Below are positions 1 through 64,000 of a stretch of 64,000 bases of DNA, piece by piece. The translations under genes and the position numbers were made by a program. The notes under the pieces are model-generated. The model did not search any database and was not told where the DNA came from. It saw nothing but the letters and a program-made list of their open reading frames with translations. Numbering within the stretch: the stretch's first letter is position 1; the number at the start of each line of letters is the position of its first letter. Source of the DNA: Leptospira sp. (GTDB taxonomy: Bacteria > Spirochaetota > Leptospiria > Leptospirales > Leptospiraceae); NCBI GenBank assembly GCA_034439575.1, contig JAWXAQ010000033.1, forward strand, positions 96,001-160,000, given 5' to 3'.

Positions 1-1630
1 CAGTATGGATGGAAACTCGTATCCTCACAGGCGTTTCTTTGTTTTCAGGATGAAACCACTTTTGCATTTCTGCAGCCGCTCTCAGAGCAAAAACAGGAGA
101 AGGGAAGGATGCCATAATCGCATCACCTATGGTTTTAACAACCGTTCCTTTTTCTTTTGTAATCATGGAATAGGCTTTGATAAAATGTTCTCTAACCTGA
201 AGGAATGCCCCGTGATCACCGACTAACTCATAGAACTTTGTCGAACCTACGATATCTGTAAATAGTAAAGTTTGCATTCCTATGTCTAATTGGAGATTGG
301 TCGCTATCGCTTCTTCTGAGAAAAGGTCACGGAAATCATTGAAATTAAATAATTCTTTGGGACGAAGGCTCAATTGATCTTCTTTTCTTTCTTCTATAAC
401 GATGGTTACGTTTTCGTCGGAATTGTTTTGAAATACAAGCCCTGGCTTAGTTTTTACTTGTATTTCATTTTCACCACTTTCATCTAACCAAACAATTTCT
501 TTGTCTTCGAATTTATCGTTTACTTCCACCAAATTGTACTTTGGTTTTCCTTTTTTGCGGAGACGATAATACCCATTTTGTATAAGAAGATTTGAGGAAA
601 AAACTTTTCCCGCAGGTACATTTTTATTGAGTAAAATATGTTTTTTTGTAGCAGGTTCTGCGGCACAAAAAATTTGTTTTTCAACGATGCGGACAGATGG
701 GTGAAGATGAAACGTAATTTCAATGGAATTTTGACCAGTGGTTTCAAATTCAACTTCACATACTTCGCAATCATCCTTTTCGGGAAGATCACCTAATTTC
801 TGTAATGAGCTACGAACCCCTCTGCAATGGGGACAAATGATATCCCAACTTAACGTGAAAATCCCTAACCTACATCCATATAGAAAAAATTTTAACAGGA
901 TCTCAAAATCTAAATTCAATTTATGCGATAGACTTTTGATTCGTATGCGATCCAATTCATTGTCACTGGATTCTTTTAAGTATTTAAAAACTGTATCTAT
1001 GATTGATTCAGGAATGCCTTCTTTAATCAAATTGGGCCGAACCTGTTCCATTTTTTCAGGATGGGTCCAATGCACTTCCCCAATAAAAGTAGGGATGTTG
1101 TTAAGAGATTTTTTTTTGTTTAGGGCATTTGAATTAATTTCCTGAATTTCCAATTGTATGGAATCAAATGCTTTTTGAAAGTCCTCTTGTAACTTTGGCA
1201 TCGCGTATTGCAAAAGTTTTCGCATAATAAAATTCTTTGGTATCCAGCCAAAATATATAAAAAGTCTTGAACGTGAATCACCATGCGGCTCTAAAAAAAA
1301 TCGAGTCCGCAAAAAATGTCCAAAACCTTTGCTATAAATTCTACCATTGCCAATTTCTTTTAGATATTCCCATTCCCATGGAACTTCTTCCCATTCCAAA
1401 TCAAATCCTGCTTGTTTGGTGGTACCATGAAGCACTCCATTTTTTTCTTCGTATTTAAACTTGGGTAAACCCATTCTTTGGTTCAAGGAAGAAGTATCAA
1501 TCAGATAAGGCCAAATTTCTTCCCTTGTGACTTTCAATTCGAATTCAAAAAGGTAATTCAATGGTTTACTTAGTTTTAACCATTTATCTTCCCAGGGAAA
1601 TTTGTTTAATATATAATTTAAATCTATCAT
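1..1630 (-). CDS. Class III adenylate/guanylate cyclase with N-terminal DUF5939-like region (3' end runs off the window; missing from the ORF track)
   Basis: Translated by hand. ATG at 1630 overlaps the upstream stop (ATGA). Start MIDLNYILNKFPWEDKW; zinc-ribbon-like HCPHCRG...DCEVCE; catalytic motifs LLFTDIVGST and VVKTIGDAIMASF. Confidence 0.9.
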   Translation of the reverse strand, partial: MIDLNYILNKFPWEDKWLKLSKPLNYLFEFELKVTREEIWPYLIDTSSLNQRMGLPKFKYEEKNGVLHGTTKQAGFDLEWEEVPWEWEYLKEIGNGRIYSKGFGHFLRTRFFLEPHGDSRSRLFIYFGWIPKNFIMRKLLQYAMPKLQEDFQKAFDSIQLEIQEINSNALNKKKSLNNIPTFIGEVHWTHPEKMEQVRPNLIKEGIPESIIDTVFKYLKESSDNELDRIRIKSLSHKLNLDFEILLKFFLYGCRLGIFTLSWDIICPHCRGVRSSLQKLGDLPEKDDCEVCEVEFETTGQNSIEITFHLHPSVRIVEKQIFCAAEPATKKHILLNKNVPAGKVFSSNLLIQNGYYRLRKKGKPKYNLVEVNDKFEDKEIVWLDESGENEIQVKTKPGLVFQNNSDENVTIVIEERKEDQLSLRPKELFNFNDFRDLFSEEAIATNLQLDIGMQTLLFTDIVGSTKFYELVGDHGAFLQVREHFIKAYSMITKEKGTVVKTIGDAIMASFPSPVFALRAAAEMQKWFHPENKETPVRIRVSIHT

Positions 1631-3600
1631 AACGGACGTATGGTGGCAATTGCTTCGCCATCACTTCCTCCTTTTATTTCTAAGATACCATCTTTTTCAC
1701 TTATAACAGAACAATTGGAAGTTGTTGTTTGAATCCCATTTGGATAAACGAATCTCGGAATGACTATTTGTGTGTTTGTACTTATCTTTGTATTTACATT
1801 CCATACAAACACAAATTCGCCAGTTTTTAACTTATAAAGCATTTTAACAGGTGTTCCTTGCGTAGCTGAAGCATACGGTCTACAAAAACCTTCTATGGCC
1901 CGACCGCCACCACCATATAAATCTACTTCGGAACCTTCCATTTTCTGATCTTCCGAATAGATGCTTAAGTCTTCTTGGTTCCAACCATCACCAATCATCA
2001 AATCGTTTTTGTTAGACGCTGTATAATTCCAAAGCGTGTTATTAAGAAATAATTCGTCCATTGCATTATACATACAATTTAGGGCGCGGATATGATTTTT
2101 CCATATACTCGGTTTTCGATTTCCATTTTTCCATTTTCTGTATGCCTTACCTGCCTTTAAATCAAACGGGATCCCGAATTCGCCAATCAGTGTTGGAATA
2201 CCATTCGCAACGAGTTTACTTGCGTTTTTGATACGCGTTAGTTGGTAAACATACATTTTTTTGATTCCATTCTCACCAAATACTGGATATTTTCGAATAG
2301 GATCAATGGTTATGGGATAAAGAAATTTTTTAAAGATCAAAGTAATCAAATCATACCAATGTGTCGCATTTACAGAATTAGCTGGAAGGCTAGCGTTCCA
2401 ATTTGGTTTCATGATTCCATCTGCCGCTTCTCTTTCAGCAAAAACCATCCAGTCACTGCGCACAGCTTGGATCTTTTCGCCTACTTTGCGGATAAAGGGA
2501 ATCATATAGTCACGATCAAAATCGATTTGTTTCCCTTTTACCATTTGGAAAAAATCATTTTTTTCTATAAAGGGTGTTCCATCTTTTGTTAGCGACCATG
2601 CTCCTTCCAATTGGAATGGGTCTCCTGGTGTATTTGGTAACCAGATTGACACCTTATTTTTATTAACTTCCTTGGTTTTTGATGGTACATACCCACCTCG
2701 AAGAACAGATAATTTCAAATCTGGCAATTCAATCGTATAACCATGTGAAGAATATAAAGCATCTATCGGAGACCAAGCGAGTCCAGGTTTCGCGGGGTCT
2801 TCGGCATTACCATGTATCCCCCGATCATTCATCGCCCTTCCTATAAAACCTTTGCCTGGTTCGTTTAAAGAATCAAAACCGAGTACATGCGAGAAATCTT
2901 TGACTCGTTTTGCAATTTCTATCATACAATTCAAATAGTGATCTTGTAAGTAGTCTTGGATATTTTTACCATCAATCAAAAAATTAGGAGCAAAGTCTCT
3001 TCCCCCAAAAAATAAAGTCCATAAAATAGCATTTCCCGCATATCTATAGTTTTGTGACCAGCACATAGTAGGATAATTATTTTCTTGGCGCGTGCCTGGT
3101 TTTGTATAATCATACAAGTTTTGCATGACTATGGATGCATCTGCTTCACCTAATTTTGTAAAATCGATTCCTACTTTTTCAAAAATCCAACCTGGTGCCC
3201 CGTCGCCCCCAGACATCCTAGACCAAACATCTTGGTGAAAATCGATAAAGATATAAAATCCGTATTCACCAGCTAACTTTGTAATTTCTGTGAGATAGTC
3301 CAAGTAGGTAATATCATATTCACTCGGGCCCTTGTGTTCAATGGCTTCCCAAGTAGTGAGAAGTCTCAGGCAATTGAATCCCCATTTTTTAAGTCGAGTG
3401 AAATGTTCATTTGCTTCCGTTAGGGGAAAAGGTCGACCGACAAAGCTTACATCTTTGTGATCGGAAAAGTTGGATGGGAAATGTGTGCCCCCATTTGGAT
3501 ACGGAACCTTGGTATCACCACCTAAATTGACACCACGCAATATGATTTTCCTGCCTGATTCATCTTCAAACCATTCACCATTCGTATGTAATTTCATCAT
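1627..3600 (-). CDS. Glycoside hydrolase family 5 (endoglycoceramidase-like) with GH5 C-terminal domain
   Basis: LRGVNLGG, TWEAIEH, DFHQDVWSR, acid/base SLNEP, nucleophile IGEFG, WNY, RPY motifs. Confidence 0.9.
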   Translation of the reverse strand: MMKLHTNGEWFEDESGRKIILRGVNLGGDTKVPYPNGGTHFPSNFSDHKDVSFVGRPFPLTEANEHFTRLKKWGFNCLRLLTTWEAIEHKGPSEYDITYLDYLTEITKLAGEYGFYIFIDFHQDVWSRMSGGDGAPGWIFEKVGIDFTKLGEADASIVMQNLYDYTKPGTRQENNYPTMCWSQNYRYAGNAILWTLFFGGRDFAPNFLIDGKNIQDYLQDHYLNCMIEIAKRVKDFSHVLGFDSLNEPGKGFIGRAMNDRGIHGNAEDPAKPGLAWSPIDALYSSHGYTIELPDLKLSVLRGGYVPSKTKEVNKNKVSIWLPNTPGDPFQLEGAWSLTKDGTPFIEKNDFFQMVKGKQIDFDRDYMIPFIRKVGEKIQAVRSDWMVFAEREAADGIMKPNWNASLPANSVNATHWYDLITLIFKKFLYPITIDPIRKYPVFGENGIKKMYVYQLTRIKNASKLVANGIPTLIGEFGIPFDLKAGKAYRKWKNGNRKPSIWKNHIRALNCMYNAMDELFLNNTLWNYTASNKNDLMIGDGWNQEDLSIYSEDQKMEGSEVDLYGGGGRAIEGFCRPYASATQGTPVKMLYKLKTGEFVFVWNVNTKISTNTQIVIPRFVYPNGIQTTTSNCSVISEKDGILEIKGGSDGEAIATIRPL

Positions 3601-4898
3601 ACAGTGATCTCATCCTTTTTATAAAACATTTGATAATAACCTAACAAAAAGAAGAAAACAATCAAAACTTCATCGTCTTGAAAATAACATTGTAATAGGC
3701 CTGATAAATAAAAGCCAGTCAGACCAAGTGTAATGTACATGGCTTGTTTTGTTACTTTTTGCATCACAAAACCATAAACGATGTTTAAGCCGAGTAAACA
3801 ATAAAGTGTGAGCGCAGGTAAACCGAAGATTGTTGCCTGATGAAAGAAATCATTATGTGAATGTCCCCTTTGCGTTACTTCATAAAAATAGGCAAGTTCA
3901 GGGTGTTCGATTTCTTTAACCTTTCGTGAAACTTCTATTTCTTTTGGATAGGCACCTGGACCAATGCCAAAGATGGGATTTTTTAAAATCAAAGGGAAGG
4001 TTGAATCCCAAATAAATGTTCTACCTGAATCTGTGTGTTTTTCTGAACCAAACAGAGGTTGTATGACTTTTTGGATCGCTTTCGATTGAGAATAAGATAT
4101 GCCGAGTAGAATGATGATAACCAAAAGAGAGATTCCCAATCTTTTGATTAATTTTCCAGAAAATTCTTTTTCCAAAAATACTAAAATATAAATGCCAAGC
4201 ATAACACTGAATAATGAACCTAACATAGCGGAGCGGGCGCTGTTTAGGAGGAAAACAAAACTAATCATAATTAGCGCAAAGTAATATAAAACTTTAATGT
4301 ATTTTGGCGCATTGGATTTCCATTTGTCATAAGCGGAAAAGAAAAAATAGGGATACACAAAGGATAGTAATCCACCAAACGTTAGGTGGGTGTTCATTAG
4401 GCCAATTGGTAAATATAGATTGGTTTTTAAAAAACTTCCATAGTGATGTTGGTAAGGCCAAGTAGCAGAAGTTTTGTACAAATCGGAAATCAACCGAGAA
4501 AGACGAATTGGCGAAAAGACGGAAACCAAACCCGAAATGAGAATTAGAAAGGAAAAAACGATAAATGCTTTTGTGACTTTGTCCCTATCTTCTTTTTTAA
4601 TTCCTTGGACTAAAAAGAATGCAGAAAGCAAGATCATATCTTTCAGCTCACCTTTCCAGGCTAAGATCAGAATTTCACGATCGAAGCCATTTGCAATTTG
4701 ATGGTATAGAAAGGAACTGAGTTGCCATCCATAAAATAGAATCAAAATCAAAAGAATGGGGGATCGGTAATTTGGTTTGTCTTTTTGAAACCAAAATGTA
4801 ATGAATGCGAGAAATAAAAAAAGCTGGCTCAAGGAAACAGAGATCGCGCAGGAAATGATGGACAAACAAACAAAGAATACATAGGCTCGGTATAACAT
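3597..4898 (-). CDS. O-antigen ligase (Wzy_C) family membrane protein
   Basis: Polytopic; NSARSA, SGRTFIW, PIFGIGPG, HSHNDF motifs. Confidence 0.85.
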   Translation of the reverse strand: MLYRAYVFFVCLSIISCAISVSLSQLFLFLAFITFWFQKDKPNYRSPILLILILFYGWQLSSFLYHQIANGFDREILILAWKGELKDMILLSAFFLVQGIKKEDRDKVTKAFIVFSFLILISGLVSVFSPIRLSRLISDLYKTSATWPYQHHYGSFLKTNLYLPIGLMNTHLTFGGLLSFVYPYFFFSAYDKWKSNAPKYIKVLYYFALIMISFVFLLNSARSAMLGSLFSVMLGIYILVFLEKEFSGKLIKRLGISLLVIIILLGISYSQSKAIQKVIQPLFGSEKHTDSGRTFIWDSTFPLILKNPIFGIGPGAYPKEIEVSRKVKEIEHPELAYFYEVTQRGHSHNDFFHQATIFGLPALTLYCLLGLNIVYGFVMQKVTKQAMYITLGLTGFYLSGLLQCYFQDDEVLIVFFFLLGYYQMFYKKDEITV

Positions 4899-4948
4899 TT
4901 CTGTAACTTAGAGTATAGATATGATTCATTTTGTAAAGAGGTTCCGCC

Positions 4949-6232
4949 TTGAGAGTTCTTTATTTTTCAGATACTTTTTTACCAAAAACCGACGGAGTTG
5001 CGGTTTCCATTAAGAACTTTTCAGAGCTTCTGACCTTAAGGGGTCACGAATTTACCATCTGCGCCCCTCGGTATGGCGAAGACGATTTTGAACGGATGGG
5101 TGATAATATCCAAGTGATTCGATTTCGTTCAGGATACTTGCCGTCTTATCCTGATATCAAAGTCGTATTGCCCTCTCCTGGGAAAATCAAAAAAGTGATC
5201 GAAGAATTCAAACCCGATTTGATTCACATTCACACGCCAGGATTACTCGGATTGTATGCGATCAATGCGGCAGAAAGATATGGCATTCCCTCGATTGGCA
5301 CCTATCATACGTTAATGGCGGAACAAGAAATGTATGTTTCGTTCTATCGTCTTTTTAAAATGGATAAATTATTTTTTAAGATCAATAAGTTTAAAAAGAA
5401 ACTGAATATTGATGAGTTGGATAAATATGTAAAATTTGATAATTTTAATATTCGAAAAAAAATCATTCTTAAAATTTGTAACGATTTATATAACAGATGT
5501 GATGTGGTTATTTCCCCAAGTCATCTCATCAAAAAACAGCTCATTGAATACGGTATCAATCGTCCCATCACCGTCGTTTCCAATGGAATGGACTTAAAAC
5601 GATTTACAGGCAAAGTGAAAAGCCTAAATAAAGAAGCACCAAAACTCTTACATGTGGGTCGTATTTCCTATGAAAAAAATTGTGATGTTGTGATCAATGC
5701 CTTCAAATTGATTTTAGAATCCTTTCCACAAGCAACACTTACCATCATTGGGGAAGGGCCTGCCATTGAATCATTACAAAGACAAGCAGAACATTTAGAA
5801 ATTCAATCCTCAGTTATTTTCACAGGATTTGTTCCGAATGCAGAGTTGCACAATGTATATCCAAAATACGATTTATTTTTGACAGCTTCGACTATGGAAA
5901 CACAAGGTTTGGTTGTATTAGAAGCGATAGCTTGTGGGGTTCCGGCTGTGGGTGTGGATTCATTCGCATTACCAGAACTCATTCAAGATGGAAAAAATGG
6001 ATACATTGCACCACCTTTTGATGTGAAACGTTTAGCAGAGATGTCCATTAAACTTCTGTCAGACGAAAAACAGTATAAAGAGTTTTCCAAAAATTCTATA
6101 GCAATCGCCTCTGAACATGCAATGGAAAGATGTGTAGATGATATGGAATCTGTTTATGAAAAAGTTGTCGAAGCCATGAAAGGCAAAGAGAAAAAAACAA
6201 GCCTCTTTGACCTTCTAATGGATTTTATGTAA
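4949..6232 (+). CDS. Glycosyltransferase family 4 (diacylglycerol glucosyltransferase-like)
   Basis: [38 protein letters not shown] motifs. Confidence 0.9.
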
Positions 6233-6235
6233 AAA

Positions 6236-6667
6236 TCAACATTCGCCTTTGAGAGTGATGAGCAATTTGGAATTTTTCCAATTTTTTCCAAGTTTGGTTT
6301 CTAGTTCTTGTTTCATCAAACTATGAACCTTACTTTCAGTCTCAGCATCTAAATAAACGTCTATGATTTCACCTGTGGCTTCATTCAGTGCATGGTGATG
6401 TCTATCCAAATTGGAGTCATAAAGTGTGATTCCATTTTTGAGATCAAGTGTCCCTATAACACCTTTCTCAGAGAACAGTTTTAAGTTATTAAATACCGTT
6501 GCTCTTGATGCATGAGGGAAGTGGGTATTTACCAAATGAAATACATCCTCTGCCGTCAAATGTTGGTTAGCTGAAAGTATTAAATGAGCCATTTCCAATC
6601 TTTGGGAAGTTGGTCGAATCCCATAGGCTTCTAGGGTTTCTTTGGTTTTTTGGTAATTTGCATCCAT
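6236..6667 (-). CDS. perR: Fur-family peroxide stress regulator (PerR-like, no structural-Zn cysteines)
   Basis: RPTSQR, HLTAE, SRATVFNNL, YDSN..HHH..IIDV; divergent from catalase; ATG at 6667 has an AGGAG SD upstream (ORF track extends to 6703). Confidence 0.8.
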   Translation of the reverse strand: MDANYQKTKETLEAYGIRPTSQRLEMAHLILSANQHLTAEDVFHLVNTHFPHASRATVFNNLKLFSEKGVIGTLDLKNGITLYDSNLDRHHHALNEATGEIIDVYLDAETESKVHSLMKQELETKLGKNWKNSKLLITLKGEC

Positions 6668-6706
6668 TTCTTTCAACACTCCTACTTTCCTTTTTTTTGT
6701 CAATTA

Positions 6707-6766
6707 TTAGACTTAATCTAAAAAAAGTGCTTGTCTAATTATAAATTATATTTAGATTAAGTCTAA
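6707..6766. promoter_or_regulatory. Two 7-1-7 operator boxes (candidate PerR boxes) overlapping the divergent perR/ank-katE promoters
   Basis: TTAGACTTAATCTAA at 6707-6721 and its exact reverse complement TTAGATTAAGTCTAA at 6752-6766. Confidence 0.75.
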
Positions 6767-6822
6767 ATTTATATCAAGTTTTGAATTGTGCTCTTTTGGG
6801 CATAAGGAAAAGGAAAGCAGAA

Positions 6823-7380
6823 ATGGTCAAAATGGGAATTGAAAGCCAAGCGGCAGAAACAGCATCCACCTGGGAAACCTATAAAAAAACGGCAATTCCG
6901 CCTAAGGATTCAGATCATTTTGTATTTGAAATGGCAAGGAAGGGGGATCTTTCGCGCTTTTTGCAATTGGATGAACCGAGATGTTTCATTCACACGCGAA
7001 ATGAGAAAGGGCACACACTGCTCATGCTTGCTTGCTATCATGGCCACCTTTCCTTCGCTGAAACTTTAATTGCTCTGGGCAGTGATGTAAACTCAGTGGA
7101 TGACTCTGGAAATTCAATACTTATGGGAGTTTCCTTTAAAGGTCACCTAGATATTGTTAAAGCTCTCGTTTTTGCGGGTGCAGATGTATCATACAAAAAA
7201 CCTAAAGGGCAATCCGCATTCGACTATTCCGTGTTATTTGGCAGAAAGGAAGTTAGTGAATTTTTAGCTAAAAATATTGTGAACCATCAAAAATCCCATA
7301 GTCAAATTTTATCATGGATCAAATTTTTTTATATTACAGCTCGTCATTTTTTCTCAATCAAAAGCAGTAAGGAGGCTTAA
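6823..7380 (+). CDS. Ankyrin-repeat protein co-transcribed with catalase
   Basis: [30 protein letters not shown] repeats; 1 nt gap to katE; start chosen after an AGGA SD. Confidence 0.85.
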
Positions 7381-7381
7381 A

Positions 7382-8809
7382 ATGAGTACAAACCAATTAA
7401 CAACCGCAGGTGGACAACCAGTTTCGGAAAACCAACACAGTCTAACAGCTGGACCAAATGGCCCAGTTTTATTGCAGGACACACATTTATTAGAGAAACT
7501 TGCCCATTTCAATAGAGAAAGAATTCCAGAACGTGTAGTACATGCAAAAGGTGCGGGAGCTTATGGAGTATTTCGTTTAACAAAAGATATGTCCGAATAT
7601 TCTATTGCAAATGTTTTGCAAAGAGTAGGTAAGGAAACGCCCATCTTTTTAAGATTCTCAACTGTGGCTGGAGAAAAGGGATCGGCAGATACAGAAAGAG
7701 ACCCTCGTGGATTCGCTGTTAAATTTTACACAGAAGATGGAATTTGGGATGTCGTCGGAAACAACACTCCCGTTTTTTTTGAACGAGATCCTTTGAAGTT
7801 TCCCGATTTCATTCACTCTCAAAAAAGAGATCCTTTCACAGGTTATAAGAATCCAGTGAGAATGTGGGACTATTGGGCAAAGTCACCAGAAGCACTTCAC
7901 CAAATGACTATATTGTTTAGTGATCGTGGGCTTCCTGATGGATACAGGTTTATGCATGGGTTCGGATCTCATACATTTAGTTTGTGGAATGCGAAAGGAG
8001 AAAGGTATTGGGTAAAATTTCATTTTAAATCCAAACAAGGAATTAAAAACCTTAGCCCAGAAAAAGCCGCTGCACTTGCAGGAACTGATCCGGATTATGC
8101 GACAAGAGATCTATATGAAGCAATAGAAAGAAAAGAGTTTCCAAAATGGAAAGTTTGTTTGCAGATCATGCCAGAAAAAGAAGCTGAAACTTATTCTGTG
8201 AATCCGTTTGACCTAACAAAAACTTGGTCACATAAAGATTATCCTTTGGTAGAAATCGGTGAATTGGAATTAAATAAAAATCCTAGGAACTATTTTTTTG
8301 AAGTGGAACAATCGGCTTTTAGTCCCTCAAATTTAGTTCCAGGGATTGGAGCATCGCCTGATAAAATGTTGCAAGGAAGATTGTTTGCTTATCCTGATGC
8401 ACAAAGATACAGACTTGGTGGCAATTATCAGCTAATCCCCGTAAACCGACCAAAAAACAAAGTGGGGCATTACCAAAACGATGGCCTAAGATCAGAACCC
8501 GGTTTTGACTATGATAACTACGAACCAAATGGATTTAATGGTCCCGGGCAGAATCCAAAAGTAGCCGAACCGCCGCTTCACATTTCCGGTGATGCCGATA
8601 GGTACAATAGTCATAAAGGCAACGATGATTATTCGCAAGCTGGCAATTTGTATAGAATGTTAAGTATTGAAGAAAGAGATCGTATGACAACGATTATCGC
8701 AAATACGATGAAGTTTGTACCTAAGGATATCGTGAAGAAGAATGTAGATCATTTTTCAAAATGTGATCCAGAGTATGGCAAGAAGATCGCAGAAAAAGTA
8801 GGTCTATAA
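7382..8809 (+). CDS. katE: Monofunctional heme catalase
   Basis: [31 protein letters not shown], proximal ligand RLFAYPDAQ. Confidence 0.97.
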
Positions 8810-8819
8810 ACGAATGTTC

Positions 8820-8860
8820 GCCTGCTCTTTTGTTAGATCAAATAAGAGAGTAGGCTATTT
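8820..8860. terminator. Intrinsic terminator between convergent katE and 8869..9873
   Basis: GCCTGCTCTTTT...AAGAGAGTAGGC hairpin followed by TATTTTT. Confidence 0.65.
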
Positions 8861-8868
8861 TTCTAAAA

Positions 8869-9873
8869 CTATCTTGTGATGACTATGGATTGTATCACTT
8901 TGCCTTGTGAATTGTCTTCGTAAATCACTTCCGCTTTCAAGGAACGCATCGGCCAATACAATTGTATGGCTTCAATAAATTCGTAAGCCTTAATCGAATA
9001 ATCGAGTATGGTTACGATGAGGCTTAGATCAATAAACCTTTCTCTTTGAACTTTTTTAATTTCAGTATCTTTAGACGCGATAAGCCATTTATAAATACGA
9101 GTGGATCTATTGGCGGTGAGCAAATGGTCTAAATCCAATTTTGCCTGAGGCAATTCTGCTTTCACTTGATCAAATTTTACTTCAATGGGTAGGTTTTTGT
9201 TTTTTAAATTTTCTAGTTTTTTTGATAACTGTAAATCGAAAGTATCGTCGTCAACATACTGTAAGGTGTCACAAGTGGAATAAACGGTATCACATAAATT
9301 GCCATAACTTCTATGAAAAAAGAAAATTAGCATAATATCGTGGGTTGTTGGATGATATAATACCTTTGCATTATATTTTTCTAAACGTCCAAATACAATA
9401 TAAGATCTCATCCTTTTGAATATATTATAAGAAATACCAATGATATCACTAAACATGGGAACTTCAGTAAGTCCAAAACCTCTATAACCTATGTAATATG
9501 GTTCAAAGCCCACATTTCCACTGCGTTTTGAAATTTCACGAAAATATTCGAGAAATGGTTCTAGTTTAGGGTCATCGATTTTAATTTTTGGTGAAGTCAC
9601 TTCGATAAGAACTTTGCCTGAATTTTTACCAAGTTCTTCCCATATTTTGTCTACGGTTTTGGTTTCTCCGTCATACTCATATTTTATACAGGAATCATAA
9701 CATGAAATTTGTTCTTCATACTTGGCTTTGTTTGGTGAGGGGAGAGTATTTGCAATGAAATCGCTATCAAAATTATCGGAAGAAGTATCTTTTTTTGATT
9801 GTGAATATATAGGAGAGATAAGGGAGAAAATAATTAAATAAAAGAGAATTTGTAAAAGTTTAAAGTTCACCAT
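8869..9873 (-). CDS. Hypothetical exported protein
   Basis: 334-aa ORF with signal peptide, overlapping the upstream GT9 gene. Confidence 0.7.
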   Translation of the reverse strand: MVNFKLLQILFYLIIFSLISPIYSQSKKDTSSDNFDSDFIANTLPSPNKAKYEEQISCYDSCIKYEYDGETKTVDKIWEELGKNSGKVLIEVTSPKIKIDDPKLEPFLEYFREISKRSGNVGFEPYYIGYRGFGLTEVPMFSDIIGISYNIFKRMRSYIVFGRLEKYNAKVLYHPTTHDIMLIFFFHRSYGNLCDTVYSTCDTLQYVDDDTFDLQLSKKLENLKNKNLPIEVKFDQVKAELPQAKLDLDHLLTANRSTRIYKWLIASKDTEIKKVQRERFIDLSLIVTILDYSIKAYEFIEAIQLYWPMRSLKAEVIYEDNSQGKVIQSIVITR

Positions 9874-10922
9874 AATGTGTTCACATTCTGCAAAACCCGG
9901 ATCCGCCGAACAACATCTAGAGGATCAATCAGTTCCATACAAGCATGGTCTCCTCGCCAACATTTTACATTTCCATAAATAGAACATGGTCTGCAAGCTA
10001 GTTCAACTTGTAAAACTCCAGTATCCTCTTGTGCGAAAGGACCGAATCCAGAAATAGGATGTGTGGTTCCAAAAATTCCAATGACGGGTTTTTTTAATAG
10101 TGCCGCTATATGAACGTTAGATGAATCCATACCCACCATTAGGTCGAGTCGTTCCATGATCCCAAGTTCACCGCGAATTCCTAAATGTGCACCTTGTACT
10201 ATGTTAACTCTTTTTTCACCATTTTTAATGATTTCTAATTCGGGAAACTCATCTTTGCCGCCAAATAAAAATATATAACAATCTGAAAATTCTTCCAGTA
10301 AGATTTTTGTGAGTTGTTTAGATTTTTCAAAATTCCATTCTTTGAGTGCATGTCCTGCGAAGGGAGCAAATCCAAACCATTGCCCTTCCTTTTTATCAAG
10401 ACCTATCGATTTGAAATATTCTTTGGCAAAAATTTTTGATTCACCATCAACATTTAACCAAGGCCCTTTTCGAATGGGGGCTTCAAATCCGGCTTTTTTA
10501 AATACATTCAGATAACGATCTACAGTATGAGGTAGTTTTTCTAATTTTTTATTGAATCTTCTTGTTTGGAGTGATTTTTCCCTACGACCTTTGATGATTT
10601 TAAAAGATGGGACATTCTTCATCCAAAACAAAAATGAAATCATACGTGAACGTACGGAACCATGTAAGTCGATGATTTTATTAAATGGTCCAAGCTTTTG
10701 AATGTCGCGAAAGAGTTTCAATACTCCAAAAGGACCTTTGTATTTTTTTAAATTGATTCCTATGACATTCACGTTTGGAATATTATAAAAAAATGGTGTG
10801 AAATTCCCTCGTGTAACTACAGTTAATTGAACATTAGAATATTTCGCAGCTAAAGCAATCAAGGCGGGCGTTGTCAATGCGACATCACCCATTGCGGAAA
10901 ATCGCATGACAAGTAAATTCAT
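9867..10922 (-). CDS. Glycosyltransferase family 9 (ADP-heptose:LPS heptosyltransferase-like)
   Basis: RFSAMGDVAL, IDLHGS, MDSSNVHIAA, IFGTT motifs. Confidence 0.9.
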   Translation of the reverse strand: MNLLVMRFSAMGDVALTTPALIALAAKYSNVQLTVVTRGNFTPFFYNIPNVNVIGINLKKYKGPFGVLKLFRDIQKLGPFNKIIDLHGSVRSRMISFLFWMKNVPSFKIIKGRREKSLQTRRFNKKLEKLPHTVDRYLNVFKKAGFEAPIRKGPWLNVDGESKIFAKEYFKSIGLDKKEGQWFGFAPFAGHALKEWNFEKSKQLTKILLEEFSDCYIFLFGGKDEFPELEIIKNGEKRVNIVQGAHLGIRGELGIMERLDLMVGMDSSNVHIAALLKKPVIGIFGTTHPISGFGPFAQEDTGVLQVELACRPCSIYGNVKCWRGDHACMELIDPLDVVRRIRVLQNVNTLW

Positions 10923-11530
10923 GTTTTCTGTTTGTATAAAGAGGGATTCAAGTTTTGGTCATTATACATTTTCATTTGACGATATACCTTGACTCTTTTG
11001 TCGCCATTTTGATAATCTAACAAAAGTTCATCTAAACATACTTTCAAATCAGATCGCTGCTCTAATAAAATATTTAGTTTGTCCTGGCATTTTAAAATAT
11101 GTTCTTTTGTGGCGGCTGTATCCTTTCTATTTACTTGTTCTTCCATATGATAAATCTTTAATTCAAGAATACTCATTCTATCGAGTAACCAAGCTGGAGA
11201 TTCTGAATTAAGTTTAGCATTTGGTTTGGGGCTTATGTTTTTGAATAGTTCGATGACAAAATCATCTAACTTTTCGACCATATCCGTTCTTTCCTGATTC
11301 AGTTTATCTATTTTTCTTTTAAGAGATACCACATCTTCCAAGGCTATATTGGGACTACGAATATCGTCCTCGATATGCCATTGGATGGTGTCGATGTGGT
11401 TTTTCTGATACAAGGTATTTTCTAAAGTATTTTCAGGATAAGGATTTGGATGGGGAGCCTCTTTTTTATGCCAGTCAATAACGGAAGTTTGAAAGATAGA
11501 GACAGCTTTGTTTGCATCGAGTTTCATCAT
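10919..11530 (-). CDS. DUF4254 family protein
   Basis: IDTIQWHIED, KRKIDKLNQERTD, ESPAWLLDRMSIL, KVYRQMKMYND. Confidence 0.85.
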   Translation of the reverse strand: MMKLDANKAVSIFQTSVIDWHKKEAPHPNPYPENTLENTLYQKNHIDTIQWHIEDDIRSPNIALEDVVSLKRKIDKLNQERTDMVEKLDDFVIELFKNISPKPNAKLNSESPAWLLDRMSILELKIYHMEEQVNRKDTAATKEHILKCQDKLNILLEQRSDLKVCLDELLLDYQNGDKRVKVYRQMKMYNDQNLNPSLYKQKT

Positions 11531-11657
11531 TTTCTCTTTTTTCAGTATTCTTTGTTCGATGTATCTTAATTCAATCGAAATATTTTGGAACTGGAAACCT
11601 TTTCTTTTCTGCCATATGAAAATTTACTTATAATTTGACAGCTTTCACTTAAATATC

Positions 11658-12458
11658 ATGATTTCTACAATGTGTTTAGTACTCTTTGCAAAAGACCATT
11701 GGGACTCATACCCAATGATTATCGCCGCGAATCGTGACGAATTTTTTGAACGTGCGGCAAGGCCTGCGCACTTTTGGGAAGAGGCTCCCCATCTTTTGGC
11801 CGGCCGCGATCTAACTTCATTTGGCACATGGTTAGGTGTTACAAAACAAGGTCGAATCTCTTTTGTTACTAACAAGCGTGATATGAGAGAGAAAAAGTTG
11901 GCTGCACCCATTTCTCGAGGAAAACTTGTAGAAAATTTTCTAAAGTCAAATTTTACACCAAGTGAATATGTTGAACTTTTAGAAAAAGACCTTCAAAAAT
12001 ACGAAGGATTTAATCTTTTTGTTTCGGATTTAAATGCAAACATTTATATTTCAAATAAACATTCAATGCCAACTAAGATCGAAAGTGGAGTGCACACACT
12101 TAGCAATGCACTTTGGAATACATCTTGGCCAAAAACAGAAAAAATTAAATTAGACTATTTGGAACTCTATAAAAATAATCAAACCAATGCTATTTTTCCA
12201 ATAGAATCTTTTTTTGAAATACTTTCCGATACCTCCCTCGGTTCAGAAAATCAACTGCCAGATACGGGAATTGGAATCGAAAGGGAAAAGTTACTTTCTT
12301 CGATTCGCATTTCTCTTCCTGGATATGGAACGCGCGTTAGCACAGTGATTGCGATTACTAAAGAGAACGAATGTAGTTTTTGGGAGAAAACGTATCCGAC
12401 ACCAACTTCAAGTGGCGGACCGACAGTTCATTTTAAATTCAAAATAGAGAAAAGGTAG
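11658..12458 (+). CDS. NRDE/TANGO2 family protein
   Basis: MC...AANRDE, GRDL..GTWLG, SRG, YGTR motifs (true start probably the MCL Met). Confidence 0.9.
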   Translation: MISTMCLVLFAKDHWDSYPMIIAANRDEFFERAARPAHFWEEAPHLLAGRDLTSFGTWLGVTKQGRISFVTNKRDMREKKLAAPISRGKLVENFLKSNFTPSEYVELLEKDLQKYEGFNLFVSDLNANIYISNKHSMPTKIESGVHTLSNALWNTSWPKTEKIKLDYLELYKNNQTNAIFPIESFFEILSDTSLGSENQLPDTGIGIEREKLLSSIRISLPGYGTRVSTVIAITKENECSFWEKTYPTPTSSGGPTVHFKFKIEKR

Positions 12459-12462
12459 CTTA

Positions 12463-13116
12463 ATGGAAGCTAGTTGGAATAGAGCAATAGATTACGCGAC
12501 TATAAAACATTTTGGGCAAAAAAGAATCGGGGGTGAGCCATATATCACTCATCCGATTGCGGTCGCAGATTATTTAAGATCTAAGGGCTTTGGTTTGGAT
12601 TTTCAATTAGCAGGTTTGTTCCATGATTTAATGGAAGATACAAATGCCACATTACGTGAAATAACTGATCTTTCTAATTTTGAAGTGGCAGAAGTTGTGC
12701 AATTGTTGACTAAAAATAAAGGTATCAATTTAGAAACGTATCTAGATAAGATTTCAAAAAATAAAATGGCTTTGATTGTGAAAATTGCAGATCGCATACA
12801 TAATTTAAGACAAGCCAAGATAGCGGATTTAACATTTCGACAAAAATATATAGCAGAGAGTATGAACTATTATTTTATTCCTGCGATTTTGAGTCCTTTT
12901 TATAAGGATTTTAGAGAGGCATTGGATCAATTACACAACACCATCACTGAGGAATTTTTTTGCAAAGGATGCAAGTTGTGGCATCACTTTGATGATGGAG
13001 TGGTTTTATTTACGAAAGATAATCTTCCCATGTGTAAAGCATCATTCGCTGAATATCAAAAATCTTTTCATGAATATGAGAAGTTCCTTACAAACGACGA
13101 AGAAAATATCGATTGA
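12463..13116 (+). CDS. HD-domain hydrolase, RelA/SpoT-hydrolase (small alarmone hydrolase/Mesh1)-like, with Cys-containing C-terminal tail
   Basis: H.GQKR..GEPYITHP, LFHDLMEDT, VKIADRIHNL. Confidence 0.85.
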   Translation: MEASWNRAIDYATIKHFGQKRIGGEPYITHPIAVADYLRSKGFGLDFQLAGLFHDLMEDTNATLREITDLSNFEVAEVVQLLTKNKGINLETYLDKISKNKMALIVKIADRIHNLRQAKIADLTFRQKYIAESMNYYFIPAILSPFYKDFREALDQLHNTITEEFFCKGCKLWHHFDDGVVLFTKDNLPMCKASFAEYQKSFHEYEKFLTNDEENID

Positions 13117-13732
13117 TCGTATAACCTAGAATAAACACGGGAATCACAATCAAAAAATGCCATATAATAAAATGTCCAGCCGAATGATCAGGACAAAGAA
13201 AATAGATTCCCCATTCGCCGAGGACAAAGGGCACTAAGGTCACAAAGCTTATAGAATAAAAATCAGAATGAAAATATCCTTTTTTAATTTCATAATATAA
13301 AAATAGGGCAGAAAAAAGAGACATGATAGTAATTCTTGTCAAACATACGAAGTCCAAATAGGATGTATGTTTATCAATAATTTCACTCAATTCCCCTTCG
13401 TTTCCTGAAAATAATTGGAATGTTATATTGCCTATCCATAATAAAATTAGTATATTAGGAAGAAGCATATCTGAAGAATTATTTTTTCTTGGTATGTTCC
13501 GTTTGAAGATAACCCAGCTTGATGATAAAAACAATAGACCTGGAACTAACATAAAAAAATAATTGATAGGGAAGATACTTGAATCCTTTAAAAGAATTTG
13601 TATTCCTACAAAAATTACCAAAAAAGTTAGATTAATGAATACCCATGTGACCAATCGAAGTAATGGTCGCTCCAAAATTTTTATTTTTTTTAAATCATCG
13701 GAAAGAAAGTTTATAAGTTCATCTTTAGTCAT
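13088..13732 (-). CDS. NrsF/DUF1109-type membrane anti-sigma factor
   Basis: Begins MTKDELINFLSDDL; multiple TM helices; CP...H...WH motif; directly downstream of ECF sigma. Confidence 0.7.
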   Translation of the reverse strand: MTKDELINFLSDDLKKIKILERPLLRLVTWVFINLTFLVIFVGIQILLKDSSIFPINYFFMLVPGLLFLSSSWVIFKRNIPRKNNSSDMLLPNILILLWIGNITFQLFSGNEGELSEIIDKHTSYLDFVCLTRITIMSLFSALFLYYEIKKGYFHSDFYSISFVTLVPFVLGEWGIYFLCPDHSAGHFIIWHFLIVIPVFILGYTINRYFLRRL

Positions 13733-14270
13733 TATTCTTAACCATATCTTTTAATTTTTTATAGGCTCTATGGGCTGTAACTTTTACTGAAGATTCTGAC
13801 ATACCCAATAATTTCGAAATTTTACTAATTGGTATTCTTTCAAATTTAAGAAGTTTAACAACTATTCGTTGTTTGTTCGGAAGTTTTTCGATTAACGATA
13901 TCATTATATTTAGTTTCTCTTCATTCTCTGGAATCATAATCGTATAAGCTTCTATATCATTTTGTATAGGTGATTCGAAATCTGATTTTTTGCTATATTT
14001 GCGAATAAAATCTATGATTTTATGATTAGCTATTGCATATAACCAAGGTTCGACAGTACTTTTTGCATTGAAAGTATGGAGAGAGAGATGAACGGCGATT
14101 AAAATTTCTTGTAATACGTCTTCAATTTCAGATTGAACGTAGATTCTTTTGGATACGTATGAGTTTAGTTTATCATAAACTTTCTTTAGGAAGATTTGAT
14201 AGTCGTTTTTGTTTCCTTCCTGTGCGTTTTGAAGGAGTTTACTTAGATCTTCTTCTGGCGAATTTTCCAT
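13725..14270 (-). CDS. ECF RNA polymerase sigma factor
   Basis: EDVLQE, WLYAIANHKIID, LPNKQR, SESSVKVTAHRA. Confidence 0.92.
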   Translation of the reverse strand: MENSPEEDLSKLLQNAQEGNKNDYQIFLKKVYDKLNSYVSKRIYVQSEIEDVLQEILIAVHLSLHTFNAKSTVEPWLYAIANHKIIDFIRKYSKKSDFESPIQNDIEAYTIMIPENEEKLNIMISLIEKLPNKQRIVVKLLKFERIPISKISKLLGMSESSVKVTAHRAYKKLKDMVKNND

Positions 14271-14322
14271 CTAAGTTTATGAGGATAAATTAAAGTTTTA
14301 TAAAATTATAAATAGCAATGAA

Positions 14323-14366
14323 TTTGTTGTCCTTCCCTTAACCGAAATTAAGGAAAGGATAACAAA
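14323..14366 (-). terminator. Long hairpin terminator downstream of 14375..15364
   Basis: TTTGTTGTCCTTCCCTTAA / TTAAGGAAAGGATAACAAA inverted repeat. Confidence 0.7.
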
Positions 14367-14374
14367 GATTTGAA

Positions 14375-15364
14375 TTATGCGAAAAATCTTTTTTCCACTT
14401 CTTCAGGAAGTTTTTGTCCTGTGAGTTTAGCTCTTTGAACAAGTTCCCAGAAATATCTGTAAGTCGCTCTATCATGTAAGTCCCCATCGTGTTGGATTGG
14501 ACCCCAGTCTGCGTCTTGCGCTTTAATCAGAATGTCACATGCCGTTTGCGTTTCAGCAAAGTTAGGTGCCATCGCATCTAAGATTGAGTTGATTTGTGCA
14601 GGATAAATTGACCACATACGTAAAAAACCAAATTCGTCATGCGCACGTTTTGCATCTGCGTATGTTTGGTAGATATTTTTAAGATCAAGTGTTACGTTAT
14701 GTGCTGGTATCACACCATTCATAAGAGCCGCTGCCACAAGAGATGCTTTTCCTCGGCGAAGGAGTTCGTGATCGAATTGGCCCGGAGATTTCATACATGA
14801 AGCAGGGATAGCGCCATGATGCCCTGAAATAAAATCCATTAATCCAAAATCTAACACTTGTAACCATGGCATAGCTGCAATTTCGAATACTTCAGCAAGA
14901 GCTCCGTGAGTTTCAATGAGTACGTGGATTGGAATTTCTCTTTTGATTCCCGCTTTTTTGCAAGCTTCTTGGATATAAGTGATTTGTTCTTTTACTTGTG
15001 ATGCTTTTGTCGGTTTCGGGATGGTAATGTAGGCAATTACATTTCCAGCACCTGGAACTATAATGTCAACGTCGCCTCTCCAATGTTCGTTGGTATAATC
15101 ATGGATACGAACACCGCTCATTTTGTGTTTGTTGAGTTCAGAATTTTGGATGCGAACAATCATTTCTGCGTGTTCTTTTTCTTTCCCAGTTTGAGCGCCA
15201 TCTTCGCAATCCATAGTGATGTCAAAAAGACCACCCATTTTGTTTTGGAGTTCTAGGGCTTTGGTGATGAGTTTTTCGGATCCTGCGAAGTGTTCACAAG
15301 CAGGAATGATGGGGAAAGGTTTTTCTCCTGCGAAAAGTGCGGATTGCGGGTGAGTGAGTGCCAT
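14375..15364 (-). CDS. HpcH/HpaI aldolase / citrate lyase beta (CitE)-like protein
   Basis: MDCEDGA, IPK, LIETHG, DFGLMDF, WSIYPAQI. Confidence 0.85.
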   Translation of the reverse strand: MALTHPQSALFAGEKPFPIIPACEHFAGSEKLITKALELQNKMGGLFDITMDCEDGAQTGKEKEHAEMIVRIQNSELNKHKMSGVRIHDYTNEHWRGDVDIIVPGAGNVIAYITIPKPTKASQVKEQITYIQEACKKAGIKREIPIHVLIETHGALAEVFEIAAMPWLQVLDFGLMDFISGHHGAIPASCMKSPGQFDHELLRRGKASLVAAALMNGVIPAHNVTLDLKNIYQTYADAKRAHDEFGFLRMWSIYPAQINSILDAMAPNFAETQTACDILIKAQDADWGPIQHDGDLHDRATYRYFWELVQRAKLTGQKLPEEVEKRFFA

Positions 15365-15526
15365 TCAAATTACCTTTATTACGGATTTTTTACCAAGTTT
15401 TGAGAAAAAAGTGACAAAGCAAGGAAGAATTGGGCGCATTTCTCATGGTCTCCTAGATCGAAAATTTGCAAGTTAGTCAATTATTTAGTGAAATTTGAAT
15501 CCGAGTGTTCATAATAAAGATCTTTT

Positions 15527-17035
15527 ATGATTCGAAATTTTCTCATCCTATGCCTTCTATTTTGTGTTTTTGAAATTTCTTTCGCCAAAGATACTTTTTC
15601 ATTTTGGAACTCAAACTCCTACGAAAAGGAAAGATTACCAGATGGTAAGATTCGAATGTATACGGAAGTAGCTGTTCTCGGCGAAACTAAAATTGTGGAG
15701 GTGATTTTCACTCCCAATGTAGAAAGTTTTGCTCCTCAGATTTTAGAGAATGCAATCCGAATCATACCGGCTGTCGCAAATTATTTACAAATTGCACCTA
15801 AACATGAGAGGTATACGATCACCCATTTAATTGATAAAAGCACTGCACGTAATGAAGGTAATACGGTGCTTGTTCCTTTCAATTACCCAGATCCAAATAA
15901 GCCTCTTCCTGTTCCACTCCTCTTTCATGAAATTGACCATTGGTGGTTTGGGCACAATCCGAGGTTTATTTCTGAAGGTGTAAGTAGTTTTTTACCAATG
16001 GCACTTGCGCAATCAGGTCATCTAACATTGACAGAAGATGAAATGATTCAAATTCAAAATTGGTGGGGATTTTTTACCCCAACCATTCTAAAAGATCGAC
16101 CGCTCGGTGACGATGATGTCAAAAATCTGAATGGAGATGAAAGTTTTTCTCTATTCTATCAAAAATCATATAAAATCCAATATATACTTTATAAAGAACT
16201 CGGAGCAGAAGGATACCTATCCTTTCTGAAATCTCTGAAAGACTTTGATTCAAGTGAGGAACACTTTGTTCAAACCGTAGAGTTGGGTCACCAAACAGAA
16301 GGGATACTTACTTTACTGAATGAAGTAAAAGCTGCCAATTGGAAACAAATTCTTTCTGGTTGGATACTCTCTAAAAATTATTCAGGTATTTCCATCAACG
16401 ATTGGTTAGATACAGACAACGATGGGCTATTAAATATTGAAGAGAAATATATTCACACCAATCATAAAATAGCCGATAGCGACAAAGATGGGTTAAATGA
16501 TGGTGCCGAGGTTCAATTAGGCACGAATCCACTGGTTATTGAATCGAAGGAAACATTTGAACGTTTATTGGAATCGAAAGGTCCAGTTCTTGATGGAAAT
16601 GTTAGTGATTGGAATTTCATAAGGAATAAAAAGACAGTCCGAGCGAATTCAAATTTAAAGATACCAGGGCATTTTGATCTGATAGAGTTTCAATACTTTC
16701 TGATGGGTGATGAATTGTATGGCGCTTTAAAAACTAGAGATTTACCAAAATTGGATGCAACAAACAAGGGTTATTACTATTTTTTTGTAGATAGTTCTGA
16801 ATCACCTAAATCGGAGGGATTTGGATTTTGGTATGGAAAAGAATTTCGAATCGGATGGGAGATTCGAAAAGAGTCTCCACCTGAAATGGTGACTGGAAAA
16901 GTTGGTGATGTATTTGAATTTAAAATTCGCATTCCAAAGAATGACCCAATACCTAAAAAATACATACCAATCATAAGAAAGACAGAAAATATAGGTATCT
17001 GGAACAATTACACTCCGATCGAAATTGAAAGATAA
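15527..17035 (+). CDS. Secreted gluzincin-type metallopeptidase with Ca-binding DxDxDG repeats
   Basis: Signal peptide; HEIDH...ISEG zinc motif; DTDNDG and DSDKDG..DGAE..GTNP repeats. Confidence 0.65.
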   Translation: MIRNFLILCLLFCVFEISFAKDTFSFWNSNSYEKERLPDGKIRMYTEVAVLGETKIVEVIFTPNVESFAPQILENAIRIIPAVANYLQIAPKHERYTITHLIDKSTARNEGNTVLVPFNYPDPNKPLPVPLLFHEIDHWWFGHNPRFISEGVSSFLPMALAQSGHLTLTEDEMIQIQNWWGFFTPTILKDRPLGDDDVKNLNGDESFSLFYQKSYKIQYILYKELGAEGYLSFLKSLKDFDSSEEHFVQTVELGHQTEGILTLLNEVKAANWKQILSGWILSKNYSGISINDWLDTDNDGLLNIEEKYIHTNHKIADSDKDGLNDGAEVQLGTNPLVIESKETFERLLESKGPVLDGNVSDWNFIRNKKTVRANSNLKIPGHFDLIEFQYFLMGDELYGALKTRDLPKLDATNKGYYYFFVDSSESPKSEGFGFWYGKEFRIGWEIRKESPPEMVTGKVGDVFEFKIRIPKNDPIPKKYIPIIRKTENIGIWNNYTPIEIER

Positions 17036-18079
17036 ATGATTATGAAAAAAAATAATAAAGTGACTACAAATAAAGTTAAAAATGAAAAAGAGCCTATCGA
17101 TTGGAAAGGTAAATGGGAAACAACCAAACGTGTATTAAATCAAACAAAAACCACTGGTGTATCTGTTTTAAATGGGGCAGTTGGTGACCATTTAGAAAAA
17201 TTTGATTTTCTTGCCCAGGATATGAATTTTTACCATTTAGGGTCACCCATCAATATTACTAAAGACAATTTGAAAATGATGAGAGTCGGTAATAAACTTT
17301 GTATTTTAGTTCATGGTCTTGTGAGCGACGAAACAATGTGGAAATTTCCAAGTTCGGATGATGATTATGGAAAACTTTTAGAGAATCAATTTGGATATTC
17401 ACCTTTATATGTTCGTTACAATAGCGGCAGGCATATCTCTGACAATGGCAAAGATTTAGACAAGCTAATACAATCCTTGATCTCAAATTCGACGAAGCCT
17501 ATAAAAGAAATCATTTTTATCTGCCATAGTATGGGGGGACTCGTTACACGTAGCGCCTGTTACTATGGTAGTAAATCAAAATCAAAGTGGGTTCCCTTGG
17601 TAAAACATATTTTTTTTATTGGATCTCCACATCACGGCGCCCCCTTGGAAAAATTTGGAAATGCTGTGACAACCATTCTTGATAAAATTCCAAATCCATT
17701 CACATACCTTACAAAAAAAGCGATTAACCTCCGTAGTGCGGGGATCAAAGATTTAAGATATGGATTTTTAGTAGAAGAAGATTGGAAAGGCAAAGACCCA
17801 GATAGTTTTGTCAATTCCGAAAAAAAGCACGTACCATTACTCAAACATACCAAGTATTATGTAATCACTGGCACATTGATGGAGAACCCAAATCATTTTC
17901 TTTCGGAATTTTTTGGCGATGCCATTGTAGGAAAATGGAGTGCGAAGGGTAAATCAGGAAATTCTAAATACGATCTCAGTTTTCCCGAAAAAAATATCAA
18001 AGAGTTACCTGGTATTATGCATATTAAATTAATGCATGACATTCGAGTCTTTGAACAAATTTCCAAATGGCTAAGTTAG
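17036..18079 (+). CDS. Alpha/beta hydrolase (PGAP1/lipase-like)
   Basis: LVHGL, CHSMGGL nucleophile elbow, GSPHHGAP, GDAIV, final His. Confidence 0.85.
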   Translation: MIMKKNNKVTTNKVKNEKEPIDWKGKWETTKRVLNQTKTTGVSVLNGAVGDHLEKFDFLAQDMNFYHLGSPINITKDNLKMMRVGNKLCILVHGLVSDETMWKFPSSDDDYGKLLENQFGYSPLYVRYNSGRHISDNGKDLDKLIQSLISNSTKPIKEIIFICHSMGGLVTRSACYYGSKSKSKWVPLVKHIFFIGSPHHGAPLEKFGNAVTTILDKIPNPFTYLTKKAINLRSAGIKDLRYGFLVEEDWKGKDPDSFVNSEKKHVPLLKHTKYYVITGTLMENPNHFLSEFFGDAIVGKWSAKGKSGNSKYDLSFPEKNIKELPGIMHIKLMHDIRVFEQISKWLS

Positions 18080-18249
18080 GTGTTTGCCTGAAAATTAAAC
18101 TATATGGGACGGCACTGTTTGCTTTAAAACGGCATTCAGAAAAAAACTAACTTAAATCAGTTTATGGATTTTTTTTTATTGTTAATGTACGGACAAGTCT
18201 TAGTTTCGCACCTAGTTGTAAAAACTATGTTAAAAATTAGGAATCGAAA

Positions 18250-19245
18250 ATGGAAAAATTGCAAAAGAATTTGGGGAATTTTTACGCATTAGCGTTCTCT
18301 TTATTAATGTTCACTTTGTGCGCTACTCTCTTAGATGAGAATGGAAAATTTTCTCCGTTTGGTGGGGAAGTGACAAATGCCAATGTTTCATTGGATATTC
18401 CAGCCGGCGCTGTTTCAGAAAATACAAATTTTTCTGTCAGTTTACAATATTTTTCGGAATCGGATGTTCCAGGAATAACTCAAGTCGCTTCCAAAGTTGT
18501 TTTAAAACCCGAAGGTTTAACATTTGCTAAGCCAGAAACTCTCACAATTAAATATGATTCCAAATTGGTAAATTCACAATTACAGTATGAATTAAATCAA
18601 ATTTATTTTCATAAGCCAGCTTCAAATGAATGGGAACAACAAATAACGACAGTCGATAATGTCCTTGGGAAACTTATTACCGAGTTATCTCACTTTTCTA
18701 CTTACTGCGCCTTGCATGTAATTATAGAAAAGATTGTGAGCAGAATCTTAACTGATTCCCCTCTCGGTGATCCACTATTATCAACATTTAGTACTGATGA
18801 CTTTGACCAAGATGGGGCAAGAAATAGTTCGGATACAAAACTATCTCGGCAGACCGCAATACAGTCACGTACACAAATGAATTTACTTTAGATTCAGATA
18901 CAAATTATGGTTTTTATATCAATGGCATATCTGATGAAATTGGAAATCTGCAGCCTTGTTATCGTATGTTGGTTGTTACCGTTAACCATTCCGATTGATG
19001 ATTACCAACCTAGTCCATGCTTTGGCTATCCAGCAGACTACTCAAACGCAAGACAACCAACTTCGTTCACTTCTTATAGTTGTAATGAAAACAATACATC
19101 GACAAACTTAACCATTGATACGCTATCAACTTCTCCTTCCTTCATTGATTTAAATGGGAAAGAGTTCCGTTTCTCTGGTCAGACGAGTCATGGACTGTAT
19201 TCTAGTTATCCAATATCACCTAGGTCTAACGAGTGTTCAAATTAA
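18250..19245 (+). pseudogene. Degraded surface (lipo)protein gene: ZU5-like domain plus frameshifted Ig-like fragment
   Basis: LDIPAGA...PEGLTFAKP...LSHFSTY in the first frame; Ig-like ISADRNTVTY...TNYGFYINGISDEIGN from about 18843 in another frame; stop at 18889-18891. Confidence 0.65.
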
Positions 19246-19246
19246 T

Positions 19247-20647
19247 ATGAAAAATCTATTATCAATTTTATTAATACTAATATTCAGTTTATCATGTAAA
19301 AAAGATGATAACGAAAAAAATGAAGCCCTTCTATGGGCATTGTTTGCTTCTCTATCTCAAAATATTTCTTTTAAGCTAGACGAAACAAATGCTTCTCCTA
19401 CATCGCAAAGAGGGATAACTGCACAACAAAGAGCTATCCTCCCTTCCAAATTTCAGGATGCCTTGCCTACGGAAATCATACCCATTAAGGATTTCAGCAT
19501 AGACATTGTGAAACTCTTTTTGTGGAAATCTCCCTCTAATGGTGGAGTGCCTTCGGGAAGTGAAACGAAGGACAATGCCGACAAAGTGATATTAGATATT
19601 GGTAAGGAAGTGTTAGGTGAACGTATGGCTGGCAAAAGTTCACTCTCTTTTTTTCAAGGTCCATTAATTGGAAACGAAGCGATGATTGCCGTGACAAACA
19701 GCGATAATGTAACGAAAATATTATCAGTGGATCAGAGTTGGAAAGACACAACTTTTGATCGTATGGGAATTGAATTTAGTTCCATCACATACTTGTTAAA
19801 AAATGAAAAACTTAGCTCACCGAAAGACGCACTGGTCACATTGAATACAATCCTCATCGATTCGAATTCCTACTCGGATGGTTCTTCAACCGCGGAACAA
19901 ATTCAAATGATCAATAATGAGGGTACTGCGCTTATCAAACTGACTCCTGTAGATTCAATTCTAAGTTATACTGCATCAGGAATTTCGATAGAAGATAAAC
20001 CTTGCCAATTTGTATCTTATGCTAATGCCTATATGAAGAATGAGATGACCTCCGATAGACAAAAATTGAGCTGTGGTACTTTCCAGGGAAGACTTCCAAT
20101 CCAAAAACAATCAGGTTCGGTGACTCATCCAGGATCTAACGATACTGTCGTATTCCCAAGTTTGACTAATGCTCCTACTTTTAATGAAACAGAGTTGAGT
20201 CAATTTCGTAGTTCAAGAACGAGACCTCTTCCTTTTATGAAAGACACCCTGAAAGAAAGCCTTGCAAAATGGGAAATTAGAGAAGACAGCCCAGAATATA
20301 AATCGAATATTTGGGCGCAAAATCGGATCATAGTGTTAAATCTTCCAGCTAATAGAAGCAAAGCGGAAATCAAAATAGATTCTTCTATTGGAATGGTTTT
20401 TCAAACGCAAACTTCAGGCGGAAAATTTGAACCAAACGAGGTTCCTAAATTGGTGACATCATTTTCTTCTGGAACAAATAGAGATTGGAGCAATGCGACT
20501 CTCTCTCTAGATTCCATATGGCGCGCAACCTACGGCGAAGATTATTCTACTTGGTCATATGCACCCAAAAATGGTAACCAGCCCGATCCAGCTAACGGGC
20601 GTGACTTTGGATATTTTTTGCCGAAGTTCAGTGTGAGTTCAGAGTAA
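19247..20647 (+). CDS. Hypothetical lipoprotein
   Basis: MKNLLSILLILIFSLSC spirochaetal lipobox at ATG 19247. Confidence 0.8.
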   Translation: MKNLLSILLILIFSLSCKKDDNEKNEALLWALFASLSQNISFKLDETNASPTSQRGITAQQRAILPSKFQDALPTEIIPIKDFSIDIVKLFLWKSPSNGGVPSGSETKDNADKVILDIGKEVLGERMAGKSSLSFFQGPLIGNEAMIAVTNSDNVTKILSVDQSWKDTTFDRMGIEFSSITYLLKNEKLSSPKDALVTLNTILIDSNSYSDGSSTAEQIQMINNEGTALIKLTPVDSILSYTASGISIEDKPCQFVSYANAYMKNEMTSDRQKLSCGTFQGRLPIQKQSGSVTHPGSNDTVVFPSLTNAPTFNETELSQFRSSRTRPLPFMKDTLKESLAKWEIREDSPEYKSNIWAQNRIIVLNLPANRSKAEIKIDSSIGMVFQTQTSGGKFEPNEVPKLVTSFSSGTNRDWSNATLSLDSIWRATYGEDYSTWSYAPKNGNQPDPANGRDFGYFLPKFSVSSE

Positions 20648-20686
20648 TCGCTTGCCCCCCATGGAAGATTTTATAAAAAAGTCAGT

Positions 20687-21394
20687 ATGATTCGAATCAT
20701 TCTATTTTCAATAGTATCGTTTATGGTTTCATGTAACAGTTTAGGTATTAAACTCAATGAAACCAATCTCCTTCCTGAAATAAATGAACAAACCTGTAAT
20801 CGTGAAAAGCAGATTCGTTTTTATAGAATCCTTTTTTTATTACCGTTTTATAAATCTGATTTGGATGAATTAAATCAGAAGGAACAAAAAGTATTATATA
20901 AAATCAATGAATATGCTAAACCATATGATATCGGTTTTACGATTTTAGGATTTTTATTTTCCCTAAATTCATCGACATATATATACGAATATTGTAATGA
21001 GGCTGATGCAAAAAAACTTAATTTTAATTCTAAAAATGATACCTTAGCATTACCATATTTTACTCCGTCACAAGGTTTCATTCCTGCGGAACAGATTCTT
21101 TTCCCCAAAGACGATTTTACCTTAGCCGAAAACGAAAAATTGAAATTAATCAAATTTGCCCAAAGTATTCTAAAAGCGGAGACTAAGTTACAAATTTTGT
21201 TAGTCGGAAAATCAAATACATCGGGTGATATTGCGTATCAGACACGTCTTGTAAAACGAAGAGCCGATGAGATCAAATCAGTTTTTGTGGCTGAGTCAAT
21301 ATCCGAAGAGAGACTGCATTTAGTTTTCTCTGATAAAGATTTTGGTAGCACAGACTCGTTATCTACAATTTCGATCTTTATTATTAAAGAGTAA
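20687..21394 (+). CDS. Lipoprotein with degenerate C-terminal OmpA-like domain
   Basis: MVSC lipobox; ILF...DF.L, LVGKS..SG....L..RRA. Confidence 0.65.
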   Translation: MIRIILFSIVSFMVSCNSLGIKLNETNLLPEINEQTCNREKQIRFYRILFLLPFYKSDLDELNQKEQKVLYKINEYAKPYDIGFTILGFLFSLNSSTYIYEYCNEADAKKLNFNSKNDTLALPYFTPSQGFIPAEQILFPKDDFTLAENEKLKLIKFAQSILKAETKLQILLVGKSNTSGDIAYQTRLVKRRADEIKSVFVAESISEERLHLVFSDKDFGSTDSLSTISIFIIKE

Positions 21395-21398
21395 AGTT

Positions 21399-21821
21399 TT
21401 GTTAGGTGATAGGGAGATATTTACACCGGAAGGTGGCCCCCCACAGGCCGTTCCGGGTCTTCAGGAAATTTATTCGGAATGGGGAGAAGAGGGGATACGA
21501 AATCTTGTCTCCTCTTTTTATGATCGAATACCTTTATCAAAAATTGCACATATGTTCCCGGAAGATCTATCTCTCGCCAAACAAAAGCAAGGTGATTTTT
21601 TGATTCAAGTAACCGGAGGCCCTCCTAATTATAGTCAAAAATGGGGACCACCAAAGATGAGGATGCGACATTTCCCTTTTGAAATCAATAATGAGTCTCG
21701 TGAAGAATGGCTCAGATGTTACTTGCTAAGTTTGAATGAATTTGAATTTTCATCCGATTCCAAAAAGATCTTTTATTTATTTTTGGAACAGTTCAGTTTA
21801 TGGATGGTTAATAAACGTTAG
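21399..21821 (+). CDS. Truncated (2/2) hemoglobin, group II-like
   Basis: LVSSFYDRI, FL.Q..GGP..YS, MRMRHFPF, WL; TTG start at 21399 avoids overlap with the upstream gene. Confidence 0.85.
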   Translation: MLGDREIFTPEGGPPQAVPGLQEIYSEWGEEGIRNLVSSFYDRIPLSKIAHMFPEDLSLAKQKQGDFLIQVTGGPPNYSQKWGPPKMRMRHFPFEINNESREEWLRCYLLSLNEFEFSSDSKKIFYLFLEQFSLWMVNKR

Positions 21822-22747
21822 GCTGTTTCAAGTAATTTTAATATTACGGCTTTTTGAGCATCCAGCCTATTTTCTGCCTGCGTGAAGATGATCGATCTTT
21901 CACTTTTTACCACTTCCCTTGTGATTTCATAACCATCGTGTATTGGCATATCATGCATTATTTTTGCTTTCGTATGTTTCAATAGATCTTTATTTACTTG
22001 GTAGGGCATCATAAGCGAAATTCTTTCTTCTTTCTCTTTTTTGAATTCGGGGTCGTTGAAAAATTCCATATCAACCCAAGTATCCGTATAAATATAATCA
22101 GCATCGCTAACAGCCACTTTCACATCATTTTCCCATGACAATGTTTTTTTAGTAAGGCCACGTTTTATGACTTCCTTAACTTTTGATTCTTCTGTTGCTA
22201 TGGGAGTAACTAGCGTAAGGTGAATTCCGAGAGCTGCTGTAATTCCAATAAGTGAGTTTACAACATTATTGTGTACTCCGATATAACATATCTTAGTTTT
22301 TTTCCAGTCGTTTGGTCGATCTATGGCAATAGTTAAAATATCCGCCAATGCTTGGCATGGATGAAATAAATTACAACAACCATTGATGACAGGAACTTGT
22401 GAGCCTTCCCTCAGAATCAATAGATCCTCATTTTTTTTCAAACGAGCCATGATGATGGAAACATTTCGTGAAAGATATTCGGCTTCAAAATCTATATCTG
22501 ATAAAGAAAAGTTAGAAGACATCCAATCCAAAAATATGGCATGGCCTCCGAGTTCTGTCATTCCAGCTTCGAAGGAGACTCTAGTCCTTGTGGAAGTTTT
22601 TTGAAATAACATCGCCATTGATCGTCCAGCCATATGGCCAGAAAAATAGACTCGATTGCGTTTTACATATATTGCAAAGTTGAGAAGTTCCTCGATATCC
22701 GAATCAGCCCAATCCTTCCATGAGATTAAATGTTTTATCTGAGACAT
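21818..22747 (-). CDS. argF: Ornithine carbamoyltransferase
   Basis: KTSTRTR, HPCQ, YTDTW, HDMP, QAENR. Confidence 0.9.
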   Translation of the reverse strand: MSQIKHLISWKDWADSDIEELLNFAIYVKRNRVYFSGHMAGRSMAMLFQKTSTRTRVSFEAGMTELGGHAIFLDWMSSNFSLSDIDFEAEYLSRNVSIIMARLKKNEDLLILREGSQVPVINGCCNLFHPCQALADILTIAIDRPNDWKKTKICYIGVHNNVVNSLIGITAALGIHLTLVTPIATEESKVKEVIKRGLTKKTLSWENDVKVAVSDADYIYTDTWVDMEFFNDPEFKKEKEERISLMMPYQVNKDLLKHTKAKIMHDMPIHDGYEITREVVKSERSIIFTQAENRLDAQKAVILKLLETA

Positions 22748-22808
22748 AGCTTTTGCCTATAGTTAATATCGGCATCTGCGAACTGGTATTGGAGAACAAA
22801 GATTAGAA

Positions 22809-22845
22809 AAAAGACTAGAGCATCAATCCGAAACTCTAGTCCTTT
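22809..22845 (-). terminator. Intrinsic terminator after the PilZ gene
   Basis: GACTAGAG / CTCTAGTC stem; the adjacent A-run gives a U-tract on the minus strand. Confidence 0.6.
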
Positions 22846-22852
22846 GTATGTT

Positions 22853-23191
22853 TTAAGCGGCTGCCATAGAGCGAGCGATCAATACATCCGGTAGTAAAAG
22901 TTCTTCGGAGAATTTCAGACCGAATTGCAATCCGATATCTGTTTCTTTTGTCCAAACAACTTTGCCACTGTATTTGATTTTGCACCTTGTCAGTTCACTT
23001 TCGATTTGGCCAGTCAAGATATCTTTTTCTTTGATTTCTGTTCCTAGCTCTATCATTCCGCTGAGACCCAATTCAGAAATATTGTCCACTGATGCAAGGA
23101 GGTACTCAGGCGTTTCATTGAGGGTATAGACTTTCAAAAGGAAGTCATCCCATGCCCCTGCGATTCTTTCTTTTTGTCGAGATTCTATCAT
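22853..23191 (-). CDS. Stand-alone PilZ (c-di-GMP-binding) domain protein
   Basis: RQKER (RxxxR), NISELG (D/NxSxxG), VVW, GLKF. Confidence 0.85.
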   Translation of the reverse strand: MIESRQKERIAGAWDDFLLKVYTLNETPEYLLASVDNISELGLSGMIELGTEIKEKDILTGQIESELTRCKIKYSGKVVWTKETDIGLQFGLKFSEELLLPDVLIARSMAAA

Positions 23192-23218
23192 AAATCATCT
23201 CCTAGATATGATACTATG

Positions 23219-23235
23219 TGCATAAAGCGTGCCAA
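23219..23235 (-). promoter_or_regulatory. Sigma54 (-24/-12) promoter of the PilZ gene
   Basis: Minus strand TTGGCACGCTTTATGCA (GG-N10-GC), upstream of an AGGAG SD. Confidence 0.8.
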
Positions 23236-23448
23236 CTTGCAAAATGGATGAATGAAATCTTCATGAAACCGAAAAATCATAGGTTTGCCTTACATTGCCG
23301 AGCTTCAGAACAGTGATCTTTTCCTTTTTGAGCAATATGTACGTAAAATAGACACTTTAAGTAGAATCTAAAAAAAGAATTAGTCTAAATACATTTCACT
23401 TGAAAAAAGGGATAGGGGATCAAGGATTTGTTTAATGGAGAAATTTAT

Positions 23449-24435
23449 ATGAACAAAAATAAATTTGCTATTTCTTTCGTATTACTATCGTTAATTGGTA
23501 TCGTCGCGTGTGGCCCTTCACAAGAGACGAAAGATTTGCAACTTAAAGCAAAACAAATGCTAGGTGCTTTGCCAAACAAAATGCCTGGTTCTGAAAAAGA
23601 TTCAGAAGCACTTATTTCTCTAGGTAAGAAACTTTACTTCGAGAAAAAACTTTCACAAAACAATACACAATCTTGTAATTCCTGTCATAACGTAGAAGGC
23701 AAGGCGGCTGGTGTAGATAATTTGCCAACTTCACCTGGTGCATTCGGAAAAAATGGGGATAGGAACTCTCCAACTGTATTGAATGCAGGATTCCATTTTG
23801 CGCAATTTTGGGATGGTAGGGCGCCCGATTTGAAAGCCCAAGCTAAAGGCCCTATCCTAAATCCTGTAGAAATGGCGATGCCTTCCGAAGCAGAAGTAAT
23901 TAAAAGACTGAAAGAAGATGCAGAATACCCTGCACTTTTCTCTAAAGCATTTCCAAATGCTCAGGATGCAGTTACGTATGACAATCTTGCCGAATCTATT
24001 GCCGCGTTTGAAAGAACCCTTATTTCTTCTTCTCGATTTGATGATTTTGTAAAGGGAGATCATTCAGCATTAAGTGCAGACGAACAAGCAGGCTTACAAA
24101 CTTTTATCACGGCTGGATGTACTTCTTGCCATAGTGGAAATTTGCTCGGTGGAAATTCTTATCGCAAACTTGGACAAGTAAATCCTTACGAAACAGCGGA
24201 TCTCGGGCGATTCAATGTGACTAAAGATCCAAGTGACAAATACTTTTTTAAAGTTCCTTCTCTCCGAAATATAGCTCTAACAGGGCCGTATTTTCATGAT
24301 GGAAAAGTAGCTAGTTTGGAAGATGCAGTGAAAAAGATGGCATACCACCAATTGGGTCAAACCCTTTCCGAAACAGACACAAACAAAATTGTTAAGTTCT
24401 TGGGATCACTTTCTGATAAAACAAAAGTGAATTAA
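23449..24435 (+). CDS. ccp: Di-heme cytochrome c peroxidase (lipoprotein)
   Basis: CNSCH and CTSCH heme motifs, QFWDGRA, KVPSLRN, PYFHDG; IVAC lipobox. Confidence 0.93.
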   Translation: MNKNKFAISFVLLSLIGIVACGPSQETKDLQLKAKQMLGALPNKMPGSEKDSEALISLGKKLYFEKKLSQNNTQSCNSCHNVEGKAAGVDNLPTSPGAFGKNGDRNSPTVLNAGFHFAQFWDGRAPDLKAQAKGPILNPVEMAMPSEAEVIKRLKEDAEYPALFSKAFPNAQDAVTYDNLAESIAAFERTLISSSRFDDFVKGDHSALSADEQAGLQTFITAGCTSCHSGNLLGGNSYRKLGQVNPYETADLGRFNVTKDPSDKYFFKVPSLRNIALTGPYFHDGKVASLEDAVKKMAYHQLGQTLSETDTNKIVKFLGSLSDKTKVN

Positions 24436-24441
24436 TATCTA

Positions 24442-24480
24442 ACGATGCTAGAATTTAGCAAGATTCTGGCATCGTATTTT
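24442..24480. terminator. Intrinsic terminator between ccp and TetR
   Basis: ACGATGCTAGAAT / ATTCTGGCATCGT hairpin followed by ATTTT. Confidence 0.75.
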
Positions 24481-25126
24481 ACCTTTCTTTTTTACCCAAA
24501 TTTCGAATCCCATCTGATATTAAACTTTGAGTGCGGCTATGCCATTTTTCGAGCGAGCTTAAGCGGCGAGCGGGACTCATACGCTCTAAGTCTTTTTTGT
24601 ATTCGGAGGTTGTGAGTTGGCGAAAGGGTAAAATCAGTAAAGCAGCGATGATTTTTGGTTCTGGATCATAATTCTCAAATTCGCCTTCCTCTGTGATCAT
24701 ATCGGCAAGGAGTTTTTCGTAATGGTCCCAAAGTTTCGAGAGTCTAGAATTCAATTCAGCAGATTCCATCGCACGGTGAAATCCTGGAAAGGAATCTAAT
24801 ATGGATTCATTATTTAAGGTATGTATCATTTGCCAAAGGAAGGATTGCATTTCTTCTAGATAGGAAACTCCTTCCTTTCTGTTTCTGAGAGCCTGCAGAA
24901 TTTCTTCACAAAACGTGCTCTCTTCAAAAAACAAAAGATCATCTTTGGAGCGGAAGTAGGTAAAAAGTGTTTTCACAGAGACATTGGCGTGGTCTGCAAT
25001 TTCTGCCACAGTCACATCCGCGAAAGGCCTCTGGCTTAAAAGTTCGCGGGCAGAAGCTGAAATGGCTTCTTTGATCAGGTTTTTCTTTCTTTGTCTAAGT
25101 GGTATTGTTTGGTTCATCTTTGGCAT
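24479..25126 (-). CDS. TetR/AcrR family regulator
   Basis: LRQRKK...VTVAEIADHANVSVKTLFTYFRSKDDL. Confidence 0.92.
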   Translation of the reverse strand: MPKMNQTIPLRQRKKNLIKEAISASARELLSQRPFADVTVAEIADHANVSVKTLFTYFRSKDDLLFFEESTFCEEILQALRNRKEGVSYLEEMQSFLWQMIHTLNNESILDSFPGFHRAMESAELNSRLSKLWDHYEKLLADMITEEGEFENYDPEPKIIAALLILPFRQLTTSEYKKDLERMSPARRLSSLEKWHSRTQSLISDGIRNLGKKER

Positions 25127-25616
25127 AGAAATTTGATGATAATAGCTCTATATATGATTGAAATCGCAATTTGACAAGGATAAATTCAAACTTAATTTCT
25201 TTTTATAGCTAAAATATATATTTTTTCAATTGATTTTAATCATTTATTTCTTTAAACTTTCACTAATCTTATAACCTAAAAATTTTTCTAAAGCTATGTT
25301 CAAAAAATATAAAATGTAATTATATGAGAATTTACTTTATAATGATAATTACCAAAACTATTGACTATATAAGTAGACTAGATTACTTTATTTAACTAAC
25401 TTAATTAATTTTGACCATTCGTTTATATAATCATTTGATATATAAATAAAGTAACTTAACTAATTGAATTAATTCTAAATTATTCATTCCATTCCTAAAG
25501 GGTGGCTCAATTCGGATCAATTTCAAGTTCCTTGGTTTTTCCTATGTGGGAAAGGAGAAGGGAAAACTCGGAATTTTCCTTTCCTTGCAAGACTCTCAGA
25601 GAATTCTTTCCCTAAT

Positions 25617-26174
25617 ATGTCGCAAACCTTAAGAGACCAAATACTGACTTGGATGAAAACTTATGTATATAGGTTTTCCGAGAAGTCCTTCCTTCTTGCG
25701 AGTGGGAAGGAATCGCAACATTACTTCAATTGCAAAGAAATCACCCTCCATCCAGAAAGATTGGCAGCCCTTACTGATTGTTTTGTGGAAGAACTGATTC
25801 CGAGACTTCCAGGGAATTTTGATTCTTTGGGTGGCCTGACTTTAGGCGCAGACCCTCTAACGTATGCGCTTAGCTTAGCTTACCAAAAACGGGGTCGAAT
25901 TGTTTTTCCATTGGTCGTTCGCAAAGAAGCCAAAGGTCATGGCACAGGACAACAAATTGAAGGATTTTGGAAAGAGGTTAAACAATGTTTGGTGATAGAT
26001 GATGTGATTACAACTGGTGGTTCAACGATTAAGGCAGTGAATGCACTCCGTGCCGCAGGGATTGAAGTAACAAAAGGGATTTGTATATTGGATAGGGAAG
26101 AAGGTGGCAAAGAGGCTTTAGAAAAAATTGGGGTTCACATGGAATCACTTTTCAGAAAGGCTGATTTTCTATAA
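25617..26174 (+). CDS. pyrE: Orotate phosphoribosyltransferase
   Basis: LASGKES, RKEAKGHG, PRPP motif VIDDVITTGGS. Confidence 0.93.
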   Translation: MSQTLRDQILTWMKTYVYRFSEKSFLLASGKESQHYFNCKEITLHPERLAALTDCFVEELIPRLPGNFDSLGGLTLGADPLTYALSLAYQKRGRIVFPLVVRKEAKGHGTGQQIEGFWKEVKQCLVIDDVITTGGSTIKAVNALRAAGIEVTKGICILDREEGGKEALEKIGVHMESLFRKADFL

Positions 26175-26923
26175 TGGATAAAAAAACATTTTTCTATAAT
26201 ACCGAATTATTTCGTAAAAAACTTTTAATACGCACAAGTATCGTTGTCGGGATGTTCGTTCTATTTTTAGCGTTTAATACGTATCAGTTGCCAGTTTCGG
26301 AACGTGGGAAATTTCTTATGATTTTTGCGCCCTTATTACTTTTATTGATTTGGTTTTTACAAAAAAATTATTCAAAACAAATTGAAATCCTATCAAAAGG
26401 CCGTGTTGAAATCGAGGGCGGCATGTTAAAACAATTTGATTCCTATGGAAGTTGTGCAGCGATTCGAATTAAAGATATTGAACGCATTACACATGATAAA
26501 TTTAGGTCTTATGACCGATTGGTTTTGGAAACGAAAGAAAAAGTCTATCCTATCGTGAATATGGCAACTTTTACAGAGTTTAAATCTTATATTGAATCAA
26601 TGTCAGGGAAATCTTCCGAAGTGGATTCTAGCGAAATAAATTATTTTAGTCTTCGTAGTTTTTTGTTTTTTTTACCCAGTATGATTTTTGTTAGTTTAAC
26701 ATTCTTAACTCAAATTTCAACAATTTATCCATTCTTTAATCAAGATACAGCGATGTTGTTTTTTAATGTGAATCTTATCATTTTCTTTCTCTATTTACCT
26801 GAGAAAAAAAACTATATAAATGTAGGCTTTTCTTTCAAAAGAAGAATGGTCTTTATATCAATGATGGTTTTTTTCTTTCAAGTATACACAAATCTCAAAA
26901 AATCAGGATTCTTTGAAAAATAG
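26174..26923 (+). CDS. Hypothetical membrane protein
   Basis: Several TM segments; translationally coupled to pyrE. Confidence 0.7.
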   Translation: MDKKTFFYNTELFRKKLLIRTSIVVGMFVLFLAFNTYQLPVSERGKFLMIFAPLLLLLIWFLQKNYSKQIEILSKGRVEIEGGMLKQFDSYGSCAAIRIKDIERITHDKFRSYDRLVLETKEKVYPIVNMATFTEFKSYIESMSGKSSEVDSSEINYFSLRSFLFFLPSMIFVSLTFLTQISTIYPFFNQDTAMLFFNVNLIIFFLYLPEKKNYINVGFSFKRRMVFISMMVFFFQVYTNLKKSGFFEK

Positions 26924-26924
26924 T

Positions 26925-27827
26925 CTAATTTGCCTTTGATTGTATACCTTGGCGAAGCATATTCAATTTTGCTTGAGTATATCTTCTTAGTTCGATCATA
27001 TCTTCTTGGTATCGTTTTAAAATGCGATCTTCGTTAGTCCTTGTTTCCATAAGCATGATGGTATCTCGAACATACTTTAACTCTTTCTCATCCTTGATTT
27101 TACCTGTTTGGATTAATTTTCTAATCACATCAAATTCATATTTTCGAAAATGAACGCGTAACAAGAATTCAACTGAGAAATTTTGAGTCGCTTTGGACCA
27201 ACTAGGATCAATTTTTTCTTTAACAACTTCTTTGATTTGGTCTGCTGCTCTTTTTGTATCACTAAAAGTATTTGTAGTAGCAGCCATTTCTTCAATAGCA
27301 CCATCCTCACTACTATAAATTTCTTGTAGTTTGTTACGTTTCCATTGGTCAGTGTATTCGAATCCGGTAGAAGTTAATATTCGAGAATACTCTTCCAACA
27401 TGACTACGATGTTGATCGCTCTACCTAGTGGTGTGTTATTGTATTCTTTAATTTTGGGAAAAAGTTCACGCGAGATTTGGAAAGAGGATTTTCTTTTGTA
27501 ATTACTAGATTCGTATAATCTTTCAAGATTTTGTTCGGCTTCACGCTTTAAATCATTTATGATGGCGATTTCTGTCGTGACGTAAACTTCTTCACCATAA
27601 ACAAATAAATTTGGATCTGGTGCTACGATACTTATGATAAATATATAATGACTATCTCTAAGAGCTAAGAGTAGTTTGCGAATTTCATCTTCACTTCTAC
27701 TGAAATGAGAAGACCAGACTCGAACAAAAGTATCTGAACCTGGAATTTTATCTTTGCTTTCTGTATTTTCTTTTTTTATAGATTCTGCAAGTTCAAGCGC
27801 AACTTTGATCGATCCTGCCATGGACAA
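26925..27827 (-). CDS. Hypothetical helical protein
   Basis: 300-aa ORF with no recognised motif. Confidence 0.65.
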   Translation of the reverse strand: MSMAGSIKVALELAESIKKENTESKDKIPGSDTFVRVWSSHFSRSEDEIRKLLLALRDSHYIFIISIVAPDPNLFVYGEEVYVTTEIAIINDLKREAEQNLERLYESSNYKRKSSFQISRELFPKIKEYNNTPLGRAINIVVMLEEYSRILTSTGFEYTDQWKRNKLQEIYSSEDGAIEEMAATTNTFSDTKRAADQIKEVVKEKIDPSWSKATQNFSVEFLLRVHFRKYEFDVIRKLIQTGKIKDEKELKYVRDTIMLMETRTNEDRILKRYQEDMIELRRYTQAKLNMLRQGIQSKAN

Positions 27828-27859
27828 AATGTATTGGTTTAGTATTTCATTGTAAAGAA

Positions 27860-30343
27860 TTATTCGTAATTGAGACTCTCACGAAGACTAATCTTTGCGG
27901 CCTTTAAAAAAGGATAAAAACTCACGATTGTAGCAAGGATTGGCACGAACAGAAGGAAGTATCCAATTTGCTCATATGGATAATGAAAATCTAAAATCCA
28001 TCCAAAGGCATTTCTATTAATCCCATATATAACAATGGGCGAAAGAACTAAGCTATTTCCTACTCCAAGTAATAGCCCAATCAGAATCAAAAATAGACTT
28101 TGAAAAAATAATATCTTATAAAGTTGATATTTACTTAAACCAATGGCACGAAGTGTTGCGATGAGTTTCGATTTTTCTCGAATATTATAAATCAATGATG
28201 TGAGTAGTGCTAATAATGAAATGGCAATGGCACAAATTTTCAATGAGTCTAAAACGGAAAATACAGAATTCATTCCTTCCAAATATAAATCTTTGAGAGC
28301 GTTCTCGTCCAAAATTTTTAACTCTTTAAAATCCTTCTTCAAAATAGAATTTAAAATTATAGACCAATTTTCTTTTGGTATCATGGGATTAAATTTTAAT
28401 CGAATTGAATTCAAATCGGAATGAGAAAAATATTTTTGAAAAACATGATAGCTCATCATAATTGTGCCTCGTTCTGAAAAAAAATGTTCTTTCTCTCCTT
28501 TGATGGAAAAATCCATTTTTCCAAATTTTTCTGTTAATATTTGAAGAGTATCACCTTTGCATTTTTTTTCCAAATAACAATAATTTGACGATACATAAAT
28601 TTCTTTATCATTTGATTCAAATGGATAAACATTTAATGTAAAATAATTTTTATCTATTAGGAACTTAGATTGGATAATAAAAGGTTCTATCTTTTCTAGT
28701 TCATTTCGTTTGGTTAATTCCAATAACAATTGATTCGGCACTCCAGGTAGACCTGAAGATAATTTGTTTGGGTTAATAATAGAATAATCGAATTGACTCT
28801 CTTCGTTTACCCATTTGATAAGAGAATATTTATAGCTTTCAGTTAATGTCGTTAAGGTGATAACTAATGATGAAGATAAAAGAATAGTAGCCGCCGTTAA
28901 TGTATTTTGAATTGGTTCTTTTTGAATTTCTTCCCATGCAATTTTAAAAGTTGGAAAAAAGAAATAACGATCAAAAACTCGTAAGGAAAATCTTACTGTA
29001 GATACCAAAAAATAAGGAAAAATAAGTATAAAACCCAATAATACAAAACCCACACCCGTGAGCCCAGGGATCAAAGATTTTGGTGAAGGGATAAAACCGA
29101 TACCAATTCCGATCAAAGTTAACACAATTCCAAATATTGCAAAATGGAAAAACGAATATGAGTAAAATTTAATATTTGTTTCTTCTAATTCTTTTTCTCT
29201 TACTAAATCTATTGGTTTGATAAAGTAAGATTTTAATGAAGATGTAAGAGCAGAAAAAAGGGAACCAAATATGCCAATGGAAATAGAAAAAAAATAAATT
29301 TGAATGGGTATCTTAGTATAAGTAGAAATTTGTTCGGAATCAGTTAGAGTATTGTTTCCATTAAAAATATTTAACTGTAGTAATGCATATCCAATGACAA
29401 TACCAAGAAGACTTCCCAAAAAACCAAGCAGTAGTGACTGAGATAAAAATAAAAAAAGATTTTGTAATCTATCATTTCCGATACACGATAAGATTCCAAA
29501 TTCTTTTCTTCTCGAAAGATAAATTCCCGAAAAAGTATTCGCAACCATAAAGAAAGAAATCAAAACAGAAACAAGAGAAACAATAGTCAAATTTATTTTT
29601 AAGGAACCTAGAGCTTTTCCGGATCGTTCACGTATATCTTCGATTGATTCCCATTCCCAGCCAAAATCTTTGCCAAGGTTTGTCATATTGTCTTGCATTA
29701 TTGTTGTAAATTGTTCATTCGAAATGTTTTGTATTAATATTTTTTGGATCTGATCCTTTGAATCACATAATCCTTGTAAAATTTGAATATCTGTTAAAAT
29801 AAATTTACCATCACGTTGAATTTTTATTGAATCTTCTTTGAATATGTTTACTTCTTTTTCGCATAGATTGATTTTAACAGATGAATTGAATTTGAATATT
29901 TGATCGAAAAGGGCATTGGTTATAAAATAAGTTGGGACTTTTTTTTTGGTCTTTCCTGATTGAGTATGATTGGTCGTATTTAATAATAAAATATCCTTAC
30001 CTATCAGCGGAAAATGGATTAGAGATAGTTCTGAGTTATTGATAAATGCTTCTTTGGTAAGTATAACATCGATTATAAAGTTCTCTGGAATTAAAAAATA
30101 TAGCTTTTTTAAAATACTAGAATCTCTGGATTCGTTCCCATTCTGGAGAACAAATTGACCTATATAATCATTGTTTGGGTAACCTAATTGAGCATCAATA
30201 AGACTCTCTTCCGCTCTCCATGCATTTGTTTGGGTGGTAAAAAAAAGCGAAATCCCAAAGGCGATGCCCATAAGCGAAAGAAATAATCTCGATTTGTGTT
30301 CTTTGGCATATTTCCATATAAAAAGAAAATAAATGTCTATCAT
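27860..30343 (-). CDS. FtsX/MacB-like ABC permease (duplicated permease module)
   Basis: Two repeats: RRKEFGILSCIG and REKSKLIATLRAIG. Confidence 0.88.
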   Translation of the reverse strand: MIDIYFLFIWKYAKEHKSRLFLSLMGIAFGISLFFTTQTNAWRAEESLIDAQLGYPNNDYIGQFVLQNGNESRDSSILKKLYFLIPENFIIDVILTKEAFINNSELSLIHFPLIGKDILLLNTTNHTQSGKTKKKVPTYFITNALFDQIFKFNSSVKINLCEKEVNIFKEDSIKIQRDGKFILTDIQILQGLCDSKDQIQKILIQNISNEQFTTIMQDNMTNLGKDFGWEWESIEDIRERSGKALGSLKINLTIVSLVSVLISFFMVANTFSGIYLSRRKEFGILSCIGNDRLQNLFLFLSQSLLLGFLGSLLGIVIGYALLQLNIFNGNNTLTDSEQISTYTKIPIQIYFFSISIGIFGSLFSALTSSLKSYFIKPIDLVREKELEETNIKFYSYSFFHFAIFGIVLTLIGIGIGFIPSPKSLIPGLTGVGFVLLGFILIFPYFLVSTVRFSLRVFDRYFFFPTFKIAWEEIQKEPIQNTLTAATILLSSSLVITLTTLTESYKYSLIKWVNEESQFDYSIINPNKLSSGLPGVPNQLLLELTKRNELEKIEPFIIQSKFLIDKNYFTLNVYPFESNDKEIYVSSNYCYLEKKCKGDTLQILTEKFGKMDFSIKGEKEHFFSERGTIMMSYHVFQKYFSHSDLNSIRLKFNPMIPKENWSIILNSILKKDFKELKILDENALKDLYLEGMNSVFSVLDSLKICAIAISLLALLTSLIYNIREKSKLIATLRAIGLSKYQLYKILFFQSLFLILIGLLLGVGNSLVLSPIVIYGINRNAFGWILDFHYPYEQIGYFLLFVPILATIVSFYPFLKAAKISLRESLNYE

Positions 30344-31026
30344 AATTTACTTATATTGCCATCTAACATTGCTAATTGTATGTCACCCATTCTACCAATC
30401 TCAGGATTATGCGTTACCAAAAATACAGTGACTCCAAGTTCCTTAACACAATGTTGAAATAATTGCATAACAATATCAGAAGATACTGAATCTAAATTAC
30501 CTGTTGGTTCATCTGCTAAAATTAATTTTGGTTTGTGTACAAGTGCACGAGCAATAGCCACTCTTTGTTTTTCCCCTCCAGATAACTCCTTTGGAGAAAA
30601 AGTCATTCTATTTTCCATTTTGACAAGTTTAAGTGCTTCCACACCTAATTTTTCGGCATCGCGTCGCTTAACACTATTTAAATACAAAGGAATTATGGTA
30701 TTTTCAAGCGCATTCAAATATGGAAGCAGGTGAAAAAACTGAAATACAATTCCTATTGTATTTCGCCTATATAAAGTTAAATCTTTTTCGTTTTTCTGCG
30801 TTAAATTTTCACCAAATATTTCGATCCTTCCCGTATCAGCTGGTTCAATTGCAGATAAGATATTCAAGAATGTTGATTTTCCACTTCCCGATGGACCCAT
30901 CATAGTAATAAGATGACCTGAAGGGATTTCTAAATTGATCCCTTTTAAAATCGGTATACGTAGTTCTCCTTGGAAATAGGTTTTCGTAAGATTTGAGATT
31001 TTAATTTCTGAATTTTTGTTCTTCAT
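30340..31026 (-). CDS. ABC transporter ATP-binding protein (LolD-like)
   Basis: GPSGSGKST, LSGGEKQRVAIARA, LADEPTGNLD. Confidence 0.95.
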   Translation of the reverse strand: MKNKNSEIKISNLTKTYFQGELRIPILKGINLEIPSGHLITMMGPSGSGKSTFLNILSAIEPADTGRIEIFGENLTQKNEKDLTLYRRNTIGIVFQFFHLLPYLNALENTIIPLYLNSVKRRDAEKLGVEALKLVKMENRMTFSPKELSGGEKQRVAIARALVHKPKLILADEPTGNLDSVSSDIVMQLFQHCVKELGVTVFLVTHNPEIGRMGDIQLAMLDGNISKL

Positions 31027-31049
31027 TTAATTTTAAAATAATTTTAAAA

Positions 31050-31385
31050 ATGCTTTTCAAAACGGAAAATACTTATTTAATTGAATTGGTAGAAAAATTG
31101 GTATTTCGTTTAATCATAATTATAGCGGTTGTACTTTTTTTTGCAGGTAAGTCCAATTTCCCTTCATTCGCAAGTATTGAACCTGGCGAAAGTGAAGTTC
31201 CAGAACTGACCGAATCAAAACCCACACCGAAAGAAGAGTCGAAGTCTGACTTTTTCACCATCATTCCCATTCATTATTCTTATTGTTCCTTTCTTATTAG
31301 TCGATCTTCTGCTGTTAATCGTTCATCTGTTTCTTTCGAAACTTTTTCTTCTCTAACCAATCGCGGGCCCCCGCACAGAACCTAA
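31050..31385 (+). CDS. Secreted leader ORF with C-terminal RGPP motif (putative translation-arrest peptide)
   Basis: Hydrophobic signal RLIIIIAVVLFFA, polar linker, ends ...LTNRGPPHRT*; 35 nt before the Ehr operon; alternative in-frame TTG start at 31098. Confidence 0.65.
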   Translation: MLFKTENTYLIELVEKLVFRLIIIIAVVLFFAGKSNFPSFASIEPGESEVPELTESKPTPKEESKSDFFTIIPIHYSYCSFLISRSSAVNRSSVSFETFSSLTNRGPPHRT

Positions 31386-31420
31386 ACCTTTAAACTTTTT
31401 CTAAATTCTGCAAGGTAGGT

Positions 31421-33151
31421 ATGGTTATGAACCGTAAGTACTCTATATTGAGTTCTATTTTGGTCGGTGCAAGTGCACTGATTCCATTTTTGTATTTTAT
31501 TATTTATGTAAATGATCCATTGGGTGAAAATTTTCCCATATTTCTTGGGCTCAGTTTGCAAGTATATATTGGTTTTTCTGCATTTATGCTTGTACTGTCC
31601 TATGAGACTATTCATGCAAACCGTGTATCTTTAGGTTATGCGATCTTTTGGTCTTCGTTAGGTGTTTGTTATTTGGCGGGCAAATCAGTTTTGTTACCTG
31701 TTGCTCTTGAGATCGCATCCTTTTCTACGATCATTATTTATTCAGGAACAGAATTTGGTAAAAAGCAAATCGAGAGTTTAGGGGCTCTATTATTGGCTTC
31801 TGGGATTTCTGCGCTTTTTCTTTCTGCATGGGTCTTTTTGCCGGAATCCGATCCTAGAGGACTTATATTTTTAACTATTGGATTAATGGTTAAATCAGGA
31901 TTTTCCGGATTTCATATCTGGTTACCTAAAGTCAATGAAGGTGGGCCATCACACGCCTTGGGTTCGTTTGCTGGTGCTCTCGAAATATTCCCACTTTTAT
32001 TATTTAGTAAGTATGTATTGCCTTTCTATTCAGATACAAACCTCTATAGCATAATGTTTCCTTTAGCTGCCATGGGAGTTTTTTTTGGAGGCATAACATC
32101 CTTTTTTCATAAGGACCCAAAAAAAGCATTGGCTTATAGTTCCATTGAATCTATCAATTTTCTTTGGTTATGTCTTTCTACATCTGGTTTGTTCCAAGGA
32201 AGTCTAGATACTGATTTAAAATTTCTCAGCAATTCATTTTACATTCTGTTTTTCATTAGTTTATTACATCATTCTTTTTCAAAAACGTTCCAACTTTTTT
32301 CCATCGGACTTGTGGCAAGGTTGAGAAACTCAAGTTCTGCCGATGAAATGAAGGGAATCGGCAGGTATATTGGTATATCACCATTATGGATGGGGATCGG
32401 TACTTTCAGTTATGCGGTGATACCAGGTACAATTGGATTTGTTTCGGAGGCTACTTATTTATTTTTGAATGCCCGAATATTGGACATGCCACTTGGAAGA
32501 TCAGTGTTTTTGCTACCAGCTATGATTTTTATATTTTTTGGTATAGTGTTAGGTGGTTTTACACATATAAAATTATTTTTAAGTTTGTTTCTTTCTTTTC
32601 CAGATAAAAATATAACATTACCAGAGTGGAGTAAGGAACAAAAACTATGGGTTTTTATTTCCCTTGGAAGTTTAGCTTTGATGATTTTGTCCATCCCCAT
32701 CGCCTTACCGTTTATATTAAAAATTCCATCTCTTTCAAAGTATACAGATCCAATCCTAATGCAATGGATTCAGAGTTTATCCTTAGTCTCTAGCATAACT
32801 CTTATTTTTGTAATAAGTTTGGTTATGTTTCGTTGGGCCCACAAAATTCAAAGTAGGAAGTATTGGGACTGTGGAAATAGTTATTTTGGGTCAGAACTTT
32901 CTATCCCAGCCTCTGTTTTTTCAGAACCTCTCAGAAATTCCCTAGGAAGATATTTTTTAACAAAGGAAGGCCTTTCGATTATAGATCAAAGTTTTTTCAA
33001 ATTTTTTAAAAAGTTCTTAGATATTGGTGAATTTGTAATTCAAAAAGAGGATCATCACGATGAAGAAGTTAGTAAATATTTAGCCATCTCATCTGTATTT
33101 TTAATATTGATTCTCGCCATACTAATATTAGGTGATTGGGGGAAATTTTAA
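31421..33151 (+). CDS. HyfB-like (NuoL/MrpA family) antiporter subunit of a hydrogenase-4-like complex
   Basis: KSG..GFHIWLP, KKALAYSSIE, HHSFSK, GFVSE, YWDCG (start may be ATG 31427). Confidence 0.85.
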   Translation: MVMNRKYSILSSILVGASALIPFLYFIIYVNDPLGENFPIFLGLSLQVYIGFSAFMLVLSYETIHANRVSLGYAIFWSSLGVCYLAGKSVLLPVALEIASFSTIIIYSGTEFGKKQIESLGALLLASGISALFLSAWVFLPESDPRGLIFLTIGLMVKSGFSGFHIWLPKVNEGGPSHALGSFAGALEIFPLLLFSKYVLPFYSDTNLYSIMFPLAAMGVFFGGITSFFHKDPKKALAYSSIESINFLWLCLSTSGLFQGSLDTDLKFLSNSFYILFFISLLHHSFSKTFQLFSIGLVARLRNSSSADEMKGIGRYIGISPLWMGIGTFSYAVIPGTIGFVSEATYLFLNARILDMPLGRSVFLLPAMIFIFFGIVLGGFTHIKLFLSLFLSFPDKNITLPEWSKEQKLWVFISLGSLALMILSIPIALPFILKIPSLSKYTDPILMQWIQSLSLVSSITLIFVISLVMFRWAHKIQSRKYWDCGNSYFGSELSIPASVFSEPLRNSLGRYFLTKEGLSIIDQSFFKFFKKFLDIGEFVIQKEDHHDEEVSKYLAISSVFLILILAILILGDWGKF

Positions 33152-34035
33152 TGAATATTAATCCAATTATTATAATTTTTTACCAGTGTCTGATATTTTT
33201 TGTCCTTCCTTTAATCTTGGGTGGAATCGTTCGCAAAGTCAGAGCACAAACGCAAGGACGAAAAGGTTCAAGTATCTTTCAGGTTTTTTACGAAGTACGA
33301 AAGTATCTAATGAAAAAACCAATAGATAATCCGAATTCTGGAATATTTGCAGAATTGTCCCCAATGATAGCAGTATATGCGGCTCTTATGTTATGGTCTA
33401 TTGTGATTTTCGAATGGGCACCATTCATATTGATACCATTTTTCCTTGCTCTCTATAGATTCTGTTATGTGAGTTTTGCTATGGAGAGCGGGACATCATT
33501 TGGGGGCTTAGGTGCGAGTCGAGAAATCCTTTTATCTGTAATGGCGGAACCGACAATCATTTTAATGATACTCGCCGCACAGTCCCATATCGAACTGTCT
33601 CTTACTCCCGTTGGTGCTTTAATTGGTTTATTATTTTTGGGACTTTCCTTTATTGCGATACTTGCTGAACTCGCCAAACCTCCATTTGATGATCCAAGAA
33701 CTCATTTGGAATTAACTATGGTACATGAGGCAATGATACTTGAAGCCTCAGGTAAAACTATGGGATACCTTGAGCTTGCAAGTCAAATTAAATTATCCGC
33801 CTTACTCGCATTTCTAATTAAATTAGCATTAGAACATTCGAAATTGTTTCCCATTGGTGAATTCGGAAATTTGAGTAGAGAGTTATTGGTTTTACCTGGA
33901 ACAATTGCTCTTGCGGTATTACTTGGTTTTTGGGAGGCCGATAGCGTTAGGCGGAAGTGGACTTGGGTTCCGGAATTTATGGGATTATCTTTTTTGGCAA
34001 TTTTAATATTAGGGACATTGGTTAAATTGTCCTAA
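33151..34035 (+). CDS. HyfC/NuoH-like membrane subunit
   Basis: RKVRA..QGR.G, GLGASRE, PFDDP.THLELTMVHEAMILEASG. Confidence 0.9.
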   Translation: MNINPIIIIFYQCLIFFVLPLILGGIVRKVRAQTQGRKGSSIFQVFYEVRKYLMKKPIDNPNSGIFAELSPMIAVYAALMLWSIVIFEWAPFILIPFFLALYRFCYVSFAMESGTSFGGLGASREILLSVMAEPTIILMILAAQSHIELSLTPVGALIGLLFLGLSFIAILAELAKPPFDDPRTHLELTMVHEAMILEASGKTMGYLELASQIKLSALLAFLIKLALEHSKLFPIGEFGNLSRELLVLPGTIALAVLLGFWEADSVRRKWTWVPEFMGLSFLAILILGTLVKLS

Positions 34036-34044
34036 GGAAAATAT

Positions 34045-34656
34045 ATGTTATACGACTTTATATATCTCATACTGTTTCTTTCTGGTGTAGTCGTCTTAGT
34101 TGAAAATCGCCTTCATCGAATTACACTTTTTTTAAGTCTGCAGGGAATGTTATTGATCTTTCCTGTTTTGCAAACACACGAAGGAGATTTATTTCATTCG
34201 CTCGGTTTAATTACTTTGGTAGTATTATTCAAAGGAATTTTAACACCTATGATTTTAAATTGGACTGCCAAAAAATCCCAAATGAGAGAGAGCACTGTAC
34301 CAAGGTTTGGTTATTTGGCTACTTTGTTGTTTTTGGTTCTAGGCCTTATATTTGCAGTCAAAATTACTGAAGGTGTTAAGGAGTTATCTATACCTGTTCA
34401 TAAGATTGGTTTAATCTATGTTATACTGATGATTTATGTCGGAGTTCTCTGTTTTATCGTGAGGAGCAATTGGCTCGCATTGATAGCCGGGTTTTGTGTA
34501 TTTGAAAATGGCATCTTTGTATTAACGCTTGTTTTAGATAAAGGACTCCCCTTTGGATTAGAATTTGGCTCCTTTCTCGATGCAGTGCTTGTGATTGTAT
34601 CGGGCGGTATTTTGCAACTTTCTCCACATATGCATCCCAAAGGAGATAAACAATGA
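34045..34656 (+). CDS. HyfE-like membrane subunit
   Basis: LQG, KG..P, FENG, E.G..LD motifs; operon position. Confidence 0.85.
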   Translation: MLYDFIYLILFLSGVVVLVENRLHRITLFLSLQGMLLIFPVLQTHEGDLFHSLGLITLVVLFKGILTPMILNWTAKKSQMRESTVPRFGYLATLLFLVLGLIFAVKITEGVKELSIPVHKIGLIYVILMIYVGVLCFIVRSNWLALIAGFCVFENGIFVLTLVLDKGLPFGLEFGSFLDAVLVIVSGGILQLSPHMHPKGDKQ

Positions 34657-35870
34657 GCCAGAATATTTTTTTTATAACAGGTCTTTATTGTTTTTTTGTA
34701 GTATTCGGAATATTTATTTTCGCACCAACGAAAGGGCAAACAAGAATTTGGTTATGGTCCATCTTGAAAATATTTTTCTTCGGTGCTCTTTTTTCTTCGT
34801 GGTTCACAGAAAATATTGTGCTTAAATGGATTTTAATTGAAGCATCAACTTTATTTGGGTCACTTCTGATTTCATCCAGTGGAACCGAACGATCTTTCCA
34901 AGTGGGATGGAAATTTTTACTTATCAATTCATACGGATTAGGCATAGCTTTCCTTGGCATTGTGATTTTATTGTTTGCCTCAAAGCCATTAGATAGTTTG
35001 GATTTTTCTGCCTTAAAAATTGGCCTGGAAGGACAGTCTAGTTTGTTAGTTGAGACTGCTCTCTTATTATCTGTCTATGGATACAGTGCTAAATTGGGTC
35101 TTGTACCAAATCATTTTTGGGTAGGGGATACATATGCCGAAAGTCCAAGTCAGATATCATCGCTTATCGCATCTTTTGTGCCGGTGTCTGTGGCTCTTGC
35201 TTTAAGACCTCTCATCCAATTGGAAAAAGAAATAAATCCTTCTATCATTAATTCAGCAAATGGATTATTATTCATGGGTATTTTAACTATACTCTATGCG
35301 ACTTGGATTTTGCATAGAAGGGATGATATAAGAAGGATCGCTGCCAAAGTCGCATTATTTCATACAGGAATGTTGGCCGTATTTTTATGGTTAGATGTCA
35401 ATGACCAAGTATTCTATTTTTTACTTTCTTCTACTTTGATAGTGAAACTCTTAATCTTTGTTTCAATGGGAATATTAAGAATGGATTCTGGAAAGAGAAT
35501 GATCGCTCAAATCGTTGACTTACCATTTATAAATCAAAAATCTTTTTACGGATACTTTATCGCTTTAATTATCGCCTTTGTATTTCCTCTTTCTCCGGTA
35601 TTTATTTTGGATATGGAAATTATTAAAACGAGTTTATTTCAAAATAAGTTATGGTTGTTTAGTTTTCCTCTAATGGGATTGATTTTTTTCTATATTGCTC
35701 TAAACAAAATTTTACCAATCATCCGAGTCAAAAATAGAGAATTTGAATTGGTTCATAAACGAGTGTTACGGATCAGGTTGGGATTTTTGATTTTAAGTAT
35801 TGTCGTATCATTGGTGATAGGTGGACTTGGGATGTATTCCTTGATTACGAATGGAGGATATCATGTCTAA
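34653..35870 (+). CDS. HyfF-like (NuoN/MrpD family) antiporter subunit
   Basis: WILIEASTL, WKFLLI, GYSAKLGLVPNHFW..DTYAESP. Confidence 0.87.
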   Translation: MSQNIFFITGLYCFFVVFGIFIFAPTKGQTRIWLWSILKIFFFGALFSSWFTENIVLKWILIEASTLFGSLLISSSGTERSFQVGWKFLLINSYGLGIAFLGIVILLFASKPLDSLDFSALKIGLEGQSSLLVETALLLSVYGYSAKLGLVPNHFWVGDTYAESPSQISSLIASFVPVSVALALRPLIQLEKEINPSIINSANGLLFMGILTILYATWILHRRDDIRRIAAKVALFHTGMLAVFLWLDVNDQVFYFLLSSTLIVKLLIFVSMGILRMDSGKRMIAQIVDLPFINQKSFYGYFIALIIAFVFPLSPVFILDMEIIKTSLFQNKLWLFSFPLMGLIFFYIALNKILPIIRVKNREFELVHKRVLRIRLGFLILSIVVSLVIGGLGMYSLITNGGYHV

Positions 35871-37290
35871 ACCGACTGGCTTATTCTTTAATAAAAAAGA
35901 TCAATCATTCTATCAATTTCTATTGCTTGACCAAAAAATAAGTATGAAGAAAATTTCTGGAAAAAGAAGTCCCATCGATTTTCTTATGGATGAGAATTAC
36001 CCCATTTGGATACTTCGGCATTCCTTAGGTAAAGATATGGGACCGGAAGATTATTCCCATTTAACAGAAGCAGATTATCTCACTGAAAAAAGAAGTAAAG
36101 TATTAGGATTGCACCAACGCTCTGGATCTATTAGGGATTTATTTTTTCATGGAATCAATGTTCCTTGTAATGATAATTCATATTCGCATGCTGTTGGGCC
36201 AATACACGCAGGGATTATCGAACCAGGTCATTTTAGATTTGTGGTTGAAGGTGAAATGATACATCACCTAACAATAAGGCTTGGATTTCAAAATAGAGAT
36301 TTGCAGGCGAGTATTCATCAATCGGATACAAAAAAAATCATGCATATTTCTGAGGCGATTTCCGGAGATTCTTCTATTAGTTATGCTTTAGTTTTTTCAA
36401 AAATATTCGAAGAAGCAGCCAGAATCAAAATTTCAAAATCTGTTTCCTTGTTTCGATCTATCTTGGTCGAAATCGAACGTATTGCCATACATATTGGAGA
36501 TTTAGGTGGGCTTTCAGAAGATATTGGATATTATCCATTGTATGGTGTTTGTGTAACAGATAGAGGTGCAGCTCTTGGATTAATGGAAAATTGGACAGGA
36601 AATAGATTTGGTAAAGGAGCCATTCGTCCTGGTGGGGTTCGAGTTAATCGTAGAATTAGTGTTAAAGATGCTATGCTAGCGTTTGAATCTTTGAAAAAAA
36701 CATTTGTGAAAAACATTGAACCACAAATCGAGCGGGCATTAGTTGATTCTACCATTAAAGAAAGATTGCAAGGTTGTGGTCCAATCACAAAAGATGAAAT
36801 AAAAAAGAATGGATTTGTGGGTCAGACAGCCAGATGTGCAGGTGAATTAATCGACCTTCGTATCGCAGACGATAATTATCCAAACTGGAAATCATTACCC
36901 ATAGAAGAAGATCAGGTTAATTATTCTGGGGATGCATGGGCTAGATTTTATTTAAGATACAACGAGATAAAACAATCCTTAGACTGGATAAATCGCACAC
37001 TTCCAGAGATAAATTGGGATGATCTTTGGTCAGATGAACAAAATAATAAGACAAATAAAACTTATCCCCTACAAGCTGGAATTTATTATAACACGGTAGA
37101 ATCTTGGCGTGGTCCAATTCTTGTATCCTTGCTGATTGATGAATTGGGAAAAGTTACTGATTCCTATATCAGGGACCCTTCGGTTTTGAATTGGCATGCA
37201 CTTGAACTTGCTGTAAGAGGTGAGTTAATCGGAGATTTCCCATTGAACAACAAATCGTTTAATTTAAGTTACGCTGGATTTGATTTATGA
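35863..37290 (+). CDS. HyfG/NuoD-like large subunit lacking NiFe cysteines (EhrL type)
   Basis: VGPIHAGIIEPGHFRF, EIERIAIH, GDAWARF, VESWRG, RDPS, DFPLNNKSFNLSYAG; GGAGG SD. Confidence 0.9.
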   Translation: MSKPTGLFFNKKDQSFYQFLLLDQKISMKKISGKRSPIDFLMDENYPIWILRHSLGKDMGPEDYSHLTEADYLTEKRSKVLGLHQRSGSIRDLFFHGINVPCNDNSYSHAVGPIHAGIIEPGHFRFVVEGEMIHHLTIRLGFQNRDLQASIHQSDTKKIMHISEAISGDSSISYALVFSKIFEEAARIKISKSVSLFRSILVEIERIAIHIGDLGGLSEDIGYYPLYGVCVTDRGAALGLMENWTGNRFGKGAIRPGGVRVNRRISVKDAMLAFESLKKTFVKNIEPQIERALVDSTIKERLQGCGPITKDEIKKNGFVGQTARCAGELIDLRIADDNYPNWKSLPIEEDQVNYSGDAWARFYLRYNEIKQSLDWINRTLPEINWDDLWSDEQNNKTNKTYPLQAGIYYNTVESWRGPILVSLLIDELGKVTDSYIRDPSVLNWHALELAVRGELIGDFPLNNKSFNLSYAGFDL

Positions 37291-38102
37291 GACAACTATT
37301 AGAAATCACAAATTTTTTCTCAAAAAACCAGACTATGGACTGGGATAATGCAGCATTGGTTCATCCGAAAAATAGAGGGATCCCTACACCCACAAAAAAA
37401 ATGTTAGGTGGATGTAATGAATGTGCTTCTTGCATAACTTCCTGCCCGACGATGGCTATCGAAAAAAAATCAAATACATTAATCCAATTTGATTATGGTG
37501 CCTGCATTCAATGTGGTGAATGTGTTTCCCATTGTCCTGATCAAAAATTAAAAAACTCTGGTTTCAACTATGTTTTTAGTAAACATAGGGATGACTTGGT
37601 TGTAAATTACGAAGCTGGCGCACTCGTTTGGAAAGATACGACAGAAGATTCAGACAATCATAAACAATTTCAAAAATTGACTAAATCCAATGGATTTTTA
37701 TACAGAGAAGTAGCCGCCGGTGGAAATAATTCGGCAGAGTGTGAATTGAATGCTTCTTTTAATTCTGTTTTTGATTCAGAACGAGAGGGTGTTCGCTGTG
37801 TTGCGAGCCCTAAACATGCGGATGCAATTGTTTACTCGGGACCCATTTCCAAAAATATGGAAGGTCCCCTAAATGACGCATTTGCCGTCATAGCAGAACC
37901 GAAAGCCTTGATCGCCTGCGGAACTGAGGCCATAAGTGGTGGTTTATTTAAACTAGGGAAACAACCCAAGGTACCAGATTTATTTATTGGAGGTGATCCT
38001 CCGAGGCCTGATGTGATTCTGCAGGCCTTCCGTTATTTAATGGGAAGATTTTCTTTTTCTTTCCAAGAGGCGCTTCACAAATTTTTGCAATCTGAAAAAT
38101 AA
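37287..38102 (+). CDS. Fused 2x[4Fe-4S] ferredoxin (HyfH/NuoI-like) and NuoB/HyfI-like small subunit
   Basis: CNECASCITSCP and CIQCGECVSHCP; SPKHAD, EPK, AISGG, GDPPRP. Confidence 0.88.
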   Translation: MRQLLEITNFFSKNQTMDWDNAALVHPKNRGIPTPTKKMLGGCNECASCITSCPTMAIEKKSNTLIQFDYGACIQCGECVSHCPDQKLKNSGFNYVFSKHRDDLVVNYEAGALVWKDTTEDSDNHKQFQKLTKSNGFLYREVAAGGNNSAECELNASFNSVFDSEREGVRCVASPKHADAIVYSGPISKNMEGPLNDAFAVIAEPKALIACGTEAISGGLFKLGKQPKVPDLFIGGDPPRPDVILQAFRYLMGRFSFSFQEALHKFLQSEK

Positions 38103-38107
38103 GGTAT

Positions 38108-39343
38108 GTGCAATTAGAAAAAGAAGAAATCGTTCGTATTCTATTTATCGAACCAGACAAAAAGTCCCATGACATCTTGGTTGGTTTGTTAAAAGACTGG
38201 TTCCAAGATTACGTAGAAATTGTTTGGCGGTCTATTTATGAAAATGGGATCACTGAATTAAAAAAAGGCAATTTTGATTTAATCATATCTGAAGTGATTT
38301 TTCCTGAAAGAGATGATACCGAGGAAGTGGTGTTAATTGATCTTTCGGAAGTTGCTGGACGGCATGAAGTTCCCATAGTCATATTTTCAAATTCGACTGA
38401 CAAAAGTTTACCGATATTATCTTTCCAATTGGGCATAAGCGAATTTTTTCCAAAGAAAAGGATCGATAAATCTTTAATCGAACATCGCATCCGTAATTTA
38501 TTCCGAGAAATCTATCGCAAAAAAGTAATTTCGATTCAAATGGATGATTCTTTTAGAAGATTTCAAGAAATGTATGGCATGAACCAAACAGAGATTCAAG
38601 ATTTGAATACTCTTGTTAAAAAATTTAAACAAGACTTAGAAAAAGAATACGAAGAAAAATTAAAATTAGAATTTGAAAAAAAGAAAATGCAAAACGTATT
38701 CGGGATGTATGTAGATCCTGTAGTTGTTGAAAGTATAATGAACAATTCATTTTCATTGGACCAAAAAGGGCATGTTCAAGAAGTATCTGTAATTTTTTCG
38801 GATATACGTGGTTATACGACTCTTTCAGAAAAACAAAAACCAGACCAAGTCATATCTTTTTTAAATGAATACTTTACTGCTATGACTGAAGTGATCCTCG
38901 GTTATGGAGGTATGATCGACAAGTATATTGGTGATTCCATCATGTGTTTGTTTGGTGCTCCCATATTCCAAGAAGAACATAGGCAAAACGCATTGGACTG
39001 CGCCATAGAAATGGTACAAGTTTTTCAGTTATGGCAACCAAAATGGCAAGAGATTTATGGATTCACGCCTGAGCTTGGTATTGGGATTGCTTCGGGCAAT
39101 GCTATTGTTGGTAACGTTGGTTCCTTCCAAAAATTATCTTATACCGCAGTCGGTGATACTGTCAATATGGCGAGTCGCTTAGAATCAATGGCAAAACCTA
39201 TGCATGTATATGTATCTGAGGGTTTGTATAATTATTTGCCAGAAAGTTATGCTTCAAAGTACATTTATGAAGAATTGGAACCTGTAAAGATCAAAGGCAA
39301 AGAAGGATTGCACCGAATATTAAGTGTGAAGCCTCTCGCCTAA
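38108..39343 (+). CDS. Receiver-like domain + coiled coil + class III adenylate cyclase
   Basis: ILFIE...FDLIISE receiver fold; FSDIRGYT, DKYIGD, YTAVGDTVNMASRLE, IKGK. Confidence 0.9.
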   Translation: MQLEKEEIVRILFIEPDKKSHDILVGLLKDWFQDYVEIVWRSIYENGITELKKGNFDLIISEVIFPERDDTEEVVLIDLSEVAGRHEVPIVIFSNSTDKSLPILSFQLGISEFFPKKRIDKSLIEHRIRNLFREIYRKKVISIQMDDSFRRFQEMYGMNQTEIQDLNTLVKKFKQDLEKEYEEKLKLEFEKKKMQNVFGMYVDPVVVESIMNNSFSLDQKGHVQEVSVIFSDIRGYTTLSEKQKPDQVISFLNEYFTAMTEVILGYGGMIDKYIGDSIMCLFGAPIFQEEHRQNALDCAIEMVQVFQLWQPKWQEIYGFTPELGIGIASGNAIVGNVGSFQKLSYTAVGDTVNMASRLESMAKPMHVYVSEGLYNYLPESYASKYIYEELEPVKIKGKEGLHRILSVKPLA

Positions 39344-39345
39344 TA

Positions 39346-40188
39346 TTATAAAGTCGAACAAAACTGATATAATTCGTTGTTTGTGATCTTTGTTCCATAA
39401 CTTTCTGTGAGCGGAGGCGTTTGTTCTTTGTTAAGTGAGAATATTTCCTGATAAGATTCAAACAATGAATCAGTATCCGATTCTTTTTTCCCGTGGTTTG
39501 TTAACTTTGCCACAACAGAACCAAATCCTATCAATTGGGATAGCAGGGATTGTTCTTTTGGTGGTTTTGCTTTCTCTTCAATGACTTGGATGATTTGGGC
39601 TGGAAGTTTCCAAAGTTTTGCGGCTTCTGTGCCCATTTCGATGGAGTCAACACCGAACGCATTTTTTTCTAGTTCAAGAAATGATTTGTCCGAAGTTTGA
39701 AATTCAGTCAATATTTCCACGTACTTAGGTCTATCGATTGTATTGAGAACGATTTTTCCCAAATCTTGCATGAGACCACAAGTGAGAGAATGTTCAGCTT
39801 CTTTTTTCAGTTTTTTTTCTTCGCAAAGAAATTGCGCGATGATACCTTTTGCAATGGAGTGATCCCATACTTCATCTTTGAATTTTTTATAATTTCCCTG
39901 ACTGAAAAGAGAGTCAGTCATAGACATTGCCACCATTGACCTAACAGTTTTAAATCCAAGTCGTGTGATCACTTGTTTCATATTGGCAATGGGATTTCCC
40001 CGAGAAAAGAATGGCGAATTTGCCAATTTTAAAAGTCGAGCTACGAGCACTTGGTCCGATTGGACTTTATTTTCCAATTCCCCAAATCCCATTTCATTAT
40101 CATCATTGAGTGAAAGAATAGAAATGAGGACGGGGGGAACGATCGTAAGGTCTTTGATTTGGGAAAGGTAGTCGGAAACTGTTGGCAT
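39346..40188 (-). CDS. HDOD domain protein
   Basis: DQVLVARLLKLANSPFF, RLG, W.HS, GLMQDLGK, WKLP. Confidence 0.9.
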   Translation of the reverse strand: MPTVSDYLSQIKDLTIVPPVLISILSLNDDNEMGFGELENKVQSDQVLVARLLKLANSPFFSRGNPIANMKQVITRLGFKTVRSMVAMSMTDSLFSQGNYKKFKDEVWDHSIAKGIIAQFLCEEKKLKKEAEHSLTCGLMQDLGKIVLNTIDRPKYVEILTEFQTSDKSFLELEKNAFGVDSIEMGTEAAKLWKLPAQIIQVIEEKAKPPKEQSLLSQLIGFGSVVAKLTNHGKKESDTDSLFESYQEIFSLNKEQTPPLTESYGTKITNNELYQFCSTL

Positions 40189-40249
40189 AGTAAACTCTTA
40201 ATACCAGTTTCCTATGACAACATTATGGGTAAAACAAAAAGTCTTTAAC

Positions 40250-41377
40250 TTAGTTTTGCATCATGCGGGCAAATTCTATATCTTTATAGTAGTGATTCAA
40301 AATATCTTTGTAATCAAAATTTTCCTTTGCCATCGCGTAACTTCCCCATTGAGAAAGACCCACACCATGACCGGAACCGGTTCCTTTCACAAAGAAAATT
40401 CCATCATCTTCACGGCGTATTCCGAATCGAGTTGATTTAATTTTTGAGGCGCCAAGTAGTTTTCTAAAATCAACAGCTTTGATTCTTTTTGTTCCCCTTG
40501 AGCCAATGATATCCATTTCATTCACACGCGCAGAAGTAAAACGAGTTGCAACGACTATATCTTGCACATCCCCTAGATTTAACCCAGCAAGGGCTGTGTT
40601 AATTTGAGTTTGAGTCAGTTTATCTTCCCATGCATAGTTTTCGCCTTCTTTGTCATAATCGGAGCGAACGCTCGTTAGATATTCAACCTTATTTCCCCAT
40701 ACGTTTAACGGGTCTTCGGTGATTCCACCACTATTGGAATGAAAAAAACTTTGGATAGGGCTACCATTAAAAACCAGAATGAGTCCTTGTGTGTCTTCTA
40801 CGGCACGAGTTGTGTTTTGGTTTTCTTTTGTAATGCCCTTGTATACTTGTGTGTTAGTCGTTGTATCTACATCGTAGGCTTGTTTTCTTTTTGCCATCAT
40901 CTCTCGAACAACATAAGTTCTAGCGCAAACCGCTTGGGCTTTCAAAGCTTCACTTGGCCAAGAAGCTGGAACTTCTGATGGAACCACAGACAAAAGATAT
41001 TCTTCCATATTGACTTCGTTGATGATAAGGACTTTTTGATTTGTAGGTTTGATTTTAATTTCACCACGATACTTCGCACCTTTGTATTCTATATAATCTC
41101 CAGTGGAAGAAATTCGAATTGGTGCTTTGATGAGAGTAGGGTCCATGCTCAAAAATTCGTAAGCTTTTTTCATTAATAAATCATTGGCATCATAAACTTC
41201 TATGGTTCCATTTGATTTAAAATTTTCCTCATTAGTGGCTTCAGAGAGTAAAACTCTAACTTTAGAGAAGCCTTGCGATGAATCTGAGGGAACCCAAGTG
41301 GAAACGACCATCGTATGACAACCGATAACGCCAAGTAAGGATAAAGTCAAAGTTGCGGATATCCGTGCGAATTTCAT
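40250..41377 (-). CDS. SpoIID/LytB-domain lytic transglycosylase (lipoprotein)
   Basis: EEYLLSVVPSE, EALKAQAVCARTY, QVYKG, GHGVGLSQWG. Confidence 0.92.
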   Translation of the reverse strand: MKFARISATLTLSLLGVIGCHTMVVSTWVPSDSSQGFSKVRVLLSEATNEENFKSNGTIEVYDANDLLMKKAYEFLSMDPTLIKAPIRISSTGDYIEYKGAKYRGEIKIKPTNQKVLIINEVNMEEYLLSVVPSEVPASWPSEALKAQAVCARTYVVREMMAKRKQAYDVDTTTNTQVYKGITKENQNTTRAVEDTQGLILVFNGSPIQSFFHSNSGGITEDPLNVWGNKVEYLTSVRSDYDKEGENYAWEDKLTQTQINTALAGLNLGDVQDIVVATRFTSARVNEMDIIGSRGTKRIKAVDFRKLLGASKIKSTRFGIRREDDGIFFVKGTGSGHGVGLSQWGSYAMAKENFDYKDILNHYYKDIEFARMMQN

Positions 41378-41434
41378 AATTCCTCTCTCATTAGAGAAAT
41401 CGGCTGATTTAGAAAATTTCCTTTTAAAAAAACC

Positions 41435-42751
41435 TTAAACTTTTCTTTGAAAATGTATCACAGATTCGCAGTGCGGTGTATGCGGATAGGGATCAATCAA
41501 AAGTGCCGAAATGGGATGATAGGAACTGAGGAATTGTTTCACATCTTCTAATTGGGAGTATGGATTACAGGATACATAAAAGATGTCTTTGGGTCCAAAC
41601 TCTTTTAGCCATTGGTTGACCTTGGATCCAGCTCCTGCACGCGGGGGATCAAGGATTAGAACTCCGTCAAGATCAGGCACAAGGCCTGATAGGTCTTGGA
41701 ATAAATTCACAACCGATGCTTCAATTTGTGCTTTTGGAAATCTTTTTAATAATCCATTTTTTGCAATTTGTATAGAAGAAGGCGTTTGCTCATAACAACG
41801 AATCGTCGAAAAGTCTGATCCAAGTAGAATCGAAAAAAAACCGTTTCCGCAGAACAAATCGGTAAATGTAGATTTGTTTTCGGGTAATTTATTTTCTATG
41901 AATTGAATGATGGGTAAAAAACCCAATGGGTTTGGTTGAAAAAAAGAATCAAAAGGGATTTCAAAATTGATTCCTGATATCGTTTCCAAAAATGTTTCTT
42001 TTCCTCTCAGGATTTCCGAACGCCCCATCGCCGACACTTCCGATTTTACTCTGTTATAGCAAAGGATGATATTATTGGCGGTTAAATATTTGAGGGTTAA
42101 TTCTTTGAAGGATTGAAAATCGGCCTGGTTTTGGAATCCTTCCGTAAAAGTTAATATACTAATATTATCATCCGTAAATATTGATTTTCGAATAGTAATG
42201 TATTTTAGTCCTCCATTTTCACTTCTTCTGTCCCAAGGATAATGCGGAAAATCATTGATTAATTGGTTGAATTGTTTGAGTTCGAGATTGGCCCATTCTG
42301 ATTGAATTTTGCAATCTTCAATCGCAATGACCCTTCGAAAATTTCCGCGAGCTCTTAGCCCAACTGTTGGACCAGGAAAAACGCTAAAGTCCATGCGAGA
42401 TCTATAATTAAATATTTCGGAAGCCGTTATCGTTTCAAATGAAATGCCCAATTGATCCGAGAAAAGTTTTATGATAGGTTCAAATTTTAAATTACATTGT
42501 TGGAGGTAAGGTATGTGTTGGCCAGCACAGCCACCACACTCTGTAAAATGATCACATTTAACTTCTGAACGTGATACTTTTTCAATGAAATCGACTAGAC
42601 GATAACGACCTGGTCTTGATTTTTTTTTAATGAGTTCAACAGAAACCACATCACCAGGTAAAGTATATGGATAAGATATGGATCTTCCGTTAGGTGATAT
42701 TCCAACACCTAGGAATTCGTTTGTCAAGGAATGAATCTGAATTTGTTCCAA
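41435..42751 (-). CDS. RNA (uracil-5-)-methyltransferase, RlmD/TrmA family
   Basis: C.HF..CGGC, YR.R, SFFQPN, DLFCGNG, LDPPRAG, YVSCNP, TPHCE. Confidence 0.9.
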   Translation of the reverse strand: MEQIQIHSLTNEFLGVGISPNGRSISYPYTLPGDVVSVELIKKKSRPGRYRLVDFIEKVSRSEVKCDHFTECGGCAGQHIPYLQQCNLKFEPIIKLFSDQLGISFETITASEIFNYRSRMDFSVFPGPTVGLRARGNFRRVIAIEDCKIQSEWANLELKQFNQLINDFPHYPWDRRSENGGLKYITIRKSIFTDDNISILTFTEGFQNQADFQSFKELTLKYLTANNIILCYNRVKSEVSAMGRSEILRGKETFLETISGINFEIPFDSFFQPNPLGFLPIIQFIENKLPENKSTFTDLFCGNGFFSILLGSDFSTIRCYEQTPSSIQIAKNGLLKRFPKAQIEASVVNLFQDLSGLVPDLDGVLILDPPRAGAGSKVNQWLKEFGPKDIFYVSCNPYSQLEDVKQFLSSYHPISALLIDPYPHTPHCESVIHFQRKV

Positions 42752-42797
42752 TGTTTTATTCTTGCCAATGATTCTAGTTTTTTATACAGTTTCTCAC

Positions 42798-44852
42798 ATG
42801 GTTTCAAAGTATAGGCCCTTTTTTATTTGTTTTACAATCCCACTATTTTTTGTTTCGCTTCAGAATTTATCTGCACAAGTTCTATTCACGAAGCAAATAT
42901 TAGATTTAAGGTCCGAAACTAGTTTCGGATCCCCAGGGCAAAAATGGAGCTTTCGACCTGGTGATTCACCGCTCGTTACTACTAATCTTCCAAATGATGA
43001 AGACGATGATCCTGAATTTGAAGAAGTTCATCCGCTTCAATTTTCCAATGCGATGCCCATTTTATCCGATGAAGTTCGAACCGGTTGGATTTCTGGATTT
43101 GCCATACAATCTTCCTGGGATAAAGTGAAGGATGGTGATGGTGAAATTTATTTTCCCGATTTTAATGAATTCAAATCAAAATACAAGGGCTATGCTTGGT
43201 ATAGAACAGAGATTAATATAAGTAAAGAAGACATTAAATCAAAATTTAAGTCTCGTTATCTGACACTAAGGCTCGGGCAAATTAGTCAGGCGGATGCTAT
43301 TTATTGGAATGGTCATTTTATTGGAAGTACAGGTCTTTCCCTAGATACTCCACCTAATACAGAATTAGAAGATAAATCTCTCTTTTCTGATAAAACCAGA
43401 TTTTATCGCATACCTGTAGGCCAGATTCGAACTGATGAAACGAATATTCTATCCATTCGTGTTTATGCGAAGTATCCAATAAGCCCCGGTTTATCTCATG
43501 ATAAATTTTATATCTCCTCGCAAAAATATTCTGAGAGAGCAGAATATTGGAATGATTTCAAAAAAATATTTGTAATCGTACTCACATTGTTACTTGGAAG
43601 TTTTTATTTATATTGGCAATTTCTTTTTAGAAAAGATGAACATGCGACAATTTATTTTTCTCTTGGTTCTATATTCATGGCGATCAATACTTTGTTCCAA
43701 AGCCAAATCATTTATTCCATTGTAAACGATGGATTCTTTATTAAAAAAATTGAATATGGATCTTGGATCGCATTAGTTCATTTTCTATTTAATTTTGTTG
43801 TACAATTTGCGAAAGTACACAAAGGATGGATACGAAAAGCAAACTACATCGTAGATGGCTTAGGCATTATAACATTTGTAAGTGTATTTTTTATACCTGA
43901 TTTATTTTTACTCTCAAAGTTTTTCTTTTTATGGTCATTTATCACGATTATACTTGGACTTTCCCTTTGTTATATTATCTTTCTTGGTAGAAAAATTCCT
44001 TCCATGGGAACCGTTTCTTTCGGAATTTTCATAATGATTAGTTTGATACTCAATGATGTATTCGTTGAATTACAATGGGAATGGTATCCAGGTGAAACAT
44101 TTGTCAAAGATTATGCGTTTGCTGGTTTTTCAATCTCTGTAGCTTTATCAATTATTGCTAATATGGTTCAATCAAGAAAAATGGTTGAGAAACAAAAGGA
44201 AGAGAAAGATAGATTATCCAGATATTTTTCGCCTGAAGTTATGGAGACTATAGTAAATGATAGCATCAAATTAGGTGGCGAAGAAAGAGATATTGCCACT
44301 CTATTTTCAGATATCGTTGGTTTTACGACTTTTTCAGAAAAAAATCCACCAGCCGTCGTGCTTGCAAATCTAAATACAATATTTGAATCCTTATCAGAGT
44401 TAATTTTCGATTATTCTGCCACCTTAGATAAGTTTATCGGTGATGCGATTATGGCTTTTTGGGGTGCTCCTAAACGAACAGATCTAGATGCTTATAATGC
44501 TATTTCTTGCGCTGTCGAAATGCAAAAACGAATGGTTAAAATCAATGAAGACCTTGGGCTTGCTCCTGGGACTTTTCGGTTGAGAATCGGGGTTAACTTT
44601 GGTGAGGCGATCGTAGGTAATATAGGCTCTGTGCGCCGAATGGATTATACTGTGATTGGAGATGCAGTCAATACCGCGGCAAGACTTGAAAGTCATGGGG
44701 TTCCGGGTAAGGTCGCTGTCTCAGAAGCGGCTTTTCTTGCCGCAGGCGGTGATAAGTTTTTACGATATGATGAATCGAGAGAGATTCTATTAAAAGGGAA
44801 GGCAGAGCCAGTTAAGGTCTATTTTGTGAATGAGGTCTTGCCAAGAGACTAG
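42798..44852 (+). CDS. Membrane adenylate cyclase: extracytoplasmic jelly-roll domain + 7TM + class III cyclase
   Basis: GYAWYR, YWNG.FIG; about 7 TM helices; FSDIVGFT, DKFIGD, YTVIGDAVNTAARLE, LKGK. Confidence 0.9.
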   Translation: MVSKYRPFFICFTIPLFFVSLQNLSAQVLFTKQILDLRSETSFGSPGQKWSFRPGDSPLVTTNLPNDEDDDPEFEEVHPLQFSNAMPILSDEVRTGWISGFAIQSSWDKVKDGDGEIYFPDFNEFKSKYKGYAWYRTEINISKEDIKSKFKSRYLTLRLGQISQADAIYWNGHFIGSTGLSLDTPPNTELEDKSLFSDKTRFYRIPVGQIRTDETNILSIRVYAKYPISPGLSHDKFYISSQKYSERAEYWNDFKKIFVIVLTLLLGSFYLYWQFLFRKDEHATIYFSLGSIFMAINTLFQSQIIYSIVNDGFFIKKIEYGSWIALVHFLFNFVVQFAKVHKGWIRKANYIVDGLGIITFVSVFFIPDLFLLSKFFFLWSFITIILGLSLCYIIFLGRKIPSMGTVSFGIFIMISLILNDVFVELQWEWYPGETFVKDYAFAGFSISVALSIIANMVQSRKMVEKQKEEKDRLSRYFSPEVMETIVNDSIKLGGEERDIATLFSDIVGFTTFSEKNPPAVVLANLNTIFESLSELIFDYSATLDKFIGDAIMAFWGAPKRTDLDAYNAISCAVEMQKRMVKINEDLGLAPGTFRLRIGVNFGEAIVGNIGSVRRMDYTVIGDAVNTAARLESHGVPGKVAVSEAAFLAAGGDKFLRYDESREILLKGKAEPVKVYFVNEVLPRD

Positions 44853-44881
44853 GAAGAAGTTAATTATGTCGCATTAAATTT

Positions 44882-44945
44882 GGGCTCCCCCGCCCGAGTT
44901 TGGGTGGAGGGGTGAGGATCGTGGGCGGTGCGGATTTCCCTCCTA
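44882..44945. repeat. GC-rich structured intergenic element between convergent genes (possible REP-like repeat, terminator or sRNA)
   Basis: GGGCTCCCCCGCCCGAGTTTGGGTGGAGGGGTGAGGATCGTGGGCGGTGCGGATTTCCCTCC in AT-rich context; several complementary segments; single copy in this window. Confidence 0.45.
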
Positions 44946-45030
44946 ACACAAATTTCATTTTAACTCAAATCAGATTTCACTTTTTGGCTTTTTTTTGAAA
45001 AAACATTCGCTCTTCAGACTGATTTACGTC

Positions 45031-45747
45031 TCAATTTTTTTTTAACCAAAATTTCCTATTCGTTTCAGGCAATTTCTCTATCGCATAACGTAGCATAGTT
45101 CTAGGCATGGACATAGAATGTTGATTTAAAAAATTTAATAGGATTTTTTTATCACGGTTGCCGATTTCACGTAACATCCAACCTGTCGCCTTATGAATTA
45201 AATCATGTTTATGGGTAAGTAATCTCTCGCACATTTTGATCGTGTCGTCGAATTGGTTTTGACGAATAAAATAAAATGTAGACATCACTCCAATTCTATT
45301 TTCCCATAGGTCGTTGGATTTTGTTAGTTTATGAAGGAATTTGCGGTCATGATTGAAATAATAATGACCAAGAATTTTATCAGCGGAAGAATCCACCAAA
45401 TCCCAGTTATTGATTCGATGCATTTTTGAATTATACACTTTTACCAAATTCGACCTATCAATATCTGTTTTTGCAATTTTTTGATATTGATTCACCAATA
45501 AAAAAATTGCCGTTAGACGAACTTCATGATATTTGTTATCAAGTAGATTCGAAATTTCATTTTCGGAGACTATCTTATAATACTTGTTTGCGATTTTTTT
45601 TTGTTTAGGAACTGTGACTCCCATAAAAAAATCACCATGACCATATTCCCCAGGCGCTGTCTTAAAAAACCTAGGAAAAAATTCCGCTTTCTTTATATCT
45701 TTGTTTTCTAATAATTCGTTTACTATCTGTTCTTCAATTGGTATCAT
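45031..45747 (-). CDS. DNA alkylation repair protein (AlkD-like)
   Basis: FFKTAPGEYG.GD.F.GV.VP, NNWDLVD, LWENR, HKATGWMLRE, RTMLRYAIE. Confidence 0.9.
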   Translation of the reverse strand: MIPIEEQIVNELLENKDIKKAEFFPRFFKTAPGEYGHGDFFMGVTVPKQKKIANKYYKIVSENEISNLLDNKYHEVRLTAIFLLVNQYQKIAKTDIDRSNLVKVYNSKMHRINNWDLVDSSADKILGHYYFNHDRKFLHKLTKSNDLWENRIGVMSTFYFIRQNQFDDTIKMCERLLTHKHDLIHKATGWMLREIGNRDKKILLNFLNQHSMSMPRTMLRYAIEKLPETNRKFWLKKN

Positions 45748-46034
45748 GATTGTATAGTTACTGTTAGTCCTTCCGCATTCATCCCATCGTACACAGTTTC
45801 ACATTCTTCTAATGAGCCGACAAAACATATCGCCTTTCCGTTGCTATGTGCCTCCATTGCAATTCTTTTTGCTTCTCGTTTTGTTTTGTAGCATATTTTC
45901 ATAATACAATCTTCTACATGTGAAAATTCATTTATCGTATCATTGTGCAAAATTACTTTTTGAAAATAAATATTCTCACGATCGATGAGGATTTCATCTT
46001 CTATGAGGATATCTATTTTACGAATTGGGTTCAT
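45744..46034 (-). CDS. clpS: ATP-dependent Clp protease adaptor ClpS
   Basis: VILHND, AMEAHSNGKA, GLTVTI. Confidence 0.8.
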   Translation of the reverse strand: MNPIRKIDILIEDEILIDRENIYFQKVILHNDTINEFSHVEDCIMKICYKTKREAKRIAMEAHSNGKAICFVGSLEECETVYDGMNAEGLTVTIQS

Positions 46035-47536
46035 TAGAATAAACTTTCAGTATTCCCTTGTAATTTTGAAACATACTCAAGATAAGCATTCATTTTAAAT
46101 TTTTTCTTAGTGGAATCGGATGACATATAGCGTATATTTCCAAATACATTTCTTTCTGGAAACCAAGGTCTGTCAAATAGTCCAAAACACCAAAGTATGC
46201 CTGTATAAGAATTTGGATTCCGCCCATCATAGGCATATTTATTATTTAAATATTCCATAGTATTAAATGCATCTTCAAAAGAAACAGACCATTCAATTAT
46301 TTTTTTACCCCATAACATTCGCATATAATTATGCATACGACCTGTGATTTTCAATTCATTCTGTGCTGCATTCCAAAGGGGATCATGAGTTTTTGCGGCT
46401 TCCCAATCCGCTCGGGCATAAATATATTCTCTTTTGTCATTTACATGTTGGCTTAAATTTTTTTTGACCCAATCTGGTAAATTTTCAATCCCTATCCGAA
46501 AACCTGGATGTTTAAAGAAAAATAAATATCCGATATCTCTCCAGGTGATCAATTCATCTAAGAAATGATTAACGGAAAGTGATTTTGAAAAAAAAGTATC
46601 ACGTTCTCCAGGTTTATTATGAGAAAGAGCTTCGATATCTATGCCATCTGGATAAACAGAATCCAATACGGATTTAACTATTTCTTCTGAACTAATGTAT
46701 CCGAAGTGTAAATATGGTGATAAAGAACTTACGGATGTTATTTTTTGATCATTCGGTTTGGAACGTTCTTCTAAATAGCTGGGTAATTTTTCTTTGATGA
46801 AATCTTTTAAAAGCTTCAGAGCAATTTTTCTTCCACCTATTGTACTATCATATGGTAATACATCTGCTTCAAATGTGAATTCGTTTAAATAAGAATCCAA
46901 ATTTTCTTTGGTAATTTCGAAACTTTTGAAAGGAGGTTTCGTTCCCAAATTCGTATCCAAAAAATCATTAGAAGAATGTTTGTGTTTTGCAAATTTGAAA
47001 AAGTATTCTGGAAATTTTTTATGAATCCATACTCTTAGAATTCTTGCTGCACTTGCAAATTTTTCAAATTGTGAAAATGGAATCACAGAATTTCCATCTA
47101 CAGCTAACATTGCACATTCTATTTTTTTTGCTAATTTTTCAGATTGTTCTGGAATGATAAAACAAGGAAAGTCATCTGTGATCACAGTGCTTGCCTTATT
47201 TGCAATTTTTTTTAAAATACCAATTGCACTTTGATTTTTGTCTTCGACAAACGACCAATAGTTGATGCCTAACCTAAGAGCTTCACTACGATTCTCTATC
47301 ATACCTTCCAATATAAATTTATGAATTCTCTTAGAATTCCAAGGGTAATCTTTGCGCAAACCTTCATAGACTATCAATTCTTTCTTTTGGGATTTTGCTA
47401 AATGTAAGGCATAACTAAAAGCATGATTGGAATCAAAACGTCGATAAGCTTGCATCCAATAGAGAATATATTTGCCATTGTCGTTTACAGGTAATGAATT
47501 CAAACGGCGAATTCTTTCCTTAGGGGTATTCATCAT
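46034..47536 (-). CDS. phr: Deoxyribodipyrimidine photolyase (class II CPD)
   Basis: YWM, SSLSPYLHFG, THDPLWNAAQ, MHNYMRMLWGKKI, DGRNPNSY. Confidence 0.92.
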   Translation of the reverse strand: MMNTPKERIRRLNSLPVNDNGKYILYWMQAYRRFDSNHAFSYALHLAKSQKKELIVYEGLRKDYPWNSKRIHKFILEGMIENRSEALRLGINYWSFVEDKNQSAIGILKKIANKASTVITDDFPCFIIPEQSEKLAKKIECAMLAVDGNSVIPFSQFEKFASAARILRVWIHKKFPEYFFKFAKHKHSSNDFLDTNLGTKPPFKSFEITKENLDSYLNEFTFEADVLPYDSTIGGRKIALKLLKDFIKEKLPSYLEERSKPNDQKITSVSSLSPYLHFGYISSEEIVKSVLDSVYPDGIDIEALSHNKPGERDTFFSKSLSVNHFLDELITWRDIGYLFFFKHPGFRIGIENLPDWVKKNLSQHVNDKREYIYARADWEAAKTHDPLWNAAQNELKITGRMHNYMRMLWGKKIIEWSVSFEDAFNTMEYLNNKYAYDGRNPNSYTGILWCFGLFDRPWFPERNVFGNIRYMSSDSTKKKFKMNAYLEYVSKLQGNTESLF

Positions 47537-47754
47537 GTCTATTAGATGACAAAGAATTGAGTTCTTGAAATAAAAAGTAAATTAAAGTATTGTTTAGATA
47601 AACGAGCAAAATGCTCATATTATATACAATATGCCTTTTGAATCTGGAAATTGTGTGTGAACGATAATTTAATTTTCCATGCTAATTGGGCAGAATGAAG
47701 GCTTTCTAAGCATTCAGATTTTTTTTTCTCTCATCTTGCCTATTTTTTACGTTT

Positions 47755-47771
47755 TAGGTACCATTCTTGCA
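47755..47771 (+). promoter_or_regulatory. Sigma54 promoter of amtB-glnK
   Basis: TAGGTACCATTCTTGCA (GG-N10-GC), about 40 nt upstream of the amtB ATG. Confidence 0.7.
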
Positions 47772-47810
47772 AATTGGAAAGAGAAATATAAGGAAAGGAT
47801 TAATGGCAAT

Positions 47811-49202
47811 ATGAAAACACATTTCAAAAAAATAGCCCTCCTGCTCCTGGTCGCTCCGATGTTCCTTTTCGCAGATGAACCTGCAAAGGCCGTAGACCCA
47901 GTTGCAGAAAAACTCGCAGCAATTGACACTCTCAAAGTAGGACTTGACACATTATGGGTGCTAGTTGCTGGAATGCTAGTGTTCTTTATGAACGCAGGTT
48001 TCGCATTAGTAGAATCTGGATTCTGTCAGGCAAAAAATACAGTAAATATCCTCGCGAAAAACTTTGTCGTTTTTGCAGCGGCAACTTTTTCATATTGGGC
48101 AATTGGTTGGGGACTTATGTTCGGTGATGGTTCAAGTCCATACCTAGCTACTGAAGGTTTGTTCTTTCTTGGTGGCGCCGACAACTCTCCGTTAACTGGA
48201 GATGCATATGCTGGGGTTTATTCGTCTATGAATTGGACGGGTGTTCCATTGCTTGCGAAATTTTTCTTTCAGTTAGTATTTGCTGCGACTGCCGCAACGA
48301 TTGTTTCTGGAGCTGTAGCTGAAAGAATTAAATTTCATTCATTTTTGATCTTCTCTTTTATCCTGGTCGCTTTTATGTATCCATTTACTGGTCATTGGGT
48401 ATGGGGTGGTGGATGGCTTGCAGGTCTTGGATTTCATGACTTTGCTGGCTCTACTGTTGTGCACTCTGTTGGTGGATGGGCAGCACTTGCAGGAGCAATT
48501 GTTCTTGGCGCCAGGAAAGGAAAATTTCTTCCAGATGGCCGAATTAAACCGATACTCGGACATAACATGACTTCTGCGGCACTTGGAACTTTGATTCTTT
48601 GGCTCGGTTGGTTTGGATTTAACCCTGGTTCTACGATGGGTGTTGGTGATGGATCTGTCATGTCTCATGTGATCGTGACTACGAATATTTCAGCCGCCAT
48701 GGGAGCACTCGCTTCAACGATTACAGCATGGATCATTCTCAAAAAACCTGATCTTGGTATGATTCTTAATGGTACACTTGCGGGTCTTGTAGGAATTACT
48801 GCTCCATGTGCGATTGTTAGTCCTGCTTCGGCAGCGATTATTGGAACTATCTCAGGTGTGTTAGTTGTTCTTTCAGTACTTTTCTTTGATAAAATGAAAA
48901 TTGATGACCCAGTCGGTGCTACTTCCGTTCACTTAGTTTGCGGGATTTGGGGAACATTAGCAGTTGCTATATTTGGTTATGAAGGTTCACCTGCTGGTGT
49001 TGCCGTTCCATCAATTATGACTCAAATTTATGGAATCTTAGCCATCGGTGGTGTTACATTTGGTGTTTCTATGTTGCTCTGGACAGGACTTAAGTTTGCT
49101 GGTGGAATCAGAGTTAGTGAAGAAGAAGAAGTTACCGGTCTTGACCTTGGGGAACATGGTGCGGAAGCATACCCTGATTTTAACATTCGGGTACATGGTT
49201 AA
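47811..49202 (+). CDS. amtB: Ammonium transporter
   Basis: FFQLVFA, GAVAER, DFAGSTVVH, WFGFN, DDPVGA..VH; start placed downstream of the sigma54 promoter and AGGA SD. Confidence 0.96.
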   Translation: MKTHFKKIALLLLVAPMFLFADEPAKAVDPVAEKLAAIDTLKVGLDTLWVLVAGMLVFFMNAGFALVESGFCQAKNTVNILAKNFVVFAAATFSYWAIGWGLMFGDGSSPYLATEGLFFLGGADNSPLTGDAYAGVYSSMNWTGVPLLAKFFFQLVFAATAATIVSGAVAERIKFHSFLIFSFILVAFMYPFTGHWVWGGGWLAGLGFHDFAGSTVVHSVGGWAALAGAIVLGARKGKFLPDGRIKPILGHNMTSAALGTLILWLGWFGFNPGSTMGVGDGSVMSHVIVTTNISAAMGALASTITAWIILKKPDLGMILNGTLAGLVGITAPCAIVSPASAAIIGTISGVLVVLSVLFFDKMKIDDPVGATSVHLVCGIWGTLAVAIFGYEGSPAGVAVPSIMTQIYGILAIGGVTFGVSMLLWTGLKFAGGIRVSEEEEVTGLDLGEHGAEAYPDFNIRVHG

Positions 49203-49223
49203 TAGGTAAGGAGTAAAAATATT

Positions 49224-49568
49224 ATGAAGATGATCATTGCAATCATTCAACCGCATAAACTTGAAGAAGTGAAAGCGGAACTCACAAAAAACGAGATCTA
49301 TCGTTTAACAGTTTCTGATGTTCAAGGTTATGGCCAGCAGAAGGGTAAAACTGAAGTATTTCGTGGACACGAATATACTGTAAACCTACTAAGAAAAGTT
49401 AGGCTAGAAATTGCAGTAAATGATGAGTTCGTAAAGCCGACAGTAGATGCTATCCTTAAGGCAGCTAAAAACGGTGATGGTAAAATCGGAGACGGTAAAA
49501 TCTTCGTTATGCCATTGGAAGAAGTCATTCGAATCAGAACAGGTGAGAAGGGCAAAAGCGCCATCTAA
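49224..49568 (+). CDS. glnK: PII nitrogen regulatory protein
   Basis: GYGQQKG, RGHEY T-loop, GDGKIF, RIRTGE. Confidence 0.96.
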   Translation: MKMIIAIIQPHKLEEVKAELTKNEIYRLTVSDVQGYGQQKGKTEVFRGHEYTVNLLRKVRLEIAVNDEFVKPTVDAILKAAKNGDGKIGDGKIFVMPLEEVIRIRTGEKGKSAI

Positions 49569-49598
49569 GCAAATTCCTTACATTTTTAGGAAAATCGG

Positions 49599-49639
49599 AA
49601 ACGCAAGATTCTTCAATGGGAAGGGTCTTGCGTTTTTTT
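49599..49639 (+). terminator. Intrinsic terminator after glnK
   Basis: AAACGCAAGATTCTTC / GAAGGGTCTTGCGTTT hairpin plus T-run. Confidence 0.85.
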
Positions 49640-49706
49640 ATAGGTAATTTCCGCATATGTGGATTTCCGCCATTGAATCAAAATTTCATTATGCAATAAT
49701 ACTTTT

Positions 49707-50474
49707 ATGAAAATTGATTTTTTGCCTTATCCAGTCCAAATTCTTTTGATTAGCCTTACTTTACATCTAATTGGCAACTTGAATCTTTTTGCAGATTCCA
49801 CTCAAATGACTTTTGGAAATGCTTCCACATTGAGTCCTTCCACAAGGTCTATCTTATATGAATACGATAAAAAAGAGTCCTATTTGTTTGATGACAAACG
49901 ATTGGACCGAACATCCTATCCTATTGTGCAAACAAACATTAGTCTTTATTCCGGATGGTATTCCTTCCATGCCATAATATATGACGGTTCTAAAATTCAA
50001 TATTCAACGAGGGGCGAAAACGGGCGATACCAAAATTGTTATGGTGATGTTTGCCTTATATTAACAGATCGAAATATACTTGGTATCAGTAACTATGCAA
50101 CTGATTGGAGTAAAACTTCCTTTTATAATGAAGAATTATTTAAAACTAAATTCGGAAATAAAGCCGCCTTTGTCATCACCGAAAGAAGTGTTTATTTGTA
50201 CAATGGGTATTTGAATGAATGGACAAGGATAGGTTTGGAATCAGAGAGTGTAACGGGCGTCAGTAATAAAAATGATTTAGCGGTTATAGTAACTTCCAAA
50301 CGAATTTTTTACTTTAATTTAGTGGATGATGTTTTAAATGAAATTAGTGTGATCGCAAAACCCATTTATCGATATGAAATCAAAGAAGATACCATCGAAT
50401 GTTTTAGTTACGATCGAGTATTTCATTACCAAGGAAAAACAAATCAAATATCGGAATTCAGATTGGACAATTGA
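49707..50474 (+). CDS. Hypothetical exported beta-rich protein
   Basis: Signal peptide ending LFA; repeated (A)xVxTxKxxYxY strands. Confidence 0.65.
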   Translation: MKIDFLPYPVQILLISLTLHLIGNLNLFADSTQMTFGNASTLSPSTRSILYEYDKKESYLFDDKRLDRTSYPIVQTNISLYSGWYSFHAIIYDGSKIQYSTRGENGRYQNCYGDVCLILTDRNILGISNYATDWSKTSFYNEELFKTKFGNKAAFVITERSVYLYNGYLNEWTRIGLESESVTGVSNKNDLAVIVTSKRIFYFNLVDDVLNEISVIAKPIYRYEIKEDTIECFSYDRVFHYQGKTNQISEFRLDN

Positions 50475-50516
50475 TCAGCGATTAAATTTTAAAATTGATT
50501 AACAGGCGCTAATAAA

Positions 50517-51107
50517 TCAAATTCCTGATTTTGCCAATGATTTAACTTTATTGGCAAATCCTTCTCGTTTCGCTTGGGTAGAAGTTCTCACTTCGCCAAA
50601 GATAGTCGTTCTAACTTTTGAGATTCCACAAAAATTCAGAGTTCCAATTTTCAATAGTTTCAATCCAGGGGCTCCGTTCCAAATTCGATAATACCAGTTA
50701 GGTGCATCCATAGTTATTATAATGCGTGCAGATTTACCTTTTAATAATTTGAGTGGGAAGGGAGATTTTTTTTGGTATTGGAATGCGAAACCTGGTAGCC
50801 AAACTCGATCAAGCCATGCTTTGAGTAAGGCAGGCATACTCGACCACCAACTGGGAAAAATAAAAACCAAATGGTCTGATTCCCTTATTAAATTTTGACT
50901 CAAGATTAAATCTGGTTCCATAAATTGTTTTTCTTTATAAGAAACATATAAATTTGGTTCAAACTTCAAATCACTCAAAACGAGAAGGTTTACTTCAAAA
51001 CCAGATTCCTTTGCTTCTGCATAATAACATTGGGCTAGGTAGGAGCAAAGGGAAGTTTTAGAATTTGGATGACCTAAAACGATTAATATTTTTTTGGATG
51101 TTTCCAT
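50517..51107 (-). CDS. Flavodoxin-fold NAD(P)H:quinone oxidoreductase (MdaB/KefF-like)
   Basis: GHP, P.WW.SMPALLKAWLDRV, LKGK, FCG. Confidence 0.9.
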   Translation of the reverse strand: METSKKILIVLGHPNSKTSLCSYLAQCYYAEAKESGFEVNLLVLSDLKFEPNLYVSYKEKQFMEPDLILSQNLIRESDHLVFIFPSWWSSMPALLKAWLDRVWLPGFAFQYQKKSPFPLKLLKGKSARIIITMDAPNWYYRIWNGAPGLKLLKIGTLNFCGISKVRTTIFGEVRTSTQAKREGFANKVKSLAKSGI

Positions 51108-51497
51108 TTTGAACGTGCCTTATTCTAAAAATTTCATTGTTTCTGATTGAATCGATTACTTTTGATACAGAAATAAATTCCAAATTCACTAATTTGAATA
51201 TTTATTTCTAAAAGGAAACTATGATACATTAGATAATCCTAATATACATTTTTTTATACCAACGATAACCGATCGGGACAAATATGGTTCCGATCGGAAC
51301 AGTATCTACCAATAAAATCCTAATCATCATTTATTTTATCAAAATTGAATTTAAACCAGAATGATATTTTCAATATTTCATACAAATAGAATTAGAATAT
51401 GTTGTAATTGTGACAAAAACTATATACTAGTTAAAAATTTGTTGCATACTCATGGCATAATTAAATGTATCACAATGTACATAATGTAAAGATATAT

Positions 51498-53549
51498 ATG
51501 CAAATTTTATTAAGGCTAAAAATTAGAACTCGGTTATTCCTGACTGTAGGAATATTATTAATCCCAATCATCGCCTTACTTAGTTTAGTTGCCATTACAC
51601 AAAATAGAGCCATTCAATTTGGTAAAAAAGAAATTAAAGGAATTCACTACGGTCGGGTTTTATGGGATTTCCATAGACAACTAACTATGCTTAGAGAAGA
51701 TAATCAATTAAATCAATCTAAATTAAATGATTTGATGGATAGATACCCAGAACTTGTTCGACAAAAGGAAAAATTGTTCGAAGGATCAGAGCTGACTAAA
51801 ACATTGAATACTTTGAATCAATATTTAATTAATTCTACTAAGGAATGGGAAGGTAAATCAAATCTCGAAAAAAGAACGACTATAGATGAAATAATCCATT
51901 TACATCTGAAGACAATAGGTTTAACAGGCGATATATCAAATTTAATACTGGACCCTGATTTAGATTCGTATTATCTTATGGATATCACATTACTCAAGTT
52001 ACCAGCAGTTTTGGATAAGGCTTCAAAATTACAAGAAAGGATTAATTTTATCAATTCATTGAATGATTCCAGTGAAAGTGAAAAATTTGCTCTTTTGATG
52101 GAAATCAATCAACTGGATTTGGTGATGGAAGGATTATTTTCTTCACTATCTTTAGCATATAAATATAATTCAGAATTGAAAACTTCTCTTACTGAAACAG
52201 AAAAGAAAACAAGACATTCTTATGATCATTGGAAGTCCGTCTTTGAAGTAAAAGACATTAAAGAATTTTTAACGGCAAAAAAAATTTCAAAAAGTAAAAA
52301 AGAATATGAAGAATTTCTAATATATGCGAATGAAATTTATATACAATCCTCTATCCAACAAGAAAAACTAATTCAAAAACGAATTTCAAATTACCAAAAA
52401 GAACAATTGGTTTCCTTTACTTTCGTATTGCTCAGTTTGTTTCTATCATTTTCGGCTCTTATCTACTCGATACGAAGTGTAGTAAAGCCCCTAAAAGAAG
52501 CAGGGAAGAAATTTGAAAAATTAGCAGAAGGTGATATTCGAATTAAATTCGATTATCCATACAACGATGAAATTGGTATTTTATATGGTTCGATTGATCG
52601 ATTCTTATATATGTTGTTGGAAATATTAAAAAATTTGCGTTTGGCGATGGATAAGTTTTCGCATCAGAGTCATTTAGTACAAGAATATTCTGAAAATCTT
52701 TCTTTATCTTCACAAAACCAGGCAAGTAGTTCGGAAGAATCCAGCGCATCTATGGAAGAGGTGTCATCTAGTTTTGAAAAGGTAACCAGTTTGATTCACC
52801 AGGAATCTACGGACATCCAAAAGATGGTTAAGGTAACGAATAATATAACAGACTCTATTCGAGGGATTAATGATCTTGTTGAGGGACTTTATAAATTTTC
52901 TGCTGAAACACGCAATGAATCAGAAAAAAGTCGGAATTCTATTTTTTCTGTAACAGAATCGATGGAAAAAATTCATTCGATCACCCAAGAGATAACTGGT
53001 ATTACACATATCATTAGTGAAATTTCAGAACAAACAGATTTGTTAGCTCTAAATGCAGCAATTGAGGCGGCAAGAGCTGGTGAACTCGGTCGAGGATTTG
53101 CAATCGTTGCCCAAGAAATTTCCAAACTTTCTGACCGAACGAATGAATCAGTAAAAAACATTAAAAAACTTGTTGATAAAGCCGAAATGACTGTGCGTTC
53201 AGGTGTTGATATTGTATCTGATAGTGTTCAGATCATTCAAAAGATTGGCGAATCCGTAGAAAAAATGAATCATAGTTCTGAAATTGTTTTGAAAGAAATT
53301 ACTTCTCAATATGCAAATATAGAAAACATACAAAATTCCTTTCTTTCCATTGCTAATCTTTCCAAAGAGATCGAATCATCGTCTCGTGAAGAAAAACTGG
53401 CAATCAATCAGATAACGGAAGGAATTCAAATCATTTCTTTAGAGAGTGGTGTTGTTGCAGAAAAAGCAAGTGAACTCAGATCCATTTCATTTGATCTAAA
53501 ATTAGTCGCAAACCAAGGAAATGAAGCGCTTTCTAAATTAAAATTTTGA
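51498..53549 (+). CDS. Methyl-accepting chemotaxis protein
   Basis: Two TMs, HAMP (DEIG), [27 protein letters not shown]. Confidence 0.95.
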
Positions 53550-53680
53550 TCAAAACAATTTTAAAAGTTTAATAAACTACCCACCATTTTTGAATTTATT
53601 TTCCGATTTTTAGAATCTTCAATCTACGTTTTGATATAATTTGTCCAATTTATATTTTTTTCGCTTGAATTTTTCATAAA

Positions 53681-53718
53681 AACTAATTGCAATAGTTTTA
53701 TAACTAATTAGATTAGTT
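53681..53718. promoter_or_regulatory. Tandem palindromic TetR-type operators
   Basis: AACTAATtgcAATAGTT (53681-53697) and AACTAATtagATTAGTT (53702-53718), upstream of a hydrolase-TetR operon. Confidence 0.7.
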
Positions 53719-53736
53719 TTTGACCAAGGAGAATGT

Positions 53737-54588
53737 ATGATAAAGAAAATATTGTTGGTAATCTTGAGTTTTTTGACAATTTCAGGAGTCTTTGCGGAGG
53801 GAGGGAAAATGCCAGAAGATAAACATATTGGTTTTTTTAAATTAGGAAAGGGTAGCCGCACGGTTATTCTTGTTCCAGGAATTGGTGACCTAAAAGAAAA
53901 TTACCTCGAACTCGCAGAAGCCCTTTCGAAGGAAGCAACCGTCTATGGATTGGATCTAAGAGGGACTGGTGAATCTACTGTAGGTTATGACTCCTACGGT
54001 GCTGACCAAACTTCTGAAGACATTTTGGAATTTATTCATAGAGAAAAATTGGATCGTATTACAATCGTAGCTAATTCGATGAGTTGTGCCTCTGCTGTTC
54101 TTGTTTCGACAAAAGTTCCAGAAAAGATTGATTCAGTTATATTAACTGGACCATTTCTTAGAGACAAAGAGCTTGGGTTTGTTATGCGAACTATGTTAAG
54201 AGTATTATTTTCAGGACCTTGGGGACCGAGTGCCTTTCAATCATTTTATGAAAGTTTATACCCAGTGATCAAACCTTCAGATTTGGCACAACATAGCCAA
54301 CGAATCAAAGAAAATCTGAAAGAAGATGGCCGACTTTTCGCTGTAAGGTCCATGTTTCTTGCCAGAAAACCAAAATCGGAAGATGCGATACAAAAATTAA
54401 CTTCAAAAGTTATTATCGTTATGGGAGATAAGGATCCTGATTTTGATGATCCAGTTTCAGAAGCAAAAGAACTCGCCAATTTAACAAAAGGAGAATTTTT
54501 TATTTTTCAAAATAGTGGACATTATCCTTACAAAGACAATGTGAACGAAATGGTAATACTTATAAAAAAAATATGGGAAAAAGAATAA
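53737..54588 (+). CDS. Secreted alpha/beta hydrolase
   Basis: Signal peptide; PGIGD, DLRGTG, ANSMS nucleophile, GDKD, SGHYP. Confidence 0.85.
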   Translation: MIKKILLVILSFLTISGVFAEGGKMPEDKHIGFFKLGKGSRTVILVPGIGDLKENYLELAEALSKEATVYGLDLRGTGESTVGYDSYGADQTSEDILEFIHREKLDRITIVANSMSCASAVLVSTKVPEKIDSVILTGPFLRDKELGFVMRTMLRVLFSGPWGPSAFQSFYESLYPVIKPSDLAQHSQRIKENLKEDGRLFAVRSMFLARKPKSEDAIQKLTSKVIIVMGDKDPDFDDPVSEAKELANLTKGEFFIFQNSGHYPYKDNVNEMVILIKKIWEKE

Positions 54589-55172
54589 AACACAAACATG
54601 GTCGACCAAACAAATCATCTAGAGTCTTAACGCGGGAAATAATTCTGACTAAGGCCTGGGATTTAGCTTGCGTTAACTCTTTTGAGAACCTAAGTATCAA
54701 GAGTTTAGCGGAAAGCTTAGAAATTCGACCACCATCTTTATACAACCATATCAATGATTTATCTGAATTAAAAAATGAAATTTCAAGTATGGCTATGGAT
54801 ACCTTATCTGAAAAATTGCTTTTGGCATTGGAGTCGGCCAAAACTAGTCACAAAAAAATAAAGCTTAGTATTTTGATGCGAACTTATAGAGATTTTGCTC
54901 ATCAATACAAAAATGTCTATGGGCTGATTCTATCTGCCCCTAGAGAAAATTTAGCACATAAGATCGCGGCAGAAAAAATTCTAAATATCTGCCTACACAC
55001 TTTGGACCTAAAGGAATTGGACACAAAGGCAATTCATAAAATACGAATCCTAAGGGCCACCTTACATGGTTTTGTTAGTTTGGAATTGGTATCCGGTTTT
55101 GGTTTACCCGAATCGGTGAATGAGACCTTTGAGCGGCTGATCGAAGACCTAAGTAAATCTCTTTTGTCATAA
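54573..55172 (+). CDS. TetR family regulator (WHG-type C-terminus)
   Basis: LA..LEIRPPSLYNH HTH; LHGFVSLE..GF. Confidence 0.9.
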   Translation: MGKRIKHKHGRPNKSSRVLTREIILTKAWDLACVNSFENLSIKSLAESLEIRPPSLYNHINDLSELKNEISSMAMDTLSEKLLLALESAKTSHKKIKLSILMRTYRDFAHQYKNVYGLILSAPRENLAHKIAAEKILNICLHTLDLKELDTKAIHKIRILRATLHGFVSLELVSGFGLPESVNETFERLIEDLSKSLLS

Positions 55173-55265
55173 ATTTTATTTAGTGAATGTCGAAAAGTCC
55201 TTCTACATTTAAAACTATTCTTTTCGGATCGCTTAGTTATTTAAATTCTGTCCATTAAGGTACCT

Positions 55266-57176
55266 ATGGCGCATTTAAATATCACTCTACCGGATGGCTC
55301 AAAAAAATCTTTAGAGCAAGGGAAGTCATTTTTAGACTTTATTCATTCCGATCTTCCTTTCCTAAAGGAAAAAGCTCTCGCAGTTGTAGCGGGAGATACC
55401 GTTACAGATTTAAGTTATATACCCACGACAGATATTTCCGTAAAATTTATTACCTTTGATGACAAAGAAGGAAAAGAAGTATTTCACCATTCCTCGGCTC
55501 ACCTATTAGGTATGGCTGTTCAAAGATTATGGCCTCACGCGCGTTTAACGGTGGGGCCAGTCATTGAAAACGGACCTGGGTTTTTTTTCTATGACATTGA
55601 TTTTGGTGAAACTATTTTATCACCAGATGATCTTCCAAAAATTGAAGCTGAGATGGCAAAAATTGTGAAGGAAGACCTCCTTGTCAAAAGATGGGAATTA
55701 TCACGCGAAGAGGCCGTTGAGAAATTTAAGAAAGAAAACGAACCATATAAAGTTGAGTTGATCCAAGGATTTGAGTCCGCCACTGTTTCGTTATATGGTC
55801 AAGGCGACTGGTATGACCTTTGTCGTGGACCTCATGTTCCAAGAACTGGACTCCTAAAAGCATTCAAATTAACAGCTATATCTGGAGCTTATTGGAAAGG
55901 TGATTCGAAAAACCAAATGTTAACTCGCATTTATGGTGTATCTTTTCCCACCAAAAAGCAGTTAGATGAGTATTTGTTTTTAATCGAAGAAGCAAAAAAA
56001 AGAGACCATAGAAAACTAGGAAAAGAATTGGATTTATTTAGTTTTCAAGATGAAGCTCCAGGTTTTCCTTTTTGGCATCCAAGAGGCACTGTTCTTTGGA
56101 ATACTCTTGCATCTTACATTAGAGAAGAATGCTTCCAGCGTGGTTATTCTGAAATCAAAACACCTACAATTTTAAATTCATCTTTATGGAAGCGCTCCGG
56201 CCATTGGGACAATTTTAAAGAAAATATGTATTTTACTGAAATTGATGAGGCTGACTTTGCCGTGAAGCCTATGAATTGTCCTGGTTGTTCTTTAATTTAT
56301 AAATACCATATGCATTCGTATAGAGAACTTCCTTTGCGCTATATGGAACTAGGAACTGTCCACAGACACGAGTTATCTGGAGTGTTGCATGGTCTTTTTC
56401 GAGTGCGGGCGTTTACCCAAGACGATGCACATATTTATGCACCATTAGAAAAAGTAGAATCTGAAGTCGAAGATATCATTGATTTTACGTTTGATGTGTA
56501 TAAAAAATTTGGATTTAGCGAATTCAAAACTTTTATTGCCACACGCCCAGAAAAATCCCAAGGCAGTGATGAACATTGGGAGATCGCCACAAATGCACTT
56601 CATGATGCACTTAAGAAAAAGGGGATTGAATACGGAATCAAAGAAGGTGAAGGTGCTTTTTATGGTCCAAAGATAGAATTCAACATCAAAGATTCCCTTG
56701 GTAGATTGTGGCAATGTGGCACAGTTCAAATTGACTTTTCTATGCCTGATCGTTTCGAGCTAGAATTTACTGCCTCAGATGGGAAAAAACATGCACCAGT
56801 CATGATTCATAGAGCGATCTATGGATCACTCGAAAGATTTATTGGTATCCTCATTGAACACTTTGAAGGAAAATTTCCACTTTGGTTGAATCCGACTCAA
56901 ATCCGGATTGTAACAGTGGCAGAAACTCACAATGGGTATGCGAAAGAACTCTTCGATGACTTGAAGTCAAAAGATTTCCGAGTCGAATTGGACCTACGTA
57001 ATGAAAAAATTGGTGCCAAAATTCGAGAATCCATCTTGCGCAGAGCGAACTATACTGTAATATTGGGTGATAAGGAAAAGGAAACTGGCAATGTTTCTAT
57101 CCGCAGACTTGGTGAAGAAAAAACCGAAACTCTTTCACGTGATGGATTTCTTTCCCTACTGAAAGGTGAACTTTAA
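55266..57176 (+). CDS. thrS: Threonine--tRNA ligase
   Basis: TGS domain, [39 protein letters not shown]. Confidence 0.98.
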
Positions 57177-57212
57177 TTGTATCTAATATTCGAAAATTGC
57201 AAGTGAAAAGAA

Positions 57213-58136
57213 ATGGACATTCAAAATACCGATAGAGCAAAAGCCTTAGCTGCCCTTCGCGAGAAGGAAAAAAATCAAGAGAATCTCGTCAAAAAAGATG
57301 CATTGTTATGTTATCGTGTTTTAATTCGTCATCCTGAAGTCATTGAAGGAACTGTACAAGTTCTAAAAGATACTTTTATCAAGAATTTTTTGACAAGTGC
57401 CAGTGGTTTTGATCTCAAAAACGATGAACAATTTGCCCAAACGATGCATAAAATTTTATCAACTGCCGCTCGGTTTCGCATTACAGACGTTCAAGAATTT
57501 TGCAATCGGGTTTCTAGTTCTTTTAAAAAAGAATTAGCCTATAAAAAAGATCGTCGCAATCAATTTTCCTTAGATGTACTCTTTCAAACCATCGATCTTT
57601 TAAGTGCGAGTAAAGCAGAAGAACAAGGCGACCCAAACCTTGCCGCGAAAGAGGAAAGTGAATTAAGCCCGCAAGAAAGGGAGTCAATGTTACTCAATTT
57701 TAAAGCATATAATACATTAAATGCGAAAATACTTGGCCAAGCGAATCTAAAAGAAGCTCTTCTCAAAAAAGATATATTGGAAGATGAGACAGCTTTAGTA
57801 CATAAAGAACTTACGATCACTTCGATTGAATTGATGTTTCGAAATATCATTGCCCAACAACTACTTTCTAGAAAATACAAATGTGATACTCTGATTGCCG
57901 AGTGGGGGAAAGAGTATGGTTTCGAAGATGATATGAAAGAAAGAGTTCTCCAATACATCCCACTCGATACTCCCTTGTTAAAATTTCGTGCTAAATATGC
58001 ACAGGGTGTTCAATCCATCAAAAATCAGACTTTTTCCAAAGCGAATGTGTTTGATTCAGATTTGTTTTTACTTAGGTCCCTGGCCAATTATTACACATCA
58101 TGGATTATGCAGGTTTCGGAGATGATTTCAGGTTAA
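57213..58136 (+). CDS. Hypothetical protein between thrS and infC
   Basis: 307-aa ORF with no recognised motif. Confidence 0.75.
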   Translation: MDIQNTDRAKALAALREKEKNQENLVKKDALLCYRVLIRHPEVIEGTVQVLKDTFIKNFLTSASGFDLKNDEQFAQTMHKILSTAARFRITDVQEFCNRVSSSFKKELAYKKDRRNQFSLDVLFQTIDLLSASKAEEQGDPNLAAKEESELSPQERESMLLNFKAYNTLNAKILGQANLKEALLKKDILEDETALVHKELTITSIELMFRNIIAQQLLSRKYKCDTLIAEWGKEYGFEDDMKERVLQYIPLDTPLLKFRAKYAQGVQSIKNQTFSKANVFDSDLFLLRSLANYYTSWIMQVSEMISG

Positions 58137-58227
58137 TTCTGTCCCACTGATTTATCCCAAAAGAAATGTACTTGATCGCTCATCCTAGGATCTGAGCATG
58201 GGAATTTAAAGAAACTTCGGAGACTGA

Positions 58228-58788
58228 ATGCAGAAAAGGCCAAACCCAAGAGGGAACCCAAACCAGGATAAATTCGCCCATATTAGAATTAATGAACAAA
58301 TTACAAATGTGAATTCCATCAGACTTGTGTCGGATGAAGGTTCTGATATTGTAACTTTGGAAGAAGCTCTACGTAGAGCCAGAGAGGCTAATTTGGATTT
58401 GGTGGAGGTCTCTGGAGACCAAGACGTTCACGTCTGTAAGTTGATCGACTTTGGTAAATACAAATTCGAACTTCTGAAGAAGACAAAAGAAGCGAAAAAG
58501 AAACAACATATCGTCACAATCAAGGAAATCAAAATTCGTCCGCGGATTGATAACCATGATTTTGAGATAAAGAAGCGTCATGCGATCGAATTCCTTGCAA
58601 AAGGTGATAAGGTGAAAGTGACTCTTCGATTCCGAGGCAGAGAGATGGTTCACTCTGAGATAGGAATGAATATTGTAAACCGGTTTGTCGAGGACCTAAA
58701 AGAGCTAGCCTCTCCCGAAAAAATGCCGGTACACGACGGGAAAACCATAGTGGTCGTGATGAACCCAATAGTGAGCCTAAAGGCTTAA
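58228..58788 (+). CDS. infC: Translation initiation factor IF-3
   Basis: RINEQI, LDLVEVS, DFGKYKF, KEIK.RP.ID.HD, FRGRE. Confidence 0.97.
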
Positions 58789-58800
58789 AGGAAAACAACT

Positions 58801-59001
58801 ATGTATAAACTAAAAACAAACAGAGCAGCAGCGAAGCGCTTTAAGTTTACTAAAAATGGTAAAATTAAACGTGGGTTTGCTTTCAAACGTCACATCTTGG
58901 AAAAGAAATCTCCAAAGATGAAACACCAAAGCCGTGGAATGCAAGTCATTCATGATACCGACATCAACCGTGTAGAAAAACTTCTACCTTACGGGGGTTA
59001 A
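58801..59001 (+). CDS. rpmI: 50S ribosomal protein L35
   Basis: KLKT.RAAAKRFK.T..GK; operon position. Confidence 0.97.
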   Translation: MYKLKTNRAAAKRFKFTKNGKIKRGFAFKRHILEKKSPKMKHQSRGMQVIHDTDINRVEKLLPYGG

Positions 59002-59004
59002 GCG

Positions 59005-59358
59005 ATGCCACGTGCCGTCAATGGAACAATTCACAAAAATCGTCGTAAAAAAGTATTAGCAAAAGCAAAAGGTTTTCGTGGTGGAAGATCTAAGCTTTTC
59101 AGAACTGCAAAATCTGCAGTAATGAAAGCTGGTCAATGGGCATACCGTGACCGTCGAAAGAAAAAATCAGAGTTTCGGAAACTTTGGATCACAAGGATTA
59201 ACGCGGCTGTTCGTGAGAATGGTATGTCGTATTCTAAATTCATCCATGCACTCAAAACTCATGGTATCAATCTTGATCGAAAAACACTAGCTGATCTAGC
59301 TTACAATCACAAGGAAGTTTTTAACGCCCTTGTGGAAAAAACTAAGGTCGCAAAATAA
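59005..59358 (+). CDS. rplT: 50S ribosomal protein L20
   Basis: AKGFRG, AYRDR, FRKLWITRINAA, LDRK.LA. Confidence 0.98.
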   Translation: MPRAVNGTIHKNRRKKVLAKAKGFRGGRSKLFRTAKSAVMKAGQWAYRDRRKKKSEFRKLWITRINAAVRENGMSYSKFIHALKTHGINLDRKTLADLAYNHKEVFNALVEKTKVAK

Positions 59359-59416
59359 ATTTAATGCTTGCTTGGAATAGAATGGCTCGTCTATTCTATT
59401 CCATCGGATCACCATC

Positions 59417-60100
59417 ATGTTGAAACTGGAAACCATTGAAGAGCTTGAAAGTAAAGTAGTGAAAGCCCTGGAGTTAATCCAGGACCTAAGAACTGAAAAT
59501 AGTCGTCTAGAGACAGAAAATGAGTCTCTACGTGCGGACAATGATCAGATGAAACTTGCTATGGAGGAGAAAGAGCGTGAACTGAAAACGCTTAAGACTC
59601 AGCTTCAAGACGCAAATAGCCAACTAGCAGAGCTAAGGGCCAGAGAAGAACAACTCGAATCCAAGGTTCATAAACTGCTCGGAAAATTGGATGGCATTCC
59701 TACAAGTGGAGGATTCTCATCAAAGTCTTCTTCGCCAGATACAAAAGCACCTGTTTCCACACCTGATAATTCCGCAAGCGCTGTTGCCAAAGCTCCAGAT
59801 GAAGCACCAATCACAAAATCAGTCCCTAGTTTAGCCTCGTCTTCCGAAGACGATGATGAAATTATTTTATTAGATGAAGATGATACTGATTTTTCACCTG
59901 AAGAATCATTAGAAAAATCTCCGACTCAACCCGCTGTACCAAATGAAGAAATATCCATAGTCTCTGATGACAGTGATGTACCTACTGTTGAGTTAGATGA
60001 TGAAGATGATATCATTATAGATGATGATGATGACAGCATTAGTGTTTTTGATGCAGATGACGACGACGACTTTCTAATTATAGAAGACGATCCAAAGTAA
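59417..60100 (+). CDS. ZapB-like coiled-coil protein with long acidic low-complexity tail
   Basis: LE.LESKV..A...I..L coiled coil ending LLGKL; immediately upstream of zapA. Confidence 0.7.
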   Translation: MLKLETIEELESKVVKALELIQDLRTENSRLETENESLRADNDQMKLAMEEKERELKTLKTQLQDANSQLAELRAREEQLESKVHKLLGKLDGIPTSGGFSSKSSSPDTKAPVSTPDNSASAVAKAPDEAPITKSVPSLASSSEDDDEIILLDEDDTDFSPEESLEKSPTQPAVPNEEISIVSDDSDVPTVELDDEDDIIIDDDDDSISVFDADDDDDFLIIEDDPK

Positions 60101-60101
60101 A

Positions 60102-60419
60102 ATGGCAGACTCTGCCCCTACGCCTCAGAAAATCACCAAACAGATTTTTGGAGAGAGTTATACGATCGTAGGCGATGCATCCTCTGCTTATATCAATACA
60201 GTTTCAGACTATGTGGAAGAAAGATTGAAAGAAATTTCTGCCACTCTTCCAAATGCCACCAAGACCAAAGTAGCAGTGTTATGCGCACTCAACCTGGCAG
60301 ATGAACTTTTTCAGTTAAAAGAAAAGGGCGTAGAACTTTCCGATACGAAAGAAATAGAAGATCGAACAAAGAAAATCATTTCTCTTTTGGAGGAAGGAAT
60401 CATTGGGGATATTTATTGA
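60102..60419 (+). CDS. zapA: Cell division protein ZapA
   Basis: IFGESY, YVEERL, AVLCALNLADEL. Confidence 0.88.
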   Translation: MADSAPTPQKITKQIFGESYTIVGDASSAYINTVSDYVEERLKEISATLPNATKTKVAVLCALNLADELFQLKEKGVELSDTKEIEDRTKKIISLLEEGIIGDIY

Positions 60420-61000
60420 ATTTACTTCCCAAAAAAGAAGCAAGAGCTAGATTAAAAAACCATTTACCATTTCTAGAAAGGCGCGAAGAATTTGAAACGC
60501 GCATTCTGGGTCGTCTTTATCCCTTATTAAAAAATCATTCTACCATTATTTCTTATGTGGCTGATCCCGCTTTGGAAGTTGATGTACTTCCTCTCATTGA
60601 ATCCTGTTCCCTTCCTCGTCCTTCTCAATTTTGGGAGTTTCGCCATGTTGCTAAATGGTATTTTCCAAAAATAACGGAATCAAATGTTTTGATTTTTGTT
60701 CGTCCTATGTCTTGGCAGAAAGGAAAGTTTGGCCTTTGGGAACCAGTTGGCGAGGAAATAATTACACCGGAACAGGCAGATTTGATTTTAGTTCCCGCTT
60801 TGGGATATGCAAAAGATGGCTCTCGATTGGGTCGAGGCGGTGGGTATTATGATAAGGTTTTATCTGATGTTGGGCTAAAGAATAAAACAATCGGTTTGAC
60901 TTTTTCTAAATTTTTCCCTGTCCCTTTTTCAACTGAAGATCATGATTGTAGAGTCGGAAAAATTGTGACAGAAGATGTGATCCACTCTTTTTTGGATTGA
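60416..61000 (+). CDS. 5-formyltetrahydrofolate cyclo-ligase
   Basis: FGLWEP, DLILVPALG, RLGRGGGYYD, HD. Confidence 0.92.
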   Translation: MNLLPKKEARARLKNHLPFLERREEFETRILGRLYPLLKNHSTIISYVADPALEVDVLPLIESCSLPRPSQFWEFRHVAKWYFPKITESNVLIFVRPMSWQKGKFGLWEPVGEEIITPEQADLILVPALGYAKDGSRLGRGGGYYDKVLSDVGLKNKTIGLTFSKFFPVPFSTEDHDCRVGKIVTEDVIHSFLD

Positions 61001-61035
61001 ACAAGTGGCTTACTTTCCGAAACTTATAGGATACT

Positions 61036-61539
61036 ATGGATCAAGAACAATACACTCGAAGCCTTGCCGAAAAGACTCGATCTGAACAAGAATCGGATCT
61101 TGGCGATATTGAGCAGTTCCTCACCTTTACCATAGAGGGTGAATATTTTGGTCTGCAATTGTTACACGTTCATGAAATTTTAAAACCAGTGATGATCACT
61201 CGGATTCCAAATGTCGCAGACTATATTTTAGGTGTGATCAATTTACGTGGTGAGATTATTCCAATTGTCGATTTAAAAAAACGTTTTCATCAATTGGATT
61301 CTGAAATATTACCTATCTCTCGCATAGTTGTTGTTATGTTAAACGAAAAACGCTGTGGTATCTTAGTGGATGAAGTGAAACAAGTTGTAAAAATTCAGAA
61401 AGATTTTATAAGCGATACAGTTGATGATATGTCGCTTAACTATTCCAAGATGGTAGAATCTGTATCTCGTCATGAAGGCCATTTGATTCTAAATTTGGAT
61501 TTCACTCAAATCGTTGATTTTATTGCGGTTGCTAAGTAG
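61036..61539 (+). CDS. cheW: Chemotaxis adaptor CheW
   Basis: FLTF, TRIP, GVINLRGEIIPIVDL, GILVDEV. Confidence 0.95.
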   Translation: MDQEQYTRSLAEKTRSEQESDLGDIEQFLTFTIEGEYFGLQLLHVHEILKPVMITRIPNVADYILGVINLRGEIIPIVDLKKRFHQLDSEILPISRIVVVMLNEKRCGILVDEVKQVVKIQKDFISDTVDDMSLNYSKMVESVSRHEGHLILNLDFTQIVDFIAVAK

Positions 61540-61559
61540 AGAAGGGAAGGGTTAATCAA

Positions 61560-64000
61560 TTGGCTGGAATTTTAGGCGAATACACAGAAGTCTTCTTGGA
61601 AGAATCAGAAGATCAAATTGAAGAACTTAATGCCAACTTACTTAGGTTAGAAAAGGATCATGACAATCCTGAAATTATAAACGACATTTTTCGAGCCGCA
61701 CATTCTTTAAAAAGTTCATCTGCCTTTGTCGGTTTATATAATTTATCCGACCTTTCGCATAAAATGGAAAACCTTCTACAAAAAATCCGAGAAGGTTCGC
61801 TAGAAATTAATGTAACATTAGTTAATTTATTATTTGAATGTTTTGATTTAATCAAAACCGTTATTGAAGGTGTGGCTCATGGGCAAAAGGTAGAAACACC
61901 TTTTAGTGATATGATCCAAAAACTTCACGATTATGAAGTTGATCATCAAGGCGGGGCAAATTCAAAAACTACCGCCAATGCAAATGGAAATCCATCCGCA
62001 AAAAAAGACTCAGCCAGTTTAGAAAGTTCCAATATAAAAAATACCGAATTTACGTTAAGTGATGAAGAGTGGGTTGAAGTAAAAACTCATTTGGCTGAGC
62101 TTTCAAATTCAAAATTATACCAAGTAGAACTGAGCCTTAAAGCAGACACTCCGATGCAAAATCTGCGACTGATGTTGATTTTGCAAGCTGTGAAACAATC
62201 TGGAGTCGTTTTTAAATCTACACCTTCTGAAGAAGCATTGGATGAGGGTAAGGGTGGCACGTCCCTTTCTTTTCTGACGATTACCAATGAAGAAGAATCC
62301 GACCTACATTCACAATGTAACATAGATATGGTGGAAAGTCTTAGCATCACTCATATCGTTCCACCTGTTTCAGAAATGGATGCACTCGATGAACCAAAAA
62401 TAGAAGAGACTCCTAAAAAAGCATTGGGCACAGCATCTGAGTCAAACAAACCTCAAACGGGAAATAACTTTGATAAGGCGGTTTCTGATTCTAAAGTGAT
62501 TATGCGAACCATCAAAGTTTCTTCTGATAAGTTAGATGAATTGATGAACAATGTTGGTGAACTCGTAATTACAAATTCAGGTTTTCAAAAAATATATGAC
62601 GATTTAGTTTCTCAGTTTGGTGAAGATTCTCTTTTTAATGAACTGAAAGGAAAAATTGATCAAATCAATAGAATTTCCAAAGACTTACAAACGGGAATCA
62701 TGAACATACGCATGGTTCCAATCGGATCAGTCTTTAATAGATTTACACGCCTTGTCAGAGATCTTTCCCTCGAAACCGGAAAACAAGTGAACTTAGTGTT
62801 ACGCGGTGAAAACACAGAACTAGATAAGAAAGTGATAGATGCAATTGGTGAACCTTTAATTCATTTGATCCGAAATTCAGTTGATCATGGAATCGAAGGG
62901 CCTAGCGAACGTAAGGCGGCCGGGAAAAGTGAAGAAGGTATTGTCGAGCTAAATGCATACCAAGGTGGTTCAAATATCATGGTGGAAATCCGTGATGATG
63001 GACGAGGATTAAATAAAAGTAAAATCCTAAAAAAAGCCATCGAACGTGGCTTAGTGACAGAAACCGATGCTTTAAATTTAAGCGAATCAGATATTTATAA
63101 TTTTATTTTTGCACCTGGATTTTCCACAGCGGATAAAATTTCCGACATCTCAGGAAGAGGTGTCGGGATGAATGTTGTCAACAAACTCATTGAAGAGTTT
63201 AAAGGAAAAATTCTGATTCAATCAGAAGACGGTAAAGGTTCTTCTTTCACACTTTCCTTTCCACAGGCATTAGCCATTATACCATCCATACTTGTTACCA
63301 TGGAAGAGGAAGTATATGCATTCCCACTCTCAGAAGTATCTGAAACGATCAAGGTGAATGTAGATCAAATCACAACTCTAGAAGGGCATGAAATTATAAA
63401 CCTACGTGGTGAAGTATTACCAATTTACCGTCTCAATCGTATTCTTGGCTTAGCCGACAAATCAGAAATCGAAGAAGTACCTGTAATCATAGTAAATTAT
63501 AAATCACGAAAGCTCGGATTTATCGTAGATGACTTGATTGGAAAACATGAAACGGTTATTAAATCGCTCGGTAAAAATTTCAAAGATGTACAGGGTTTAA
63601 CTGGCGCTACGATAATGGGTGATGGTACCATTATATTGGTATTGGACATCACTGGTTTAATTGAGATGGCAGCAGATAATTTGAGTTTTGCGGAAAACTC
63701 TATCACGGGTCAACAAATGAAGAGAACATCTTCGATCCGTTCTTTGGAAATGACAGATTCAGATTTGATTTTTAAGTCAACGCTTCCTACAAATGCATAC
63801 AATACGAAGTTACTTGAGATTCGTTCCAAAGAAAAAACTAAATTAAAGAAAGATCGAAATAAAATTGAACACCATGTGATTGTCCCGAAAGAAGAGGTAT
63901 TCGTAGAGGAAGTTACATCTAACTTAAAAATGAATTCCGATATTGTGTCCGCAACGAATGGGAATGGTCATTCTTATGATACTTCTTCGATAATTGAAGT
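61560..64000 (+). CDS. cheA: Chemotaxis histidine kinase CheA (runs off the window; missing from the ORF track)
   Basis: Translated by hand from TTG 61560: MAGILGEYTEVFLEE, IFRAAHSLKSS (HPt), HLIRNSVDHG, DDGRG, FAPGFST, SGRGVGM, P5 domain. Confidence 0.95.
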   Translation, partial: MAGILGEYTEVFLEESEDQIEELNANLLRLEKDHDNPEIINDIFRAAHSLKSSSAFVGLYNLSDLSHKMENLLQKIREGSLEINVTLVNLLFECFDLIKTVIEGVAHGQKVETPFSDMIQKLHDYEVDHQGGANSKTTANANGNPSAKKDSASLESSNIKNTEFTLSDEEWVEVKTHLAELSNSKLYQVELSLKADTPMQNLRLMLILQAVKQSGVVFKSTPSEEALDEGKGGTSLSFLTITNEEESDLHSQCNIDMVESLSITHIVPPVSEMDALDEPKIEETPKKALGTASESNKPQTGNNFDKAVSDSKVIMRTIKVSSDKLDELMNNVGELVITNSGFQKIYDDLVSQFGEDSLFNELKGKIDQINRISKDLQTGIMNIRMVPIGSVFNRFTRLVRDLSLETGKQVNLVLRGENTELDKKVIDAIGEPLIHLIRNSVDHGIEGPSERKAAGKSEEGIVELNAYQGGSNIMVEIRDDGRGLNKSKILKKAIERGLVTETDALNLSESDIYNFIFAPGFSTADKISDISGRGVGMNVVNKLIEEFKGKILIQSEDGKGSSFTLSFPQALAIIPSILVTMEEEVYAFPLSEVSETIKVNVDQITTLEGHEIINLRGEVLPIYRLNRILGLADKSEIEEVPVIIVNYKSRKLGFIVDDLIGKHETVIKSLGKNFKDVQGLTGATIMGDGTIILVLDITGLIEMAADNLSFAENSITGQQMKRTSSIRSLEMTDSDLIFKSTLPTNAYNTKLLEIRSKEKTKLKKDRNKIEHHVIVPKEEVFVEEVTSNLKMNSDIVSATNGNGHSYDTSSIIE

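Follow-up and report, generated by a model that had tools for sequence, protein, structure and literature searches.

In the window (the whole 64,000-nt stretch of a Leptospira sp. contig analyzed here), a short leader ORF lies upstream of a six-gene Ehr/Hyf-like operon on the same strand. The features used below are as follows.

31088–31092, + strand: SD-like GGTAG, 5 nt upstream of the probable TTG start of the leader (read from the sequence).
31098–31385, + strand: leader ORF of 95 aa and a stop, beginning at TTG 31098 (start placed by comparison with relatives).
31107–31148, + strand: signal-like hydrophobic N-terminal segment R4–G17, RLIIIIAVVLFFAG, followed by K18–S19 (hydropathy).
31179–31250, + strand: acidic patch E28–D51 (charge profile of the window leader).
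31362–31373, + strand: R89–G90–P91–P92, codons CGC GGG CCC CCG (read from the sequence).
31368–31370 and 31371–31373, + strand: predicted stall, with CCC in the P site and CCG in the A site, respectively (from published toeprints).
31380–31390, + strand: candidate anti-SD ACCTAAACCTT, spanning the leader stop TAA 31383–31385 (paired with 31412–31420 in the MFE fold).
31412–31423, + strand: SD AAGGTAGGT (31412–31420) and ATG (31421) of the first Ehr gene, hyfB-like (read from the sequence).
31421–38102, + strand: six-gene Ehr/Hyf-like operon (Pfam, NCBIfam, translation).
38108–39343, + strand: gene for a receiver domain plus guanylate/adenylate cyclase, 5 nt past the operon (Pfam).

The operon encodes, in order, HyfB-like (576 aa), NuoH-like (299 aa), HyfE-like (203 aa), HyfF-like (405 aa), NuoD-like (479 aa), and Fer4+NuoB-like (271 aa) proteins. 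Pfam matches are PF00361, PF00146, PF00346, PF01058, and Fer4; NCBIfam scores for the subunits all fall below curated cut-offs. In translation, CxxC is missing from both ends of the NuoD-like protein, the positions we take to hold the NiFe-binding cysteine motifs. The predicted products correspond to what defines Ehr: a hydrogenase-4/complex-I-like set whose large subunit is without NiFe cysteines. The cyclase gene beyond the operon matches PF00211 at 9.2e-28, with PF00072 below its cut-off.

Read mechanically from ATG, the leader ORF would span 31050–31385 (111 aa). Its probable start is instead TTG 31098, because the relatives and their database entries begin there: Leaders in relatives are 94–100 aa long and are annotated as hypothetical proteins from the matching position, and their TTG or ATG starts are preceded by AAGGT, GAGGT, or GAGG at the offset that GGTAG occupies in the window. 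Over the 35 leaders of the genus (R-type, after their motif), the leader frame contains 0 stops, versus 154 and 177 in the other two frames, and of the 95 codons, 50 vary at the first position, 37 at the second, and 83 at the third. By this comparative evidence, the leader ORF is coding. A Pfam search returned no family for the Ehr leader or for three paralogous leaders of the same genome, and a promoter scan of 30900–31500 gave 0 sigma-70-like sites. No RNA run is listed as covering the locus; among contigs from four sequencing runs, short ones bridge 31286–31436 and 31343–31519, but the two runs labelled RNA-Seq are flagged as probably DNA, so these contigs are uninformative on transcripts.

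The C terminus carries the motif that gives the leader its interest. RGPP is followed by CAC AGA ACC and then TAA 31383–31385, placing it three residues from the stop. The initial annotation had interpreted this ORF as an RGPP arrest leader; the ORF, the RGPP codons, the stop, ACCTAAACCTT, and AAGGTAGGT all lie where it put them, and the expected traits—an RGPP-class core, a signal-like N terminus, and a close same-strand gene—are all present. PMC12992588 describes RGPP as the most potent arrest core and the one most depleted from proteomes, reports that no tetrapeptide is avoided more in 10 major bacterial groups, and finds it enriched near the C termini of small secretory proteins, ahead of diverse genes. 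Six-frame translation of the genome of the window gives 21,601 segments of 50 aa or more; RGPP occurs 5 times among them, and only twice within 8 aa of a stop. Our P- and A-site assignment is borrowed from toeprints of RAPP peptides and CruR (PMC12992588).

Detecting the leader elsewhere depended on position rather than on overall similarity. A whole-peptide homology search in the genus recovered just 7 of 40 congeners, most of them with stops; we therefore adopted a synteny-anchored reading upstream of the hyfB-like gene. By this route, 35 of the 40 congeneric loci turned out to have a leader of the same build ahead of the orthologous gene, always on the same strand and with 29–41 nt between the leader stop and the hyfB-like start, so that the conservation of an RGPP-type motif on which the initial annotation had staked its reading is borne out. 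The motif is RGPP in 23 of these leaders, RGSP in 9, and RAPP in 3. Across 15 diverse representatives, with a mean column identity of 37%, R89 and P92 never change, and the motif codons drift synonymously across the 35 loci (Arg CGC/CGT/CGG/CGA/AGG/AGA, Gly GGN, Pro CCN). The leader and its motif go far beyond what chance would give.

The RGSP variants count against a stalling reading. RGSP lies outside the validated arrest cores, and in ApdA and ApdP arrest is reported to be abolished by any replacement of the third-position Pro except Gly (PMC12992588). RGSP and RGPP also alternate between the near-identical leaders L033 and L041, which implies that strong arrest may not be needed. With this weighed against the motif, its placement, and its conservation, we hold with good confidence that the leader peptide would stall the ribosome.

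Beyond the genus, the position is occupied by a different stalling motif. Across Leptospiraceae, 55 of the 117 loci examined have a leader. In sister genera, 20 loci carry an analogous leader at the same place that ends in [IL]PPP (15 IPPP, 5 LPPP), with an N-terminal signal-like segment, xPPP inside the last 15 residues, and 2–5 residues between motif and stop. Published work has validated LPPP as an arrest motif and, by toeprint, put the P site at its third codon (PMC10987492). The R-type and PPP-type leader profiles have no detectable homology (hhalign probability 1.3%). Not every locus has the leader: It is absent in 5 of the 40 congeners, which retain the hyfB-like gene, and in all 22 loci of another large genus. 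In two other genera, a large outer-membrane-like gene abuts hyfB, and no leader was found upstream of that gene in 9 of 9 loci. A search for remnants in the five leaderless congeners met stops in all frames, and what similarity there is covers only the first ~130 nt of the 450 nt upstream, at the ABC-gene end. In four leaderless congeners the GAGGT SD is gone too; all 34 further congeners with a leader have GAGGT at the offset seen in the window.

Within the leader, conservation is restricted to three parts: the signal segment, the acidic patch, and the C-terminal end. Residues ~50–81 vary freely even among 16 close relatives. The best 11-residue Kyte–Doolittle window averages 3.76 in the window leader and 2.6–3.8 across all 35 leaders, hydropathy being the basis for calling the segment signal-like; conservation of R4 and K18 reaches 90% or more (alignment A2). 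In the acidic patch, the leader alignment shows an invariant E36, with E28 and E31 each conserved to at least 90%.

The acidic patch is placed sharply relative to the predicted stall. In the window leader, D51 and E28 lie 40 and 63 residues ahead of the P-site residue P91, and the segment 40–65 residues from the P site has a net charge of −5. The acidic fraction is at most 0.08 at distances of 0–39 residues and 0.25–0.47 at 40–49. The edge of the patch lies a median of 41 residues from the P-site residue in R-type leaders (exactly 41 in 22 of 35) and 42 in PPP-type leaders. Net charge at 40–65 residues is −7.1 and −5.9 in the two types, compared with +1.1 and +0.7 at 3–39 residues. In Escherichia coli, SecM arrest is reported to be relieved when the membrane potential pulls on acidic residues (Ismail 2015, as given in the review PMC6028853); the spacing of the patch would fit sensing of export or membrane potential.

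From this conserved anatomy we infer the following course of events. The signal-like N terminus would bring the nascent chain to the Sec/YidC machinery, and once the ribosome is at R89–G90–P91 and the Pro92 codon occupies the A site, formation of the next peptide bond would stall. During the stall, the last ~40 residues would occupy the exit tunnel or its mouth, with the acidic patch, 40–63 residues back, at the translocon. Translocation pull, aided by membrane potential acting on the negative charges, would end the stall; a prolonged stall would park the ribosome 44 nt upstream of the SD of the first Ehr gene and most likely raise Ehr translation by keeping the leader 3′ end off the initiation region. 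Taken as a whole, the leader is likely to be a translation-arrest peptide of the RAPP/RGPP class that controls the Ehr operon in cis, and we lean toward its stall as the controlling event. In saprophytic Leptospira, it probably tunes the operon to the pull on the peptide across the membrane. Export or membrane potential as the sensed signal is a tentative proposal. A narrower version—a natural membrane-potential gauge in which the acidic patch is pulled electrophoretically through the translocon, releasing an RGPP or [IL]PPP stall—is possible but rather unlikely.

The step from stall to operon was sought in the RNA. The initial annotation had proposed that ACCTAAACCTT sequesters the SD and that a ribosome stalled at RGPP covers it. 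The pairing is present in the MFE fold of 31362–31430 (−13.6 kcal/mol), but this fold is at chance, with 99 of 200 dinucleotide shuffles folding at least as well (z 0.05), and RNAalifold over the 35 loci yields 0 consensus pairs and thus no covariation. Of the 11-nt anti-SD, no more than the first 4–5 nt come within ~+15 nt of the P-site codon, and a stalled ribosome modelled in the window raises SD accessibility only from 0.02 to 0.18. Neither the hairpin nor its coverage by the ribosome found support.

A duplex between the stop region and the initiation region is only weakly more stable than in control windows (−6.9 versus −5.4 kcal/mol), with uncompensated breaks in L034, L040, and L047; for the footprint-to-SD duplex, z is −0.87 in R-type and −1.9 in PPP-type loci. 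Modelling a parked ribosome raises initiation-region accessibility from 0.26 to 0.37 across R-type loci, with a gain above 0.15 in 9 of 35 loci versus 2 of 35 when the ribosome is placed 30 nt upstream. PPP-type loci show no gain (0.38 to 0.38). We put the idea that the stall switches the operon on by unmasking the initiation region at somewhat less than an even chance.

The same models lend something to an arrest peptide of reversed logic or other output, in which Ehr needs ribosomes to finish the leader (coupling) and a stall lowers expression or acts via mRNA decay or transcription polarity. With the modelled ribosome at the last sense codon of the leader, the initiation region becomes open in 17 of 35 loci, versus 9 of 35 with the stalled one, and the leader stop is merely 29–41 nt from the start. 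In one clade, the last codon and stop, ACAUAAC, are complementary to the start region GUUAUGU, but L034, L040, and L047 break this stem with no compensating change. A paralogous LPPP leader in the same genome has a terminator-like hairpin 3′ of the leader, so outputs can differ. Against such a reversal, the characterized monitoring peptides SecM, MifM, and VemP turn the downstream gene on when stalled, as described in PMC11470409, and we judge the reversal improbable.

An arrest peptide whose acidic patch senses a periplasmic cation (metal, Na+, or Ca2+), with binding altering folding or charge and hence the pull on the chain, seems improbable to much the same degree. Precedent exists in the known non-Sec RAPP leaders that sense copper, namely CruR and the Streptomyces lividans peptides with Cys/His sites (PMC12992588), and similarly built LPPP leaders precede RND/OEP/HlyD efflux operons in the same genome; one leader, C12, is kept in 30 of 30 congeneric loci. 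The Ehr leaders, however, contain no conserved Cys, His, or Met cluster, and the acidic patch of the RND leader lies elsewhere, 58–79 residues from its P-site residue, which makes the 40-residue spacing specific to Ehr leaders.

Alternatively, the leader might function in its own right as a small exported protein or membrane protein, such as an Ehr subunit or assembly factor, in which the proline motif is incidental or a targeting pause. Its annotation as a hypothetical protein in several Leptospira genomes and its conserved gene order with the Ehr operon are compatible with this. A functional protein accords poorly with freely varying residues ~50–81 outside the three conserved parts, with the swap to a different stalling motif in sister genera, with a motif built from the most avoided tetrapeptide (PMC12992588), and with five congeners that lost the leader yet keep the hyfB-like gene; we consider it quite unlikely. 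That the region is untranslated and conserved as RNA or promoter is barely credible, given 55 open loci with 0 in-frame stops versus 128–177 off-frame stops per frame and class, third codon positions that are the most variable, motif codons that drift synonymously, and an RNAalifold result without consensus structure.

The arrest-peptide reading places the leader beside several known systems. In SecM, MifM, and VemP, export pull releases the arrest and the stalled ribosome alters translation of the next gene; VemP ties arrest to an ion-motive-force-dependent step (SecDF). By its predicted anatomy, the Ehr leader resembles them in joining a signal or transmembrane segment to a C-terminal arrest motif, and the RAGP of SecM shares its R-x-x-P frame. 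Unlike theirs, its downstream genes encode no protein-localization machinery (Pfam), and no SD-sequestering helix is demonstrable.

Closer relatives in design are the RAPP/RGPP peptides ApdA, ApdP, ApcA, Bordetella pertussis CruR, and seven from S. lividans (Sakiyama 2021, PMC7897499; Fujiwara 2025, PMC12992588). Shared traits are a small protein (<300 aa) with an N-terminal localization signal, R-[AG]-P-P a few residues from the stop with Arg and the last Pro invariant, and a same-strand gene close behind that is not necessarily Sec or YidC. The Ehr leader differs in preceding a complex-I/hydrogenase-4-like operon, in having a sharply placed acidic patch rather than Cys/His sites as its conserved sensor-side feature, and in the 9 of 35 leaders that carry RGSP, not a validated core. 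The sister-genus leaders, with [IL]PPP in the last 8 residues and a signal-like N terminus, recall the uA_LPPP arrest peptides of Planctomycetota (Fujiwara 2024), but they stand ahead of a hyfB-like gene rather than secA, mostly have Ile, and belong to a different phylum; the LPPP leaders in the genome of the window also depart from uA_LPPP in preceding RND efflux genes, not secA (PMC10987492). An acidic stretch at a set distance from the arrest motif, behind a targeting signal, is also the plan of engineered SecM force sensors, a laboratory construct, whereas the Ehr leader is natural and conserved (PMC6028853).

The initial annotation knew of no described pairing of this kind. This calls for some qualification: Fujiwara 2025 (PMC12992588) already reports RAPP/RGPP leaders ahead of non-Sec genes, and the Ehr leader would therefore add a member to a known class. 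For Ehr itself the statement stands within the literature covered. The main text of PMC12992588 does not mention hydrogenase, NADH, antiporter, proton, respirat*, oxidoreductase, or Leptospira, and our literature search, which for that paper covered the main text, found no paper tying RAPP/RGPP leaders to Ehr, hydrogenase, or Leptospira.

If the arrest-peptide reading is true, nascent-chain sensing would extend from export and metal-homeostasis genes to a respiratory-type, complex-I-like complex. The enigmatic Ehr complexes would gain a testable regulatory input, and the trigger of the operon would hint at the role of the complex. Orthologous loci with R[AG]PP or [IL]PPP amount to a natural experiment on whether one arrest motif can stand in for another, the conserved acidic-patch spacing offers a direct and cheap test of an arrest peptide as a cellular voltmeter, and saprophytic Leptospira such as L. 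biflexa are harmless as well as genetically tractable, making leader hypotheses testable. Should the membrane-potential gauge prove correct, membrane energization would set the synthesis of the putative ion-translocating Ehr complex, through a design that would be old in Leptospiraceae, having outlived a swap between two unrelated stalling motifs.

The leader observation holds, and the leader is strongly conserved. Reading 30700–31700 and listing its ORFs bore out every coordinate that the initial annotation had assigned to the leader, its motif, its stop, the putative anti-SD, and the SD of the gene downstream. Features of the locus:

31050 (ATG) to 31383–31385 (TAA), plus strand: leader ORF as given in the ORF listing
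31362–31373, plus strand: CGC GGG CCC CCG, encoding R-G-P-P, with three further codons before the stop
31380–31390, plus strand: putative anti-SD ACCTAAACCTT, from the sequence as read
31412–31420, plus strand: SD of the hyfB-like gene, AAGGTAGGT, from the sequence as read
31421, plus strand: ATG of the 576-aa hyfB-like gene, from sequence and ORF listing
38108–39343, plus strand: gene for a receiver domain with a class III nucleotide cyclase, 5 nt after the Ehr operon

Homology places the start of the window leader at TTG 31098, predicting a 95-aa product; no Pfam family matched it. Divergent genes on its 5′ side encode an ABC ATPase and an FtsX-type permease. On its 3′ side, the six Ehr genes encode, in order, HyfB/NuoL-like (PF00361), NuoH-like (PF00146), HyfE-like, HyfF-like (PF00361), and NuoD-like (PF00346) proteins and a fusion of ferredoxin with a NuoB-like protein. 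The translated NuoD-like protein lacks cysteine pairs at what we take to be the metal-binding positions of NiFe hydrogenases, so the label Ehr (hydrogenase-related, not hydrogenase) fits. The adjoining cyclase gene suggests a cyclic-nucleotide output linked to the complex. The sole match of a terminator scan (0.4 ± 0.5 expected) is a terminator-like hairpin plus T-run at 31462–31483 (plus strand), 42 nt inside the coding region of the hyfB-like gene; if real, it could provide transcription–translation coupling at the first Ehr gene. The organism's DNA is present in microbial-mat and other environmental metagenomes.

A whole-peptide search found matches, mostly interrupted by stops, in only 7/40 congeneric genomes. 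The leader sequence therefore evolves fast, and its relatives were sought with the hyfB-like gene as anchor. This gene occurs in 40/41 genomes of the genus and, across the family, in 111/114 genomes and 13/14 genera; the DNA 5′ of it was read at 117 loci, leaving out one match at a contig start (G101) and one with four stops (G045). The initial annotation had named nonconservation of RGPP in orthologues as a refuting outcome; the motif design is kept in 35 of 40 congeneric loci, within a 94- to 100-aa ORF of common build (R-type leaders). The start is mostly TTG, preceded by AAGGT, GAGGT, or GAGG; one Arg, 13–15 hydrophobic residues, and G-K-S form the N terminus; an acidic stretch and a variable part follow; and R-[AG]-[PS]-P stands 2–8 residues before the stop (three in 27/35), which is itself 29–41 nt from the hyfB-like start. 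The motif reads RGPP in 23 leaders, RGSP in 9, and RAPP in 3, and the near-identical leaders L033 and L041 differ by an RGSP/RGPP swap. Database entries of relatives (L. ognonensis, L. yanagawae, L. vanthielii, L. wolbachii, and others) use the TTG-equivalent start and are named hypothetical proteins, which identifies the genus as the saprophytic Leptospira group.

Four congeners (L026, L029, L032, and L037) have no leader ORF, no recognizable remnant, and no GAGGT 5′ of hyfB. About 400 nt still separate the ABC gene from hyfB there, and TTTGGTCAAC precedes the ATG: leader loss and an altered initiation region coincide. At the fifth leaderless locus, L048, the ABC gene lies 52 nt from hyfB. 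Separately, a 3.7-kb metagenome contig labeled as an uncultured Candidatus Berkiella bin (L174) carries a hyfB-like N terminus that shares 68% identity with that of the window, a level comparable with Leptospira relatives; the contig probably belongs to Leptospira and was mis-binned.

Codon-level patterns indicate that the leader is coding and constrained at the protein level. The 35 R-type leaders contain no in-frame stops (154 and 177 in the two other frames), variable sites at codon positions 1, 2, and 3 number 50, 37, and 83 of 95 among 16 gap-free close relatives, and the motif codons across species draw on six Arg, all four Gly, and all four Pro codons. Across 15 diverse representatives with a mean column identity of 37%, M1, E36, R89, and P92 never vary, and R4, K18, E28, and E31 reach 90% conservation or more. 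In the window's own genome, RGPP occurs five times among 21,601 six-frame segments 50 aa or longer. Two of these occurrences, in the leader and in a 51-aa segment ending ...FRGPPNVCLIS (contig C2, minus strand, offset 169528), lie within eight residues of a stop.

Sister genera carry a 100- to 112-aa ORF of the same build 5′ of the hyfB-like gene, ending in [IL]PPP (IPPP 15, LPPP 5) plus 2–5 residues. These PPP-type leaders likewise lack in-frame stops (0 over 18 leaders vs. 128 and 151 in the other frames).

Loci with a leader/loci examined, by Leptospiraceae genus
g1 (own genus): 35/40
g2: 1/1
g3: 2/4
g4: 0/3
g5: 2/2
g6: 1/2
g7: 4/4
g8: 1/2
g9: 1/2
g10: 0/1
g12: 0/22
g13: 1/23
g14: 7/11

Genomes with two hyfB paralogues have a leader at one paralogue only. 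A large outer-membrane-like gene adjoins hyfB in g12 and in most of g13; at the 9/9 loci examined, no leader precedes that gene. Profile comparison detected no homology between R-type and PPP-type leaders (hhalign probability 1.3%), so their suggested common descent rests on synteny. At six g14 loci (L054, L057, L061, L068, L072, and L090), the IPPP leader ends 90–237 nt 5′ of the hyfB-like gene, with a short ORF or spacer between. Except in L090, whose first such site is hyfB's own, 116 nt 3′ of the PPP codons, an SD and start (ATG or TTG) lie 47–54 nt 3′ of those codons and are predicted to pair with them, in L054 and L072 as CCTCCTCC with GGAGGTGG.

The window's genome has three more small ORFs of comparable build, each ending in [SN]LPPP. 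One, of 108 aa and ending ...SLPPPSLV (contig C12:121078–121404, plus strand; L130:179–505), has a hydrophobic N terminus and an acidic stretch, and the hairpin TTTGGTCT...AGACCAAA overlaps the final codons together with the stop. It lies 66 nt 5′ of a 1085-aa RND (ACR_tran) gene (L130:572–3829), followed by pyrophosphatase and OEP genes, and an ORF of its type precedes the orthologous RND gene in all 30 best-matching congeneric loci examined. The others are tandem on contig C8 (minus strand): 126 aa ending ...SLPPPV (L131:5617–5997) and 124 aa ending ...NLPPPNLT (L131:4980–5354), preceding an OEP/HlyD_D23/250-aa/ACR_tran operon. A terminator-like hairpin with a T-run after the first of the pair suggests attenuation rather than SD masking. 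With three more LPPP leaders in one genome, proline-stall leaders therefore appear to be a general device in these bacteria. Their link to efflux pumps keeps alive a cation-sensing reading, which we nevertheless consider improbable.

The leader is best placed within the published RAPP/RGPP arrest-leader kind, arrest itself being predicted from sequence. The main text of Fujiwara et al. 2025 (PMC12992588) reports arrest with both RAPP and RGPP in several peptide contexts, strongest with RGPP; the Arg is irreplaceable, and the ribosome stalls with codon 3 of the motif in its P site. No tetrapeptide is more depleted than RGPP in 10 major bacterial groups, and the motifs cluster near the C termini of small secretory or membrane proteins 5′ of functionally diverse genes (TonB receptors, YcnI, PCuAC, PepSY, DsbA-like genes, and sigma factors). 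Seven arrest peptides from S. lividans, plus CruR, were validated. In ApdA and ApdP, third-position replacements other than Gly abolished arrest; RGSP, in 9/35 congeners, falls outside the validated cores and counts against the assignment. An LPPP class 5′ of secA in Planctomycetota was also validated, and there too codon 3 occupies the P site (Fujiwara et al. 2024, PMC10987492). Neither article's text mentions Leptospira; Spirochaet* does not occur in that of PMC10987492, and Spirochaetota is named once in PMC12992588, in the legend of a motif-depletion figure. The latter's main text, whose figures and supplements list the downstream gene classes, contains none of hydrogenase, NADH, antiporter, proton, respirat*, or oxidoreductase. 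The portion of the literature covered contained nothing relevant joining arrest peptides with hydrogenase, or Leptospira with translation arrest.

The initial annotation had further proposed that a stalled ribosome covers the anti-SD and frees the SD. That hairpin is in the MFE fold of 31362–31430, yet 99/200 shuffles fold as well (z 0.05), and RNAalifold on 35 loci gives no pair; it stands at chance level. Candidate partners differ by lineage: stop region and SD in the window and L015, and, in the largest clade, ACAUAAC (last codon plus stop) with GUUAUGU (hyfB start) around an inner CUUUAAAA/UUUUGAGG hairpin. One-sided changes without compensation occur in L034, L040, and L047. The stop-region/initiation-region duplex reaches −6.9 vs. 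−5.4 kcal/mol in control windows. Pairing with the first downstream SD is stronger for the 27 nt surrounding the stall site than for other windows of the leader (PPP-type, −8.3 vs. −4.7, z −1.9, 7/18 in the top 5%; R-type, −6.4 vs. −4.9, z −0.87, 8/35); part of this advantage arises because proline codons reading CCUCC are inherently complementary to GGAGG.

When a ribosome is placed at the stall site in an ensemble model, SD-to-AUG accessibility at R-type loci increases from 0.26 to 0.37, with gains above 0.15 at 9/35 loci vs. 2/35 when it is placed 30 nt upstream. A terminating ribosome is at least as effective (0.38; 17/35 loci). Accessibility at PPP-type loci is unchanged by the modeled stalled ribosome. 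In the window, where only the first 4–5 of 11 anti-SD nt lie within ~15 nt of the P-site codon, it rises from 0.02 to 0.18. Given these fold, covariation, duplex, and accessibility results, it is only possible that a stall would switch the Ehr operon on by freeing the SD; a coupling model with the logic reversed seems to us unlikely.

We aligned 53 leaders on the expected P-site residue and counted acidic fractions in five-residue bins from there. In every bin at positions 0–39, no more than 8% of residues are acidic, and at 40–49 the fraction jumps to 0.25–0.37 in R-type (15 representatives) and 0.39–0.47 in PPP-type leaders (16 representatives). The nearest edge of the first acidic cluster lies at a median of 41 residues in R-type (22/35 exactly 41; range 7–54) and 42 in PPP-type leaders (range 25–46); in the window leader, D51 and E28 are 40 and 63 residues from P91. 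Net charge is −7.1 (R-type) and −5.9 (PPP-type) at 40–65 residues vs. +1.1 and +0.7 at 3–39, and the signal segment lies ~75–94 residues away. The two classes differ in total length and in their N-terminal part, so the constant quantity is the distance from patch to stall site. In the C12 LPPP leader, the acidic stretch lies 58–79 residues away, not 40.

Published force-profile studies put a segment ~45 residues from the peptidyl-transferase center at first membrane contact (bioRxiv 2021.12.23.474019; PMC7886326). By the account in PMC6028853, Ismail 2015 showed that SecM arrest is released when membrane potential pulls on acidic residues. The acidic-patch geometry would fit and sharpen the force-sensor idea of the initial annotation. 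What is new here is the kind of regulated target, the Ehr operon, together with this conserved geometry, which makes a membrane-potential-sensing model directly testable.
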